Source: Fimbriimonadales bacterium (GTDB lineage: Bacteria; Armatimonadota; Fimbriimonadia; Fimbriimonadales; JABRVX01). Taken from it: DNA of 64,000 nt. The stretch is taken from the NCBI GenBank assembly GCA_045862955.1, contig BTVI01000002.1, forward strand, positions 64,001-128,000, in the 5' to 3' direction. A model generated the notes under the pieces. The model had not been told where the DNA came from and ran no database searches. It worked only from the letters and a program-made list of their open reading frames with translations. Below, one piece after another: positions 1-64,000 of this stretch. The translations under genes and the position numbers were made by a program. The stretch's first letter is position 1; the number at the start of each line of letters is the position of its first letter.

Positions 1-662
1 GGATCGGCAGTGACCCAGAGTACCACGTCGTGCCCCCCTGGCAACGCGCGGACGGAGGCAAACTGGCGCTGAAGATTCTTGGTTACCCGCTTAACGATGA
101 TTTGATTACGGACGCATGCGTCGCCGAACATTGAGCGCGCCAAGCACTCCACTGCGGCCGCCACACCGGTACCGACGTGAAGGAACAGGGCTCCGGATGG
201 GTGGAGCAGCTCCCGCATAAGCCCGAGGCGCTCCGCAAGCATATGCAAATACGAGTCCGTGCCGCCTCCCCAGGTATCCCTATAGGCTACAGCCTCCATT
301 GCGGACTGCTCCTTCTGCACCGAATCGTTCTCTCCCAGTCTCACGTCCATCGTGAAATCCGCGCCTACATCGAACGGCGGGTCAATGTAGATCAGATCGA
401 TCTTCCCCCGGAACTCCTTCAGCAAGGCCGCGCACACCAGCTTGTTGTCTCCCCAAATCAGCATGTTCCGGAAGTCGTCCCGGTGCGCGGACTTCCTGAA
501 CTGCTCCTCGTCGAACAGCCCCGGTTGCTCTGCCCGTGCAGTGTCCCTCGGCGCATCCACCGTCTCGATCTTCTGCAGCACTAAGGGGAAGTCGGGCAGG
601 CGAACCGGCCGGCGGTTGCCGTACTCGTCGTACTTACCTTCCCAAACCAGTTCTGTCTTCAT
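1..662 (-). CDS. Site-specific DNA amino-methyltransferase (type III Mod-like, beta class), 5' part; continues beyond the left edge
   Basis: Manual minus-strand translation from ATG at 662: MKTELVWEGKYDEYGNRR...NMLIWGDNKLV...GKIDLIYIDPPFDVGADF...AYRDTWGGGTDSYLHMLAERL; catalytic motif IV DPPF; open to the window edge, so absent from the ORF track. Confidence 0.9.
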   Translation of the reverse strand, partial: MKTELVWEGKYDEYGNRRPVRLPDFPLVLQKIETVDAPRDTARAEQPGLFDEEQFRKSAHRDDFRNMLIWGDNKLVCAALLKEFRGKIDLIYIDPPFDVGADFTMDVRLGENDSVQKEQSAMEAVAYRDTWGGGTDSYLHMLAERLGLMRELLHPSGALFLHVGTGVAAAVECLARSMFGDACVRNQIIVKRVTKNLQRQFASVRALPGGHDVVLWVTAD

Positions 663-1001
663 CGTGGAGAGCGGATGAGGGTTGTCCGGTCCCCACGGCT
701 TCGTAGGGTCACTTGCCATACCTCTGCCTTCCGCAAGGCTTGGAACGACTCCTCCCTCGCCGCTCGAGGTTCGTGTGTTCCCGGGCAGGGACCCGCAATC
801 TCCCCTCGAATCCCCACACCATGAGGAGCACTCTCCATGCCATCGTTGCGATTTTTGGGTGGCGGTGTGACCGTCCAGCTGAATGGGCAGCGCGGACCCG
901 AAGCGGACGGGCAGCAAGCGTCCGCATAGTGGCTTCACGACAGCGGCGAGACGACGAGCCTCGACGTGGCGAAGGTTGATGAAGTGAAGGAGGAACCGAG
1001 T

Positions 1002-2363
1002 ATGGCGAGCAGGCGAAAGAACGGGCTGACACGTAGGGACTTCTTGCGCACTGCGGTGGTGGCCGGGGCCGGTGTCGGCCTCGTGCGCATCGCGGGTGCT
1101 GGCTCCCCGGCGGGTGCGGAGGCCACCCCTCCCGCCGCAGGGCCTAGCATGATCGGAGTTCCGTTCGAAGGCTTTCGTAAGGTGCGGGTAGGCATCATCG
1201 GCGTCGGCGGGCGGGGTACGGGGTTGCTGGGAGACCTGTTAGCGATTCCCGATGTGCAGGTGAAGGCCATCTGCGACATCGTGCGCGACAAAGTCCTCAA
1301 CGCACAGCGCATGGTGGTAGGTGCCGGACAGCCCAATCCCGAGGGCTATTGGGCTAGTGAGACCGACTACGAGAACCTGTGCGAGCGTGACGACCTCGAC
1401 CTGATCTACATCGCGACGCCCTGGGACTGGCATGTTCCGATGGCAGTGAGTGGAATGCTGGGCGGCAAACACGTGGGAGTGGAAGTCCCGGCTGCCACCA
1501 CGCTGAAGGATTGCTGGAAGCTGGTAGACACCTCCGAGAAGACCCGCAAGCACTGTGTGATGCTGGAGAACGTATGCTACGGATACAGCGAGATGATGGT
1601 GCTGAACATGGTTCGCTCCGGACTGTTCGGTGAGCTGACGCACGGCGAAGCAGCCTACATTCACGACCTGCGTAGTCTGTTGTTCGGCACGGGCGGTGAG
1701 GCGTTATGGCGTCGAGAAGCTCACATCAAGCGCAACGGCAATCTCTATCCCACTCACGGCCTAGGGCCGGTTGCACAGTATATGGGTATCAATCGAGGCG
1801 ATAAGTTCGATGTATTGGTTTCTCTCAGCTCTCCAGAAAAAGGCTTCACCCTTTGGCAGCAGACGCGGTTGGCTGCCGATGATCCACGCCGCAAGGAAAA
1901 ATACATTTGCGGCGACATGAACACTAGCATCATTCGCACGGCATTGGGTCGTACCATCATGCTGCAGCACGATACGGTTAGCCCCCGCCCTTACGATCGG
2001 ATCAACCTCATCTCCGGAACGAAAGGCACCTTCCGCGGTTTTCCTGACCGTATCTTCCTAGACGGGCAGCAGGATCACGACTGGCAGTCGCTCGATCCGT
2101 TCCGCGAGCAGTACGAGCACCCGCTGTGGAAGAAGGAAGGGGAGATGGCGCGTAAGCTGGGTGGTCATGGTGGGATGGACTACATCATGAGCTTCCGCCT
2201 CATCGAGTGCATGAAAGAAGGCCTGGTGCCCGACATGGACGTGTACGATGCGGCTGCGTGGAGCGCACCGGGACCACTGAGCGAGGAGTCTAATCGGAAG
2301 GGTGGCGCACCGATGAAGTTCCCGGACTTCACGCGTGGGCGCTGGAAGGAGCGGAAGGGGTAG
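1002..2363 (+). CDS. Tat-exported Gfo/Idh/MocA-family NAD-dependent glycosidase (GH109, alpha-N-acetylgalactosaminidase-like)
   Basis: AGGAGG RBS before ATG 1002; twin-arginine signal TRRDFLR; Rossmann GIIGVGGRG; motifs YIATPWDWH, MLENVCY, YPTHGLGP, GGHGGMD. Confidence 0.88.
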   Translation: MASRRKNGLTRRDFLRTAVVAGAGVGLVRIAGAGSPAGAEATPPAAGPSMIGVPFEGFRKVRVGIIGVGGRGTGLLGDLLAIPDVQVKAICDIVRDKVLNAQRMVVGAGQPNPEGYWASETDYENLCERDDLDLIYIATPWDWHVPMAVSGMLGGKHVGVEVPAATTLKDCWKLVDTSEKTRKHCVMLENVCYGYSEMMVLNMVRSGLFGELTHGEAAYIHDLRSLLFGTGGEALWRREAHIKRNGNLYPTHGLGPVAQYMGINRGDKFDVLVSLSSPEKGFTLWQQTRLAADDPRRKEKYICGDMNTSIIRTALGRTIMLQHDTVSPRPYDRINLISGTKGTFRGFPDRIFLDGQQDHDWQSLDPFREQYEHPLWKKEGEMARKLGGHGGMDYIMSFRLIECMKEGLVPDMDVYDAAAWSAPGPLSEESNRKGGAPMKFPDFTRGRWKERKG

Positions 2364-2405
2364 GAGCGTCCATACGGCTTCGACTCGGGGCGGCGATTGC
2401 GGGTT

Positions 2406-2511
2406 GTCATGCCGAGCCCGTAGAAGCATGCGGTCGAGAGCCGCTTGACACCAGCTCGAGCAAACCACGTTCGCGGTACGTGGCGTCATGCTTCGACGGG
2501 CTCAGCATGAC
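2406..2511. repeat. Inverted REP doublet (REPIN-like), family GTCATGCTGAGCCTGTCGAAGCATGAC
   Basis: gtcatgccgagcccgtagaagcatg at 2406 and inverted gtcatgcttcgacgggctcagcatgac at 2485-2511, between convergent genes; same family at 27749 and 32988. Confidence 0.8.
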
Positions 2512-2574
2512 TGCTACGTAGCGTGAGGTATGGTGGTGGCCTGCTCTTTCGCTGCTACTAGGGTGGCATCGTGA

Positions 2575-3771
2575 TCATGGCAAGGTAGCATCAGTTAGCG
2601 CCGAGGCCATGATCTCAGTGAGGTGAAGTACCTGCAACGCAAGGCCGCGCTCCGCAATGCCCTGGCGCAACCATAGGGTGCAGCCTGGATTGGAGCTGAG
2701 GACTCGGTTAGCTCCCGTGCGGACGATAGCATTCAGCTTGCGCTCCAGTAGCCTTCGTGCCATGTCGGGCTGGTATACGTTGTACAGTCCTGCGCTGCCG
2801 CAGCAGTAGTTCTCGTCCAGCTCGTGCAGCCGAATACCAGGGATGAGAGATAGCAGACCTCGGGGCTGCGCTTTGACACCCTGACCGTGCTCCAGGTGAC
2901 AGGGATCGTGCAGAGCTACGGACAGGCCGTCGAGGGGTTCGAGTGGCGCGATCCAACCTCTCTTCCATAGGAACTCCGCGAAATCGAGCACTTCCGTCCC
3001 GCTTTCTTCGAGTGCACGCTCGAGGAATACACCGCAGCCCGCCGCCGTCGCGATGAGTGGTGTGTTAGGGGGACAAGCCGATGCGAGGGCTCGGGCCAGT
3101 CGCTGCGCGTCCGACGGGTCCCCGTAGTGGGCTGCTAGGGCGCCGCAGCATTCGGGATGCGATATGTTCAGAACCTCGAAGCCGTTAGCAGACAGGCATC
3201 GCGCGGCTGCCCGGTTAGCATCGGGCAGGGTGACTCGTTGCACGCACCCAACGAGTAGTGCGACCGTTCCCCGCCTCTCTACCGAGGCGGGCACCACGGG
3301 GGGCAAGGGTTCGGCTGGCTCCGCCACAGGTATCACGGGTAAGCAACTGCCACCCATAGCGAGACCGAGGATGCGACTCGCTATCGGATGTGACGAGAGT
3401 GGTGCTAACAGGGCGAACCGCTCGGGCGATTGAGCTACGGACACGAGTGCGCGTCTGGAAGCTCGTTGCCACGGCGGTCGGCGTCGTTCGATCTCCCAGC
3501 GCGCTGCTGTTAGCATCTGTTCGTACGGGACCGGCGAAGGGCACGCGGTCTCGCACGCCAGGCACCCGAGGCAGGCATCGATCTGCTCTTGCACTTCATC
3601 CCAGCTGAGACGTCCCTCTGCGACTGCGCGCAGCGAATAGATGCGACCGCGTGGGCTATGGGCTTCGTTTCCGGTTTCCACATAGGTGGGGCATGCCTGC
3701 AAGCACATGCCACAGTGGATGCAAGTGCTCGTGTCGAACGATGTTAGTGCGGAGCGATTAGGCGTCGCCAC
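2575..3771 (-). CDS. glcF: Glycolate oxidase iron-sulfur subunit-like protein
   Basis: Two ferredoxin motifs CIHCGMCLQACP and CLGCLACETACP; two CCG domains (ECCGA, YCCGSAG; NPGC). Confidence 0.85.
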   Translation of the reverse strand: MATPNRSALTSFDTSTCIHCGMCLQACPTYVETGNEAHSPRGRIYSLRAVAEGRLSWDEVQEQIDACLGCLACETACPSPVPYEQMLTAARWEIERRRPPWQRASRRALVSVAQSPERFALLAPLSSHPIASRILGLAMGGSCLPVIPVAEPAEPLPPVVPASVERRGTVALLVGCVQRVTLPDANRAAARCLSANGFEVLNISHPECCGALAAHYGDPSDAQRLARALASACPPNTPLIATAAGCGVFLERALEESGTEVLDFAEFLWKRGWIAPLEPLDGLSVALHDPCHLEHGQGVKAQPRGLLSLIPGIRLHELDENYCCGSAGLYNVYQPDMARRLLERKLNAIVRTGANRVLSSNPGCTLWLRQGIAERGLALQVLHLTEIMASALTDATLP

Positions 3772-4918
3772 GAAGGCTCCCGCCGATCAGGGTGCGATGC
3801 GGATCGAGCGCGCTTGCTACCCGGAGTCGGATCTGTCGCACGGCCTCGCTGACGGTCGATCGCTCCAGACATCGTCCTCGCTCGGCCCGCCACGTTGCGC
3901 CGCACTCGCGGGCGAGAGCGAGCGCTGACGTGTAGTCCTGATGTGGTGTCGAATGCAGCAGCCATAACACACCGCTGATGGGCCGCCAGCGAAGGGTGGC
4001 GTCGGGGTAGAGGTTGCGGAGTGACCGTGCAAAATCATTTGCCTTGCTCCGATCCAGCTCGAAGCGAATCGCAGACTGGTACGGTCCGCTGCTGCTCGGC
4101 GGAGTGGTCGCAGTACGGATTGTCGTCGCTGCCCGGGTCAAAGTACGGTCGTCTCCAGTCACATCGAAACAGGCACTTAGCGAGTCCGCGTCCGATGTTA
4201 TAGTGAATGATACCAAATGTGGGATAAGGCCCTCCGCCGTGTCCGCCATGTGCAATGCATCCTGCCAGTCACTCAGGTGGACTCGGTACTGTTTGCGCCC
4301 CGGCATGGCCGCGAGCATAACGGTAGCCTCCGCAATCACTGCTAATGACCCCCACGAGCCACATAGCAGCCGATGAATGGCATAGCCTGCCGAGTGTTTG
4401 GTCACCTTCGCACCAACTCGGATCACCTCACCGAGACCGGTCACTGCAGTTAGCTCGAGCACTCGGCGTCTTGGCGGCCCGAATCCGTCCTCGCACGCCC
4501 CCGCGCAGTTGGTAGCGATGGCGCCGCCGAGTGTCGTGGGGCCTATGACCTCTGTTTCCCAGGGCAGCCACTGCGCTCTTGCACGCAGCTTCTGATTGAC
4601 GGAGTCGAGTCGCAGCCCCGCACCCACGGTGCACATCATGTCGTCGGTATGGTGCTCGAATCGCTGCAGCCGCTCGGTGTCGAGCGCCACGTCGTAGCGT
4701 TCCACTGTGGTGTAGGACGAGACGCGCGACATCCCACCTACGACCAGGCATCCGAGTGGTTCCACGTTGCACGCACGCAGAACCTCTGCCACTTCCTCGG
4801 TAGATGAGGGTGCCACTGCTACGGCAGGCAACAATCCGGCTACTGCATATCGTGCAGGGTCGCGCTGTCCCTCTACGCCAACGATGTCGTGCAACACTTG
4901 GGAACTGCTACTCGTCAT
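3758..4918 (-). CDS. glcE: FAD-binding oxidoreductase, GlcE-like
   Basis: PCMH FAD domain: TLGGAIATN, GAKVTKHSAGY, GSWGSLAVI, C-terminal LDPHRTL; overlaps glcF start. Confidence 0.7.
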   Translation of the reverse strand: MTSSSSQVLHDIVGVEGQRDPARYAVAGLLPAVAVAPSSTEEVAEVLRACNVEPLGCLVVGGMSRVSSYTTVERYDVALDTERLQRFEHHTDDMMCTVGAGLRLDSVNQKLRARAQWLPWETEVIGPTTLGGAIATNCAGACEDGFGPPRRRVLELTAVTGLGEVIRVGAKVTKHSAGYAIHRLLCGSWGSLAVIAEATVMLAAMPGRKQYRVHLSDWQDALHMADTAEGLIPHLVSFTITSDADSLSACFDVTGDDRTLTRAATTIRTATTPPSSSGPYQSAIRFELDRSKANDFARSLRNLYPDATLRWRPISGVLWLLHSTPHQDYTSALALARECGATWRAERGRCLERSTVSEAVRQIRLRVASALDPHRTLIGGSLRGDA

Positions 4919-6848
4919 CGCACAGGCAGTAGGCGGTGTAGCTCGAGTGGCTCCACAGCGGCGAAGAGGCCGGTGGATCGATGGTGATACGTATGCTGCT
5001 CTTGCCGGAGGTATAGCGAGCGGGTAAGAAGAGCGAACGCTCCGACCACCTCCGCGTGCGGTTCTCCTCGGCGGTGTACCATGTGCCGACGAGATGGCCG
5101 TCTACCGACACGCGTGCTCGCTGGCGCCCGTGGAACTGATCGAATAGCCGCATAAGGAACACTCCGCGATTGTCGGGCCTGATCTTCAACGTGAACTCCG
5201 ACTTTCCCAGCGACGCTGCCACCATCTGGGTATGCTCGTTATGGTCCCGACCTTCGAAGCGGGATGTCAGCGTCTCGGGATCGCTAACATTCTGCAACGT
5301 CGCGCCGTGCGTCTCGCGAGATGCTTGGTCGCACACGAGGAACCGGTCCGTCTCGACTGCCTTCGGCCCACCCTCATACCAGAAGAGCGCCCCGGCGTAG
5401 TCGAAGTTTCGGTGGTTCTCCGTACCGTGCTCGGTGCTCCAGCGAATGCGGGAGGTGAACGGCACACCAACGAAGAGGCGGTACAGCGAACAGTCCCCGT
5501 TGTACTGCCCCGTGCGGTCCAGCATCTTCACGTAGGGTTCGCCGTGCATCGGCAGTGTGAAGGGCGTGTCTAGGAACTCGTTAGACCATCCTCCCAAGAA
5601 GTCGTCTTCATGGCCGGTTCCGTGCATCGCCGGACTGCGCTCTGCATCCACGTACACTCTAAGGTCCCCCTCCCACCATTGCTTGTTATGTGGGTCGCCC
5701 GGCTCGATGGCTTGCACGACAGCTACCACCTTGCCTGCTGCCCGAACGTCTGCATGCTCGAAGTCCTCTCCCAGCCGTGTGGGACGCTCCTCCCGATACT
5801 GTGCTCGCAGATAGCCCGAGGTGGCTTGCTCGTAACGCTGTGGTGCCAGGTCCACTTCGAGCGTGACCGGCTCGGGGCAAGTGACACGTATGGTGGCTGA
5901 TTGCCAGAAGGGCATCGGCAACACGCTCACCAGCTTCGTCCTATCGGCGAACCATACCAGGCTCCGCACACTGGTAGGTGCCAGCCCGATACCGAAGAAC
6001 ACTCCCAGCGGCACGTCTACGCACGTGCGTCCGTCCCACTCACACACCACGCGGCCTTCTTGCAGCGCCTTGTCGGTCAATCCCCGCGCACATCGTACTG
6101 CCAATCGAGTGACGACCCCAGAGCCCTGGTGGGACCACTCGCCCCCAGATACCTCGTGTCGCTCTCCCGGCAGTGCCTGCGGGGCTCCCGACAGGGCCTT
6201 CTCCCAGGACTTCCGCACTCTAGCCGAATCGTCGTCTGCCTGCCACGTACGTACCTCCGTTCCGTGGGGGTATAGGTGATAGAAGGCGTTGTAGAACCCG
6301 ACCCGGCGCTCGGTGGTGATGCGAAGGGATTGCGCGAACGGCAGCGGGACGTAGGATACGTAGCCTCCGGTGCTCTCGCGATTGCCTGCTACCAGTGGCT
6401 TCAGAAACGGTGCATGCTTCCCATCGAACAGCTCGTTCGCTTCCAGGTCAATGCGCGGTTCGCTCTCGTGGTCGAAGTAGAAGCGGATGCGACCCCAGTT
6501 TAGCCGCCCGTGTCCGCCCTGATCGCTGGTAAACCATAGGGTGTACAGGCAACCAGGCTGTTCCACGTCGAAGATGACATGCTCACCCTTGGCATCCACG
6601 TACAAGCCAGAGTAGGTGCCACGGAAGCCATCGTCGTTGCCACCCGTCCGGTCGAAGCTGGAGAAGTAGCGCGCTTGCACTCCCGGCTCCATCAGCGGAA
6701 ATGTCTCGACCAGTCGTTCGAGGCGTTCCAGACCGATGGGCAGCCCGCTGAGTTCGGTCATCGTCACCACCGCACACAGAAGCAATGATAGGCTCATCGA
6801 GAGGCCATTACGCCACCAAGGCAGTTCCTCCTTCCCTCGCTTTGGCAC
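4908..6848 (-). CDS. DUF2961 / GH172-like glycoside hydrolase, probably secreted (start may be 6797)
   Basis: SSFDRTGGNDDG, PGCLYTLW, WWEGD..YVD...P..HGTGHEDDF.GGW, EHG motifs typical of DUF2961 proteins. Confidence 0.75.
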   Translation of the reverse strand: MPKRGKEELPWWRNGLSMSLSLLLCAVVTMTELSGLPIGLERLERLVETFPLMEPGVQARYFSSFDRTGGNDDGFRGTYSGLYVDAKGEHVIFDVEQPGCLYTLWFTSDQGGHGRLNWGRIRFYFDHESEPRIDLEANELFDGKHAPFLKPLVAGNRESTGGYVSYVPLPFAQSLRITTERRVGFYNAFYHLYPHGTEVRTWQADDDSARVRKSWEKALSGAPQALPGERHEVSGGEWSHQGSGVVTRLAVRCARGLTDKALQEGRVVCEWDGRTCVDVPLGVFFGIGLAPTSVRSLVWFADRTKLVSVLPMPFWQSATIRVTCPEPVTLEVDLAPQRYEQATSGYLRAQYREERPTRLGEDFEHADVRAAGKVVAVVQAIEPGDPHNKQWWEGDLRVYVDAERSPAMHGTGHEDDFLGGWSNEFLDTPFTLPMHGEPYVKMLDRTGQYNGDCSLYRLFVGVPFTSRIRWSTEHGTENHRNFDYAGALFWYEGGPKAVETDRFLVCDQASRETHGATLQNVSDPETLTSRFEGRDHNEHTQMVAASLGKSEFTLKIRPDNRGVFLMRLFDQFHGRQRARVSVDGHLVGTWYTAEENRTRRWSERSLFLPARYTSGKSSIRITIDPPASSPLWSHSSYTAYCLCDDE

Positions 6849-6965
6849 GAGCCAAGATCGTCGAAGGGGATCGTATCATGCCTTAGCATCCGCTCCGGCC
6901 CGTTGAATACCTAGAGCTTCGGGCTCGTGCAGGACACCGAACTATCGGAAGGGAAACTTGGGGCC

Positions 6966-7775
6966 GTGCTAACCTCTACGTTTCTCCACGCGCCCGGCGT
7001 CGGGCAGAAAACCGAGATCGCACTCTGGCGCCAGGGAGCGCGAACCTGGGCCGATTTCCTGCAAGACACCGGTCGCTGGGACCTAACCGCGACGCGCCGA
7101 GCCAGCCTGGAGATCGAGGTGGACCGTTCCGTGCGCGCACTGAATGCGGCGCGGTTTCAGTATTTTGCTCGCGCTCTCCCCGTTGCCGAACGCTGGCGCG
7201 CATTCTCGGAGTTCGAGCAAGAAGCCGGGTATGTAGACATCGAGACCGATGGTGGCATGGAGGCCGAGTCGATCACGATGGTAGGGTTGTATGCTTTCGG
7301 GGAGTTTCGAGCCTTCGTCAAAGGGGAGGACCTCGGCAGCTTCGCAGACGCAGTGGAGCGCTGCTCCATGCTGATAACGTTCTATGGCACCGGCTTCGAC
7401 ATTCCCATGTTACAACGAGCCTTCCCGATGTTGCCATTCGACCAAATACATGTGGACTTGTGCCCGACACTTCGGCGGTTGGGCTTGAGGGGTGGCCTGA
7501 AGAGCATCGAGCGACAGCTCGGCATTGTCCGGTCGGACGAGACCGAAGGATTGAGTGGGTGGGATGCCGTACATCTGTGGCGAAGATACCTTCGTGGCGA
7601 TAACGAGGCACTGCGGCTGCTCATCCAATACAACCGTGAGGACTGCGTGAACCTCGAGCGCCTGATGCGTTTCGCCTTCCGCAACCTGTCCCAAGCGTGT
7701 CTGTCTGCCATGGATCCGGATGAGGCCGAAGTCGGTAAGGTGCAACGCTTCGCTGCCAAAGGGAGTGATCGTTAG
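6966..7775 (+). CDS. YprB-like RNase H-fold 3'-5' exonuclease with N-terminal HhH-like motif
   Basis: PGVGQKTE; YVDIETDG; TFYGTGFDIP; GGLKSIERQLG; YNREDCVNL (DEDD-type acidic residues). Confidence 0.8.
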   Translation: MLTSTFLHAPGVGQKTEIALWRQGARTWADFLQDTGRWDLTATRRASLEIEVDRSVRALNAARFQYFARALPVAERWRAFSEFEQEAGYVDIETDGGMEAESITMVGLYAFGEFRAFVKGEDLGSFADAVERCSMLITFYGTGFDIPMLQRAFPMLPFDQIHVDLCPTLRRLGLRGGLKSIERQLGIVRSDETEGLSGWDAVHLWRRYLRGDNEALRLLIQYNREDCVNLERLMRFAFRNLSQACLSAMDPDEAEVGKVQRFAAKGSDR

Positions 7776-7780
7776 GGAAG

Positions 7781-8533
7781 ATGCTGGAAGTCGAGGGCCT
7801 AACCAAGTATTACAAACGATTTTGTGCGGTGGACAACTTGTCGTTCGTCGTCAACCCCGGCGAAATCGTGGGCCTGCTCGGACCCAACGGAGCAGGGAAG
7901 ACCACCGCACTGCGCTGCATTGCGGGAATCCTCCGCAAGACCTCCGGCACCGTACGCATCGCTGGTATCGATGCAGATACCGATACCAAGGCGGCGAAGA
8001 TGAACCTAGCTTTCGTGCCGGAGGTGCCGAGCCTTTACGAACTGCTGACCGTGCGGGAGCACCTGCGCTTCATTGCCATGTGTTTCGAGGCATTGGACCG
8101 ATACGAGCAGGTGGGCACCGAGCTGCTGGAACGATACGACCTCATCGAGAAAGAGGACGAGCTGGTTGCGACGTTATCCAAGGGGATGAAACAGAAGCTC
8201 GCTGTTACGTGTGCGCTCGTGCACGATGCGAGGGTGTTCCTGCTGGACGAGCCACTGATAGGGATCGACCCGAGGGGTGCTGCTCAGCTCAAGCAGCAGT
8301 TCTCCGAGGCTGCGGATGCCGGCGCGGCCGTGTTAGTTAGCACTCACTTGTTGGATACCGCCGAGAGACTGTGCGACCGAGTGATTATCATGGCGCATGG
8401 GCAAAAGATCGAGGATGGAACCCTCTCCGAGTTGCGCGAGCGTTCCGCCAGCTCGGGTGATGCCACGCTCGAAGAGCTATTCCTTAAGCTAACACGAGAG
8501 GCCGATGAGACCACTGCTGTTCCTGACGTTTAG
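7781..8533 (+). CDS. ABC transporter ATP-binding protein
   Basis: Walker A GPNGAGKTT, signature LSKGMKQK, Walker B FLLDEP, H-loop STH. Confidence 0.95.
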   Translation: MLEVEGLTKYYKRFCAVDNLSFVVNPGEIVGLLGPNGAGKTTALRCIAGILRKTSGTVRIAGIDADTDTKAAKMNLAFVPEVPSLYELLTVREHLRFIAMCFEALDRYEQVGTELLERYDLIEKEDELVATLSKGMKQKLAVTCALVHDARVFLLDEPLIGIDPRGAAQLKQQFSEAADAGAAVLVSTHLLDTAERLCDRVIIMAHGQKIEDGTLSELRERSASSGDATLEELFLKLTREADETTAVPDV

Positions 8534-10178
8534 CCAACTGCGCAACAGCATTCGGCGGTCGCTCACGTCGGTCCGCAGGTTGATCGCGCTGCTCGTGGCA
8601 GGAGCATACTACTACTGGTTCATCATGCGCATGTTCCTGCGGCGTGACGCAGACCTACCCGTCATGCCCTCGGTCCAGTACCCCGTCGAGGTCGCTTCGG
8701 CCGTCGTGTTCGGGTTGGCCACACTCGTGACCCTCTTCTTCCTTTCGTTAGTTGGCGTGCAGCGCTCCGGGTTCCGTCCAGCCGATGTAGACATGCTCTT
8801 CCCGACACCGGTGAGCCCGCGCGCGGTGGTGATGTTCCGAATCATCCGGGAGAACTTCGTCGCGCTCATCTATCCTCTGATCTTCGTGTTGCTCGGTGGC
8901 GCGGCCTTTGCGAGCCTGGCGAAGGCGTGGCTGCGCGAGGTCCCGAACCGCGAGGCACTGACGTGGTTGCCGTACACTGCAGCTCTGTCATGGCTGTTGG
9001 TTCAGGCTACATGGATTGCGGCGGGCCATGCTTTCAGCCTGGCTACTGCAAACGATCGAGTCTCTGTGTGGGTCAAGCGGACTCCCGCCATTCTCGCGGT
9101 GTCGGCCGCGGTAGCTCTCGTGGCCGCCGTGCGCCGAGTGGTCCTGATGCACGGCTGGTCAGGAGATGCATTCGTCCAGGCCTTTGCATCGGGGCCGATA
9201 CGATACTTGTACTTTCCAGCTAGCGCGGCAGCAGAGATCGCACTGGCTCCACTAACAGGCAACTATCTAGGTGCGGGACTTGCGGTACTCGGCTATGTTC
9301 TGGCACTGGCTATCGTTCTGCACCTGGCTCTTCGATTTTCCAGTGCCTTGTATGAGCAGGCAGCGCTGGCAGTCGCATCATCCCAGCCCTCCGAGACGGC
9401 CATGCGCTCCGGCGACTTCATGCAGTACTACTCCAACCTAGCACGGCAGGGAAAGCTTAAGGCAGGCAGGCTGAAGTGGCTGCGTGGACTGCGGTGGCAA
9501 GGTCCCAAGGCCGTCATCTGGCGCGATGCGATTGTCAGTCTGCGCGTCTCGGGGCACTGGTATGCGTTGGGCTTGGTGGGGATGGCAGCCTATGCGGCGT
9601 TCCTTCTCTACATCGGCGCAACCTCGCCGCAGCCGGGTTTCGCCGAATCGCAGTTCATGGTCGCCGGCATGATCGCTTTCATCGCGACGTGGACCTCGTC
9701 TCGTGCAGGTTTCATCGATCTCCTGCGCAAGGTGGATGCGAACAAAGCACTTCCGTTCTCCATGATCCACTCGCTGTTCGCGCAGTCGTTGGTGCGCAAC
9801 CTGTCGGCCTGCACCTGGGCTTGGATGCTTTGCGGTATCGCTGCACTGATCGAACCTGGCGTGTCTGCGGTCGCCATCTCGATCGCCATTGCCGTGTTGC
9901 CACTGACCTACGTGGTGTCCAGCAGCGTGCTCGTGCACTTGCTGCTCTTTCCGGATCTGGAGGACTCCTCACAACGCATGATCCGAGAGCTACTGACGAT
10001 GCTCACCATGCTGGTCGCGGTGCTGCCCGCCGGAGCCGTGGCAGTCGGGCTGTTCGCGCTGCTGAACGGCCAAGTATTGGTGGCAGCCACTGTAGCGAGC
10101 GTGGTCAACGTTGGGGTCGCTGCACTGCTTCTCCTGTTGGCTGCCGAGCTGTACGCCGGCTTCAACCCCAGTGAGTGA
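8505..10178 (+). CDS. Putative ABC exporter permease
   Basis: Polytopic hydrophobic protein overlapping the ATPase gene; ADVDMLFPTP motif. Confidence 0.75.
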   Translation: MRPLLFLTFSQLRNSIRRSLTSVRRLIALLVAGAYYYWFIMRMFLRRDADLPVMPSVQYPVEVASAVVFGLATLVTLFFLSLVGVQRSGFRPADVDMLFPTPVSPRAVVMFRIIRENFVALIYPLIFVLLGGAAFASLAKAWLREVPNREALTWLPYTAALSWLLVQATWIAAGHAFSLATANDRVSVWVKRTPAILAVSAAVALVAAVRRVVLMHGWSGDAFVQAFASGPIRYLYFPASAAAEIALAPLTGNYLGAGLAVLGYVLALAIVLHLALRFSSALYEQAALAVASSQPSETAMRSGDFMQYYSNLARQGKLKAGRLKWLRGLRWQGPKAVIWRDAIVSLRVSGHWYALGLVGMAAYAAFLLYIGATSPQPGFAESQFMVAGMIAFIATWTSSRAGFIDLLRKVDANKALPFSMIHSLFAQSLVRNLSACTWAWMLCGIAALIEPGVSAVAISIAIAVLPLTYVVSSSVLVHLLLFPDLEDSSQRMIRELLTMLTMLVAVLPAGAVAVGLFALLNGQVLVAATVASVVNVGVAALLLLLAAELYAGFNPSE

Positions 10179-10207
10179 CCCCGATATAACGCGGTAGAAT
10201 GATACGA

Positions 10208-11341
10208 ATGTCAGGCCTCGACCCTGCCAAGGAGACCGTCCACTTGAACCTCGACCCCGTGCTGCTTCTCGGCCCCGGGCCGAGCGCGGTGCACCCGCGC
10301 GTAATGGATGCTCTTTCGTCGCCGATGCGAGGGATCTTCGACCCGGACCTCCTCGTCGCAATGGGCGAGATCAGCGAAGGGCTGCGTACGTTGTTCGGTA
10401 CGGCCAACCGGTACACCCTCTGCCTTCCCGCGTCCGGGATGAGTGCAATGGAAGCAGGGATTGCAAATCTGGTGGAACCAGGCGACCGTGTCGTAGTGTG
10501 TGTCAACGGCTTCTTCAGCGGCCGGATCGCGCACATCGCCGAGCGGTACGGAGCCCAGGTCACGCGCGTCCAGGCTCCTTGGGGCACGCCGTTCGAGGTC
10601 CAATGGATCGAGGACGCCTGCAAGCAAGATGCTCCCCCCAAGCTGCTAGCAATCGTATTGGCGGAGACCTCCACCGGAGGGCGCAACGACATCACCGGCC
10701 TCGGTGAGATTGCGCACCGACATGGCGCACTGCTCATGGTAGACGCAGTGACGGCCCTCGGCGGCATGCCCGTGGAGGTGGACCGCCACGGCGTGGACTA
10801 TTGTTACGCAGGCTCGCAGAAGTGCATCGGCTCTCCGCCGGGGCTCGCCCCCGTCACGCTGTCGGATAGGGCACTGAAGACGATCTCCGCGCGCAAGTCT
10901 GCCTGCCAAAGCTTTTACCTGGACATCACGCTGGCGGCTGCCTATTGGCTCGACGGCAAACCCTATCACCAGACGCCCTCCTCGCCGCTCATCTTCGCAC
11001 TGAACGAAGCGCTCGCCATCGTCCAGGAGGAGGGATTAGAGGCGCGGTACGCCCGGCACGCAAAGGTTGGCAGCGAACTGCGAGCAGCCCTTCGAGATAT
11101 CGCCCTGCAGGCTCTCCCCGATCCGGGCGTCGCGCTCCCAATGCTGACGGTTGTGCGGCTTCCGGAAGGCATCGAGCCGAAGTCGGTGATTACGAAGCTC
11201 CGCACCGAGTCCGGCATCGAGGTAGGCGCTGCGCTCGGCGAGATGGCGAGTCAGCACATTCGCATCGGCACCATGGGATACGCAGCCTCCTTCGAGAACG
11301 TACGAAAGGTTACGGAGGCGCTGAGCGCAGCGTTGGCATGA
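10208..11341 (+). CDS. Alanine-glyoxylate / serine-pyruvate aminotransferase (class V PLP)
   Basis: LLGPGPS, ETSTG, VDAVTALGG, GSQKC (PLP lysine), RIGTMG; start placed at ATG 7 nt after TAGAAT. Confidence 0.9.
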   Translation: MSGLDPAKETVHLNLDPVLLLGPGPSAVHPRVMDALSSPMRGIFDPDLLVAMGEISEGLRTLFGTANRYTLCLPASGMSAMEAGIANLVEPGDRVVVCVNGFFSGRIAHIAERYGAQVTRVQAPWGTPFEVQWIEDACKQDAPPKLLAIVLAETSTGGRNDITGLGEIAHRHGALLMVDAVTALGGMPVEVDRHGVDYCYAGSQKCIGSPPGLAPVTLSDRALKTISARKSACQSFYLDITLAAAYWLDGKPYHQTPSSPLIFALNEALAIVQEEGLEARYARHAKVGSELRAALRDIALQALPDPGVALPMLTVVRLPEGIEPKSVITKLRTESGIEVGAALGEMASQHIRIGTMGYAASFENVRKVTEALSAALA

Positions 11342-12423
11342 GACTGAGACCCTCGACGAAGATCCTCATAGGTGCCGTGCTGATCGCAGGCCTGTGGTTC
11401 GGCAACCAAGTGCGCGAAGCGCAGCTCGTCAAAACGATACCTACGCCCCCGATCCCGGCCGGCCGCTTCACGATGCTCGGGCTCAAGCCGTCCGATCGCT
11501 ACTCCATCCTCATTGCCAATCAGACCGCCTTCATTGCTATCGGTGCGGGGCAAGAGACGTTCAGCAAGAGCGAGGGGGGAGCAGCCGGTACCCGCGTGCC
11601 GACCGACGACCTTATCAAAGCCAAGAGCGGGGATGCCGAGGCGCTTGCGCATCTCATCGTCCGGCTGAACAAGCTGACGCCAGAAGACCCACCGCAGTCC
11701 CCTGTGACCTGGACGGAGGCGGATGTGCGCAAGGCTCTGGACGGTGACGCCGGGTTGAGGGACCGGCTCGAGGTGGATATTGCCTACCCGCTGTTGCCCG
11801 GGAGGCCGCTACCCGAACTCAGCATCTCGGCGATAGACAACGGCATCATCGTTCTCGTGGACGTACCGGTCACCTACGAGCTGCCAGGCGGCAGGCGGAG
11901 TGTGGTTGCCAAGGTTCCCTTCTACTATCGCTCTTCCGCTGCCAATCAGCTGGCTGAGCGGGTAGCAACCAAAGCTCTCGGTGCCGAGGCTTCGATCGCC
12001 TTATACCGCACCTTGGCAGAGGCTTCTAAGGAGAATGCTAGCGAATCGCTAAGGGCCCTCTTCTCGCCTTCGAAAGTGCGCAAGTTGGCCGAGTCGGCCC
12101 AGAACCTCTTGGACGCGACGTTCATCGTCCTCACCGAGAAGTTCATCACCTCGGCGCGCGCCATCGAGGTTCCGCCGGCTCCCATGCATACCCAGCCGAC
12201 CTACGACCTGCACCTTAGTCTGACGCCCGAAGGGCGAGCCCGCCTGTACCGGTTCAGCTCGGTGTACGGGGGTCGAAGGGTGCTGGTCGTATTCGACGGA
12301 GTCGCGCTCGAGGGTTCTCAGCTCACGAAGGGCCTGAACGTACCCAAGTTCAGCATAACGCGAATTCGCGACGCGCGCAGGCTCGCGAAACTGGTCGAGT
12401 ACCTGAACGGCTCCCGAGCATAG
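11338..12423 (+). CDS. Membrane-anchored hypothetical protein with C-terminal SecDF-P1-head-like segment
   Basis: ATG overlaps upstream TGA (ATGA); N-terminal TM KILIGAVLIAGLWFG; C-terminal LSLTPEGRARLYRFS...GRRVLVVFDG. Confidence 0.6.
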   Translation: MRLRPSTKILIGAVLIAGLWFGNQVREAQLVKTIPTPPIPAGRFTMLGLKPSDRYSILIANQTAFIAIGAGQETFSKSEGGAAGTRVPTDDLIKAKSGDAEALAHLIVRLNKLTPEDPPQSPVTWTEADVRKALDGDAGLRDRLEVDIAYPLLPGRPLPELSISAIDNGIIVLVDVPVTYELPGGRRSVVAKVPFYYRSSAANQLAERVATKALGAEASIALYRTLAEASKENASESLRALFSPSKVRKLAESAQNLLDATFIVLTEKFITSARAIEVPPAPMHTQPTYDLHLSLTPEGRARLYRFSSVYGGRRVLVVFDGVALEGSQLTKGLNVPKFSITRIRDARRLAKLVEYLNGSRA

Positions 12424-12480
12424 GCGCGCTAGCAGGCAAGGAACTTCGGCGCGCGCCCGCTAGGTAAACTCTGTTGACAT

Positions 12481-13212
12481 ATGACACGCTTCTGTTTTCC
12501 CGTTTTGATCGCGGTCTGCACACTGCTCGTCGGTTGTGGCGGCAAGTCGAAGGAAGCCCTCGACCAGGCCAAGAGCATCCCAAAGGTTCCCGTTGTCGAG
12601 GCGAAGTCGCTGGCAGACTTCGTTCCCAGCAAGCCGGGTACCGAGTGGGAGTACTACAACGGCCTCAACGAGCGCCCCACTGCGACGAAAAGGACCCTGC
12701 AGACGGTCAGCAAGACACCACAAGCGCCGAACACCGTTCGCTACGACTCCGAGATCCCCGGCACGGACAGGCGGATGTACGAGGTGTATAAGTACGATGC
12801 TTCTACGCTGTACCTGACGCGTATCGGAGACTCGTCCGGCGTCGACAAAGTGATCGAGCCCCCGAAGCCCATGCTCAAGTTCCCCCCGAAGCAGGACGAG
12901 GTTTGGGAGTGGAAGGGCACGGGGCCGACGATCGCCGGGATCGTCCCGCACAAGTCGAGATTCAGAGTGGATACCGGTCTGACTGCGACGACCCTGGCGG
13001 GGCAGTTCGAAGTCGTTGCGGTGACCGAAGATGCCGAGATCCTGGAAGGGCAATACAAGGGTATGAAGATTAGGACCGTGGTGCTGTACGCTCCGGGTTA
13101 CGGCCAGGTGAAAACCACTCACACTGCGCGCCGGAAGGACGGGCAACAGTTATCGGCGGTAATAGAGCTAAAGGGGTGCTCGCTGATCCCGCCCGCGGGG
13201 AAGAAAACCTGA
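12481..13212 (+). CDS. Lipoprotein, beta-rich hypothetical (paralog 1 of 3)
   Basis: Lipobox LLVGC; P.KPGTEWEY and YAPGYGQVK motifs shared with the next two genes. Confidence 0.7.
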   Translation: MTRFCFPVLIAVCTLLVGCGGKSKEALDQAKSIPKVPVVEAKSLADFVPSKPGTEWEYYNGLNERPTATKRTLQTVSKTPQAPNTVRYDSEIPGTDRRMYEVYKYDASTLYLTRIGDSSGVDKVIEPPKPMLKFPPKQDEVWEWKGTGPTIAGIVPHKSRFRVDTGLTATTLAGQFEVVAVTEDAEILEGQYKGMKIRTVVLYAPGYGQVKTTHTARRKDGQQLSAVIELKGCSLIPPAGKKT

Positions 13213-13228
13213 ACCGGGAGGTCTCAGT

Positions 13229-13855
13229 TTGAACCAGCTACTGTCGTTGCTCGTGTCCACGGTGGCATTTCAGGCTAGTGCTCCCCCGTCGCCTGCCGAC
13301 CTATTTCCGTTGAAGACGGGCACGACTTGGCTCTATGAGAAGCGCTCGAACATCGGGTCGAGCGTAGTCGGATACGGTCTGGAAGTCACGGGCAGTACCG
13401 AGCTCGACGGCGAACCCGCTTGGGAAGTCGTCACGACCGACGCGGACAAGGGAGGTCGCTCGCTCTACCGCGCCGACGCAAAGGGCGTGTATCTGGTCGC
13501 GGTAGGCAATCCGCCGACCCTTCTGAGTCCACCGATGCCCCTGATCGTCGGACCGGTCAAGGCGGGCACGAAGTGGTCATGGAGTGGTGAGATGCCGCTA
13601 CCCCAGGGCTCGATAGCGTGCAAACTGGAGGCACGCGTGCAGGGTACCGAGCGCTTGCTGGTTCTCGGCAAGCAGGAGGATTGTGTGAGGGTAGAGACCA
13701 AGTCGCAGCTCGGTTCGGGGAAGTCAGCCATAACGGTAGTTCGAACCTCGTGGTACGCCTCCGGTATCGGCTTGGTCAAGGAGCGGACGGAGTATCGCGA
13801 TGGCAAGGACAAGCTGACAGAAACCGTTGTCCTGGCGAGGTACTCGAAGTCCTAG
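13229..13855 (+). CDS. Secreted beta-rich hypothetical protein (paralog 2 of 3)
   Basis: GGGAGG RBS; signal peptide; FPLKTGTTWLY, GTKWSWSG, WYASGIGLVK. Confidence 0.7.
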   Translation: MNQLLSLLVSTVAFQASAPPSPADLFPLKTGTTWLYEKRSNIGSSVVGYGLEVTGSTELDGEPAWEVVTTDADKGGRSLYRADAKGVYLVAVGNPPTLLSPPMPLIVGPVKAGTKWSWSGEMPLPQGSIACKLEARVQGTERLLVLGKQEDCVRVETKSQLGSGKSAITVVRTSWYASGIGLVKERTEYRDGKDKLTETVVLARYSKS

Positions 13856-13866
13856 TCCAGTCCTTA

Positions 13867-14516
13867 TGACACGTGCGAACCGCTCGGTTGCCCTCTGGGG
13901 TCTGCTCATTGTCGCGCTCACTGTCGGATGCCACGGCCCGACGAAATCGGGTGCAGAGCGTCCGCTCGACGGGGTGCTAGTCCGTGCCGACGACACCTAT
14001 TGGCTGCTGCCCGATCAACCGACCCCGTGCGTGCTGCATCTCGGAGCCGAGCCCATCCCGGTAACCTGCACCGTAACCCCATCGCCCGATACGGAGCCTG
14101 ACCGCTACGTGTTGCGGCTGAGTGCAGAAGGGCAGGAACTCGTGGAGCAGTACGCCGCCGACCGCGACGGTATAGCGTTCGTCGGGTCCGGTGTGGACCG
14201 CTTCGAGCCGCCGATCCCGCTGTTGCAATATGGACGACAGATCGGCGATGAATGGGAGTGGACCGGCATCAACATTACAGAAGGAGAACCTGCGATACCC
14301 GCAAATGCCAGCATCCGGACGTCCGAAGACATGCTGCGCCTCCCCGCAGGGTCGGTGCAGTCCATTAAAGTGTCTGTGATGGTGTACTTGGGAGGCAGCC
14401 GAAAGCCTGCTGAGGAGATGCTTTTCTGGTTCGCTCCTCGTCTGGGACTGGTTCGAGCGGAGCTTGCTGGCTACCGCAGAACGATGGGAGAGAGTCCGGC
14501 AAGCGACGGCGAGTGA
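13867..14516 (+). CDS. Lipoprotein, hypothetical (paralog 3 of 3)
   Basis: MTRANRSVALWGLLIVALTVGC lipobox; GDEWEWTG, WFAPRLGLVR. Confidence 0.65.
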
Positions 14517-14534
14517 GGCCGGTGTCCCGTCAAG

Positions 14535-14564
14535 TTGACAGCGCCGCGGGGCAATCCGTATAAT
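14535..14564 (+). promoter_or_regulatory. Sigma70-type promoter
   Basis: TTGACA-18 nt-TATAAT upstream of ATG 14587. Confidence 0.75.
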
Positions 14565-14586
14565 CCGGCCGGATCCCTTCCCACTC

Positions 14587-16089
14587 ATGATAACCGTCGC
14601 GCTCGAACAGGACGAACTGGTCGTTGAACCGGGCGGCACCGCAAAGATCCAGGTCACAGTCACCAATAACGGAGAAGCCGCCGGTCGCTTCGGGCTTGAG
14701 ATTGAGGGCCTAGATCCCGAATGGTGCGCGATACCCGTTCCCAGCGTCACGCTCGAACCCGGGCAGCAGGCGAGCGAGCGCATCCTAGTAAAACCACCCC
14801 GCAGTAGCGAGAGCCGAGCAGGTGTCTACCCGTTCGTCGTGTCGGTCTGCTCTCTCGAGAGTGGAGAAAAGGTGGTCAGGCAGGGAAGCGTCACCGTCCG
14901 ACCATTCAACCTGCTCACGATCGAGTTAGTGCCGAAGCGCGGTGTCGTCTCGCCGTTCGGAAGGACGTGCTACTTTCAGGTCGGTGTCGGCAACTTGGGA
15001 AACACGGAGCAGCATCTTCAGCTGTTCGCCTCGGATCCCGAGGACGGCTGCACCTACCAGTTCGACGAAGAGCGCATCACCTTGCCGCCTGGAGGAAGAC
15101 GAGAGGTCGACCTTGCCGTCCAGGCGACTAGCTTGCCATTCATCAGTACGGCGCGGCTGTACGGTTTCACCGTATCCGCACGCTCCATCGAGAACTCTCA
15201 CCTGTCGGCATCCACGCAAGGCCAAATCGAGCGACGTGGGGTGATCAGCCCTTCCGTGCTCGTCACGGTTCTGGTGCTTCTGGCAATCGCCTCAGCCGTC
15301 TGGCTACTTTGGCCGCGGCCTGCGATGGTTGCCCACTTCGCAGTGGACCGGAACGCAGTGATGAAAGGTGAGCCGGTGACGGTCACCTGGCGGACCCTCC
15401 ACAGCAACTCCGTTCGCCTCGAGTTCAATGGGCGGGTAATCGGCTCCAATCTCGAGACGCAGGGCAGCCTGAAGTTCACGCCAGAGGAGAGTGGAAGGTT
15501 GGTGCTCGTGGCGCAGGGCAACATGGGTGAGACACCGAGCCGGGAGGAGCTGATTACGATCCAGCTTCCAGAAGCTCTGCCTCCCCCGGAGATCCTGGAC
15601 CTGAATGTCAACCCAAAGACCATTCGCAAGGGCGAGCCGGTGACCATCACCTACAAGGTGAAGAATACCGACCGCATCTTCATCACGCCGCCGAACATCC
15701 AACTTCAGCCTTACTTAGGCTCGGCAGAGGTTCGGTTCGAACGTTCTGGGCAGTACGAGTTCGTGGCGGTAAACGCCGAGAATAAAACCACCCGCCGGAA
15801 GTTCTCCATCACCGTGGTCGAAGCGGATGTCGACATCAAGTTCACGGTCCAGCCCGCCGTCGTGAAGCACCCCGGAGACACCGTGCGGCTGAGCTGGGAA
15901 CTACGTGGCGCGGTCGAAGCGAGCATAGACAACGACATTGGCCCGATCGACGTTGCTAGCGGCTCACTCGAGGTGCCCGTTCTTAAGACCACGGTCTTCA
16001 CACTGACTGCGAAGGACAATGCCGGGAAGACGGCATCGCAGTCCGTGAAGGTCAGTGTCGAGCCGACTACTCCCGAGACACCCCAGTGA
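14587..16089 (+). CDS. Single-pass membrane protein with Ig-like repeats on both sides (COG1470-like)
   Basis: Repeated beta-strand patterns (VTVTNNG, VGNLGN), central TM VLVTVLVLLAIASAVWLLW, three C-terminal GEPVTVTW-like repeats. Confidence 0.65.
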   Translation: MITVALEQDELVVEPGGTAKIQVTVTNNGEAAGRFGLEIEGLDPEWCAIPVPSVTLEPGQQASERILVKPPRSSESRAGVYPFVVSVCSLESGEKVVRQGSVTVRPFNLLTIELVPKRGVVSPFGRTCYFQVGVGNLGNTEQHLQLFASDPEDGCTYQFDEERITLPPGGRREVDLAVQATSLPFISTARLYGFTVSARSIENSHLSASTQGQIERRGVISPSVLVTVLVLLAIASAVWLLWPRPAMVAHFAVDRNAVMKGEPVTVTWRTLHSNSVRLEFNGRVIGSNLETQGSLKFTPEESGRLVLVAQGNMGETPSREELITIQLPEALPPPEILDLNVNPKTIRKGEPVTITYKVKNTDRIFITPPNIQLQPYLGSAEVRFERSGQYEFVAVNAENKTTRRKFSITVVEADVDIKFTVQPAVVKHPGDTVRLSWELRGAVEASIDNDIGPIDVASGSLEVPVLKTTVFTLTAKDNAGKTASQSVKVSVEPTTPETPQ

Positions 16090-16693
16090 TGCCGTGTTAG
16101 CCCTCGTCACCGGTTTCGGCCCGTTCGGCTCCGTCACGAATAACCCTTCGGCAGAGCTAGCCAGGCGGCTCGCGGCACATCCGCCAGATGGCTGGGAGGT
16201 GGACTGCGAGCTGTTGGCCGTCGAGTACCGGGCGGTTCGCGAAGCCGTGCACTTGCTTACGCGACGAAGCTATGATGCGGCCTTTCTTCTAGGCGTGCAC
16301 AACCGCGACACACGGATGTACCTCGAGCTGTTCGGGCGCAGGGAAGTGAGTGCGACCCCGGACATGGCGGGTGAGACGGTCGGTCCTGATTGGTTTCCAC
16401 CCGGGCCGGAGCGTATCGGCAGCAAGCTGTTCGGACTGCCCTCGGTGCAAGGATTGGGGGACTCGCGCGTCACCTGGTCGTACTCAGCAGGCGGCTACCT
16501 GTGCAACGCATGGTACTACTTGGCCTTGGCCACACCGGGTGCTCCACCGTGCGGCTTCGTCCACGTGCCCCATTCCGAAGAGAGCAAGCCTCACGGCGCG
16601 CACATGCCACTCGAGGAGCAAGAGAGTCTGCTTCGAGCGATCGTGACCTCGGTCGGACCGCGACTCACCGTAGACGAAAGGAAGACGGCTTGA
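16055..16693 (+). CDS. pcp: Pyroglutamyl-peptidase I (C15)
   Basis: LVTGFGPFG...NPS, catalytic Glu (LE), AGGYLCN, GFVHVP. Confidence 0.85.
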   Translation: MSSRLLPRHPSDAVLALVTGFGPFGSVTNNPSAELARRLAAHPPDGWEVDCELLAVEYRAVREAVHLLTRRSYDAAFLLGVHNRDTRMYLELFGRREVSATPDMAGETVGPDWFPPGPERIGSKLFGLPSVQGLGDSRVTWSYSAGGYLCNAWYYLALATPGAPPCGFVHVPHSEESKPHGAHMPLEEQESLLRAIVTSVGPRLTVDERKTA

Positions 16694-18216
16694 AAAGAGC
16701 ACTGCTAAGCGTGTGGGACAAGACGGGAATCGAGGAGCTCGCCAGAGGTCTCGCCGACCTAGGGTTCGAGCTGATCTCTACCGGAGGCACTGCTGCCAAA
16801 CTGCGAGAGGCTGGTCTAGCCGTCACCGAGGTGTCCAAGGTCACCGGCTTTCCCGAGATCATGGGCGGGCGAGTCAAGACCCTTCATCCCGCGATTCATG
16901 CCGGCCTACTCGCCGACCCCTCGGTACCCGACCACCTCGATGCCTTGGAGCGGCTTGCGCTCGGCAGGATCGAGATTCTCGTGGTCAACCTGTATCCGTT
17001 CAAAGAGACCATCGCGAAGGGTGCCACACGAGCAGAAGCCATCGAGATGATCGACATCGGCGGGCCGGCCATGCTCCGCGCTGCTGCCAAGAACCACGCC
17101 GCGGTCGCGGCCGTTTGCGATCCTGCCGATTACCCCCGTGTGCTCGGGGAGCTGCGACGCGAAGGCCAGATCATGCCCGAAACTCGGGAGGAACTTGCAC
17201 TCAAGGTGTTCTCCCTCACCGCACGTTACGATGCCACGATCGCCGAGTATCTGTCCGAAGGACAGACCGATACTCTCGCTCTGGTGATGCCACGTTGCCG
17301 CCTCCTTCGCTATGGCGAGAACCCGGACCAGCGAGCGGCAGCCTATTTAGACCCGGATTACGTCGGCGCATCTGCGCTCAGTGCGCGCGTGCTCGGCGGC
17401 AAGGAACTGTCCTACAATAACATTCTCGACGCCGATGCGGCCATCGAGGCGTCGCTCGCGTTCTCCGAGCCCGCAGCAGTGGTGGTGAAGCACCTCACAC
17501 CCTGTGGAGCGGCTTTGGCCGACAGCCCTGCGAAAGCCGTTCGTAGAGCCGTGGATGCCGATCCCGTCTCCGCCTTCGGCGGTGTCGTGGCGGTCAATCG
17601 CCCCGTAGATGGAGACACGGCTGCCGAGCTGACCGCGAGGAACCAGTTCCTGGAGGTGATTGCAGCCCCGCGTTTCGAAGGCGCGGTGGCCGAGAGCATC
17701 TCCAGACGATCCGGGTGGGGAGAATCGGTCAGGCTGCTGGAGTTCGGTGACCGACCGCTGAGCCCGAGCTGGTCGCTGCGGAGCGTGGCCGGCGGGGTAC
17801 TTCGGCAGAGCACCCAACCGGTTGCTCCCTTCCGTCCTCGCGCGGTCACGCAGCGTCAGCCGACGAGTGCCGAGCTGGCCGAGCTGGAGTTCGCCTGGCG
17901 AGTAGTTCGCTACGTGAAGTCGAACGGCATCGTAGTGACATCCGATCGCTGCACGCGTGGGATCGGTAGCGGACAGACGAGTCGCGTGGCTTCGGTGCGG
18001 ATCGCGCTGGAGCAGGCGGGTGAGGCAGCTCGACGGGCCGTCCTTGCTAGCGACGGCTTCTTTCCGTTTCCGGATAGCATCGAGCTGGCTGCTGCAGCCG
18101 GGATCGTCGCGGTGGTGCAACCGGGCGGGTCGAAGCGGGACGACGACGTGATCCGTGCTGCAGACGCCCTCGGACTTGCGATGGTGTTCACAGACTGCCG
18201 GCAATTCCGGCATTGA
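16690..18216 (+). CDS. purH: Bifunctional AICAR transformylase / IMP cyclohydrolase
   Basis: TTG start; RALLSVWDKTG, GGRVKTLHP, IDIGGPAM, LRYGENP, KELSYNN, SDGFFPF, QPGGSKRD, RQFRH. Confidence 0.97.
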   Translation: MKRALLSVWDKTGIEELARGLADLGFELISTGGTAAKLREAGLAVTEVSKVTGFPEIMGGRVKTLHPAIHAGLLADPSVPDHLDALERLALGRIEILVVNLYPFKETIAKGATRAEAIEMIDIGGPAMLRAAAKNHAAVAAVCDPADYPRVLGELRREGQIMPETREELALKVFSLTARYDATIAEYLSEGQTDTLALVMPRCRLLRYGENPDQRAAAYLDPDYVGASALSARVLGGKELSYNNILDADAAIEASLAFSEPAAVVVKHLTPCGAALADSPAKAVRRAVDADPVSAFGGVVAVNRPVDGDTAAELTARNQFLEVIAAPRFEGAVAESISRRSGWGESVRLLEFGDRPLSPSWSLRSVAGGVLRQSTQPVAPFRPRAVTQRQPTSAELAELEFAWRVVRYVKSNGIVVTSDRCTRGIGSGQTSRVASVRIALEQAGEAARRAVLASDGFFPFPDSIELAAAAGIVAVVQPGGSKRDDDVIRAADALGLAMVFTDCRQFRH

Positions 18217-18258
18217 CGCCTTGATCTTCTCGCCGCGAAGGGCTACAATAAGAACAGA

Positions 18259-18585
18259 ATGGCCAGTTCCGGAAAGACCGTAGATCCGATCCTCATAGGC
18301 ATTATCGCGTTGGGCGTCGTCGGCGTCGGAGTCATCTATTTCCTCTCCACGAATCAGGAGATCACGCCGCTGCCGGAGCCGGACCGGCCGAACCTGACGA
18401 AGCCGCAGTCCGCGCTCATGTCGGGGAATGCCTCGATGTGGGGTTCCGGCGAACAGCAAGACATGATGGGTGCGGGAGGCGGGATGCCGATGGGCCCGAG
18501 CATGGGCCCGACCGTAGGCCCGCCCGGTCCCGGACCTGCCGGTCCAGGTGGCGCCCCTGCCGCCACCGGCGGCGTGTCCCTCTAG
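18259..18585 (+). CDS. Small membrane-anchored Gly/Pro/Met-rich hypothetical protein
   Basis: N-terminal TM; low-complexity tail; TACAAT upstream. Confidence 0.6.
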   Translation: MASSGKTVDPILIGIIALGVVGVGVIYFLSTNQEITPLPEPDRPNLTKPQSALMSGNASMWGSGEQQDMMGAGGGMPMGPSMGPTVGPPGPGPAGPGGAPAATGGVSL

Positions 18586-18736
18586 TCAGTCCGAGCGCGT
18601 AATCGCTTGCGTCTGCGCCGGAATACCGGGTAAAACGCCGATAGATTGAGTTATTCCGGCTGGGAAGCCCCCCATCCGCCATAGCCGGGCGTCACTTGGC
18701 TTCTTGGTCATCTGCAGCAGGAGTGGAGCAAAGGAC

Positions 18737-19000
18737 ATGGCCGTCCCACCAGTACTCAATGTGGGTTTCTATAATTTCGTTGTTGCAGACAAAATTATTG
18801 CAATGGTGAGCAGCGAGTCCGCCCCTATGCGACGTCTTATCCAGCAACTGCGCAAGTCGGGGAACCTGATTGATGCCACCCAGGGACGGCGCACCAAGAG
18901 CGTGATCTTCACATCGTGCGGCTCCGTGGTAGTCTCCGCAATCTCGCAAGAAACCCTCGCCAAGCGACTCTGCAGCGGCGACATCGGCGAAGAGGAATAG
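18737..19000 (+). CDS. remA: DUF370 / RemA-family regulator
   Basis: LNVGFYNFV..DKIIAMVSSESAPMRR...LIDATQGRRTKSVI...SAISQETL. Confidence 0.9.
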   Translation: MAVPPVLNVGFYNFVVADKIIAMVSSESAPMRRLIQQLRKSGNLIDATQGRRTKSVIFTSCGSVVVSAISQETLAKRLCSGDIGEEE

Positions 19001-19047
19001 AAAGGACCGGTTCTGGAACGCTGTGAGGACGGGAAGAGGGTAGCTCG

Positions 19048-20091
19048 ATGCGTCTGATGCGGTCCCTGCTGTCGCGCGTGTATTGCGACATGGGAGTGGA
19101 CTTAGGCACCGCGAACACATTGGTGTACGCACAGGGCAAAGGCATCCTCCTACACGAGCCCTCTGTCGTCGCGATCGACTCGGACAGCAAGCAGATCCTG
19201 GCGGTCGGTCTCGAGGCCAAGCGGATGGTGGGACGAACACCCTCGTCCATCGTTGCCATTCGTCCCCTTCGTGACGGCGTCATCGCAGACTACGACCAGA
19301 CGGAGCGCATGCTCCGTGACTTCATCCGGAAGTCAGCGCGGCGGCGCTTCGCATGGTATCGGGTCGTGGTCGGAATTCCCAGCGGCGTCACCGAGGTCGA
19401 ACGACGCGCGGTGTATGAAGCCACCCGCCGGGCCGGCGCCCACGAGGCCTTTCTCATCGAAGAGCCCATGGCCGCCGCCATCGGCGCGGGGCTCCCCGTC
19501 GAAGAGCCGACCGGCTCGATGATCGTGGACATCGGCGGCGGCACCACCGAAGTCGCCGTAATCTCGCTTGCCGGCATCGTCTATTCCGTTTCCATCCGAA
19601 CCGCAGGAGACGAGGTGGACGAAGCTATCGGCGCGTACGTCAAGAGAGCGTACAACCTCCTGATCGGCGACCGGACCACGGAGAACGTCAAGATCGAGAT
19701 CGGGTCCGCATATCCGCTCGAACAAGAGCTCAGGACGGAGGTGCGCGGGCGCGACCTCATCACGGGCCTTCCGCGCAGCGCGTGCATCACTTCCGAGGAG
19801 CTGCGAACGGCAATCGCGGAGCCACTCAATCAGATCGTGGATGCCGTCAAGCAGGCGCTGGAGGCAACGCCACCCGAGCTTGCCGCAGACATCATGAACC
19901 GCGGCATCTGTCTCGCAGGAGGTGGCGCACTGCTTCGTGGCCTCGACCGCCTCATCATGAAGGAGACCGAGATGCCGGTCTTCGTCGCCGACGAGCCGCT
20001 GAACTGCGTGGTCCTCGGCACCGGCCGCGTGCTGGAAGAGATCGAGCGTCACCCGCAGCTCAGCAAAGTGCTCAAGCACTCCGGCTCATGA
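19048..20091 (+). CDS. mreB: Rod shape-determining protein MreB
   Basis: [38 protein letters not shown]. Confidence 0.97.
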
Positions 20092-20891
20092 GGCCCGCGA
20101 GGCGAGACCGCGCCGGCGACTGGGTGCTCCTTGTCCTGCTCGTGTTGGTGAGCTTCATGCTGGCCCATGATCGTGGCACCGTCTCAGAACCCATCTTCCG
20201 AGCGATCCGCTCCGTCCTTCTCCCGGTTCACGCGGCGGTGAACTCGCTCTATCTCAGCGCATCCGATACACTGGTAGGGCTCACGCAGGGCCCGGCTCTT
20301 CGAGCCGAGGTCCGAGAGCTACGGGCCAAGGCGGAAGGGGCGGAGGCGTTGCGGCTAAGGCTTCGGGAACTCGAGCTGGAGAACGAGCGCCTTCGCTCGA
20401 TCGTGGAGACGCTGCCGACCCTTTCACCAGGCAGCGTGGCAGCGTCCGTGATCGGCTACTATCCAGTCGAGCTGACTGCAACCTTATCTGCAGGCTCGCG
20501 CCACGGGGTGAGAGTCGGTGACCCGGTGGTAGCGCCGCAGGGCTTGGTGGGGGTTGTCGAGCAGGTGGATGCGAGCACCTGTCGAGTGCTGCTCAACACT
20601 TCGGACCGATTTGCCGTCGGGGCGCGACTGGCGGGCACGGATTCGCGTGCCGCTGGCGTGGCGCGCGGCACCGGAGGCCCACATCTGCTCCTCGACCACC
20701 TCTCGGAGGCCGCGATCGTTAGGGTGGGGGAGCGCGTGGTCACATCGGGTGTCGGCCAACGGTACCCGAAGGGGATTCTGATCGGGACGGTCGTGCGCGT
20801 ATGGCGAGACCCGTCGTACGGTTTCGTGCGTGCGTGGGTCGCTCCATCTGCCCGGCCGGATACTGTCGAGGAGGCGATCGTTCTGCGGTGA
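20088..20891 (+). CDS. mreC: Rod shape-determining protein MreC
   Basis: ATGA overlap with mreB; TM, coiled coil [23 protein letters not shown]. Confidence 0.9.
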
Positions 20892-21373
20892 GACGCCTCG
20901 CCCCGGCTCTGACGGCTCTGTTCTTCTTTGTGCTAGCGGCCGGGATCGAAGGCCCGCTAGCACACCGGGTTGCGATCTGGGGGGCTCCGCCCTCACTCCT
21001 CCTCATCTGCGTGTTCTGCACTGCACTGTTTGCAGGGCGGGTCTGGGGTGCGGTCCTAGGGTTCGCCGTCGGGCTAGGTCATACCGCGATAGCTGGCGTA
21101 GCCGGAGCGGCGTTTCTGGTAAGCGGTGCGGTTTCTGGCTTCGCCGCTGGCTGGGCACCGAGGTTCGTGAGCCCGCAACACTGGGCAGTCGGCCCGTCCG
21201 TCGTTTGCGTCTGCTCCATGCTGGCGAAGGGCCTTTTCTTGCTCCTCGACCCTCAGCCCGACTTGGGCAATTGGGTACGATTGACAGTGGTGGGCAGCGC
21301 GTACAACGCTGTTCTATCGTTACCGTTGTACCTGCTCCTCGTGCGGGCAATGAAGGCCGCGCAAGAGCATTGA
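20888..21373 (+). CDS. mreD: Rod shape-determining protein MreD
   Basis: GTGA overlap with mreC; hydrophobic protein of about 160 aa with PSLLLI and GAVLGFAVG. Confidence 0.75.
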   Translation: MRRLAPALTALFFFVLAAGIEGPLAHRVAIWGAPPSLLLICVFCTALFAGRVWGAVLGFAVGLGHTAIAGVAGAAFLVSGAVSGFAAGWAPRFVSPQHWAVGPSVVCVCSMLAKGLFLLLDPQPDLGNWVRLTVVGSAYNAVLSLPLYLLLVRAMKAAQEH

Positions 21374-21397
21374 TCACAAAGAAGTGGAGGTACTTCA

Positions 21398-22702
21398 ATG
21401 CCAGGTATCGCCGCTCCTAAGGAGCCTCACGTGAACCCTAACCCCACCGGTATGCATGGCGAGGGCAAGCTATTCCGCATGGCCCAAGCGCAGCTGGCGA
21501 CTGCCGCCAAATATCTCGACCTCGATGCCGGATTGCACGAAACCCTCTCGATGCCTCGCACCGAGATCACGGTGAACTTCCCCGTGGTGATGGATGACCA
21601 GAGCATCAAGGTCTTCACCGGATACCGCGTCCGGCACAACAGCGCACGCGGACCGACGAAGGGCGGAATCCGCTACGCACCCGATGCGGACATTGACGAG
21701 ACTCGCGCTCTGGCCATGTGGATGACATGGAAGTGTGCTATCGTCAACATCCCCTACGGTGGCGCGAAGGGTTCGGTCCGTGTGGACCCCCATGCGCTCA
21801 GCACGCGCGAACTGGAGAAGATGACGCGGCGATACGTCACCGAGATCAACATGATCATCGGCCCCGAGCGAGACATTCCTGCACCCGACATCGGTACCAA
21901 CCCGCAGGTGATGGCGTGGATCATGGATACCTTCAGCATGCAAGCCGGATACGCCATTCCAGGCGTCGTTACGGGAAAGCCGATACCGCTGGGTGGCACG
22001 CAAGGCCGGGTCGAGGCTACGGGACGAGGCGTGATGGTCACAGCGCTCGCCGCGGCGAAGAAGCTGAACATGAACGTGAACGGGGCCAAAGTGATCGTGC
22101 AGGGCTTCGGTAACGTCGGAAGCGTGTCCGCTAAGCTGCTCGGCGAGCAGGGCGCTACGATCGTCGGCCTGAGCGATGCGGTTGGCGCGATCTACAACCC
22201 GAAGGGCCTTCCTCTCGAGCAGTTCCTGCCCCATGCGGGCCGTGACGGCATCTTCCAGGACTTCAAGGACGCCGAGCACCTATCGAACTCGGAGCTCCTT
22301 ATCCAAGACTGTGACATTCTCGTGCCGGCGGCGACGGCAAGCCAGATCACTGCGGAGAACGCGGGCCAGATCAAAGCCAAGCTGATTGCCGAGGGCGCCA
22401 ACGGGCCTACCACACCGGAAGCGGACGATATCCTCTCGGATAAAGGAGTGCTAGTGGTACCCGACGTTCTCGCCAACGCGGGCGGCGTCGTGTGCTCGTA
22501 CTTCGAGTGGGTCCAGGACCTGCAGGCGTTCTTCTGGCACGAGAAGGAAGTGAACGAGCGCTTGGAGCGCATCATGTTGGATAGCTTCGACGCAGTGTGG
22601 AACACTACGCAGCAGCACAAGACGAACATGCGGATCGGAGCGTACATCATCGGGGTGAAGCGCGTGGCCGACGCGACGGTCACCCGCGGAATCTTCCCGT
22701 AG
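21398..22702 (+). CDS. gdhA: Glutamate dehydrogenase (Glu/Leu/Phe/Val family)
   Basis: GPTKGGIRY, PYGGAKG, DIPAPD, VVTGKP, QGFGNVG, EGANGPT, NAGGV..SYFEWVQ. Confidence 0.95.
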   Translation: MPGIAAPKEPHVNPNPTGMHGEGKLFRMAQAQLATAAKYLDLDAGLHETLSMPRTEITVNFPVVMDDQSIKVFTGYRVRHNSARGPTKGGIRYAPDADIDETRALAMWMTWKCAIVNIPYGGAKGSVRVDPHALSTRELEKMTRRYVTEINMIIGPERDIPAPDIGTNPQVMAWIMDTFSMQAGYAIPGVVTGKPIPLGGTQGRVEATGRGVMVTALAAAKKLNMNVNGAKVIVQGFGNVGSVSAKLLGEQGATIVGLSDAVGAIYNPKGLPLEQFLPHAGRDGIFQDFKDAEHLSNSELLIQDCDILVPAATASQITAENAGQIKAKLIAEGANGPTTPEADDILSDKGVLVVPDVLANAGGVVCSYFEWVQDLQAFFWHEKEVNERLERIMLDSFDAVWNTTQQHKTNMRIGAYIIGVKRVADATVTRGIFP

Positions 22703-22780
22703 GTTGTAACCATTCGGGACCGCCGTGCCTCTAAGAGGACGACGCGCCTTCGGGTGCAGGTCCGATTAGGGGGTCACGGA

Positions 22781-25700
22781 ATGCGACAATTCGTCATGGA
22801 GCCGCGAATGCGGAGATGGGCTGGTTTGGCTCTGATCGGCGTCGCGGCTCTCTTCATCACCGGTCAGCAAGCCAAAGGATATCCCAGGTTGGAGACCCGG
22901 CTCCTGTCGAGCGGTACGATGCTCGCGGACAGCGCAGGCAGTGTGCGAGTCGTCTGCCGCGACCACATCGCTTCAAAGAGCCTGGGCGGAGCCGACGTGA
23001 CGATAAAGCTGCGGGCGGAGGGAGGCAAGGAGTACGCGCTCTTCGCGGGCAAGACCGGCTCGAACGGCAGCGTAGATGCCAACTTCCGAGTGCCAAATGT
23101 CCCCGCTGGCTCGTACAAACTGGTTGTCGAGACTGCAGGGCTAGGCGAACGCGACCTGGTGGAAGGTGACGTAAGGGTGGAGAGGCCGGTAGGCATCTTG
23201 CTCACCACCGACAAGCCACTGTATCAGCCCGGGCAGCTCATTCATATAAGGGCACTCGCCTTGTGGACGGCTAACCGCAAGCCCGTAGCGAAGGAAGATG
23301 CCGTGCTGGAGGTAGACGACTCCAAGGGCAACAAGGTGTTCAAGAAGGCCCTCCAGACCTCGCAGTTCGGGGTCGTCTCGGCAGACTTCCAGTTGGCGGA
23401 CGAGATCAACATGGGGCCCTATACGATCCGCGCTTTGATCGCCGGGTCGGAGGAGCAGAAGACTGTCACCGTTGACCGCTACGTGCTCCCCAAATTCAAG
23501 GTGACCGTGGAGACGGACAAGGAGTTCTACGCGCCGGGCGAGGTTGCGACCGGCTGGGTGCGTGCCGACTACGTATTCGGGAAGCCCGTTTCCGGTGCGA
23601 CAGTCGAACTGGCTTTCAGCAAGTACGACGTGGGTTTCAGCGAGTTCGCGAAGGTTACCGGGCGCACGGATGGCGAGGGCAGGTTTCGCTTCGAGCAACG
23701 CCTCCCGAGCCACTTCGTTGGGCAGCCCTTGCAGCAAGGCGCAGCGCTGATGAGCATCCACGCGAAAGTGACCGACACTGCGGACCACACACAAGAGGCC
23801 ACTCGGTCTGTTACTGTTGCGCAGAGCGGCATGATAGTGAACTTGATCCCCGAGCGTCCGAGTGCAGTACGCGGGCTGGACATGAACGTCTTCGCCGTAT
23901 GCTCGGCACCCGACGGCAGGCCGATCGCGGGTGCCAGAGTCTGGATGGGGGATGACACCTCGGACCCGACGCGTGCCGCGGTAGCGGACGATGCCGGCAT
24001 TGCAGTGCTGAGCGTGCCCAAAGCGACGTTCGCATCGGCGGGTGCGTCCGGCCCTGCGAAACTGGTGGTGTCGGCACGCGACGCTGCCGGCAACGAAGCG
24101 ACGGGCACCCTCGAGCTGGCAGCAGACTCATCGGAGGCAGGCATTCTGCTGCGGCCACACAAGTCGCTGGTCCGCGTCGGCTCGGACCTGGTTTGCGATG
24201 CGCACCTGGTAGGCGGCGGCCCCACTGCTACCGTGTTCTTCGACGTGATCAAGGACGGGCGCCCCGTGCTTACCCGTTCGGTGGACGCAGTGAACGGCGT
24301 TGCGCGGCTCACGATTGCCCCCACCGACGACATGGCGGGCACCATTCGGGTATTGGCCTACCGTCTCACCTACTCGGGCAACATCGTGCGCGATTCGCGC
24401 GTGGTGTTCGTCTCGCCGTCGTCCGACCTGGCCGTGAAGTTGACGTTGGACCGCGAGAGCTATCGCCCAGGCGAGAAAGCGACACTCCTGCTCCAGGTCG
24501 GGCGCAAGGGTGTATCGAGCGTGGGTCTGAGCATCGTGGATGAGAGCGTGTTTGCGCTCCAAGACATGCAGCCGGGCATGGAGCGCGTGTACTTCATGTT
24601 AGAGCAGGAGCTGTTGCACCCGCGGTACGAGGTCCACTCGATCACCCCTGGCAGGCTGTTCGAGCCCGCCGACTACTCTCCGGCCACCCAGCGAGCGGCA
24701 CAAGCGCTGTTCGCTCAGGCCGAGCCCATCACGGGTGCCGCGGTCGATACGAACAGCTACACGAAGAAGCTAGAGCCGTTCCTCGACCGCTGGTCGAAGG
24801 ACATCGAGGCGCGAGCGACCCGCATCGCCGCGGCGGTCGAGCGGTGGCAGGATGAGCGCGCCGGCGGCCCATACGATCGGATCGGCATGCCGGCTACGGA
24901 AGCCGACTGGAACCGGTTGGTGGCTCGCGGGTGGCTCGGCGCGAATGACATCCGCGACGAATGGGGCCGCCGCCTGCGAGTGCGCAATTGGGAGGATGCA
25001 TGGGCTCAGAGCGCATGGCGTGGGCGGGACGGCCAGCAGTTCGCGCACACGCTCCTCGTGATTAGTGCAGGGCTCGATGGGGTGTTCGACACCCTGGATG
25101 ACATCACGGCCTACGCCGGTGTTCGCGATGGAAGGGGCACGATGTTCGGCCTCGGCTTCTTCGACAACGGGCAGTTCATCGGACAACAGCTCGAACGCAA
25201 CGATGAAGCCTGGGGATTCGGCGGACGGGGTGGCGGAGTGTTTCGGGTCGGGCGAGCACGCGAGATGGACGTGGACCAAGCGTTTGCCGCGGATGCTGTG
25301 ATGTCGAAGGCGGGTCTGGCGGAACTCCCCGCATCGGCGCCGATGGGTGGTGCCAAGCCCGAGAGCCCCGCTGAGCCTCGGATGAGGCAGTACTTCCCCG
25401 AGACCATGTACTGGAACCCCGAGCTTCTCACCGATGAGAACGGGCGCGCGAGCATCGAGATACCGCTCGCGGATTCCATCACTACCTGGCGTGTTAGTGC
25501 ATCGGCAGTGAACGGCTCCGGCAGCCTCGGGTCGTCCACCGTTGGTCTAAAGGTGTTTCAGGACTTCTTCGTGGACATAGACCTGCCCGCAGTCCTAACG
25601 CAGAACGACGAGATCAACATACCTATCGCGATCTACAACTACCTTCCCGGACGGCAGAAGGTGCGTCTCGTGATGGAGACCAGCGACGGCATCGAGTTCC

Positions 25701-27481
25701 TGAGTGGGCGCGAGCAGACTGTCGAGATGGGGCCGAGCGATGTCCGCGCTGCCTACTTCGAGTTTCGTGTGAAGGGCCTGGGCCGACAGAAGCTGGTAGT
25801 CAAGGCGTACGGCGACCGATTGTCGGATGCGATGACACGCGAGATTGACGTGTTGCCGGACGGGCGACGTGAGACCGTCGGCAGAAGCGGCCAACTGAAC
25901 GGCACCGAGCAGTTCACGGTGGACATCCCTGCCCATGCGATTGAAGACGCGTCGAATGTGTTAGTTCGCATCTACCCCGGTGTGATGGCGACTGCCATAG
26001 ACGGGTTGGACAACCTGTTGCGGATGCCATTCGGATGCTTCGAGCAGACCAGCTCTGTCACCTATCCAAACGTGTTAGTGCTCGACTACATGAAGAAGAG
26101 CAAGCAGATCACGCCTGCGATTCAGATGAAGGCCGAGCAGTACATCAACCTCGGGTACCAGCGACTGCTCAGCTTCGAGGTGCCGGGTGGAGGCTTCGAG
26201 TGGTTCGGCAATCCGCCTGCTCACCAGGTACTGACTGCGTACGGCCTGATGGAGTTTGCCGACATGGCCAAGGTGTATGCCGTAGACCCCAACTTGCTGA
26301 CGAGAACGCGCGCATGGCTGGAGTCCAAGCAGGCCGCTGATGGTACCTGGACGCCGGACAAGGGTGGCATCGCGGAGGGCGCTATCAACCGTCAGAGTGA
26401 CGTGTTCAAAACCACCGCCTACATCGCTTGGGCGCTAGCCCATACTGGCGAGAAGAGCCCGGCGTTGCAAAAGGCGACCGGGTGGTTGAGGCAGCACTTG
26501 GCAGGCGAGAACGATCCATACGGCTTAGCACTGGCAGCCAACGCGTTCTACCTCTCCGGTGACAAGGTGGCGGGTCGGCAGACGTTGGAGGCCGTTCTGG
26601 CCCAGGCCAAGCGCGACGGCGATCACGTCTACTTCGCAGCGTCCGAGCGCACGCTGGTATACGGCTCCGGACGTGGCGGCGACGTCGAGACCACGGCGAT
26701 CGTGGCTCTCGCTCTCACCGAAGCCGGCGACAGGGCCGACACTCTCCGGAAGGTAATCGCCTACCTGATCGCGGCAAAGGACCCGAACGGTACGTGGTAC
26801 TCCACCCAGGCGACGGTGTTCGCACTGAAGGCTCTCATTCGAGCTTCGGAGGCGACAGCTCGAGGGATGAACGGTGAAGGGAGAGTGTTAGTAAACGGCA
26901 AGGTCATCGGTACGTTCGTGCTAACACCCGAGGATTACGAGGTAGTGCGGCAGTTCGACGCCCGCGATGTAGTGACCGTCGGTTCCAACGACGTCCGAAT
27001 CGAGTATTCGGGCAAGAGCGGACCGATGTACCAGATCGTGGGCATCTTCTACGTTCCGTGGGACAAGGTTCGCGACAGGGAGCAGCGCGAGATGGACATC
27101 GAGGTGAAGTATGACAAGCGCGACCTCGCCGCAAACGACACGGTAACGTGCAGGGTCTCGGTGGCGTATCGCGGTCCGGGCCAGGCAGCAAATATGGTGA
27201 TAGTGGACCTGGGCATCCCTCCGGGATTCGAGGTGATGACCGGAGATCTGCAGGAGCTAGTAGGCAGCAAGGTGATCCAGAAGTTCAACCTGACCAGCCG
27301 CCAGGCGATCCTTTACTTCGACAAGCTGGAGAAGGGCAGGGAGGTGGAGTTCTCGTATCGGCTGATCGCCAAGTACCCGTTGCGGGCCCGCACGCCATCC
27401 AGCCGAGTGTACCAGTACTACGACCCGGACGAGGTGACCTACTCTGCTCCTCAGACGCTGACTGTGTCTGCAGGCAGGTAG
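22781..27481 (+). CDS. Bacterial alpha-2-macroglobulin family protein (start uncertain, 22754-22811)
   Basis: TTDKPLYQPG, YVLPKF, RQYFPET, DSITTW, thioester region MPFGCFEQ, STQATV, C-terminal RVYQYYDP. Confidence 0.92.
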   Translation: MRQFVMEPRMRRWAGLALIGVAALFITGQQAKGYPRLETRLLSSGTMLADSAGSVRVVCRDHIASKSLGGADVTIKLRAEGGKEYALFAGKTGSNGSVDANFRVPNVPAGSYKLVVETAGLGERDLVEGDVRVERPVGILLTTDKPLYQPGQLIHIRALALWTANRKPVAKEDAVLEVDDSKGNKVFKKALQTSQFGVVSADFQLADEINMGPYTIRALIAGSEEQKTVTVDRYVLPKFKVTVETDKEFYAPGEVATGWVRADYVFGKPVSGATVELAFSKYDVGFSEFAKVTGRTDGEGRFRFEQRLPSHFVGQPLQQGAALMSIHAKVTDTADHTQEATRSVTVAQSGMIVNLIPERPSAVRGLDMNVFAVCSAPDGRPIAGARVWMGDDTSDPTRAAVADDAGIAVLSVPKATFASAGASGPAKLVVSARDAAGNEATGTLELAADSSEAGILLRPHKSLVRVGSDLVCDAHLVGGGPTATVFFDVIKDGRPVLTRSVDAVNGVARLTIAPTDDMAGTIRVLAYRLTYSGNIVRDSRVVFVSPSSDLAVKLTLDRESYRPGEKATLLLQVGRKGVSSVGLSIVDESVFALQDMQPGMERVYFMLEQELLHPRYEVHSITPGRLFEPADYSPATQRAAQALFAQAEPITGAAVDTNSYTKKLEPFLDRWSKDIEARATRIAAAVERWQDERAGGPYDRIGMPATEADWNRLVARGWLGANDIRDEWGRRLRVRNWEDAWAQSAWRGRDGQQFAHTLLVISAGLDGVFDTLDDITAYAGVRDGRGTMFGLGFFDNGQFIGQQLERNDEAWGFGGRGGGVFRVGRAREMDVDQAFAADAVMSKAGLAELPASAPMGGAKPESPAEPRMRQYFPETMYWNPELLTDENGRASIEIPLADSITTWRVSASAVNGSGSLGSSTVGLKVFQDFFVDIDLPAVLTQNDEINIPIAIYNYLPGRQKVRLVMETSDGIEFLSGREQTVEMGPSDVRAAYFEFRVKGLGRQKLVVKAYGDRLSDAMTREIDVLPDGRRETVGRSGQLNGTEQFTVDIPAHAIEDASNVLVRIYPGVMATAIDGLDNLLRMPFGCFEQTSSVTYPNVLVLDYMKKSKQITPAIQMKAEQYINLGYQRLLSFEVPGGGFEWFGNPPAHQVLTAYGLMEFADMAKVYAVDPNLLTRTRAWLESKQAADGTWTPDKGGIAEGAINRQSDVFKTTAYIAWALAHTGEKSPALQKATGWLRQHLAGENDPYGLALAANAFYLSGDKVAGRQTLEAVLAQAKRDGDHVYFAASERTLVYGSGRGGDVETTAIVALALTEAGDRADTLRKVIAYLIAAKDPNGTWYSTQATVFALKALIRASEATARGMNGEGRVLVNGKVIGTFVLTPEDYEVVRQFDARDVVTVGSNDVRIEYSGKSGPMYQIVGIFYVPWDKVRDREQREMDIEVKYDKRDLAANDTVTCRVSVAYRGPGQAANMVIVDLGIPPGFEVMTGDLQELVGSKVIQKFNLTSRQAILYFDKLEKGREVEFSYRLIAKYPLRARTPSSRVYQYYDPDEVTYSAPQTLTVSAGR

Positions 27482-27507
27482 CTTCGTATGCCAAGTGAAC
27501 CCACGCG

Positions 27508-27530
27508 GGGCGCCGCCTCCGGCGGCGCCC
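27508..27530. terminator. GC-rich hairpin downstream of the A2M gene (possible terminator, no U-tract)
   Basis: gggcgccgcc-tcc-ggcggcgccc perfect 10-bp stem. Confidence 0.45.
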
Positions 27531-27591
27531 AGCCCCGTGTGACCGACCGGTTGGAGTGACTCCGCCCGATGGCAGGGTGCGTCATCGAGAA

Positions 27592-28014
27592 CTCCCTCCC
27601 CTTGGAGCGAAGCGGAAGGGGGAGGGGTGGGTGGGGGTCCAGTTAAGACTGCAGACCGATGGATGCGAGAGCCTTGTAGCAGGGGGCACTGGCCTCGTCA
27701 CTGCCCCACCGTCGAGGGTGGATGGAGAGATCGACTCGCGCATGTATCGTCATGCTGAGCCAGTCGAAGCATGATCGGGCATGCCGCACGTAGGCGCCTC
27801 GGGGCACGGCGCTCTCGGCTTCCGGCTGCATGCTTCGACAGGCTCAGCATCACGGTGAGGACCTCGAGTCTGTTAGGTAGCACTAGGCATGCAGTCAGCT
27901 GGCGGTATGGCGAGTGGATGGACTGCGCCCGAGACGGCGCGAGCCTGCTCGCGCCTTGTCACTCGGCACAGCGTGGCACGCCGCATAGCGCGAGCAGGCT
28001 CGCGCACTTCCAAA
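27592..28014. repeat. Intergenic cluster of several different REP-like palindromes
   Basis: ctccctcccctt..aagggggagggg (27592-27640); inverted doublet gtcatgctgagccagtcgaagcatga / catgcttcgacaggctcagcatcac (27749-27853); inverted doublet gcgcgagcctgctcgcgc / gcgcgagcaggctcgcgc (27937-28005). Confidence 0.7.
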
Positions 28015-28029
28015 CTAAGATCTCTCGTG

Positions 28030-28590
28030 TTAGGTGTCGGGACCTTCCACCTTCAGGCCTACTTCGTCGGCCAGCAGTCGCAGCCATCGGCGGCGGCCCT
28101 CCAACAGATGCGCGAGGTTGAGAAATCCCAAATCCACGAAGCGGTCCTTGCCGGGCAGCTCGCCCAGCCGCTGCGTGAAGTATGCGATGTACGCCTCGTT
28201 CTGCTCGATCCACTGCCGAACCGCCTCCAATCGCTCACGAGGCTTGAGCAGCCGCAGGTTCAGGCAGCGGGATCGCAACGGGTCGGACAGCATCCCGAGG
28301 TCCTCCTCGGAGACCGGAGCGGTCAGCCAACGACGGAGAGCCGCAGTGCCCTTGGCGGTCAGCGAGTAGGAGGTTCGTGTCCGAGAGGCCTTGTCCGCCG
28401 TCTCCGCAGTGAGGTAGCCAGAGGCCTCTAGCCGGCGCAGCGCGGGGTACACGGCTCCGGTGCTTCCGCTCCAACGCGAGCCTTTCGTGCGCAAGATCAG
28501 ATTGCGGATGGAGTAGCCGGTGGTATAGCCGCGATACACGGCACCCAACAGAACGTAGTCGAACTCGGCGAGTTGCTGCCGGGAAGGCAT
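28030..28590 (-). CDS. PadR-family transcriptional regulator
   Basis: LLG...TGYSI...WSGSTGAVYPALRRLEASGY...YSLTAKG..ALRRWL. Confidence 0.9.
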   Translation of the reverse strand: MPSRQQLAEFDYVLLGAVYRGYTTGYSIRNLILRTKGSRWSGSTGAVYPALRRLEASGYLTAETADKASRTRTSYSLTAKGTAALRRWLTAPVSEEDLGMLSDPLRSRCLNLRLLKPRERLEAVRQWIEQNEAYIAYFTQRLGELPGKDRFVDLGFLNLAHLLEGRRRWLRLLADEVGLKVEGPDT

Positions 28591-28708
28591 GTCCTATTGT
28601 ATCACGCCCTTCACACAACTCAGATCAGCAGAGCAGGAGCTCCCGCTGCTGTCGTTCAACCAGCGGGAGCGTCTATACTCGGGAGAACGCCCGAAAGGAT
28701 GTCCGAAC

Positions 28709-30007
28709 ATGGTATCGATCGCACTATCCCTGTTCCTGCTCGCCTCCGCTTCGACTGGCATTTCCGCCCAGATCCCCAGCGACTGGCAGACCAACTTCCG
28801 ACCTGACGGAACCCCGAAGCCGCTGAACGACTCGGCGGACAACACGATCTGGCCGAACAAGTGGAGCCGTGCCAACTCCGACGAGTGGATCGTGAAGAAC
28901 CACGACCGCATCCGACAAATGCGCCCGCGCATCCTCATGATCAACTTCTCGAACGAAGTGGACCCAGCCAAGCCGATGCGGTTGGCTAATGAACTGATTG
29001 CGGCGCTGCGAGAGAGCAGCCGGTATCACGGGTACGAGAACCCCGCAGCGCCGCCATTCCTGGAGTACAGCGTGTGGCGCTACGTGGACCTGCGGGACGA
29101 GGACCGTAAGGAGAAGAACAGCCGCAAGAGCCCCATCAAACCCGACGTGCCGGAAAACCGCTGGAACTGCGACTACGGCGGCTTCTTCTCTGAGACGTTC
29201 GCCCAGTACATCGGCGTGCGCGATCCGAAGGACCCTAAGCGCTTTTTGCGGCTGGATGAGCTGGTCGACCAGGGTTACGTCCACGAGGTGTGGTTCACCG
29301 CCGCGGCGACCGGCGACTTCCGCTGCCTGGAGTGCGTGGAGATGAAGCCGGTGTATGACGAGAACTTCCAGCGCATTCCCGACAAGTTCGCGCAGGCAGG
29401 CAACGGTGGAGACCCTGACCAGAAGTGGACGGGTCGCTCCGTTCGTATCAACTGCTTCAATCAGGACCGTGGCATCGGGTGCGCCATGGAGAATCTAGGG
29501 CACGCGATGGAGGGTATGGCCCACAGCGGGTGCATTCCTTACTTCAGGAAGTACTTCTACGAGTATGCGATGTTCGACCTAGACAAGCGATACGGCTTGC
29601 CGTTCAACTCCTACTATCCCTTGTGGGGCGAGGGGAAGGGTATCACCTATCCCGACCCTAACACCGCTGTCGTGACGGACGGCGAGAAGATCTGGACGCT
29701 GAAGAACTACGTGGCAACAGGCGGCAATGTGCACTTTCCTCCGAATGCACGAAGTCACTATGATCAGGCCAACACCCAGCCCGTAATGTCTACTATCGAG
29801 GACTGGCGCATTGGTAGTGGGCCGGGTGGAAAGGATCGGGCCAAGCCGTGGACCGTCGCGGTGCTGGATCGTTTCAAGGACCTGGCGCCCGATTGCATGG
29901 GGAAGTGGCTGGTGTATTGGCGGCAGAACATGCCGGGTCTGGACAACCGCTCGAAGGACGATGACGGCAAGCCCATGAAAAACTGGTTCGTGTTTCTATT
30001 CTATTGA
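28709..30007 (+). CDS. Secreted hypothetical protein, possible metallohydrolase
   Basis: GAAAGGA RBS; signal peptide MVSIALSLFLLASAS; HEVW and ENLGHAMEGMAH motifs; ends WFVFLFY. Confidence 0.65.
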   Translation: MVSIALSLFLLASASTGISAQIPSDWQTNFRPDGTPKPLNDSADNTIWPNKWSRANSDEWIVKNHDRIRQMRPRILMINFSNEVDPAKPMRLANELIAALRESSRYHGYENPAAPPFLEYSVWRYVDLRDEDRKEKNSRKSPIKPDVPENRWNCDYGGFFSETFAQYIGVRDPKDPKRFLRLDELVDQGYVHEVWFTAAATGDFRCLECVEMKPVYDENFQRIPDKFAQAGNGGDPDQKWTGRSVRINCFNQDRGIGCAMENLGHAMEGMAHSGCIPYFRKYFYEYAMFDLDKRYGLPFNSYYPLWGEGKGITYPDPNTAVVTDGEKIWTLKNYVATGGNVHFPPNARSHYDQANTQPVMSTIEDWRIGSGPGGKDRAKPWTVAVLDRFKDLAPDCMGKWLVYWRQNMPGLDNRSKDDDGKPMKNWFVFLFY

Positions 30008-30061
30008 TGTCGCCGGGACCTACGCCGGGGGCCTAATGACCTGCCCTCCGCGCGGGGAACT

Positions 30062-30415
30062 TGGTGGAGGCGGGGGGAGTTGAACCCCCTTCCAAGACCG
30101 ATGCCTCTCGGGCGTCTACGAGCGTAGCCTGCCTTCTTGTCTCGCGGAGCGCTAACCCGCAGGCGGGGATGCCACTCTCGCCAGTCCGGTTTCTTCTCGC
30201 CCCTCCGTGCTACGGACCGAAGCCGGAGACGCTAGTCGGATTTGTCCACGCCTCCTTCGCGCCTACCGACCCGGCGCTGGGAGACGGCTGCTGTTAATTA
30301 GGCAGCGTAAGCGTAAGAGTTCGCACTTACTGTTTTTGCCGCTTTTTTACGAGGCCAACGGCACCTCGGCTCGCAGCTCGAGCGCAAACCGACCCTGTCG
30401 AGCCCGTTCGCCCCC
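30062..30415 (-). ncRNA. ssrA: tmRNA, tag reading (A)ANSYAYAA
   Basis: 5' GGGGGCGAACGGGCTCGAC; 3' GGTTCAACTCCCCCCGCCTCCACCA (T-arm, G.U pair, CCA); internal frame gcg aac tct tac gct tac gct gcc taa; TATAAT at 30432-30427. Confidence 0.95.
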
Positions 30416-30517
30416 ACGTTGCACTTATTATACTTCCCAGACCCGCATTAGGTTCCACCAGGACCGTTGCGGGCTGTTGGGCAGGGAGGGCGGCGCCCGT
30501 CGGAGAAACTCTCGTTC

Positions 30518-31423
30518 GTGAGCAAGGCTTTTCTCTTCCCCGGTCAAGGTTCCCAGGTTCCCGGCATGGGCCGCAACATCCGCGAGGCTTCATCGGCCGC
30601 GCGCGAGGCCTTCGAGCGCGTGAGCGAGGCGGTTGGAAGCGACGTGGCCGCCCTCTGTAACGAAAGCGATCCGGAGACGCTCCGCCGCACCGAGAACGCC
30701 CAGATTGCGCTCTATACCTGTGGCGTAGCGACGGCCGCAGCGCTGAACGAGAAGGGACTCGTGCCTGCGTTCACTCTCGGCCACAGCGTCGGCGAGTACG
30801 CTGCACTAGCGGCTGCAGGCGTCATCTCGCTAGAAGACGGCGCTCGCCTCGTCGCTCGCCGCGGCGAGCTAATGTCCCAAGCAGAGAACGGCGGAATGGC
30901 TGCGATCATCGGACTGGACGATGCACAAGTGGAAGCGGCTTGCTCCGGTGTTTCGGAAGGCATCGTGGTGGTCGCCAACTACAACTCGCCCGGCCAGGTC
31001 GTGATCTCCGGAGAGCCGGCTGCGGTGGCGGCGGCGTGCGCGAACGCCACGGCGGCAGGGGCGCGACGGGTGGTCCCGCTGAACGTCTCGGGTGCATTCC
31101 ACTCGCCGCTGATGCAGGAAGCTGCGGCCCACATGCGCTCGGCTCTGGCGAGCGTTTCGTTCTCCACGGGCACCGCCCGGGTGGCGTCCAACGTCCTGGG
31201 CGATTTCGTGACAGACGCAGCCGCCTGGCCCGATCTCCTCGCGAGGCAGATAGCGTCGCCTGTTCGCTGGACAGACTGCATTCGGGCGGCGGTGCGCGAA
31301 GGCGCTACGGAGTTCTTCGAGTGTGGGCCAGGCAACGTGTTGTGTGGTCTGCTGCGGCGCATTGCGCCCGAGGCCGAGTGCACCGGCGTGGGGGACGCAG
31401 AGGCTTTGGCAGGACTTTCTTAG
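30518..31423 (+). CDS. fabD: Malonyl-CoA:ACP transacylase
   Basis: FLFPGQGSQ, GHSVGEY, NYNSPGQVV, VSGAFHS, SPVRW, GPGNVL. Confidence 0.95.
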   Translation: MSKAFLFPGQGSQVPGMGRNIREASSAAREAFERVSEAVGSDVAALCNESDPETLRRTENAQIALYTCGVATAAALNEKGLVPAFTLGHSVGEYAALAAAGVISLEDGARLVARRGELMSQAENGGMAAIIGLDDAQVEAACSGVSEGIVVVANYNSPGQVVISGEPAAVAAACANATAAGARRVVPLNVSGAFHSPLMQEAAAHMRSALASVSFSTGTARVASNVLGDFVTDAAAWPDLLARQIASPVRWTDCIRAAVREGATEFFECGPGNVLCGLLRRIAPEAECTGVGDAEALAGLS

Positions 31424-31445
31424 TGGCGCAGGTAGACTTTCCCGC

Positions 31446-32639
31446 ATGGATTTCGCCCTAACGAACGAGCACAAGCTGATTCAGGAGAGTGCCCGCCGCT
31501 TCGCCGAAACCGAAGTGCTGCCCGGCCTGAAAGAACGAGACCGGGAGGGAAGGCCCGACCCCAACCTGCTCAAGAAGATGGGCGAAGCGGGGCTGCTCGG
31601 CGTGTGCATTCCCGCCAAGTACGGGGGGCAGGATGCGGACTATGTCAGCCTCGGCCTCGTGTGCGAAGAACTGGAGCGAGCCGATAGCACCGCGCGCGTG
31701 ATCATGTCCGTGCACGTCGGGTTGAACAGCCTGGCGCTGCTGCAGTGGGGAACGGAGGAACAGAAGCAGCGATTCCTGGTGCCACAGGCGAAGGGTGAGA
31801 AGTTCGCCGGCTTCGGACTGACAGAGCCCAACGCCGGCTCTGACGTGGTGGGCATCCGAAGCACCGCGGTGCGCGATGGTGACACGTATGTGTTGAACGG
31901 CGAGAAGACGTGGATCAGCCTGGCCGACCTGGCGGACCACTTCCTGGTAGTGGCCTACACGGATCGTGCGAAGAAGTCGCGTGGGATGACGGCGTTCGTA
32001 GTGGAGCGGGGCATGCCCGGCTTCACCACCCAGCCGATCCATGGCAAGCTGGGTGTGCGCGCCGGCGACACGGGAACTCTAGTCATGCAAGACGTTCGCG
32101 TGCCGGCCGCGAACCGCATCGGCGAGGAGGGTGAGGGGTTCAAGATTGCGATGTCGGCGCTCGACAACGGACGCTACACGGTGGCGAGCGGAGCGGTAGG
32201 GATCATCGTCGCGTGCTTGGATGCGTGCGTGCCGTATTGCCGCGACAGGAAGACGGGTGGGCAGGAGATCGGCAAGCACCAACTCGTCCAGCAGATGGTA
32301 GCGCGCATGGCAGCATCGCGCGACATCGGAAGACTGTTGTACTACCGGTGTGGGTGGATGAAGAACCAGGGCATGCGTTGCACGCGCGAGGTGAGCATGG
32401 CGAAGTGGATCAACTGCGATAACGCATTCGCTGCAGCCAACGACGCGGTGCAGATCCATGGTGCCTACGGATATAGCGATGAGTTCCCCGTGGAGCGTTA
32501 CCTGAGGAACAGCCGGGGAGCGGTGATCTATGAAGGCACACGCGAGATCCACACTCTGATGCAGGCGGAGTATGAACTCGGCTACCGCCACGATCGCCCT
32601 CTTCGCTGCGAACTTCCCGGCTGGCCGTTCGAGGGCTGA
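31446..32639 (+). CDS. Acyl-CoA dehydrogenase
   Basis: FGLTEPNAGSD, LNGEKTWIS, GEEGEGFKIAM, QIHGAYGY, IYEGTREI. Confidence 0.95.
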   Translation: MDFALTNEHKLIQESARRFAETEVLPGLKERDREGRPDPNLLKKMGEAGLLGVCIPAKYGGQDADYVSLGLVCEELERADSTARVIMSVHVGLNSLALLQWGTEEQKQRFLVPQAKGEKFAGFGLTEPNAGSDVVGIRSTAVRDGDTYVLNGEKTWISLADLADHFLVVAYTDRAKKSRGMTAFVVERGMPGFTTQPIHGKLGVRAGDTGTLVMQDVRVPAANRIGEEGEGFKIAMSALDNGRYTVASGAVGIIVACLDACVPYCRDRKTGGQEIGKHQLVQQMVARMAASRDIGRLLYYRCGWMKNQGMRCTREVSMAKWINCDNAFAAANDAVQIHGAYGYSDEFPVERYLRNSRGAVIYEGTREIHTLMQAEYELGYRHDRPLRCELPGWPFEG

Positions 32640-32730
32640 CTGGTAGGTTGGCGGTGTAGGGGCATGCTGTGCTACTCCCGTTCGATCCCCCCACCCGCGC
32701 TCGGGTGGAGAGCGTCTGTCTGTCGGCATT

Positions 32731-32938
32731 GCCTCCATCCGAGGGCGGATGGAGGAACACATGCCGCGGCTCAGCATCCTCACAGGCCGTAGCCTTCATC
32801 CTAGGGTGGAGGGAGGAACGGATGCCGCGGCCCAGCATCCTCACAGGCCGTAGCCTTCATCCTAGGGCGGAGGGAGGAACGGATGCCGCGGCCCAGCATC
32901 GTCACAGGCGCTAGCCTTCATCCGAGGGTGGAGGGAGG
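32731..32938. repeat. Palindrome B followed by three 61-bp tandem units
   Basis: gcctccatccgagggcggatggagg at 32731; unit atgccgcggc(t/c)cagcatc.tcacaggc..tagccttcatcc.aggg.ggagggagg starts at 32761, 32822, 32883. Confidence 0.85.
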
Positions 32939-32987
32939 TATGGCTTGGGCCAGCGTAGAGCGGTAACAAGGCACATAGCACCAAACC

Positions 32988-33206
32988 GTCATGCTGAGCC
33001 TGTCGAAGCATGACGGCGGGTACCGCGAACCTCACTTTGCACACTGCTACCATGCGGCTCGTGGTGTCATGCTTCGACAGGCTCAGCATGACGTTGCTTG
33101 CGGGGTTGCCAAGGGCGAGGGCCGCATGCCTCGACGGGCTCGGCATGACGGTGCTTGGGGGGTTGCCGAAGGATAAGCCCACATGCCTCCTCAGGCTCAG
33201 CATGAC
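32988..33206. repeat. Four copies of REP family GTCATGCTGAGCCTGTCGAAGCATGAC (one inverted doublet plus two degenerate copies)
   Basis: Copies at 32988-33014, 33066-33092, 33125-33149, 33182-33206. Confidence 0.85.
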
Positions 33207-33312
33207 GGCTACCACTGAACAAGTGTTGTAGGAGTACGGAGGCACGGTGTGTGCACAATCAATACCCCACAACGGGTGAGGGCGACTCGTGTCCTTGTGG
33301 TATCCTGCGCAC

Positions 33313-34266
33313 ATGGAGTCAGCCGACAGGGACAGCGTAGAGGCAACTCCCAGGGAGGAGTTGCTGCGGGAACTACAGCACATCTACACCGAACTCCAGA
33401 GCCTCAAACAGACGGTCGAGAGCCTAGATTCGAGGCTCACATCGGCGTTGGACTCGCTACGACATCTACGGCCCGATGCCAATGGAGCGCAGACCGATGG
33501 GGGTACGAACCAGACCAGTGACGGACTTGGACACCTAACCGCGCTCGAGTGGCTCAGACTCAAAGGCATCGCGGTCCGCCACGAGAGCCCACCGGACTAC
33601 GACTACTCCGCGTTGGATCACCTTTCCAAATTGCTTGGAGAGCACAGAAAGGATGTTCGTCGGGTATTCGACGCTATCCGTGCGGCGCTGAGCGACAAAG
33701 GCATAATCCGAGTCGACCTGTCTAGGGCCAGCCAGGAGGAGCTCTCGTACTCCACGCAGATGTGCACCATCATGCGTGACCATGCTCTTCTCAGGGAGTA
33801 CCACTACGCTAAGGGCCGGCGACTTGTGTTAGGGAATGTTCTCCGCGAAGGCTATATCATCAACTATCTGACTGGGAAGTGGTTCGAGCGCTTTGTGCAT
33901 CTGAAAGTGTCGGCTCTGCTCCAGGCGCATTCCCTGCAGGCAGATTTGCTAGTCAACCCTAAGATTATCTTCCCGAACGGGGATGACTTCGAGCTGGACC
34001 TGTTCTGGACTGTGGACTCCACACCTTTGTGGATAGAATGCAAGACTGGAGACTATAGTGAGCATGTGGTAAAGTATGCCAAGGTGAGAAAATCGCTCCA
34101 TGTTCCCGCAGAGCGATCGATTTTGGTAGTGTACGGTCTCGATGACTGGCGGTGCAACTCGCTAACGAAGCTGCACGGGATAAACATCACCAATGAGGTG
34201 GGATTGTCGGATGTAGTGAGAAGGTGTCTTGGGCTAGCACCCGTCAATGCTCAGGTTGGGGGGTGA
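33313..34266 (+). CDS. Hypothetical protein with N-terminal coiled coil and C-terminal PD-(D/E)XK nuclease-like domain
   Basis: LTGKWFERFV...N...FELDLF......WIECKTG pattern, as in Card1/DUF1887-type nuclease domains. Confidence 0.7.
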   Translation: MESADRDSVEATPREELLRELQHIYTELQSLKQTVESLDSRLTSALDSLRHLRPDANGAQTDGGTNQTSDGLGHLTALEWLRLKGIAVRHESPPDYDYSALDHLSKLLGEHRKDVRRVFDAIRAALSDKGIIRVDLSRASQEELSYSTQMCTIMRDHALLREYHYAKGRRLVLGNVLREGYIINYLTGKWFERFVHLKVSALLQAHSLQADLLVNPKIIFPNGDDFELDLFWTVDSTPLWIECKTGDYSEHVVKYAKVRKSLHVPAERSILVVYGLDDWRCNSLTKLHGINITNEVGLSDVVRRCLGLAPVNAQVGG

Positions 34267-34399
34267 AGCGAAGACCTACTCACCCAGCCCCTCGAGGGGC
34301 GAAGCGCATCACACCTCGACAGAAGGCGCGGATAACACTACGAGCCTTCTCGGTCACCAAGACTGGTGCCAGTTGCCGTGTGGTTCCACCTCTTGCCGG

Positions 34400-35350
34400 C
34401 TATGCTGGTTCAGCCTGCGCCTGAGCCCAGCTGGAGTCACAGGTCACTCGGTTACGCCCTGATCTCTTACTCTCGTACATCAGTTCGTCTGCGCGGCGCA
34501 GCGCCTCGTCCAGTGTCTCGTCATCGCCTACCAGCGAAGCACCGATGGACACGGTGACCTGAATGTTGCCCTGCGGGCTCTCGACGTACGAGTTCTCCAC
34601 GAGCATCCGATATCGGTGAGCACAACGAAGCATCTCGTGCTCGTCTACCTGTGCAAGGCCCACGACGAACTCCTCACCGCCCCACCGACCAACCACGTCC
34701 ATCGCCCTCGAGCTGTTGGCTAGGGTCTGGGCAACCATTCGCAACACTCTGTCGCCTGTGTCGTGTCCGTAGGTGTCGTTGACCCACTTAAATCGGTCCA
34801 CGTCCAGAAACAGCAGCCCGAACCCCCAACCCATTCTCCGTGACTGCTCCAGTCCGGATTGAAGCGCCTGCTCACAGTAGCGGCGATTTGCCACCTCGGT
34901 CAACGGATCCAGGCACGCCGACCGCTTCAGATCGTCGGCGAGCGAGAGTGCCGCAACGGTTCGGGTGTTGTCACTGAACACCTCGACGGCACCGATGATC
35001 TGGCCGTTCTCCCCGCGGATCGGCGATACCCGTACGATTACAGGTACCCGATGCCCATCTCGATGGTGCAGGCAGACCTCGGCCTGCTGCGACTCGCCGC
35101 TTAGAATGGTGGCAGTAAGCGGGCACGCCGTGTGGCAGAGCGCAGTCCCCTCGTCGTCCACATGCCTCAAAGGTGTATTCCAGCAGCACTTTCCCACCGA
35201 CTCCTCAGAGGAGTAACCCGTGAGCCGCTCGGCACCCCGGTTCCAATACGTGATCCGCCGGTCTCGGTCTACGAAGTACACCCCGTCGTACAAGTTGTCC
35301 AGAAGTTCTCGATAGAATTCCTCGTTGTGCATCACGCAGCCTCCACCCAT
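34400..35350 (-). CDS. PAS-GGDEF diguanylate cyclase
   Basis: PAS (WNRGAERLTGY); DPLTEVANRR, DVDRFKWVNDTYGHDTGD, RAMD I-site, RWGGEEF, MYESKRSGRNRV. Confidence 0.93.
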   Translation of the reverse strand: MGGGCVMHNEEFYRELLDNLYDGVYFVDRDRRITYWNRGAERLTGYSSEESVGKCCWNTPLRHVDDEGTALCHTACPLTATILSGESQQAEVCLHHRDGHRVPVIVRVSPIRGENGQIIGAVEVFSDNTRTVAALSLADDLKRSACLDPLTEVANRRYCEQALQSGLEQSRRMGWGFGLLFLDVDRFKWVNDTYGHDTGDRVLRMVAQTLANSSRAMDVVGRWGGEEFVVGLAQVDEHEMLRCAHRYRMLVENSYVESPQGNIQVTVSIGASLVGDDETLDEALRRADELMYESKRSGRNRVTCDSSWAQAQAEPA

Positions 35351-35477
35351 TTCCTTCCATAGCCGTTACGCCTTCTGAACGAGATTCCCCGCACTGTGCA
35401 AGGAGCTCCAGCCCGCCGCGTCAGACGCTGGAGCGGTCCAGGGGCATTCGGACGCACGGAACGGGTAGGCTATTCGT

Positions 35478-38093
35478 GTGGACAACGAGGTCATCTCCAG
35501 CGGTATCGCACCGCTGGACGAGGCAATACAGGGACTTCGGCTCGGAGACAACGTCGTCTGGAGAGTCGCCAACCTCGCCGACTACAAGTATTTCGCCGAG
35601 CCTTTCGCCCGCCATTCCATCTCCGAAGGCCGGGACTGCTACTATCTGCGTTTCGCGCCACACGAGCCCATCGTAAGCTCGGTCCCCGGGGTCGAGACCA
35701 TTGAGCTGAATCCGAAGCAGGGCTTCGACGCTTTCACCGGCGAGGTGTACGACCTGGCCGAGCGGCTCGGCGAAGAGGTCTTCTACGTTTTCGACAATCT
35801 CTCGGCGCTGGTGGAGGAGTGGGCGACCGACGAGCTGCTGGCCAACTTCTTCCAGGTGACCTGCCCGTTCCTCTACGAGCTGCGCACGATTGCTTACTTC
35901 GCGCTCTCACGCCAGCAACACCCTCACAGTGCGGTGGCCAGGCTTCGCGACACCCCGCAGGTACTGCTGGACGTGTACCGCGTGAAGGGGCAGATGTATG
36001 TCCACCCGATCAAGGTGCTGGGCCGCTACTCCCCCCATATGTTCGTGCCGCACGCCGTTTCCCCCGACGGCTGGACACACGTCGTGCAGAGCGGCGATGC
36101 TGCCACCGTAACTGCAGCCGCCCGAAAGGCACCGCTGGGCGGCCCCATCACGCAGACTGCGCCATGGGAACGCGTGTACCGCAAGCTTCTGCAGTTCGTG
36201 GAGGACGGCGACGAGGTGCCGGAGCAGAACCCCGAGATTCGCGAGCTGAAGAGCCATCTCTGTCGCATGGTCATGGGCAGTCACCCGGGCTTCGACCGCC
36301 TGGCTGATAGGTACTTCACGCTAGATGACCTGCTGAGTGTACGCAATCGTCTGATCGGTTCGGGGCGCGTAGGGGGCAAAGCGGCGGGGATGCTGCTCGC
36401 CCGCGCCATCTTGCGCTCGGAAGCCGAAGAAGTGGCACTCGATTACGGACCCGTTCTGGAGCGACACGACTCCTTCTACATCGGGTCGGACGTCTTCTTT
36501 ACGTTTCTGGTGAGGAACCAACTCTTCCGCGATCGGTTGCACATCAGTCATAGGGCTGAGATCTCGCCTGAGGAGTTCGAAGAGATCGGGCGGCGGTTTC
36601 AGTCCGGAACCTTCCCCGCGGAGATCGTAGACCAGTTCCGCAGCATGATTGACTACTACGGACAGGCTCCGATCATCGTGCGGTCTAGCAGTCTGTTGGA
36701 AGACAGCTTCGGTAACGCCTTCGCGGGCAAATACCACAGCGAGTTCTTGGCTAATCAGGGCTCGCCGGAGGAGAGACTCGAATCGCTAATGGCTGCGATC
36801 AAGCGTGTGTACGCGAGTGCGCTCAGCCCGGACGCGCTAGCCTACCGCAAGCGACGTGGCCTGCTCCGAAACACGGAACAGATGGCGGTGTTAGTGCAGC
36901 GAGTTTCGGGCATGCCGTATCGCAACTGGTTTTTCCCTGCGCTCGCGGGCGTCGCCTTTTCGCGGAACATGTACGCATGGACCGACCGGATCGACCCTAA
37001 GCAGGGCGTAATTCGACTGGTCTTCGGGCTGGGCACGCGTGCCGTGGAGCGCGTGGGAGGCGACTATCCCCGCATGATCCCTGTTAGTGCTCCCTTCCTC
37101 CGGCCAGAGACGGGGCTGGACATCGCTGTGCACTCACAGCACGCTGTAGACGTGTTGGACATGACAGCCAACCGTGAGGTGACACTACCACTGACCGAGG
37201 TGCTGCGTGATCTCGACTACCCGGGCATGCATTACTTCGTTTCTCAGCGCACCGACGATGACATTCAGCATCCTGTTAGTAATCGCGTGGAGGGCCCCGC
37301 AGAGAGGCTGGTGCTAACGTTCGAGAACCTGCTGCGTCGCACGGACTTCGTGTCCACGCTGGGTGGGCTTCTCGCACGCTTGGACTCGGCATATGGTATG
37401 GCAGTGGATGTGGAGTTTACGGCGCACGTTCGACAGGACGGCTCGGTCAGGGTCAACCTCCTGCAGTGCCGCCCGATGACCTTGCCGGGCGCGGCAGAGC
37501 GTGTTACGGTTCCCAGCGATCTTCCTGCCGAGCGAGTCGTCTTTCGCACGAACAGGATGCTGGCGGGTGGCGAGGTGCACGGCATTCGGCACATCGTCTA
37601 CGTAGACACCGCCGCTTACGCAGCCCTGCCGCAGAGCGAGAAGCGGTCGGTGGGACGGGCAGTGGGCAAGATCAACGAGCGATTCGGATCGCGAGGGAAG
37701 CTCTTGACGATGGGACCAGGCCGCTGGGGGAGCAGCAACCTGGACCTGGGGGTGAACGTCGGATACGCCGATATAAGCAACGCTGCGGTGCTCGTGGAGA
37801 TTGCGCGATCGGAGTCGGGGCAGGTTCCCGAAGTCTCCTACGGCACTCATTTCTTCCTAGACCTCGTCGAGGCCGGAGTCATCTATTTGCCCGTATATCC
37901 CGATGAACCGGAGTCCCGGTACAACGAAGCGATGTTACAAGGGGCGCCGTCTGTGCTCAGCGAGGAACTCCCGGAGTTGTCCTCGCTGAATGAGCTGCTA
38001 CGTGTGATAGACGTGCCCGCTGCCACCGGTGGCATGTACGCCCACGTGGTAGCAGACCCCGATAGCCGGCAAGCGGTGTGCTACTTGGAGTAG
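35478..38093 (+). CDS. PEP/pyruvate-binding (PPDK/PEP-synthase N-terminal ATP-grasp) domain protein with degenerate KaiC/RecA-like N-terminus
   Basis: ISSGIAPLDEAIQGLRLGDNVVW; VGGKAAG, IVRSSSLLED..FAGKY, MAVLVQRV, VFGLGT, DVEF, LLQCRP; C-terminal GPGRWGS and SYGTHFF. Confidence 0.8.
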   Translation: MDNEVISSGIAPLDEAIQGLRLGDNVVWRVANLADYKYFAEPFARHSISEGRDCYYLRFAPHEPIVSSVPGVETIELNPKQGFDAFTGEVYDLAERLGEEVFYVFDNLSALVEEWATDELLANFFQVTCPFLYELRTIAYFALSRQQHPHSAVARLRDTPQVLLDVYRVKGQMYVHPIKVLGRYSPHMFVPHAVSPDGWTHVVQSGDAATVTAAARKAPLGGPITQTAPWERVYRKLLQFVEDGDEVPEQNPEIRELKSHLCRMVMGSHPGFDRLADRYFTLDDLLSVRNRLIGSGRVGGKAAGMLLARAILRSEAEEVALDYGPVLERHDSFYIGSDVFFTFLVRNQLFRDRLHISHRAEISPEEFEEIGRRFQSGTFPAEIVDQFRSMIDYYGQAPIIVRSSSLLEDSFGNAFAGKYHSEFLANQGSPEERLESLMAAIKRVYASALSPDALAYRKRRGLLRNTEQMAVLVQRVSGMPYRNWFFPALAGVAFSRNMYAWTDRIDPKQGVIRLVFGLGTRAVERVGGDYPRMIPVSAPFLRPETGLDIAVHSQHAVDVLDMTANREVTLPLTEVLRDLDYPGMHYFVSQRTDDDIQHPVSNRVEGPAERLVLTFENLLRRTDFVSTLGGLLARLDSAYGMAVDVEFTAHVRQDGSVRVNLLQCRPMTLPGAAERVTVPSDLPAERVVFRTNRMLAGGEVHGIRHIVYVDTAAYAALPQSEKRSVGRAVGKINERFGSRGKLLTMGPGRWGSSNLDLGVNVGYADISNAAVLVEIARSESGQVPEVSYGTHFFLDLVEAGVIYLPVYPDEPESRYNEAMLQGAPSVLSEELPELSSLNELLRVIDVPAATGGMYAHVVADPDSRQAVCYLE

Positions 38094-38102
38094 CCGCTCG
38101 GG

Positions 38103-39005
38103 TTAGCTCGGCTCGGCTTCGTACAACATCTGGTCCATCATCGACGTAGTGTCCATCAGCTCGAGTACCAAGCCGCGGTGGTGGCGGGTCCCTCGCTCGC
38201 TGGGAGCCAACACCAGCCGGTGCGAGCGTCCGAACATCTCCAACTCCCGATCCGTCAGAAACGCAGCGTCATCGAATACCTGCTCGGCGAACGTGCGCAG
38301 GATGTTCATGCAGATCGTCTTCTGCTCGCGTCCTACGTCGCACATCTCGAGGTCTGGCAGGCCTAGCTTCCTCATGCCGTGAGTGTGCAGCCACCAGCCA
38401 CGCGCCTCCTCGACGGCGTCGAAGGCGATGAGCCGCTCGAACGTCTGCTTGGCATTCTCCGACATCATTTCCGTCTTCCATCGCTCGCCGGTGTAGAAGC
38501 GCATGCCTTCGCGGTCATAGATGAGATCCGAGCCCATGAGATCGGCTACCGCATCGGCGAGGTGGGTGAGGAAGTGGAGGTAGTCGCGGTTCGGCATCGG
38601 CTCCTCGGCCACGAAGCGAACAATCACCATGGACTTCGCCTCTCTCATCGTGTCCATCGCCTCCGGCGGCACGATGGCCTCGTCCGAGTAGAAGTTGGGG
38701 TCGAACAAGTGGCGGTTCTTGGGTGGCAGTGAGATGCCTACGTGCGTTCGGATGTCGGTAAGCAGCAGAGCCTCGTCAGTGCTCAGTGCGGGACGTCCGT
38801 AGGAGTTGTGCGGGTTTCCCCGCATCAGTCGGTTGCTGATGGCGTGTTCGGAAGGAAGGCGTTCCTTGGGGGTCCACATCCAGAACTCGTGGACGGCGGG
38901 CTGGGAGCGCTGAACCACAGGGGTGCGTCGAAACAGACGCCTCGCGCCTCGCGCCACCACGTAGAGCACCAGAACGAGTGCAATGGACCAGCCAAGCTCC
39001 CACAC
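38103..39005 (-). CDS. Membrane-anchored hypothetical protein (start uncertain, up to 39053)
   Basis: N-terminal TM; WWLHTHGMRKLGLPDLE motif reminiscent of DUF4261/DUF4026-type proteins. Confidence 0.6.
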   Translation of the reverse strand: MWELGWSIALVLVLYVVARGARRLFRRTPVVQRSQPAVHEFWMWTPKERLPSEHAISNRLMRGNPHNSYGRPALSTDEALLLTDIRTHVGISLPPKNRHLFDPNFYSDEAIVPPEAMDTMREAKSMVIVRFVAEEPMPNRDYLHFLTHLADAVADLMGSDLIYDREGMRFYTGERWKTEMMSENAKQTFERLIAFDAVEEARGWWLHTHGMRKLGLPDLEMCDVGREQKTICMNILRTFAEQVFDDAAFLTDRELEMFGRSHRLVLAPSERGTRHHRGLVLELMDTTSMMDQMLYEAEPS

Positions 39006-39087
39006 GCCACTGAGTATGACACCCCGGCCGCTGGTACAATGGGCAGTCGCCACTCAAAGGCGATGTCTCGAATCGGGGAGGAACACA

Positions 39088-39555
39088 TTGGCCAAGGTGC
39101 AGCCGGGAGACCGCGTTCGGATCAAGGAGAGACCAGCGACGGAGCAGGACGTTGCGTCCATGACGTATTTCCCCCACTATGCAGGATTGGAGGGAGAAGT
39201 GACCCGCGTGTACGACTCGGGCGAAGCGGCGGTCACGATCGACCCCGACTGTCTCCAACCGGCAGCAGCAGAGATGCATCGTAAGGTTCAGCAGCGGGTC
39301 GCCGATAAGTTCCTGACCGGCCTTTCAGAGGAGGGCCGGAAGCGGCTCACGCCGGAGGAGAAGGAGATCCACCTGAACTACGTCGTGCTGGTGAATTCCG
39401 CCGACCTCGAGCCCGCCAAGACCGCGAAGGCAGCGGCAAAGCCGAAGGTACGGGCCCACGAGGCCGAGCCCGACACGGCTCCGAAGCGCCCGAGTGCCAA
39501 GGACCTGAACAAGGCCGAAGAGGAGTACCTGGCTACTCGCAAGAAGCCGAAGTAG
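39088..39555 (+). CDS. Hypothetical protein, SH3/KOW-like N-terminus and charged tail
   Basis: GGGGAGGA RBS before TTG; VQPGDRVRI...GLEGEV; typical codon usage. Confidence 0.65.
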   Translation: MAKVQPGDRVRIKERPATEQDVASMTYFPHYAGLEGEVTRVYDSGEAAVTIDPDCLQPAAAEMHRKVQQRVADKFLTGLSEEGRKRLTPEEKEIHLNYVVLVNSADLEPAKTAKAAAKPKVRAHEAEPDTAPKRPSAKDLNKAEEEYLATRKKPK

Positions 39556-39570
39556 CTAAGTAACCACCTC

Positions 39571-40851
39571 ATGTCACTCCACGAAATCGTAGCCCCGAAT
39601 CGACCGCGAGTGCATCGCAGGCCGATCCAGCTCTTCAACATCTCTCTGCTCTGGCTCTCCGTCAACTTCTGGTGGGCGGGAGTGCTGGGGCTGCTTCTGC
39701 CGTTGTTCGTGGAGCGGCTGGTGGGCAGAGACTGGAAAGGCACCTACCTGTTCACCATCGGGGCGGCGGGGGCCGCGCTTTCGAGCATCATTCAGCTGGT
39801 CATCGGGCCGATTAGCGATCGCACGGTCAGCCGGTTCGGGCGGCGGACTCCCTACGTGTTCATCGGTGTGGTGCTGTCACTGCCCGCGATCTATCTCTTC
39901 TTTTACGCCCCGCTGGTGTTAGGTAGCTTCGCCTGGTTGTTGTTCGCCTTTTGCTGGGTACAGGTTTGGCTCAACATCAGTAACGGCCCCTATCAGGCCT
40001 TCATTCCGGACTTGGTGCCCGAGGATAGGCAAGGCTTGGCGTCCGCGTTCATGGGGATGATGCTGCTGCTCGGCCAGGCTGGTGGATTCCTCGCATACAT
40101 GCTGCTGTCCGAGAAGCTGTTCGTGCTATGCTGGATTATTATCGCCATGCTCGGGCTGTCGGTGCTGTATACTACTATCAGCGTAAGGGAGCCTCCCTCG
40201 ACCGTTTCGACACTACCTGCACTTCAATGGTCACACATTCTGCTCGTACCACTGCGACCCTATCCCAGCTTCGTGTGGCTCATGGTATCGCGCTTCTTCA
40301 TCAACATGGGTTTTTACACAGCCCTCCCCTTCCTACTCTACTACTTGCAAGACGCGCTGGGCTCTGCTCATCCGGGAGGGGACTTCGCGAAGCTTGCGTT
40401 GCTCTTTACCGGAGGAGCATTGATAGGCAATTGGCCCTCTGGCTGGCTGAGCGATCGTGTTAGCAAGAAGGCAATCGTGTATTTCACCTGTGCGATGATG
40501 GGGGCCTCCGCCATCGCCTTCGTGCTCGACCAAACACTAACAGGCGCGTTCGTGATCGGGTTTGCGTTCGGCCTGAGTTACGGAGCGTTCGTGGCAGTGG
40601 ACTGGGCCTTCGCATGCAATCTGGTGCCGAAGGAGCAGGAGGGACGCTACATGGCGGTGTGGCACCTGGCATTTACGGTGCCTCAGGTCATCGCGCCATG
40701 GGTGGGGCCGGTGGCCGATTGGTTCAATCGCACGTATCCGCACCTGCCGGGCATCGGTTGGCGGGTAGCGTTTTCCATCATCCCGATCTATCTCGCCATC
40801 GGTGCGTGGGCCATACGCCACGTGAAGGAACGGAAGCCGATCTCGGCTTGA
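39571..40851 (+). CDS. MFS transporter
   Basis: About 12 TMs; GPISDRTVSRFGRRTPY and GWLSDRVSKK MFS motifs. Confidence 0.9.
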   Translation: MSLHEIVAPNRPRVHRRPIQLFNISLLWLSVNFWWAGVLGLLLPLFVERLVGRDWKGTYLFTIGAAGAALSSIIQLVIGPISDRTVSRFGRRTPYVFIGVVLSLPAIYLFFYAPLVLGSFAWLLFAFCWVQVWLNISNGPYQAFIPDLVPEDRQGLASAFMGMMLLLGQAGGFLAYMLLSEKLFVLCWIIIAMLGLSVLYTTISVREPPSTVSTLPALQWSHILLVPLRPYPSFVWLMVSRFFINMGFYTALPFLLYYLQDALGSAHPGGDFAKLALLFTGGALIGNWPSGWLSDRVSKKAIVYFTCAMMGASAIAFVLDQTLTGAFVIGFAFGLSYGAFVAVDWAFACNLVPKEQEGRYMAVWHLAFTVPQVIAPWVGPVADWFNRTYPHLPGIGWRVAFSIIPIYLAIGAWAIRHVKERKPISA

Positions 40852-40924
40852 GCGGAGGTGCCGCAAGGTTGCGGGCCAGCGACTTCCATGATACGCTAGG
40901 GGTAGCCTCGCGACGACGTGGGAA

Positions 40925-41770
40925 TTGGTGAGCACGATGAGGATTGGCACTCTAACCGGACTGATGCTCGTTGCCAGTAACGCGTTCGCTGATAGCTGCG
41001 TGGAACTGGTGCGCTTCACGTCCTGCCCTCCAAGTGATGACGCGTCCGTGAGCTACGCGGCACAGTTCCTAGTCGCTTGCAGGGACGAGCCGGCAGACTA
41101 CGGCACAACCACCGCGGTGCTGTTTCGTCGGGCGGGCTATCGCGGCTATGAGACTCTGAGCCAGTGTACCAACTGGTTCTTCGGTATGCCCAAGTCCGCC
41201 TACTTCCAGGTCGACTCGAACTTCACACAACCTGGCATCTACGTGTTCCAGGCGGAGGCAGACCCCGCTTGCTCCGACGATCCGTGTGGAGACCCGCCCT
41301 GCAATCTCGACCGCTGTGAGGTTCGCTGGCGAGTTGCAGACATCGCGGTAGACGTGACGCTGCAGAACTACGCATTTAGCGGTCCTGTGACCCTGCGTGC
41401 GGAGCTTCGCGACCCTGTCAGTGGCGAGGAGGTTCGCCCGACCTGGCTCGTACCAGTTAGCAGCAACGGCACGGTGGTCCTCGACGAGGCCCCCTTCGGC
41501 AGCTGGAAGCTGCGGATCGGCACCCAGGGAGGGCAGTGGCTCAGTCGGGTGCAGGACGTGCTGATTGACAACCGAGCCTATCTGGCACCTGCGTTCTCGC
41601 TGCGGAACGGTGACGCTAACCGTGACGGCTGTGTGGATCTCGCGGACCTCAACTTCGTGTTGTTGCGGTTCGCCCAGACCGCTGGCCCCGCCGACCTCGA
41701 CAACGATGGGGAAGTAGGTGTGCCCGACTTGGCCATCGTGCTCGTGAACTTCACGCGCTGTTCGGAATAG
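40925..41770 (+). CDS. Secreted protein with C-terminal dockerin/EF-hand-like repeats
   Basis: Signal peptide; GDANRDGCVDLADL and ADLDNDGEVGVPDL. Confidence 0.7.
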   Translation: MVSTMRIGTLTGLMLVASNAFADSCVELVRFTSCPPSDDASVSYAAQFLVACRDEPADYGTTTAVLFRRAGYRGYETLSQCTNWFFGMPKSAYFQVDSNFTQPGIYVFQAEADPACSDDPCGDPPCNLDRCEVRWRVADIAVDVTLQNYAFSGPVTLRAELRDPVSGEEVRPTWLVPVSSNGTVVLDEAPFGSWKLRIGTQGGQWLSRVQDVLIDNRAYLAPAFSLRNGDANRDGCVDLADLNFVLLRFAQTAGPADLDNDGEVGVPDLAIVLVNFTRCSE

Positions 41771-41774
41771 CCAC

Positions 41775-43331
41775 CTAGTCGAGCACCTGGCGCACCGAAT
41801 CGATCACGGTTCCATCCACCCACTTGATCGCAGCGACGACTTTCTCACCGAGCTTCGGCCGCGCCGGAGGCCCGCCGCAGATGGCATCCACCTCTCGCTT
41901 GATGTCCTCCAGGGGTCGGATCGGAAGCGATGAGCACTTGACTGCGTCTATCAGATCCTGCCGCAGCGGATTGATGGCGATGCCCCGTTCGGTGACGATA
42001 ACATCGATCAGCTCCCCAGGCCCACACAGCGTAGTCACTTCGTCCAGGATGACGGGGATGCGGTCACGGAAGGACGGAATAGGTAGCATGGTGCACTTGG
42101 CAAAGAGGCAGTTCTGCCACCCACCTATTCCGTGCAGCAGTCGTCCGTCCGAGTGCGTAACGACGTTAGCGTTGAAGTTCAAGTCCACCTCGGTCGCACC
42201 CAGCACCGTTACGTCCACCATCGAGGCGAAGTTGCCCTTGCCGTGGTAGTTGTAACTCGTAAACGGGCTAGTGTTCACGTGGCGTGGGTTGTCCCTCATG
42301 GAGCGGACTCCGTCCAGATCGAACGTCTGCCCGTCCAGGATATATTCGACCAAACCCTCTTCGAGCATCTGCACGAGGTACTTGTTGCTGCCCCCTCGCG
42401 CGAACCTCGCCTTGATCCCCTTCTTCCTCATCATCTCGCCGAGGAAGATGGAGAAGGAGAGGGCAGTCCCGCCCGCGCCAGCCTGGAACGAGAACCCGTC
42501 GCGCACGATGCCTACCTCTTCGCAGAACCGCGCAGCCAACTCTGCTATTAGTAGCCGATCGGGACTGCGCGTGATCTGCGTCGTGCCGGAAACGATCTTC
42601 GCCGGCTCGCCGATGCGATCCATCACAACCACATAGTCCACGTAGTTGCCATGGATCTGCCACGGGATACAAGGAAACGGAACTAGGTTATCGGTGACCA
42701 CGATGACCTTATCTGCATACTGACTGTCCGCGAGTGCGAAACCTAGTAGACCACACGCCGAAGGTCCCGTCACGCCGTTTGCGTTGCCGAAGGGGTCCGC
42801 AGTCGGAGCCGCAATCACTGCTATATCGATATGAACCTCGCCATCCTGCACCGCTTGATAGCGGCCCCCATGCGACCGCAGCACTCCCAGTCCCCGCATC
42901 TTTCCCCGAGAGCAGTACTCTCCCAGCGGCCCATTGAGGCTGCCCTCGATGTGGTGGATCACACCCGATTCCATGTGGTCCACCATGCGCGCGTGGCAGG
43001 GGAACGATGCGCTGGGGAACCACATGAGGTCCTTCGCACCCAGCTCGGCAGCCGCGTCGAATACCGCGCAGGCCACCATGTCACCGTCCCGAAAGTGGTG
43101 GTGGGTGGAGATAGTCATCCCGTCGCGCAACCCACACGCCTGCAGCGCCTCGTGCAGCGAGCCGACCACCTTGTTGCCGTCGGCGGGGTAGTCGGCGCAA
43201 CTAGCAATGGGCGGTGCAGCCTTGCGACCCGATGGGCGATACTTACCCACTCCTTGGTAGGGAATGGCCTCTCTGCCGTTCACTTCGGTCGGAACCCATC
43301 GGCCTATCGCGTTTTGCACCAGCTCACTCAT
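41775..43331 (-). CDS. citF: Citrate lyase alpha subunit-like CoA/ACP transferase
   Basis: GLRDGMTISTHHHFRDGD, RSHGGR, FQAGAGG, LGATEVDLNFNANV, DVIVTERGIAINP, DGTVID. Confidence 0.9.
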   Translation of the reverse strand: MSELVQNAIGRWVPTEVNGREAIPYQGVGKYRPSGRKAAPPIASCADYPADGNKVVGSLHEALQACGLRDGMTISTHHHFRDGDMVACAVFDAAAELGAKDLMWFPSASFPCHARMVDHMESGVIHHIEGSLNGPLGEYCSRGKMRGLGVLRSHGGRYQAVQDGEVHIDIAVIAAPTADPFGNANGVTGPSACGLLGFALADSQYADKVIVVTDNLVPFPCIPWQIHGNYVDYVVVMDRIGEPAKIVSGTTQITRSPDRLLIAELAARFCEEVGIVRDGFSFQAGAGGTALSFSIFLGEMMRKKGIKARFARGGSNKYLVQMLEEGLVEYILDGQTFDLDGVRSMRDNPRHVNTSPFTSYNYHGKGNFASMVDVTVLGATEVDLNFNANVVTHSDGRLLHGIGGWQNCLFAKCTMLPIPSFRDRIPVILDEVTTLCGPGELIDVIVTERGIAINPLRQDLIDAVKCSSLPIRPLEDIKREVDAICGGPPARPKLGEKVVAAIKWVDGTVIDSVRQVLD

Positions 43332-44529
43332 TGGCAGTCTCTCTCCAGTTCTCAGGTATCAAGCCGCACGCTACGGCCAATTTCACGGTGCGGAGCGCAC
43401 GCTTGACGACGGGAGGATCGATCATCTTGCTGCCCAGCGCTACGACACCTAGACCCTTCGCCGTAGCATCTTCATACGCTGTTACGATTCGCTTGGCCCT
43501 CTCGACAGCCTCCGGCGACGGGGCGAACTCCTCGTGAATGGGACGTATCTGGCGTGGGTGGATACAGCCCTTGCCTTCGAAGCCGAGAGCTTTCGCTTCG
43601 CGCACGCTGGCCCGCAGACCTGCCTCATCGTCGATGTCGGAAAACACCGTGTCGATCGGCTGGATGCCTGCGGCTCTCGCTGCGTTTAAGACCTGGGAGC
43701 GCGCCCAAAAGCTTTCGCGACCTTCGGCGGTACGTTCCGCACCTATGTCTGCCGTATAGTCCTCCAAGCCGATGGCCAAGGCACACACGGAGCGGCATGC
43801 CGACGCGATCTCGTAGGCACGGAAAGCGCCCAGTGCGCTCTCGATGATAGGCATTAGATAGGTATCGGAGGCGCCGGACTCGCGCATCGCTTCGTCCACT
43901 TCGCGCACCTGCTCTGCGCTCTCGCACTTCGGGATCAGCACGACATGCACGTTGTGCGGGGCGATCACCCGGATGTCTTCCAGGCCGAGTGGCAGCTGAT
44001 TGATACGTACCATTCGCTCGCCACTGCCAAAATCCACCTGCCGGAGTGCGTTGCGAACCAGGAGACGTGCGGAGTCCTTCTCGGTGGGGGCCACGCTGTC
44101 TTCCAGGTCTAAGATATAGCCGTCTGCGCCGTGGAGGCCGGCGTTCGTGAAGAACTTCGGCTCCCCGCCAGGCAGGTACAGCCGCGAGCGTCGGAACCGC
44201 TCCTTCTCAGTAGGGACTTGCGTACACGGTAGAGCCTCCGGCAGCCAAGTGTTCGTATTCAGTGGGTCCGCGCGCTTGACCGCGGCTTCCAACCGAGCAG
44301 CTATCACGTAAGGTAGCGCACCGTAATCTTGCATGGTCACCTTCGCGTGGTGCACTCCCAGCTCGCCCAGCACGTCGCGGACGAAAGAGCGGATGGAGTC
44401 TCCGTACATCGACTCGACGCGGGTCGTCACATCCACTTCGAGCGGCCCACCATCACGCAGCTCGATGGACACCCAACAATCCGATCGTACGCGGTCGCCT
44501 TGACGCCCAGCAGTGCCAGTCCCACTCAT
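43324..44529 (-). CDS. Fusion of CitD (ACP)-like domain and CitE (citryl-CoA lyase)-like domain
   Basis: N-terminal ~90 aa: AG..SDC.V..., VESMYGDSIR, DYGALPYVIAARLEAAVKRA (CitD); C-terminal RRSRLYLPG, LDLEDSVAP, VRIN, IES, GLEDYTAD, GFEGKGCIHPRQI, KMIDPP (CitE). Confidence 0.88.
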   Translation of the reverse strand: MSGTGTAGRQGDRVRSDCWVSIELRDGGPLEVDVTTRVESMYGDSIRSFVRDVLGELGVHHAKVTMQDYGALPYVIAARLEAAVKRADPLNTNTWLPEALPCTQVPTEKERFRRSRLYLPGGEPKFFTNAGLHGADGYILDLEDSVAPTEKDSARLLVRNALRQVDFGSGERMVRINQLPLGLEDIRVIAPHNVHVVLIPKCESAEQVREVDEAMRESGASDTYLMPIIESALGAFRAYEIASACRSVCALAIGLEDYTADIGAERTAEGRESFWARSQVLNAARAAGIQPIDTVFSDIDDEAGLRASVREAKALGFEGKGCIHPRQIRPIHEEFAPSPEAVERAKRIVTAYEDATAKGLGVVALGSKMIDPPVVKRALRTVKLAVACGLIPENWRETANE

Positions 44530-45020
44530 GCCATGCCCCTCTCGCGCTCGAGCTTCTGTAGCGTGTAGTTGAGCAGGCCCCCTGCATCACGTATTGCGAG
44601 CATCTCGTCCGGCAGTCCTGGGAACCGGTAACTCGATTCGCCGACCGTGATCACGCCCTCGCGCGCATCAATCTCTACCTTGTCACCTTCGCGATAGGCA
44701 TAGACCGCCTCAGAGCATTCTACTAACAGCAGGCCCTGATTGAGGGCGGCACGGTAGAAGATGCGTGAGAAGCTACCTGCTACCACCGCCTGAATGCCAA
44801 CGGCGCGCAGACCTATCACGGGTTGCTCACGCGAGCTGCCACATCCGAAGTTCTTACCAGCCATGATGATGTCACCCTCGCGCACCCCTTCGGCGAACTC
44901 CGGGTCGAGATCCTCTAGCAAGTGCGGACGGATTTCGTCTGGCGTAGCACATGTGTAGGTGTACTTGCCGGGAAACAGCAGATCGGTATTGATGTCGTCT
45001 CCGTACTTCCACACCCTCAT
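44526..45020 (-). CDS. Homoaconitase / isopropylmalate isomerase small subunit
   Basis: DDINTDLLFPGKYTY, NFGCGSSREQ, SFSRIFYR..LNQG. Confidence 0.9.
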   Translation of the reverse strand: MRVWKYGDDINTDLLFPGKYTYTCATPDEIRPHLLEDLDPEFAEGVREGDIIMAGKNFGCGSSREQPVIGLRAVGIQAVVAGSFSRIFYRAALNQGLLLVECSEAVYAYREGDKVEIDAREGVITVGESSYRFPGLPDEMLAIRDAGGLLNYTLQKLERERGMA

Positions 45021-46276
45021 GCCTCATACTCCTCGCGGGGGTCGGTGATCCTGCCATGGATCGCGCTGGCTGCGACCGTAGCAGGACTCGCCAGATAGAT
45101 GTCGGCCTCCACGCATCCCATACGGCCCCGGAAGTTCCGGTTGGCGGTGCTGATGCACGCCTCGCCCGGTGCCAGCACTCCCTGGTGAGCCCCCATGCAA
45201 GGACCGCAGCCCGATGGCAAGATCAGCGAACCAGCTGCGCTCAACACTGCGATGGTGCCGTCGGCCAGCGCCTCGTCCAGCACCTTCTTACTTGCGGGCA
45301 CGGTAAGCATGCGGCAGTCGGGCGAGATCCTCCGGCCCTTCAGGATTCGCGCGGCCTCGTGCAGGTCGCTGAGCCGCCCATTGGTGCATGTGCCGAGAAA
45401 GGCCTGATGGATCGCGACGTCTCCCAGCTCGGCAGCAGGGCGCACGTTGTCCACCCGATGCGGGATTGCCACCAGGGGGACCAGCGAATCCAGGTCGAAC
45501 GAGTACTCTGCCACGTACTTGGCGTCTGCGTCCGCCCATAGCGGCTCGCCCGTTGCGCGATGGCCGCTCATATACTCGAGGGCGATCTCGTCCACTGGGA
45601 ATGCAGCGTTCTTCGCACCCATCTCCACAGCCATGTTACAAATCGCGATGCGGTCGTCCATGGTGAGTCCATCTACCGCACCGTGAAACTCGACCGAGCA
45701 GTAGTTGGCACCGTCCGCACCCATCTCGCGGATGATTGCCAACATCAGGTCCTTAGCTGCCACGGGCGGGCGTAGCCTGCCGGACAGCGTGATCTTGATG
45801 GAGTGAGGTACCCGCAACCATGTCTCACCCGTGAGCAAGAGGCATGCTGCCTCGGTGCGGTCGATACCCGTGCTGAATGCGCCGATGGCGCCATAAGTAC
45901 AAGTATGCGAGTCCGATCCCACGATGAGCTTGCCGGGACCCGCGAGGCCCTCTTCCATCACCAGCTGATGACATATACCCATACCGACATCGTAGAAGTG
46001 CCGGATGCCTTGCGACTTGACGAACTCCCGAACCGCCTTGTGCTGAGCGGCTGCTTTCTCGTTAGCGGCAGGAGACACATGATCGAGCACGATGATAGGC
46101 AGCTCTGGATCGCAGACGCCGTACTTCAGCAGCTCGTTCTCCACCTTCTTGATGATCGGTGCCGTGTTGTCATGGGTGAGCAAGTGATCCGGACGAACGG
46201 TGACCACCTGGCCCGGAACCACTGCATCATGGCCAGACGCCCTAGCTAGCACTTTCTCGGCAAACGTCATTCCCAC
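45017..46276 (-). CDS. Homoaconitase / isopropylmalate isomerase large subunit
   Basis: THDN, LDH, GICHQ, DSHTCTYG, GTCTNGR, CGPCMG, STANRNF.GRMG, YLASP. Confidence 0.92.
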   Translation of the reverse strand: MGMTFAEKVLARASGHDAVVPGQVVTVRPDHLLTHDNTAPIIKKVENELLKYGVCDPELPIIVLDHVSPAANEKAAAQHKAVREFVKSQGIRHFYDVGMGICHQLVMEEGLAGPGKLIVGSDSHTCTYGAIGAFSTGIDRTEAACLLLTGETWLRVPHSIKITLSGRLRPPVAAKDLMLAIIREMGADGANYCSVEFHGAVDGLTMDDRIAICNMAVEMGAKNAAFPVDEIALEYMSGHRATGEPLWADADAKYVAEYSFDLDSLVPLVAIPHRVDNVRPAAELGDVAIHQAFLGTCTNGRLSDLHEAARILKGRRISPDCRMLTVPASKKVLDEALADGTIAVLSAAGSLILPSGCGPCMGAHQGVLAPGEACISTANRNFRGRMGCVEADIYLASPATVAASAIHGRITDPREEYEA

Positions 46277-46286
46277 GATACGACTC

Positions 46287-46862
46287 CTATTCGATCAGCC
46301 TGCCCGCTTTACGGAACACGAAGGGGTCGAAGGCCGCGAAGTCCGCCTGGTGGATGAAGATAGTTTCTACTACCTGCGGACGTCCATCGCCCTCCTTGGA
46401 GTGGCAGACGATGATGTTGATGATCTCCTCGGGCAGCCCGACGACCGCCGCTAGCCATGCACCGGAAATGGGATGGCGCGCGCAGCGACCGGTGTGGCTC
46501 ATCCGATACCCGCCCTGTCCGTCTGGCTCGATCTCGAGCAGCTTGCCCACGTCGTGCACCAGTCCGCCCGCGATCAGTCGATCCATGTCCACGTGGTAGG
46601 GCATCTTGTCATAGGCTCGCCGTTGTGCCTCGGCTAAGGCAACAGCGCCCTCTGTAACCGCAATAGTGTGCTGGATGAAATTAATGCCCTCTGCATCTAC
46701 CAAGAGAGTAAAGGGCATGTTGCGCACGTCCTCGATACTGTTCCAATTGCCGCGCTTGCACGCCAGCAGCCACGTGTCAACCACCTTACGCCTCAGTTCT
46801 TCGTTTTCTATCCGCTGCAACTGGGAACGGAAGAGGTCTTCGATCTCGGTTCTGGTTATCAT
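46287..46862 (-). CDS. HD-domain phosphohydrolase
   Basis: QHT...HDVGK...HPISG...CHS...HQAD metal-binding pattern. Confidence 0.85.
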   Translation of the reverse strand: MITRTEIEDLFRSQLQRIENEELRRKVVDTWLLACKRGNWNSIEDVRNMPFTLLVDAEGINFIQHTIAVTEGAVALAEAQRRAYDKMPYHVDMDRLIAGGLVHDVGKLLEIEPDGQGGYRMSHTGRCARHPISGAWLAAVVGLPEEIINIIVCHSKEGDGRPQVVETIFIHQADFAAFDPFVFRKAGRLIE

Positions 46863-46901
46863 GTCATTGGTCCCGTCGAGTGTATTCTTGGCCGAGTGTC
46901 C

Positions 46902-48086
46902 CTACAGGTTGGCGATGATGGCATCCGTCATCTCATAGGTGCTAGCGGCTCCCTGCGCGAGCGCCTCCGGGCCGCCGCGCAGCTTCAGCATGTCATAGGT
47001 TCGCACTTTGCCTTCCTGGACCACCGCGGCGATGGCTAACCGAATGCGAGCGGCACGCGAATCCTCCCCTATGTGATCCAGCATCATGCACGCGCTCAGG
47101 ATCATGGCTATGGGGTTCACGATAGGTGGATCGAGATGTGCGTACTTCGGTGCGGAGCCGTGAGTGGGTTCGAATACCGCCACCTCTTCTCCGAGGTTCG
47201 CACTGCACGCGAATCCCAACCCGCCGACCAGCCCCGCAAATGCATCCGACACGATGTCGCCGAAGAGGTTGCCGCAAACGATCACACCATAGTCTTCGGG
47301 GTTCTTTGTGAGCCACATAAGCTGTGCATCGATGTTCGTGTCCCAAAGCTGGATCTCCGGAAATCCCAACGCGATTCGCTCGGCCTCCGTCATCATCATG
47401 CCGCTCGTCTCGCGCAGCACGTTCGGCTTCTCGCACACGGTGACGGACTTGTACCGGTGTTTGCGTGCATACTCGAATGCCGCAGAGATGATACGTTGGC
47501 TCGCCTTGCGCGTAATGATGCGGCAGGAGATGGCCAGGTCCTCGCTCGGTGTGTCGGAAAATGCTTGCATCTTCGGATGAGTCTCGAGGGCTGCTCGGAC
47601 GCGGTCGGGCGGGTTGGTCCACTCCACCCCGCAGTACTCGCCCTCTGTGTTCTGCCGGAACACCACGACGTCTACGTGCGGCTCTTCGATGCCGGACACG
47701 CCTTTGCGCACGAAGTTGAGCGGGTTGCCCGGGAACGAACGACACGGACGGATGCAGATGTCCAGGTTGAAACGCTGGCGCATCGTGACGATCGGGCTGT
47801 AATAAGTGTAGCCCTTGTCTTGCAGCTCGGGAGCCAGCTCGGCCTTCGCCGCCGCTTTCGGCTTCGAGGTGATCGCGCCAAACAGCCCGAGCTTATGCTC
47901 GGCGAGAAGCTCGATCGTCCGTTCGGGAAGTGCGTTGCCCTCCTTGCACCAGAACTCCCAGCCGATGTCGCCGTGAACGTATTCGGCCTCGAACCCCGCC
48001 GCACGAAGAACCTTGAGAGCGCAAGGCATTACTACCTTGCCGATGCCGTCCCCCGGCATCGTTACGACCGTCCGATGCGCCATCAC
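46902..48086 (-). CDS. Isocitrate/isopropylmalate/homoisocitrate dehydrogenase family protein
   Basis: PGDGIG, LFGAITS, YYSPIVTMR, RQNTEGEY, KPNVL, NLFGDIVSD..AGLVGGLG, FEPTHGSAP. Confidence 0.92.
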   Translation of the reverse strand: MMAHRTVVTMPGDGIGKVVMPCALKVLRAAGFEAEYVHGDIGWEFWCKEGNALPERTIELLAEHKLGLFGAITSKPKAAAKAELAPELQDKGYTYYSPIVTMRQRFNLDICIRPCRSFPGNPLNFVRKGVSGIEEPHVDVVVFRQNTEGEYCGVEWTNPPDRVRAALETHPKMQAFSDTPSEDLAISCRIITRKASQRIISAAFEYARKHRYKSVTVCEKPNVLRETSGMMMTEAERIALGFPEIQLWDTNIDAQLMWLTKNPEDYGVIVCGNLFGDIVSDAFAGLVGGLGFACSANLGEEVAVFEPTHGSAPKYAHLDPPIVNPIAMILSACMMLDHIGEDSRAARIRLAIAAVVQEGKVRTYDMLKLRGGPEALAQGAASTYEMTDAIIANL

Positions 48087-48244
48087 TCCTCCTCCATCGC
48101 CGCTGCGGAGCGGTCTCGCGACGCGGAGGGGGAAAGACGCAAGAACCTGAGGCGGAGCGCCCTCGATCGTTGCTGTTCCCGGCCTCGCCGTTGAGACCCG
48201 TCAGCGTGCCGGGATTTTACCCAGTTGCAATCGTGCGAAACGAC

Positions 48245-49492
48245 CTAGCGCTTGCGAGCCGGAATTAAATACACCTGATCGAGCCAAAGAGCGTAGTCTA
48301 TGGCCGCAGGCAGGTTCTCTTCGCAAGTCGGGATGATCTGCTCCTTGGGAAGCACGAAACCGTACTCGCCGGTGTCGCGCAGCTCGATAGTGATCGCCCG
48401 CGTGCCTGCGACCGCATAGGACCAATCGAGGCTGCAGCCCGATGCGAGATAGAGCGAACCGCCCACGCTGCCGTAGTCGTACACCATGCCGTGGACCTGG
48501 TTGATGAGCGTCGCCATGCGCCCCGTCGCCGAGAGGAATGCCGCATAGTCGGGGCACTGCGCCGACGTGTAGCCCCAAGGAAAGAGGATGAGCTGGCTAT
48601 AGCTGTGGTAGTCGAGGTGCCCCTTGACCCGCGGGTTGGCTAGCAGGAAGTCTCGCACCGCGCGCGTTTCCGGCTCGGAAAAAGGCGATGGACCTCGGTA
48701 GGTCTCGCTCGAGGTGTTGCCACTCGACCCGTCTCCGCCCCACATGTAGCCCCAGTTGCGGTTGAGGTCCACACCGTAGGTGCCATCCCCGTTGTTCCTG
48801 CGGTTCTTGCGCCACATGCGGTTATTGGTCCACGTGTAGCGATAGCCGTCGGGGTTCATCACAGGCATGCAGTACACGTCCATGTGATTCAAGATGTCCG
48901 TCGCTCGTTTGTCCACACCGTAGTTCGTCAAGAGGTAGTTGGCGATGTAGAGGACCACCGGCGGACTGATCCACTCCCGCGCGTGCTCCGCGCCGTGGTA
49001 CAGAACTCCCAGCTTCTTGCTTCCGTATGCGTCGGTCTGGTTGACGCCCGTCGAGAGGCGCAACACGTAGATGGGCCGGTTCTGAACGCTCGTACCGACC
49101 TGGATGCGCTTCGCCAGAGCAGGGTATTGCTGTTCCCAAGCCAAGAGCTGATCGTTGATTTGGTCGAGGGTCAGGTAGTCGTCGAAGATGCCCTGGGCCT
49201 GCACGTCCGACTTCTGGGAGTCGATCAGCTTCTGGAGGTCTTCGATCAGCACCATGTAGGGAATGCGAGCCTGCTCAACCCGCTTGAGCTGCTCGGGCGT
49301 AACTCGCACGTCTACGGGGCCGAGATCCGGTCGCTCCGACCAGAAGTCCACGTTCAGCTTCTCCAGAAAGGTCAGCTGCGAGGGCTTGGTGATGTAGGTT
49401 CGGATGACCTTGTGGCCGTGGAACTCGACCTGCTGCGCGAAGACGCAAGCAGCGAAAACCAGGACCAGCAACGCGACGAGCGCTCTCTTCAT
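48245..49492 (-). CDS. Secreted M14 zinc carboxypeptidase (carboxypeptidase T-like) with propeptide
   Basis: GGAGG RBS; signal peptide MKRALVALL; HAREW, WRKNR, DLNRN, FSEPET, DYHSY, IELR. Confidence 0.92.
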   Translation of the reverse strand: MKRALVALLVLVFAACVFAQQVEFHGHKVIRTYITKPSQLTFLEKLNVDFWSERPDLGPVDVRVTPEQLKRVEQARIPYMVLIEDLQKLIDSQKSDVQAQGIFDDYLTLDQINDQLLAWEQQYPALAKRIQVGTSVQNRPIYVLRLSTGVNQTDAYGSKKLGVLYHGAEHAREWISPPVVLYIANYLLTNYGVDKRATDILNHMDVYCMPVMNPDGYRYTWTNNRMWRKNRRNNGDGTYGVDLNRNWGYMWGGDGSSGNTSSETYRGPSPFSEPETRAVRDFLLANPRVKGHLDYHSYSQLILFPWGYTSAQCPDYAAFLSATGRMATLINQVHGMVYDYGSVGGSLYLASGCSLDWSYAVAGTRAITIELRDTGEYGFVLPKEQIIPTCEENLPAAIDYALWLDQVYLIPARKR

Positions 49493-49663
49493 CGATTCCA
49501 CCTCCGGCGGTGGGCGTGGCACTACGCCCGGCCTCTTCACGGGCCATTCACTCAAACAATCCCTGCCCTCCACCGGTTCCCGGTGCAGCGACGACGATGA
49601 GTGCAGTGGGCCTCGAGAGTCGCCAGCGACGGCGCCTCGGTGCAGGGCGTTCGACTCCGGCTG

Positions 49664-50308
49664 CTAGTTGCGACCCGATTTGGTTACCAACTCAGGATGC
49701 CACTTCATGCTGCCGTCGAGCAATAGGCCGTTGCCCCCGCGGCCGTGCGCCGTCAGTCCGAAGTCGGAGTCGGCAGGCAGCGCGACCCAGTCGCCGATGT
49801 AGTAGGTCTCGCTTGGGCCGGTCCTCAACTTCGAGACGCGAATGGCGAGCGTACCGTTGGGGCCCCTATACTTGCGAAGGTACAGTAGAAGATGCGACAT
49901 CTGATAGCTCGTATATTGCTGCCGGTGGTCCTCGGGGTGGTCGTACTCCGCAATGAACTCGGTGCCGCGGTGGCTGTCGGCGGGGCACCAAAACACCTCG
50001 TGCGATCTCGTATAGGTGCTGAGGGAGTCTCTCCAGTCCTTGGGTCGTCCGACAACGGGAGTACTCAGCACTTTCGCGCGCTCACCCAGTTCCTTGACGG
50101 ACTGAAGCGAGTGGCACGGAAGCCAGCCCTGGTGGTCGTCCGCGTACATGATGACCGCCTTGCCGATCTGGCCCAGGTTGCTGCCGCAGCCGGAGACGAG
50201 GCTGCGTGCGCGAACCAAGTTCGAGACCGGCATTGCGACTGCGATGAGCGCAAGGATGATGACCACGACGACCAAGAGCTCGACAAGCGTGAAGGCGCCT
50301 GCTCTCAT
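49664..50308 (-). CDS. Prepilin-type N-terminal cleavage/methylation protein (DUF1559-like, H-X9-DG)
   Basis: GAFTLVELLVVVVII; CGSNLGQIGKAVIMYADD; FWCPAD; C-terminal HGRGGNGLLLDG. Confidence 0.88.
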   Translation of the reverse strand: MRAGAFTLVELLVVVVIILALIAVAMPVSNLVRARSLVSGCGSNLGQIGKAVIMYADDHQGWLPCHSLQSVKELGERAKVLSTPVVGRPKDWRDSLSTYTRSHEVFWCPADSHRGTEFIAEYDHPEDHRQQYTSYQMSHLLLYLRKYRGPNGTLAIRVSKLRTGPSETYYIGDWVALPADSDFGLTAHGRGGNGLLLDGSMKWHPELVTKSGRN

Positions 50309-50342
50309 ACCTCACCTCACTTGACTGGGCGATCCCTAGTCC

Positions 50343-51033
50343 CTAGTGGTGACAGCACTTGCGCGAATACTGCCCGGCGTCCCATGGCCCCTCACAGTCC
50401 TTCAGTTCGTATACCCGCGTCGTGCAGCTATCCCAGACACAGCCCGGTCCCTGCTGATCGATGCACCTATCGAACCCACTGGGCAAGTACAGGGTTGACC
50501 CGCCGTACTGCCAGTTTGAGCAGCCGTAGTCACAGCAGTGGCCTTCCGGATCGCAGTTGGGGTTGGGCTCAGACATGGTCGCCACACCCTGGGCGACCGC
50601 GATGCCCACCAGCAGCAGCACCGCCACCGATGCGAGGCTGCGGACTGCCGATAGTTGCTGGGCGCGAGCTACGATTTCGCGGACGGTAGCCGCGGCTACG
50701 ACACTAAAGCACGCCCAGACGCCTACGCACAAGGGGCAGAGGGCACCGTCGCGGGACATCGCGTCCAGGGCGACCACCCCGACCGGAATCCCCGCCAGGA
50801 CGGCAAGTCGGGAAATACGACGCAACCGGGACCTGCACACGCCGTTGAGCAACTGAAGCACGAAGAAAGCTGCGCCGGCAATGGCTGGCAAGAACGCTGC
50901 GAATGTCGCCCCGACAATCGTCTGCCCAGCGCAATCACAGATCCTCATGCCTCCGGCCTCAGCGACGCGAGTAGCTAGGATGGCAGTGGAGAGTACCACC
51001 CCCCCAGCACGCTAACGAAGTGAGCTTCTTCAC
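50343..51033 (-). CDS. Membrane protein with VKOR-like CxxC and a 10-Cys C-terminal domain; apparent frameshift in G7 tract at 50999-51005
   Basis: ORF 50343-50999 has TM helices, CDC, CPLC and a Cys-rich tail; upstream GAGGTG RBS plus GTG 51033 (MKKLTSLACWG) joins in frame if the tract is G6. Confidence 0.6.
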
Positions 51034-51086
51034 TTCTTCCACACCTCATCTTGGTCTAGCGCGCCTGGTGCGCCGGGTTCGTAATC

Positions 51087-51115
51087 ATTCTATCGCTTCC
51101 CGAGGGCTGCGTCAA
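51087..51115 (-). promoter_or_regulatory. Sigma70-type promoter for the 51033 gene and prepilin gene
   Basis: Minus strand TTGACG-17 nt-TAGAAT. Confidence 0.7.
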
Positions 51116-51278
51116 GTCTTCCGGGTGTCATCCTGCGAGGTTCCTTCGATTCTGATGGTACATCGGTACAACGAACCGGCGACGCCGGTTGGCCCAACGC
51201 CGAGCCGGGTGCGAGCTTCCCCACTCTCGGCCGTTGAGAACTTCGGGTAACCTGCAACGTATCCGACAATGGAGCCTG

Positions 51279-51500
51279 ATGAAGCCGCACTTGACGATCA
51301 TCTATGAGCTGGGCGAGGACGGGTGGTGGCTCGCCACGATCCCTGAGGTGCCGGGAGCCTTCTCGCAGGGGAGAACGAAGGACGAAGCCCGCGAGAACGT
51401 CCTCGACGCCCTTCACGAACTGATGGAGGCACGGAGAGAGCTCGCGCTCCGCGAGCGCCCTGCCGACGCTGAGGTGGAGTCGCTGCCGTTCGCGGGCTAG
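51279..51500 (+). CDS. hicB: HicB-family antitoxin (short, no DNA-binding domain)
   Basis: GGAG RBS; LTIIYELGEDGWWLATIPEVPGAFSQGRTKDEARENVLDAL. Confidence 0.9.
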   Translation: MKPHLTIIYELGEDGWWLATIPEVPGAFSQGRTKDEARENVLDALHELMEARRELALRERPADAEVESLPFAG

Positions 51501-51691
51501 CCGGCCGCCGGAGGCTGAATCTCGAGCTCCGAGCATATACGCCGAACCAAGAGGCGGCCAATCTCGTGGTGACGCGGAACCGGCGCGGTTTTGCCCGAGA
51601 CCGGATTGCGATAGATCGTGTGCTTCGCACCTTCCCTGATCTTCTGGCAGCCCTGCTCTCGCAGGTGCCTCAGCAGATCGCCTCGCCTCAT
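51497..51691 (-). CDS. hicA: HicA-family toxin
   Basis: MRRGDLLRHLREQGC..IREGAKHTIYRNP....APVPRH.EI...LVRRICSEL. Confidence 0.9.
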   Translation of the reverse strand: MRRGDLLRHLREQGCQKIREGAKHTIYRNPVSGKTAPVPRHHEIGRLLVRRICSELEIQPPAAG

Positions 51692-52398
51692 GGCTCACCG
51701 TTGGTTTCGTCTAGCAAGTCAATACGCAGATGGGCGAACAGCTTTGCTAGCTCTTGCCGGGTCAAGTCATCTGGCACGCGCAACTCGGCCATGCGTCCCC
51801 TGGTCAGGAAGTAGCGGAGAACTACAACCTGCGTAGCCGCAGGAGTGGAATCAGTCGCAACGGAAGGAGGCTGACCAGTACGCTTCGTCTTGCCTGAGCC
51901 AACATCGTGCTGCCTACTGGAACCCGTGCGGCGCGAAGATCTCTGGCCAGCCGACTTCGCGTGCTCACCAGACCAAAGTACCTGGAACAGTCTGGCAACA
52001 TTGCGTGCTGTCTGCGAGCCCAGACCTTTCGTGACCAGCATTCGCTGCACCGTCTCCGCGTCCGGGGCCGTCCCGGACAGCGCATCCACGATGTCCCCGG
52101 GAAAGGCGGCTCGCAACATCTGGGCACAGGCTTCGCGGTAGCCATCCTCCGTTCGCCATGCTTTGGCGATCTCGGTCGGCGTCCCATCAGCATCGATGAG
52201 ACTCAGCCTCTTGAGCTGACTAACAACCGTCCGCGCGCTGCGTTCCTTTTGATACCCTGGCACATGGGCCATTACCCAGGTCGGGTCAACACGAGCCGGA
52301 CTTCTCCTAATAAAAGCTTCCCTAATGGCGAAGTAGGCCGATCTTGTCAACTGGGGGAAGTTGTCGGTTTTCGCAGGCCTTTCCATAGGTTTACTCAT
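51688..52398 (-). CDS. DUF5343-like hypothetical protein
   Basis: P..VD..W......SARTVVSQLKRLSLIDADGTPTE....WR...Y pattern; GAAGGGAG RBS; stop overlaps hicA start. Confidence 0.6.
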   Translation of the reverse strand: MSKPMERPAKTDNFPQLTRSAYFAIREAFIRRSPARVDPTWVMAHVPGYQKERSARTVVSQLKRLSLIDADGTPTEIAKAWRTEDGYREACAQMLRAAFPGDIVDALSGTAPDAETVQRMLVTKGLGSQTARNVARLFQVLWSGEHAKSAGQRSSRRTGSSRQHDVGSGKTKRTGQPPSVATDSTPAATQVVVLRYFLTRGRMAELRVPDDLTRQELAKLFAHLRIDLLDETNGEP

Positions 52399-52449
52399 CT
52401 CCCTTCGCCCAGAGCGACCGCATCACGACCGGCACTGAACGCTGCGGGC

Positions 52450-52479
52450 ATAATACCCGTAATGCAAGTTGGACGTCAA
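52450..52479 (-). promoter_or_regulatory. Sigma70-type promoter for the DUF5343-hicA unit
   Basis: Minus strand TTGACG-18 nt-TATTAT. Confidence 0.6.
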
Positions 52480-52715
52480 TACCATATATGGCGACGCCAC
52501 AAGACCCGCAATACCACCAGCGCGCCCCCGATGTTCTCAGCCACATCGAGCCATCTGCCGCAGGCGCATGTGTGGAGGAGCGCTCGCAACTCCCGACGGG
52601 TCAAGCCTGAACTGACGGCCATCTCCCATCGAACTCGTCTGACCGGTCGGACCCGTCAGCCTCGTCGTACCCCTCCGACTCGTCCTGCACCTCCCGTTTG
52701 GAATACACTCTCCCC

Positions 52716-53675
52716 GTGCAAGCGCAACCTGAACTAAAGCGTGCAGTGGTCACCGGAGGGGCCGGGTTCCTCGGCTCCCACCTCGCCGACCGGCTAATCC
52801 GCGAGGGCTGGGCCGTGACCGTGCTCGATAACCTGATCACCGGTAGTCTCAGCAACATCGAGCACCTGTTCGGCAACCCCGCCTTCCGCTTCATCAAATA
52901 CGACGTCACCGAGTACATCCACGTGGACGGGCCGGTGGACTTCGTGTTCCACTTCGCCTCCCCCGCCAGCCCGGTGGACTTCGACCGCCTGCCGATCCAG
53001 ACGCTGAAGGTGGGTGCGCTCGGAACGCACAAGGCGCTGGGTTTGGCCAAGGCAAAGGGCGCGCGCTTCATGCTTGCCTCCACCTCGGAGGTATACGGCG
53101 ATCCGCTGGTGCACCCGCAGCCGGAGGAGTATTGGGGCAACGTCAACCCCATCGGCCCGCGCGGCGTGTACGACGAGGCGAAGCGCTATGCCGAATCGCT
53201 CACCATGGCCTACAAACGCTACCATGGGGTGGACGTGCGCGTGGTGCGCCTATTCAATACGTATGGCCCGCGAATGCGAATGGACGATGGGCGCGCGGTG
53301 CCGAACCTATTGACGCAGGCGCTAACGGGCAAGCCTTTGACCATCTACGGCGATGGGAGCTATACGCGCAGCTTCGGCTACGTGGACGACATCTTGGAAG
53401 GCGTGTGGCGGCTGGCGTTCTCGGACTACTCGCTGCCCATGAACATCGGCTCGCCTCACGAGTTCACGATGCTGGAACTGGTGGAGGTGATCCGACGGGT
53501 GACCGGGGCGCAAGTCCAAGTCGAGCATCATCCACCGCTGCCGGATGACCCGAAGCGCCGCCAACCCGACATCACCAAGGCGCGCACCATCCTCGGCTGG
53601 GAGCCCACCACGCCGCTGGAAGAAGGCCTCCGTATCACCGCCGAGGACTTCCGAAGGAGGCTGGCCGCCGGATAG
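52716..53675 (+). CDS. UDP-glucuronate decarboxylase-family SDR
   Basis: [64 protein letters not shown]. Confidence 0.93.
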
Positions 53676-53687
53676 GACGGTTCTATC

Positions 53688-54775
53688 ATCTCTCCACCCC
53701 CCATGGGGTGGAGAGACGTTGACCGAAACCCGGAGACCACACGCCCGCGCACCTCCACCCCCCATGGGGTGGAGAGACGAGAAGGCGCGCCACACCACTA
53801 TACGAGCAGGCGCGCCACACCACCATCTCTCCACCCCCCATGGGGTGGAGAGACGAGCAGGCATGCCACACCACAATCTCTCCACCCCCCATGGGGTGGA
53901 GAGACGAGCAGGCACGCCACACTACTATCTCTCCACCCCCCATGGGGTGGAGAGACGATCACGCACGCCACACCACTATCATCTCTCCACCCCCCATGGG
54001 GTGGAGAGACGATCAGGCATGCCACACCACTATCATCTCTCCACCCCCCATGGGGTGGAGAGACGAGCAGGCATGCCACACCACCATCTCTCCACCCCCC
54101 ATGGGGTGGAGAGACGATCAGGCACGCCACACCACTATCTCTCCACCCCCCCATGGGGTGGAGAGACGAGAAGGCACGGGAGCCTCCATCCGAGGGCGGA
54201 TGGAGGCAAGGGACTCTGAGAGCGGCGGAGGCATGCCACACCACTATCTCTCCACCCCCCCATGGGGTGGAGAGACGAGAAGGCGCGGGAGCCTCCATCC
54301 GAGGGCGGATGGAGGCATGGGTCTCGAGTGCGGATGGAGGCATGACGAGAAGGCGCGGGAGCCTCCATCCGAGGGCGGATGGAGGCATGCCACACTATCA
54401 TCTCTCCACCCCCCCATGGGGTGGAGAGACGAGAAGGCACGAGAGCCTCCATCCGAGGGCGGATGGAGGCATGGGAAAGGCATCACCACTATCTCTCCAC
54501 CCCCCATGGGGTGGCGAGGCGAGAAGGCGCACGATCCTCCATCCGAGGGCGGATGGAGGCATGGGAAAGGCATCACCACCATCTCTCCACCCCCCATGGG
54601 GTGGAGAGACGAGAAGGCGCACGAGAGCCTCCATCCGATGGCGGATGGAGGCATGGGACTCTGAGATCACCACCATCTCTCCACCCCCCATGGGGTGGAG
54701 AGGCGAGAAGGCGCACGAGCCTCCATCCGATGGCCGATGGAGGCATGGGACTCGGAGAACGGCGGAGGCATGACG
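53688..54775. repeat. Mosaic array of two palindromes (BIME/REP-like): 14 x CTCTCCACCCCCC(C)ATGGGGTGGAGAG and 7 x GCCTCCATCCGAGGGCGGATGGAGGC
   Basis: Counted by eye; first nine A copies precede any B, mostly at 51/54-bp period, then A and B alternate; linkers near-identical. Confidence 0.92.
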
Positions 54776-54803
54776 AGACTGCCGATTGTTGACCGAGGAC
54801 GCG

Positions 54804-55997
54804 CTACTTCGAGAAGACTCCCCCAATCCCGTAGCGGGTAGCAAGTGCTGCTAGGATGGTACCGACGCCCATCCCGATCACGTAGCCATACGGCAATCCC
54901 ACCGCCATCAGACCTACCATGATGGCGATGGGCAGCGCATAGCGCGGCGCGTCGGTCGCAGCCTGGTCCCGCACTAACACCATCAGCGCCAGTCCTTCGA
55001 ACGCTAGGATCACCCCGAGGATCGGCTTGGGGAACACCTGGATGACCGATGCGAATGCACCACTGAGAAACAGCCCAAGCACCAGGTAGAGCGCCCCATA
55101 GATCACCACCGACCCACCCGTGCGTGCCCCGAAAGCGTAATGCCCCGCAAGCCCACCCGACCCGTGGCATGTAGGGATGCCGCTGAAGAAGGGGTTGATG
55201 AGGTTCATCACCGAGTAGGTGAAGCCGATCTTCCGCAGGCTCAATGGGCGATCCGGGAAGTAGTCTGCCACCAGCTGCTTGGTCGCTAACACGGAGTTGC
55301 CGAGCGATAGCGGTATTTGCGGCAGAGCCAGCAGCAGGAATCCTAGCCAAATATGCTCGAGCGTCGGCACACGTACTTGGGGAGTGCTCAGCCCGATGCC
55401 CGCCAGTGCGCCATCGAAAGGGGCCTTGAACGCCAGCGCGTACGCCACCCCGAGGCCGATGATGAAAAGTGCGGCAGGGTACTTCCTGTTTCCCAGCAAC
55501 GCCACTGCTATCACGAACGCAACGCCAGCTAACACGAAACCTGCGGCGCCGTCCGCAGGTACGAACTCCTTGAGCGCCAGCGTGGCGAGCTGCAACCCCA
55601 GTCCGAACTGGATGCCACGAATCACTAGCTTCGGAATGATCCGCGCCAAAAGGTCCAAGCCGCCTGTGACGGTGAGCGCCAACATCACGATGCCGATCGC
55701 CAGCCCCGCCCCATACAGCACTTCGGGCGTTGCCTTCTGGGCGATCACCAGCGCAGCAACGGCCTTCAACGGCTGAACCGGGATCGGCATGCGATACCAC
55801 AGTGCGGTCAGCACCTGCATCGCGCCGAACAGGATCAGCACGCTGGCTGCGTCCAGCCCCGCAACCAGGATCATGCCGACGATGAGCGGCAGATCGGTGC
55901 CGATATCACCGAAAGCGCCCGCGAACTCGTTGCGGTCGAAACGGATGCGGGGCTTATCAGGCGTCATGCGGCTCGGTTGGATCTCGACGACGGCCAT
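54804..55997 (-). CDS. Putative sulfate/molybdate transporter (MOT1 family)
   Basis: EFAGAFGDIGTDLP, PIPVQPLKA, IRGIQFGLG, PQIPLSLGNS, PTCHGSGGLAGHYAFGARTG. Confidence 0.88.
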   Translation of the reverse strand: MAVVEIQPSRMTPDKPRIRFDRNEFAGAFGDIGTDLPLIVGMILVAGLDAASVLILFGAMQVLTALWYRMPIPVQPLKAVAALVIAQKATPEVLYGAGLAIGIVMLALTVTGGLDLLARIIPKLVIRGIQFGLGLQLATLALKEFVPADGAAGFVLAGVAFVIAVALLGNRKYPAALFIIGLGVAYALAFKAPFDGALAGIGLSTPQVRVPTLEHIWLGFLLLALPQIPLSLGNSVLATKQLVADYFPDRPLSLRKIGFTYSVMNLINPFFSGIPTCHGSGGLAGHYAFGARTGGSVVIYGALYLVLGLFLSGAFASVIQVFPKPILGVILAFEGLALMVLVRDQAATDAPRYALPIAIMVGLMAVGLPYGYVIGMGVGTILAALATRYGIGGVFSK

Positions 55998-56030
55998 GGG
56001 GGCTATCTTGACACACGAGATTGCGCGCGA

Positions 56031-56124
56031 TGGCGGGAGCGTGTGGGAATCGAACCCACCTGACCCGTTTCCGAGTCACAACGGTTTTGAAGACCGCGGG
56101 GCACACCAGCGCCCATTCGCCCCC
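56031..56124 (-). tRNA. selC: tRNA-Sec (anticodon UCA)
   Basis: 94 nt; long D-stem GGGCGC-TGGT-GTGCCC; anticodon loop CTTCAAA; long variable arm; T-loop GGTTCGATTCC; 3' GCCA. Confidence 0.95.
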
Positions 56125-56140
56125 GCGCGAGGATACCGAT

Positions 56141-57163
56141 TCAGACGACGAAGATGCGCGGCGGGCCTTCTTCGGCACCCCCGATCTCCGCGGCGCCCGG
56201 CAGCTCCGCGAGCAGGACATCCACATGCTCCGGTGCGACGAAGAGCGCCAGCCCGCCTGAAGTCTGCGGGTCCACCACCAGCTTTCGCATCTCCTCCGGA
56301 ACATCCGGCGCGAACTCCAGGATGTCGTCCAGCCACGCGTGGTTCGCCATCGCCCCGCCGGGAGAGTGCCCCTCGGCAGCCAGCCGCCTCGCCTCGGGCA
56401 GCAGCGGCAAGCGCTCCCATTCTAGGCGCAGCCCGACACCCGAGGCTCGCGCCACATGGGAGAGATGGCCAGCGAGCCCGAAGCCCGTAATGTCCGTGCC
56501 GGTCCTCACGCCGTGCCTCACTGCAGCATAGGAGGCTTCTCGGTTCAGGCGAGTCATGGAGGCGCATGCTGCTTCCAGCGCATCGGGCGGGCAAGAGTCG
56601 AACTTCGCCGCGGTGGTGATCACCCCGGTCCCCAGCGGCTTGGTGAGCACGATGCGCTGCCCAGGCCGAGCGTCCTTGTTCGTGATGGCCTGGCCAGGAT
56701 TGACGATGCCCGTCACGGCCATGCCGAACTTCGGCTCCTTGTCCTCCACGCTGTGCCCGCCGACTACGACGGCTCCGGCTTCGTTCACCTTTTCGTAGCC
56801 GCCGAGCAGGATGCGGCTCAGCACTTCGGGCGGCGCCACGCCGGCGGGGAAGCACAGGATGTTCAGCGCAGTGAGTGGCCGGCCACCCATCGCGTACACG
56901 TCGCTGAGCGCGTTGGCCGCGGCGATGGCCCCGAACAGGTACGGGTCGTCCACGATGGGCGTGAAAAAGTCCACCGTCTGCACCAACGCCGTTCCGTCGG
57001 GCAGCAGGTACACGCCCGCGTCGTCCGCCGTCTCTAGGCCGACGAGCAGGTTCGGATCTGTCGGGATGGGGAGCCCGCGGAGGACCTCCGCGAGTTGGGC
57101 AGGGCCCAGCTTACTCGCTCAACCCGCGCAGGCGACCATCTGGGTAAGCCGTATCTCGCTCAC
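56141..57163 (-). CDS. selD: Selenophosphate synthetase, selenocysteine-containing (in-frame UGA at codon 15)
   Basis: GTG 57163: MSEIRLTQMVACAG-UGA-ASKLGP...DDAGVY...QTVDFFTPIVDDP, ANALSDVYAMGG, GGHS, TDITGFGL, DPQTSGGL. Confidence 0.95.
57090..57118 (-). promoter_or_regulatory. Candidate SECIS hairpin directly 3' of the selD UGA
   Basis: GCGAGT-aagc-TGGGC-cct-GCCCA-ACTCGC. Confidence 0.6.
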
Positions 57164-57214
57164 GGTGAGAGTATAGCCCACTCCGCTAGCTCAGGCGCCG
57201 CCCGAAAGTGGGCG

Positions 57215-58342
57215 CTACCCGTTGTAGATGATACGCTTCACTACGTCGATCGTCTCGGCGGCGTCGCCCGTGGATTGGGCGCGGCGGAGATCGGCGCGAC
57301 GGGCGTATATCAGCAGAGCCTTCTTCATCGCGTTGCCGAAGAACTCTTTGCTCAGCATCATCGCGCGCACTTGCTCGGTTCGATAGGTGAACTGGTCCTC
57401 GCCGAACCACCCATCGTAACCGGTGTCCACCGCGGCATAGCAGAACTCTACCAAGCGCCAAATGTCGTCCGTGCCGGTGATGCGGTCCTCGTCGTTCGAG
57501 TTGTACTTCGCGGCGTTGATATGGAAGTTGGCGATGGGCACCCCCATGCGCTTCAGCAGGTACAGGCTGTCCGCGGGCTGGTTGCCTACCATCTGCTCAT
57601 GTCCGTAGTCTATCACCACACCCATCACCGTCTTGCCGAGGTTCTTGTTGACCTCGAGTGCTACCAGTGCGGCCTTGCCCACGGTGTTAACGATCATGTT
57701 GCCTTCGCGCGGCTCCTTCTGCTTCGCCTCGGTGCCGAACTTGAGACCTAACTGCGCCGCCCGCTCAGCGATGGCAGTACAACCTTCGATGAACCAGTTA
57801 AGCCGCTCTCCGTAATCCACCTCGAAGTGGTAGTCCCACCCATCGGAACCCGGCCAAAGCTGACACGACGCGCACCCTAGCTCCTTGCCGATCTCCACCC
57901 CCTGCAGGCAGAGTGTCAGGCAGTCTCGCCGCACGCCGGGGTCGGGATGGGTGACACCACCGAACTTCCACTTGGGGTCGGACCAGGTGTTCATGTTCAT
58001 GTTGGTGCAGACGATGCCATGCTCGGCGAGCGCAGCCCGAACGCTCTCGATTCGGCGCTGATCCTTGGCGTAGTGGGTATCTATGAAGCAGCGCTCGTGG
58101 AACTCGATGCCCTTGATGCCGGCGGCCTTCACACGCGCGATCTGTGCCTCTTCCGAACTGTCGAAGTCGGTGTCCCTGTTGTAGCCGTCGGGACAGAATC
58201 GATCCCGGAACTCCCCAGCACACCAGTGCCCCGCAGAGAAGTTGATGCCGTACTCGTCCAAAAACCGATTGACCCTGTCGCCTTCCAGATAGCCGCCGAA
58301 CTCGGACGACAGCTTCGCCAGGTTGTCAGAAGATACATTCAT
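57215..58342 (-). CDS. Xylose isomerase-like TIM-barrel sugar isomerase
   Basis: IEFH, WPGSDG, EAKQKEPR, IDYGHEQM, HIN...DEDR, WFGED metal ligands; GAGG RBS before ATG 58342. Confidence 0.85.
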   Translation of the reverse strand: MNVSSDNLAKLSSEFGGYLEGDRVNRFLDEYGINFSAGHWCAGEFRDRFCPDGYNRDTDFDSSEEAQIARVKAAGIKGIEFHERCFIDTHYAKDQRRIESVRAALAEHGIVCTNMNMNTWSDPKWKFGGVTHPDPGVRRDCLTLCLQGVEIGKELGCASCQLWPGSDGWDYHFEVDYGERLNWFIEGCTAIAERAAQLGLKFGTEAKQKEPREGNMIVNTVGKAALVALEVNKNLGKTVMGVVIDYGHEQMVGNQPADSLYLLKRMGVPIANFHINAAKYNSNDEDRITGTDDIWRLVEFCYAAVDTGYDGWFGEDQFTYRTEQVRAMMLSKEFFGNAMKKALLIYARRADLRRAQSTGDAAETIDVVKRIIYNG

Positions 58343-58735
58343 GTCGGACCTCGGATGTTCGTGCTGAACGGCCTCTTCGCCACGCGCTCGCAGTCTCCCT
58401 GCCCATACGCATGGCAGGTCACTCTCGCTCGCGTCGGAGTTCTGGGTGGCAACGCCAGCCATGACGGCTGAAACGCAGCGATTCCACCTCGCGGCACGGG
58501 ACGAGCGCATGCATAGGACGCGTGTGCGGGCATGTCGTGAGGGGCTATGGAAGCGGCTCCACGATCCGAGTGGTTCGAGCCGGCTGCCCCGAGCCAGGAA
58601 CGTTTCACCGACGTGACGTGGACCTCGCGGGCGTTTCGCCGAGGTACCTGCCTGTGGCAGTGAGGCGTAGAGAGCAAAATCCGGTTGGCAGCTTACTGGG
58701 ACGGCGCAGCTGGCACAGAGCGCGTAGCGACAGCC

Positions 58736-58954
58736 CTATTTCACGACTGGATTCCCTGCGTGTGGGCACGCGCCCTTGGAGCACGGACCGTAGGTCATAC
58801 AGTTGTTCTCGAAGCGGAAGCTGCCGGTGTAGCGAAGAATGCTCATGTCCGGAGCACCCAACCTGGGCTCGTAAGTCTCTACATGGGCGACGGCCATTGT
58901 CGCCAGAAATGCGGAGCCTAGACGAAGGGCAAGCGTCTGCAGCGACTTCTTCAT
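58736..58954 (-). CDS. Small secreted peptide (72 aa), paralog of 59084-59344
   Basis: GAAGGA RBS; signal-like N-terminus; LGAPDMSILRYTGSFRFENNC core. Confidence 0.7.
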   Translation of the reverse strand: MKKSLQTLALRLGSAFLATMAVAHVETYEPRLGAPDMSILRYTGSFRFENNCMTYGPCSKGACPHAGNPVVK

Positions 58955-59083
58955 CGGAGATCCTTCGGTAGACGGACAGATTTGCCCTGGATGCACCCAT
59001 GCCGTCATGACCAGTCTGGCCGGAACGAACAAGAAGGCCCAGCCGAGAGCGGCCGGGCCGGCGGATACAGCTGATGACTAGAA

Positions 59084-59344
59084 CTACTTCGAAGTCGCGC
59101 CGCAGCAAGGCACCTTCTCAGCGCAACAGGCCGACTGGCTGCCCTTGGAGCTGCATGCTGACTTGGCGCAGGGCGGGCAGAGCGTGCCGCAGTTGTCCCA
59201 AGCGCGGAACTTTGCCGTGTGCCTCAGAATGCTGTAGTCAGGAGCTCCCAGACTGCTCGGCTGGCAGCAGTTTCGCCCCCCGAAGCTGCTGGCGGACAGG
59301 GCCAGGGCCGCTGCCGCAACGATCAGAACGATGGCCTTTCTCAT
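59084..59344 (-). CDS. Small secreted Cys-rich peptide (86 aa, 10 Cys)
   Basis: GGAGGA RBS; signal peptide MRKAIVLIVAAAALALSASSFG; LGAPDYSILRHTAKFRAWDNC core. Confidence 0.75.
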   Translation of the reverse strand: MRKAIVLIVAAAALALSASSFGGRNCCQPSSLGAPDYSILRHTAKFRAWDNCGTLCPPCAKSACSSKGSQSACCAEKVPCCGATSK

Positions 59345-59679
59345 TCCCAGATTCCTCCGTTGCCAAGATGACGCATCGGCGCACGCCCCCGAAGAACAGC
59401 GGGCCGATTACTTTCGTAATCGGTCCGGGGCCGCCCGGCCTCATGCGCGAAATGCCAGTTTACCCTTTGGGGGGCGGCATGCGCCATCGTTGGGAGGCAC
59501 ACTGGCGGCGCGAACCGCCGCCAGTGCAAGACTCACCGGGCGATTGTGCCACGTAGATCTGCGAGTCGTGCCACACCGTGATGCAATATGGGCACGGTCC
59601 CTTAGGTCTGAATGCACGGCCAGTGCCATGCGCCCGAGGTGATTCGAACCGCAACAGGGACAATGCAGTGCGCTGGAAT

Positions 59680-61075
59680 GTGAGACACCTTACGTGTTTG
59701 TTTGCAATATGGGGGGCAAGTAGTCCCACTCCACGCCCAGTCCGAGCAATTACTGCTCAAGTCCCAGTGGCCCATGGCGGGCTACGGCTATCTCCGACAG
59801 ACCAATCGTGGCGTGTTTCTCCCGCCCGCTGACGCAGGCCCCGTGGGCAGCACCGTGTGGCAGTGGACCGTTCCTAACGGTGCCGCGATCAACACGGGAA
59901 TCGTCTGCGCGCCGGCCTCCGAGAACGGGAACTGGGACCCCTCGGCAGGGCCTGTCGAGCCGGTTGCGACCATCTACTTCGGATCGGATCACGGATACCT
60001 GAATGCCCTGGCCATCGCGAACCGACAGGCGACCCTCGAGTGGCGGTTCCCAGTCGAGGAAAGTGGCGTCCATTACCCGGTTCGCTCGACTCCGACGCTC
60101 GTGAAGTTCTCGAGCGGAAGTCCCGATTGGGGCATCTGCTTCGGCGCGGACAACGGACGCGTGTACTGCCTGCGCGATGCGGGGCCGGACCCGCCCACTG
60201 TGGTGTGGCGCTCAGCGCGCTTGGGCGATCCGGGAACCATCGTCCGTGGTAGTCCCCTGTACCGGCCCGGCCGGGGCATGCAGCAAGGAGCCGGGGAGCA
60301 GTATCCGTCGCTGGTCTTCGTGGGAGCCGTCACCCCCGATGGCGGTCGGCTCGTCGGTCTACCAGTGAACGCGACCGGGAACGAGGTCGCCCCTGCAGCA
60401 GGGTATTCCGCGTCGCCCCCGTATGGCATCATCGGCTCCGTAAGCTATCTCGCCGAATGGGTCCAATTCGGCAGTGACTGGCACATCAACGGCGGGTTCA
60501 TCTATGACGTAAAGGCCGAACTGGACTGGGACCACAAGCAGGCAACCCTTTCGTGGCTGTGGCCGAACCTTAGCAATCGCCGGATCGAGACCGTCCCGTA
60601 TCCGTCGCTCCCCGTGCAGCACCTCAACATGGGATTCATGTATGCGGACGGCTGTGTGGGAACGAGCGGCATGCCATTCTTCAGTAGCTGGAGAGCCGGC
60701 GCGGGCGACCCGACTGGACCGCAGACGCCTGCGGGTACCCTGCAAAGGGTAGATGCGTCCCCGGTAGGAGCGGTGGCGACGCCCATATTCCGTAACACCA
60801 CTCACCCGACGGACCGCGATCTGCGTGCCACGGCCTGCATCGCACAGGGGCCGGGAACGGGTGAGCTTCTCTACTTCGTTACTTCCACGGGGTGGTTGTA
60901 TGCAGTCACGTCCAGCGGAGCGATGCCTTTGGAGTTCCCCGTCTACCTGGGCGGGACCGTCGGCTCCACCGATCCGTATGGTGCACGTCCCCACGTTGTC
61001 ATTGACGGTGAAGGCATCATCTACATCGGTAACAACAGCGGTGTGATGCGCGCGATCTGGGCTAAGCGGAGTTAG
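59680..61075 (+). CDS. Secreted PQQ/BamB-like beta-propeller protein; possible frameshift in G6 tract at 59711-59716
   Basis: WPMAG motif, repeats IYFGSDHGYLNAL, FGADNGRVYCL, IYIGNNSGVMRAI; signal-like MRHLTCLFAIWG lies in another frame just upstream. Confidence 0.65.
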
Positions 61076-61151
61076 GCGGGCGCTGTTGCGGTGGCGCCTA
61101 AGACGCGCTACGTAGCGTCAAGGCGTCACCCTCCTGCACAAGGGGGACCTC

Positions 61152-62545
61152 ATGAAGCAAGTTTGCCATCTCATAGCTGCGATATGCACAGCGTTGGTGC
61201 AATTAGGCACCCATGCGCTGGCGCAGCAGCAGTGGCGTCACGAGAAGCTGCTGTCGCAGGTTTATGACGTAGCGGCTAGCCCACAGGATGTTTGGATCAA
61301 CTCCAGGGGTGACGTCGCGTACTTCGCATCTCTTAGCTGGTCCAGTCCGTATACAGACGCCTATCGCAACCGCAACAGCGTCAGCGAGTGGCTTGGGCCT
61401 GGGAGGATCACATCACTAACACATGGGATCAGCGAGAACGGCGACGTATTGTTCCGAGCCGGATGGCGCAGCACTCAAGGCCGCATGGGAATTGGCCTGT
61501 ATGTCAACGATAACACGTGGTGGGAACAAGTGTACAGCGGCGGGCAGTACATGCAGTTGCTCGTCGCCGAAGGGGGCGTTGACAACCAGGGCGTGCCTGT
61601 GTACATTCTTCGAGAGGACAAGCCCGGGGGCAACTACTACCTTTACCAGGGACACCGCTTGGTGCAGGATAGCATCTTGAGCGGCAAGTCCTGGATTGGA
61701 ATGCCGAAGGTCAACGGGGCAGGGCAGATTGCGTGGCATGGAAAGGGAGACGAGACCGGAGGGAAGTCTCAAGCCTTCTTGGACGACTACCCTCTCTCGC
61801 GCAGCATCGTAGGCCCCGACTACTCCGCAGCGGCCGCCTATCTCAATCGCCGCGGCGACGTGCTATGGACCTGCCCGGACCTGGACGGCTACACCGACAT
61901 CTTCATTAACGAAGTGAACTACAGCCGATCGCACTTCGGAAACGCGCCCAGAAACTACCATGCCTATGCGCGGGGCATGAACGACAATGGCGATATCGTC
62001 TGGGCGGGCATCGACTGGAACCTCGCCTACCCGACCCAGACGTCTTCAAGAATCACGAGAACCTCTCGCTGGCCGTGTACGGCGATATACCTCGTGCAGC
62101 GTTCCCGATGGGCATCAGCAACACTGGCCAGGCGCTGTGGATCGGCTTCCGGGAGGGTCTCGGGTTCAAGAACACCATCTGGCGGGACACTACCAACATC
62201 TCGGGCCCGGTTCTCGGCCCCACTGGCACTCCCACCGATGAACCGCAGATTGACAACTGGGGGCGCGTCATGCGGTGGGCGTACGGCCCGCAGTGCAACG
62301 GGTGGGTGCGGACCTTCGTGGACTCGCTGGACATCTCGGCGGATGCGCTCGGCGACGACGTGTGGAACTACACCCGCAAAGGCGTCAAGATAGGCCCTAA
62401 CGGCCACGTCTTCTGGATCGCGTTGGACCTACGCACGAACCTGGCGGACGTCTGGCTGTCCACCCCTGTGCCCGAGCCGAGTGGAGCGTTGGGATTGGGA
62501 ATGCTCCTCATCTGCATCGCACACTGGCGGAGTCGCCGGCGGTAG
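61152..62545 (+). pseudogene. PEP-CTERM surface protein with repeats, split by a frameshift near 62035 (real lesion or sequencing indel)
   Basis: Signal peptide; repeats INSRGDVAY/ISENGDVLF/VNGAGQIAW/LNRRGDVLW/MNDNGDIVW continue in another frame (ISNTGQALW, IDNWGRVM, IGPNGHVFW) ending VPEPSGALGLGMLLICIAHWRSRRR. Confidence 0.8.
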
Positions 62546-62626
62546 CGTGTCCTAGCGCACCACGCTCCGGGACCGAAGAACCGACGACCGTCGGCGGGAC
62601 GTGCCGATCGGGACAATGAACCCGAT

Positions 62627-63556
62627 GTGTGTGCCCGGCGTGATATCGCTGTGAGCCAAAGGAAGGACCTTGCGGCAGACTTTGCCCTGTTGGCCGTGTT
62701 GGCCATTTGGGTGGGCAGCTTCCTGGTGTTCAAGGTGGCCTTCCACCAGTTCCAGCCGCACGCGTTCAACCTGGCGCGGTTCATTCTAATGATCCCTCTC
62801 GCGTTCGCCACACTCTGGTTCTCCGAGGGAGACCTAAGGCTCCGGCGGACCGAGCTCCGTCCGATGATCCTGTCCGGATTGCTGGGTTTCGGCATCTATC
62901 AGTCGCTGTTCATCTCCGGCCTAGCCCGCACGCAGGCGTCCAACATGGCGTTGCTCCTCTCCATGACACCCGTCTTCTCCGCGTTGATGCTGGCGGCGTT
63001 CCGGCTGGAAACCGTGACCCGCAGGCAGTGGGCGGGGATCGCTATCTCCATGGCGGGTGTCGCGCTTTTCATCACGAAGGGCGGCAGGCTGGGTGAGTTG
63101 CGGCTCGGCCCAGGCGACCTGATGGCTCTCGGTAGCTCGGCATGCTTTGCGGCGTACGGCATCTTGAACAAGCCGTTGCTGGAGCGCATGACCCCGGTCC
63201 GCCTGATGGCCTACGGACTGCTACTCGGGATCGTGCCGCTCATCCCGGTGTCGCTACCGGACGTGCTGCGCCAGGACTGGACGGCAGTCACTCCGGCCGG
63301 ATGGCTGCTGCTGGCGTACGCAACGGTGTTTCCCGTGTACCTTGCGTACATGCTCTGGAACTGGGCCATCGCACGGCACGGGGTGATCCGCACCGCTCCG
63401 GTGAGTTACCTAGTGCCCGTGTTCACCGGCCTCGCGGCTTGGCTGCTCCTGGGCGAGCGGCTGTCCGCCGTGCAGGTGCTGGCGGGTGCGGTCGTCCTGG
63501 CGGGCGTGGCGCTAACGCGGTCATCCTCCGGCCTGCCGGCACCGGTGAAGGAGTGA
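62627..63556 (+). CDS. DMT/EamA-family transporter (start may be 62651)
   Basis: About 10 TMs; IWVGSF..FK, PVFSAL, GDLMAL, YMLWNWAI, LLGERL. Confidence 0.9.
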   Translation: MCARRDIAVSQRKDLAADFALLAVLAIWVGSFLVFKVAFHQFQPHAFNLARFILMIPLAFATLWFSEGDLRLRRTELRPMILSGLLGFGIYQSLFISGLARTQASNMALLLSMTPVFSALMLAAFRLETVTRRQWAGIAISMAGVALFITKGGRLGELRLGPGDLMALGSSACFAAYGILNKPLLERMTPVRLMAYGLLLGIVPLIPVSLPDVLRQDWTAVTPAGWLLLAYATVFPVYLAYMLWNWAIARHGVIRTAPVSYLVPVFTGLAAWLLLGERLSAVQVLAGAVVLAGVALTRSSSGLPAPVKE

Positions 63557-63651
63557 GCGAGACGCGGCGGGGCCTCATAGTACGAAACTTTGCTACCTGG
63601 CCCGTATTGTCTTCGTTGGAGCTATTTTTATGCGAAAATCCATGTGATTCC

Positions 63652-63680
63652 TTTACAACCGGCGAGATTGCCTGTATCAT
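63652..63680 (+). promoter_or_regulatory. Sigma70-type promoter
   Basis: TTTACA-17 nt-TATCAT in an AT-rich intergenic patch. Confidence 0.55.
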
Positions 63681-63720
63681 GTTGGCATCAGAAGCGTCAA
63701 TACGGTGCTGGAGGTACGAG

Positions 63721-64000
63721 TTGCGTTCGCAGTGGATTGGGCTCGCGTTCCTGGCAGTCGGCCCTCTGCTCGGCTGGGGGCAGGGCGTGGCGATCCTGCC
63801 ACTCCCGTATCCGTTCGCTGCGCTGGATTGGAGCACGGAGCGCAGTCGTGAGGAAGCCGAGATGTGGCTGCGTGTGTCAGGTGTTCCCCCGATCGACCTT
63901 CGCTGTACGCCCCTCAGCTTTGAATGGACCTTCCAGGGCTGCGGGGCGCACCTCGCGGACCCCGAGCATTATCCGCCGGGAGCGGAGCTTTACCTGCGGT
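63721..64000 (+). CDS. Hypothetical secreted protein, 5' part; runs off the right edge
   Basis: GGAGG RBS before TTG; MRSQWIGLAFLAVGPLLGWGQ signal-like; frame open to window end. Confidence 0.55.
   Translation, partial: MRSQWIGLAFLAVGPLLGWGQGVAILPLPYPFAALDWSTERSREEAEMWLRVSGVPPIDLRCTPLSFEWTFQGCGAHLADPEHYPPGAELYLR

Follow-up and report, generated by a model that had tools for sequence, protein, structure and literature searches.

An operon that joins enzymes resembling homoisocitrate dehydrogenase and homoaconitase to a complex resembling citrate lyase raises an obvious question: which substrate does such an assembly act upon, and in which direction? The operon occupies positions 41775..48086 of a 64,000-nucleotide stretch (here 'the window') of a Fimbriimonadales bacterium genome (contig BTVI01000002.1; 97.6% complete). 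A sequence-only reading had proposed that its six genes interconvert a 2-oxo acid with acetyl-CoA and a shorter 2-oxo acid, either with the lyase replacing a synthase or by reductive carboxylation and cleavage. The analysis described here favours the second direction: with a probability of roughly 0.6, the operon represents the upper alpha-aminoadipate pathway in reverse, breaking down 2-oxoadipate that would derive mainly from lysine.

Organization of the locus

All six open reading frames are intact, lie on the minus strand and are tightly packed (successive gaps of 39, 10, -4, -4 and -8 nt), as had been described. Neither a sigma-70-like promoter nor a coding-strand terminator was found at the operon, and public sequencing runs, consulted as a check for expression or co-transcription, matched at most 14% of words and gave short contigs only. 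The motifs that had first suggested 'homo-' enzymes are present: THDN at residue 34 of the large aconitase subunit (AcnL); NTD, PGKYTY and GCGSSREQ at residues 11, 17 and 59 of the small subunit (AcnS); and LFGA and SPIV at residues 67 and 96 of the dehydrogenase. The reported absences also extend to the whole genome, in which no citC, citG or citX, no PF00682 protein (Claisen synthase) and no citrate transporter (queried with CitT of E. coli and the 2-hydroxycarboxylate transporter of Enterococcus) could be found. Two features had been overlooked: a seventh part, namely a second dehydratase encoded here in trans, and a CitD domain without the serine taken as its cofactor site.

The dehydrogenase and the aconitase pair

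The beta-decarboxylating dehydrogenase (46902..48083, minus strand; 393 amino acids; PF00180, Iso_dh) is likely an NADP-type homoisocitrate dehydrogenase (HICDH). It scores below every NCBIfam equivalog cut-off (the two best models being AksF2, 271.9 against 540, and AksF, 262.8 against 500), and no fungal-type HICDH model is among its matches. Its substrate loop, YYSPIV, is closest to that of the S. pombe HICDH 3TY3 (YSSPIV), and SPIV occurs in 30 of 30 locus homologues. Ser96 aligns with Ser113 of E. coli Icd, and Ile98 stands in place of Asn115; the same combination of a retained serine and a replaced asparagine is found in the S. pombe enzyme. The nucleotide motifs HGSAPKY (again in 30/30 locus homologues) and TYD are those of E. 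coli Icd, in contrast to the HGSAPDI of Thermus HICDH. The loop upholds the previously noted likeness to HICDH; the leuB model gives a score of 157 against a cut-off of 353.

AcnL (45017..46276, minus strand; 419 amino acids; HacA family) and AcnS (44526..45020, minus strand; 164 amino acids; LeuD/HacB family, above the TIGR02087 cut-off) likely form a homoaconitase that interconverts homoisocitrate and cis-homoaconitate. AcnL exceeds the cut-offs of NF001614, TIGR01343 and TIGR02086, and the motifs with its three Fe-S cysteines (GTCTNG and GCGPCMG) are intact. Against the homoaconitase model TIGR00139 (cut-off 529.9) the split subunits reach 281.8 and 90.2, whereas fused aconitases at the corresponding place in two relatives, both of those tested, exceed it at 889 and 776 bits. 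These fused proteins share the PGKYTY loop of AcnS; in 3VBA and 2PKP the loop reads YLVY and YLRT, respectively. In a quick tree constructed without fungal, Thermus or archaeal reference rows, AcnL groups with ten module-linked split subunits (SH-aLRT 99), apart from five LeuC proteins of leu operons, and the split and fused types are linked with an SH-aLRT of 87.

The substrate looks to be a seven-carbon acid, because the loop is of the HICDH type, the relatives' aconitases pass TIGR00139, and none of the 11 lysW loci found in related genomes (0/11) contains an aconitase or dehydrogenase match. In five of five such genomes examined, moreover, no Aconitase or Iso_dh proteins occur apart from the module's own, the TCA aconitase, LeuC/LeuB and Icd; in G163 the sole Iso_dh is that of the module, a monomeric IDH being encoded separately. 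To judge from these computational comparisons, the 'homo-' part of the original proposal was probably correct.

A citrate-lyase-type complex without citC, citG or citX

The CitD-CitE fusion (43324..44529, minus strand; 401 amino acids) combines a PF06857 ACP domain (residues ~1-95) with a PF03328 CitE domain, an acyl-CoA C-C lyase TIM barrel; the adjoining gene (41775..43331, minus strand; 518 amino acids; PF04223) encodes a CitF-type (family II) CoA/ACP transferase. All are below the cut-offs of the TIGR models (citD 58.2/63.5, citE 273.6/443.4, citF 491.3/501.45), and the CitD, CitE and CitF parts are ~30, 41 and 40% identical to those of E. coli. Full-length module-family copies of CitF share 69-80% identity, compared with ~41% to canonical CitF. 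CitF matches PDB entries 2HJ0 and 1XR4, and the predicted CitDE model (pLDDT 95) matches the folds of CLYBL, malyl-CoA lyase and (S)-citramalyl-CoA lyase. Substitutions specific to the family, relative to 4-5 canonical sequences, are found at 12 positions in CitF and 16 in CitE; as candidate determinants of substrate size they were set aside, since they are not assignable without ligand-bound coordinates.

Ser14 of CitD, which we take to be the attachment site of the phosphoribosyl-dephospho-CoA group, is kept in four of four canonical CitD proteins; Arg15 of CitDE occupies its position, and 69 of 71 aligned family members have arginine there. CitG was found in 0/50 genomes of relatives, and CitX in 0/50-51. 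Because the presumed cofactor serine is an arginine in 69/71 members, the lyase likely works with free CoA and without a prosthetic group; because a neighbouring serine is retained in 70/71, another system may load CitD through that residue. PDB sequence searches gave no CitD-MdcC match. The literature searched contained no statement that Ser14 is the CitD attachment site, and a 'Ser14' in PMC5534430 was rejected as such a statement, since the text appears to mean Ser142.

The small HD-domain protein (46287..46862, minus strand; 191 amino acids; PF01966 plus HDIG) has no step in the proposed pathway. Its AlphaFold model (pLDDT 93) is best matched by YhaM (E 5e-5, TM 0.66), a protein atlas and fold search returned generic HD/YhaM-like matches only, and Ignavibacteria homologues have another residue in place of the HD-motif histidine. 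A complex prediction with CitDE, in which the HD protein might act on the ACP domain, returned no answer (score 0.00).

A second dehydratase

Homoaconitases carry out the homoisocitrate half of the isomerization only and require a second enzyme, the equilibrium lying far toward homocitrate; syn-elimination is performed by PrpD and is impossible for aconitases (PMC3556520). A candidate for the second enzyme, either PrpD-like or an aconitase with an 'RDFGG' motif, accompanies 26 of 26 near-complete loci (the HD protein is present in 24 of the 26). Across 50 genomes, and at the thresholds used, 28 have the PrpD-like protein only, 18 the RDFGG aconitase only, one both and three neither. In the window's genome a PrpD-like orthologue is found on another contig (C6); the genome also has its own PrpB, PrpC-type synthase and second PrpD. 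The module PrpD belongs to a subfamily of its own (97 bits, with a cut-off of 575).

Conservation of the module

The six genes are a conserved module, inherited together across many bacterial phyla. A survey of 80 loci with a CitDE fusion, many of them cut by contig ends, found CitF in 63, the aconitase in 45 and the dehydrogenase in 30, and citC, citX or citG in none (0/80). At least one non-lyase partner recurs in 56/80, so the arrangement is not due to chance, and the synteny anticipated from the single locus is real. Ignavibacteria are the commonest group among these loci, and a GTDB scan yielded at least 511 confirmed stretches with a CitDE/CitF-type lyase. The proposal is directly testable, as all parts of the module are present in Melioribacter roseus (locus L025), a species in culture. 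Clustering with LeuBCD or Icd, unconserved synteny and citCGX genes elsewhere, any of which would have counted against the sequence-only reading, were not observed.

Proposed pathway and its direction

From gene content, protein families, motifs, co-inheritance and the missing citG and citX, we infer substrates, cofactor, direction and stereochemistry as follows. The dehydrogenase would carboxylate 2-oxoadipate to homoisocitrate (using NADPH and CO2), the aconitase pair would dehydrate this to cis-homoaconitate, and the PrpD-like enzyme would hydrate the latter to homocitrate, probably as the (S) enantiomer, the one acceptable to an Si-face lyase of the CitE type. CitF would then transfer CoA from free acetyl-CoA to homocitrate, releasing acetate, and CitE would split homocitryl-CoA into 2-oxoglutarate and acetyl-CoA, with the CitD domain left as a structural relic that bears no prosthetic group. 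The net reaction would be 2-oxoadipate + CO2 -> 2-oxoglutarate + acetate.

The direction looks catabolic, because the window's genome appears to make lysine by the DAP route (lysC, asd, dapA, dapB and dapF homologues, with lysA above its cut-off) and has neither lysW nor, with relatives' queries, LysX or a homocitrate synthase, and because the module has genes of lysine degradation as neighbours in five relatives. In one of these (L085) saccharopine-pathway genes stand immediately upstream of citDE, in two (L036 and L083) Pcd adjoins citF, and in two more (G198 and G200) the last gene of an LKR-SDH-Pcd operon is a module-type PrpD; a lysine-catabolic gene is nearby in only 3/80 loci. SDH-like genes occur in 31/51 genomes and a close Pcd in 35/50, figures that have no matched control set. 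The window's genome has a saccharopine/lysine dehydrogenase-like gene; it gave no LKR match and no close Pcd (the nearest aldehyde dehydrogenase, at 38% identity, reaches 384, the Pcd cut-off being 730), and therefore the supply of 2-oxoadipate is not established there. Of the two directions first proposed, reductive carboxylation and cleavage is the one that the DAP route and the missing lysW favour.

Several observations run against the preferred reading of 2-oxoadipate breakdown. Besides the TIGR00139 scores of the split subunits, these are malic enzyme genes inside two clusters; SucAB, the usual entry for 2-oxoadipate, in the window's genome; one relative (G170) whose module dehydrogenase is the sole Iso_dh besides LeuB, with no monomeric IDH found; and two same-phylum genomes with a 56-57% identical dehydrogenase, accompanied by an aconitase pair, and neither citDE nor lysW. 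A HICDH role by way of lysW for the lyase-less dehydrogenase of the last two is unsupported, lysW not having been found there.

Alternative explanations

A six-carbon version of the route, in which 2-oxoglutarate (from glutamate or the reverse TCA cycle) would undergo reductive carboxylation to isocitrate and proceed through citrate to oxaloacetate and acetate, or plain citrate fermentation, is unlikely but draws on several findings. CitF misses the citF cut-off narrowly, the dehydrogenase has the Icd nucleotide motif and keeps the Ser113 equivalent, malic enzyme inside two of the 80 clusters (L054 and L070) suits oxaloacetate as product, and 2-oxoacid:ferredoxin oxidoreductase genes adjoin the module in L084 and G196. 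It is also the published view, in the main text of PMC3362086, of the Ignavibacterium album pair IALB_1146/IALB_1147, which has the same architecture (CitF plus a CitD-CitE fusion) and is interpreted there as a citrate lyase serving fermentation or the reverse TCA cycle; the words aconitase, isocitrate dehydrogenase and methylcitrate are absent from that main text. Such a route leaves unexplained the homoaconitase-equivalog aconitase, the HICDH-type loop with Asn115 lost, the near-universal second dehydratase and the lysine-catabolic neighbours. The genome, moreover, already has a separate AcnA, two other ICDH-like Iso_dh proteins and two citrate synthases, and the two transporter queries found no means of citrate uptake.

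Quite unlikely is an external tricarboxylate, of seven carbons or otherwise, or 2-oxoadipate from a non-lysine source such as tryptophan or glutarate, handled by the same chemistry and perhaps routed to the lyase as well as, by oxidation, to 2-oxoadipate. The lack of a close Pcd and of LKR here would suit such a source, as would an acyl-CoA dehydrogenase elsewhere in the window (31446-32639), whose second-best match is a glutaryl-CoA dehydrogenase model, below cut-off (336 against 470), although it could not be identified as that enzyme. The 80 loci show no conserved transporter near the module, and the lysine-catabolic neighbours in five relatives again suggest lysine.

A biosynthetic role, with lyase and transferase reversed as a homocitrate synthase that feeds 2-oxoadipate or aminoadipate (lysine) synthesis, seems very unlikely. 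A PF00682 synthase is missing from 26/50 relatives as well as from the window's genome, and a biosynthetic function of the dehydrogenase and aconitase is probable in lysW-bearing relatives, where (in 5/5 examined) the module enzymes are the sole Aconitase and Iso_dh proteins besides TCA aconitase, LeuC/LeuB and Icd. But in 9 of the 11 genomes with lysW, a homocitrate-synthase-like gene distinct from the module adjoins lysW (best model LysS, below cut-off), 40/51 genomes, the window's included, have no lysW match, and lysA is above cut-off in 30/51. Condensation ending in CoA transfer to acetate also has no thioester hydrolysis to drive it. I. album, with its CitDE/CitF pair, is reported to have no lysine pathway at all (PMC3362086). 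The earlier suggestion that the lyase replaces a synthase is weakened accordingly.

That the genes are plain LeuBCD, or a citramalate/alkylmalate route with a citramalate lyase attached, is extremely improbable: the large subunit does belong to the HacA/LeuC family and the lyase does share the fold of (S)-citramalyl-CoA lyases, but neither LeuA/CimA nor ilvD was found in the genome, the dehydrogenase is far below the leuB cut-off, and relatives have separate leu operons alongside the module, their LeuC branching apart.

Relationship to known systems

The upper alpha-aminoadipate pathway (fungal Lys20/21, Aco2/AcoA, Lys4 and Lys12; Thermus LysS, LysTU and HICDH) shares with the module a HICDH-like loop, a homoaconitase-type aconitase and two separate enzymes for homocitrate-homoisocitrate isomerization (PMC3556520); the module differs in having a CoA transferase and lyase instead of homocitrate synthase, a PrpD-like or RDFGG second dehydratase and, probably, the reverse direction. 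Citrate (pro-3S)-lyase (citCDEFXG of E. coli and lactic acid bacteria) has homologous CitD, CitE and CitF parts, whereas the module has a CitD-CitE fusion with arginine instead of Ser14, citC/G/X were not found, neither a transporter nor oxaloacetate decarboxylase is conserved, and the lyase genes are linked to a dehydrogenase and two dehydratases. The methylcitrate cycle (PrpC, PrpD or AcnD, aconitase, PrpB) likewise splits isomerization between PrpD and an aconitase (PMC3556520), but ends in PrpB rather than a decarboxylating dehydrogenase, and its PrpD is of another subfamily. Free-CoA C-C lyases (itaconate/citramalyl-CoA Ict-Ich-Ccl, malyl-CoA lyase, CLYBL) also pair a CoA transferase with a CitE-fold lyase acting on free CoA esters; the module retains an ACP-like domain, uses a CitF-type (family II) transferase and would act on a C7 tricarboxylate. 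No literature on the module was found (subscription journals lay outside the coverage), with 0 occurrences of 'homocitrate lyase', 'homocitryl-CoA' or 'homocitrate cleavage'.

Implications

Tentatively, and at a little under even odds, the family may embody a previously undescribed route by which many bacterial phyla turn lysine into glutamate and acetate, fixing CO2 and needing no oxygen. It would consist of NADPH-dependent reductive carboxylation of 2-oxoadipate, homoaconitase, a PrpD-like or RDFGG (S)-homocitrate hydratase and a free-CoA homocitrate lyase, and would bypass glutaryl-CoA dehydrogenase; some carriers may also use the dehydrogenase and homoaconitase in the forward direction, in combination with a LysW operon located apart. 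If true, this would add a new route of amino-acid breakdown and three new activities (homocitrate lyase, homocitrate hydratase in two unrelated folds, and NADP-type HICDH), would give Lys4-like homoaconitases a bacterial function in genomes without aminoadipate lysine synthesis, and would mean that a citrate-lyase-type complex is able to drop its dedicated cofactor system. [quoted passage not shown]

Organization and conservation of the operon

The operon at 41775..48086 comprises six intact open reading frames, all on the minus strand, encoding a dehydrogenase (46902-48083), an HD protein (46287-46862), the large (45017-46276) and small (44526-45020) subunits of an aconitase, a CitD-CitE fusion (CitDE; 43324-44529) and CitF (41775-43331), separated by gaps of 39, 10, -4, -4 and -8 nucleotides. 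The sequence-only reading, which had described co-oriented, tightly packed genes, is borne out: the families are upheld by Pfam and NCBIfam profile matches, and every motif that it quoted was found in the operon proteins. The base composition of the operon is that of the window; elsewhere, at 53800-54750, lie REP-like arrays, with 7.3 copies of a unit of about 51 bp that includes a palindrome-like CTCTCCACCCCCCATGGGGTGGAGAG, followed by composite repeats of 90-184 bp.

The operon had also been noted to lack citC, citG, citX and a Claisen synthase, and this now extends to the whole genome (97.55% complete), in which searches found no CitG, no CitX, no CitC (two queries) and no member of PF00682, the family that covers homocitrate synthase, LeuA and CimA. 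The same genome separately encodes AcnA, two further Iso_dh proteins and a Si-citrate synthase, and carries a PrpC-type synthase adjoining PrpB; these separate enzymes, together with the absence of PF00682, rule out the operon as a part of the TCA cycle, as a methylcitrate cycle or as LeuBCD. Because ilvD and a leu operon, like PF00682, were not found in this genome (an ilvC-like gene remains), the organism is likely a branched-chain amino acid auxotroph.

With CitDE as the query, a GTDB scan gave at least 511 confirmed stretches, of which the best 80 were analysed; these come from Ignavibacteria, Planctomycetota, WOR-3, KSB1, Eisenbacteria, Acidobacteriota, Gemmatimonadota, Aminicenantes, Chloroflexota, Cloacimonadota and others. 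Within 10 kb either side of CitDE, a range in which contig ends cut many loci, 63 of the 80 have CitF, 45 and 46 the two aconitase subunits, 32 the HD protein and 30 the dehydrogenase; none has citC, citX or citG. The gene neighbourhood, for which the sequence-only reading had proposed a survey of conservation, is thus a conserved but patchy module in these best 80 loci. Whole-genome searches covered 50 of the 80 genomes, an enriched set (42 chosen whose locus includes a partner gene and eight whose locus does not), and identified a dehydrogenase orthologue in 46, including six of the eight without a local partner. Among 150 other sampled genomes of the window's phylum, neither a close CitDE nor a dehydrogenase of more than 60% identity turned up; a distant CitDE occurs in two, and a dehydrogenase of 56-57% identity in two others. 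The module was probably acquired horizontally. In Ignavibacteria loci (L011-L065), junctions between module genes are repeatedly filled by small ORFs, presumably four-helix-bundle-like, GxxExxY and Phd/RelE-like.

Of the 26 near-complete loci, 24 carry the HD protein. Its fold is YhaM-like, and its metal ligands are intact in the window, with one His lost in Ignavibacteria; our guess is that it is a phosphohydrolase of CoA or NADP derivatives with a housekeeping function.

The lyase and its cofactor

The module does not belong to the canonical citrate lyase system: two defining features of that system were looked for and not found. Of 71 aligned family sequences, 69 have Arg (one has Lys and one a gap) where E. 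coli CitD has Ser14, which we take to be the attachment site of the prosthetic group. The alignment left out 12 of the 80 loci, two of which, read separately, have Ala and Asn; Ser is kept in all four canonical CitD proteins. CitG was found in none of 50 genomes and CitX in none of 51, with the E. coli controls detected. The module's lyase has likely lost its cofactor; isolated citrate lyase subunits are active with free CoA esters. Modification by another system is conceivable at the Ser beside the lost position, which is kept in 70 of 71 sequences. For MdcC, the analogous site is documented as Ser25 (PMC5534430), and roles of citC, citG and citX are described in PMC2996986.

Two further stretches, L100 (G115:C2:851000-870000) and L101 (G097:C11:113000-132000), contain a distant CitDE and CitF pair of 38-41% identity that also has Arg in place of Ser14. 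The pair stands after genes for an ABC transporter and for what look like glycoside hydrolases, and the ORFs listed there include neither a dehydrogenase nor an aconitase; the cofactor-less lyase may have a third use here.

Size of the substrate

The substrate looks to be seven-carbon. In the dehydrogenase, the catalytic residues match those of E. coli Icd and the equivalent of Ser113 is conserved, but Asn115 is replaced by Ile; its loop is best matched by S. pombe HICDH (E 0.009 over an 81-aa fragment, weak by itself), SPIV is present in all 30 homologues, and the best whole-protein matches, a putative NAD-ICDH and the Thermus HICDH, score similarly. The fused aconitase that relatives carry in the same slot passes the homoaconitase equivalog (two of two tested) and has THDN and PGKYTY in common with the window's split pair, which does not pass it. 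In a quick tree the window's large subunit grouped with 10 module-linked split subunits (support 99) and five leu-operon LeuC proteins branched apart; the split subunits join the fused homoaconitase type with a support of only 87.

The best test of substrate size was whether the module complements the gene content of lysW operons. Of 51 genomes, 11 have lysW, in nine with a synthase-like gene adjoining, and in the single operon examined for this LysX and LysZ scored over cut-off; none of the 11 lysW stretches (5-19 kb, three ending at contig ends) gave aconitase or dehydrogenase matches. The other family members in the five lysW genomes examined are only TCA aconitase, LeuC, LeuB and Icd. In one genome, G163, the complement is limited to the dehydrogenase and aconitase of the module, AcnA and a monomeric IDH. 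Against the seven-carbon reading counts G170, in which no separate ICDH was found.

The LysW operons of Ignavibacteria (L104:4247-10023 in G154, also L102, L105, L106, L108, L110 and L112) contain a synthase-like gene, lysX, lysY, lysZ and lysJ, with no lysK among the ORFs listed; between lysY and lysZ lies a 214-aa Ntn-hydrolase with a weak EgtC match, a candidate non-orthologous LysW-lysine hydrolase.

A second dehydratase

A second dehydratase accompanies all 26 loci that hold the dehydrogenase, a Lys4-like aconitase, CitDE and CitF. Across the 80 loci a PrpD-like protein occurs in 35, a fused 'RDFGG' aconitase in 17 and both in only one; across 50 genomes, which include related and hence not independent ones, 28 have only the former (at least 47% identity), 18 only the latter (at least 56%), one both and three neither, two of these three having a split version (49-51%). 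The 'RDFGG' proteins (L010:6205-8019 and 16 other loci) are about 600 aa long and form a well-supported clade that alternates with PrpD; they passed no equivalog model. The gene is absent from the window's operon, and a stand-alone PrpD-like orthologue lies elsewhere in the genome (G000:C6:89039-90421; 42-59% identity, as against 30-38% for a second PrpD on contig C12).

On the face specificities that we assume, a CitE-type (Si-face) lyase would require (S)-homocitrate, which an ordinary aconitase would not make, and this would account for the presence of a dedicated PrpD-like enzyme alongside AcnA. According to PMC3556520, homoaconitases catalyse only the homoaconitate-homoisocitrate step, so that a second enzyme is needed, the equilibrium lies far on the homocitrate side, and PrpD performs a syn-elimination that is beyond aconitases.

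Direction of the pathway

The sequence-only reading had left two directions, a lyase in place of a synthase or reductive carboxylation followed by cleavage; the second, catabolic one is favoured, with some contrary results. The window's genome has aspartokinase-, asd-, dapA-, dapB- and dapF-like genes, a lysA over its cut-off (as in 30 of 51 genomes) and no lysW, and therefore needs no aminoadipate route to lysine. In locus L085 a saccharopine dehydrogenase (SDH) gene and an LKR-like gene lie directly upstream of citDE, in L036 and L083 a Pcd gene lies downstream of citF (the cut-off being passed in L083), and in genomes G198 and G200 an LKR-SDH-Pcd operon continues into the module-type PrpD. 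HGSAPKY, presumably an NADP signature, is present in all 30 dehydrogenase homologues, matching E. coli Icd, and is compatible with a reductive role, though no proof of one.

Against this direction, lysine-catabolic neighbours occur in only three of the 80 loci, the window's genome encodes SucAB, and malic enzyme lies inside two clusters. Of 51 genomes, 31 have SDH-like genes, and of 50, 35 have a close Pcd, frequencies without a matched control set. In the window's genome LKR gave no match and the closest aldehyde dehydrogenase (38%) did not pass the Pcd model; one gene has as its best PDB match PH1688, which we take to be a lysine dehydrogenase.

Within 25 kb of the operon lie genes for a glutamate dehydrogenase (21398-22702), an acyl-CoA dehydrogenase (31446-32639) and an 871-aa protein (35478-38093) that presumably resembles the PEP/pyruvate-binding-domain family; in G198 and G200, the interval from Pcd to the module PrpD contains a glutamate dehydrogenase and two large unassigned ORFs. 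L156:3109-9745 (G007) and L155:8784-12705 (G095) encode a related dehydrogenase, with the SPIV and HGSAPKY motifs, together with a HacAB-type pair, and neither has citDE or lysW; in G007 a PrpB/ICL-family lyase stands between dehydrogenase and pair.

Relation to earlier work

In I. album, the pair formed by CitF and CitDE has been described as an ATP-independent citrate lyase, possibly for a reverse TCA cycle, and the organism is reported to lack lysine biosynthesis (PMC3362086); the passages found in PMC3534657 make no mention of the pair. Neither the module nor a homocitrate lyase was described in the literature searched, with subscription journals and supplements outside its scope. The module is real and conserved, and we predict, with a probability of roughly 0.6, that it works like the upper aminoadipate pathway run in reverse, with a free-CoA lyase as the last enzyme, and would convert 2-oxoadipate and CO2 through homoisocitrate, cis-homoaconitate and homocitrate into 2-oxoglutarate and acetate.
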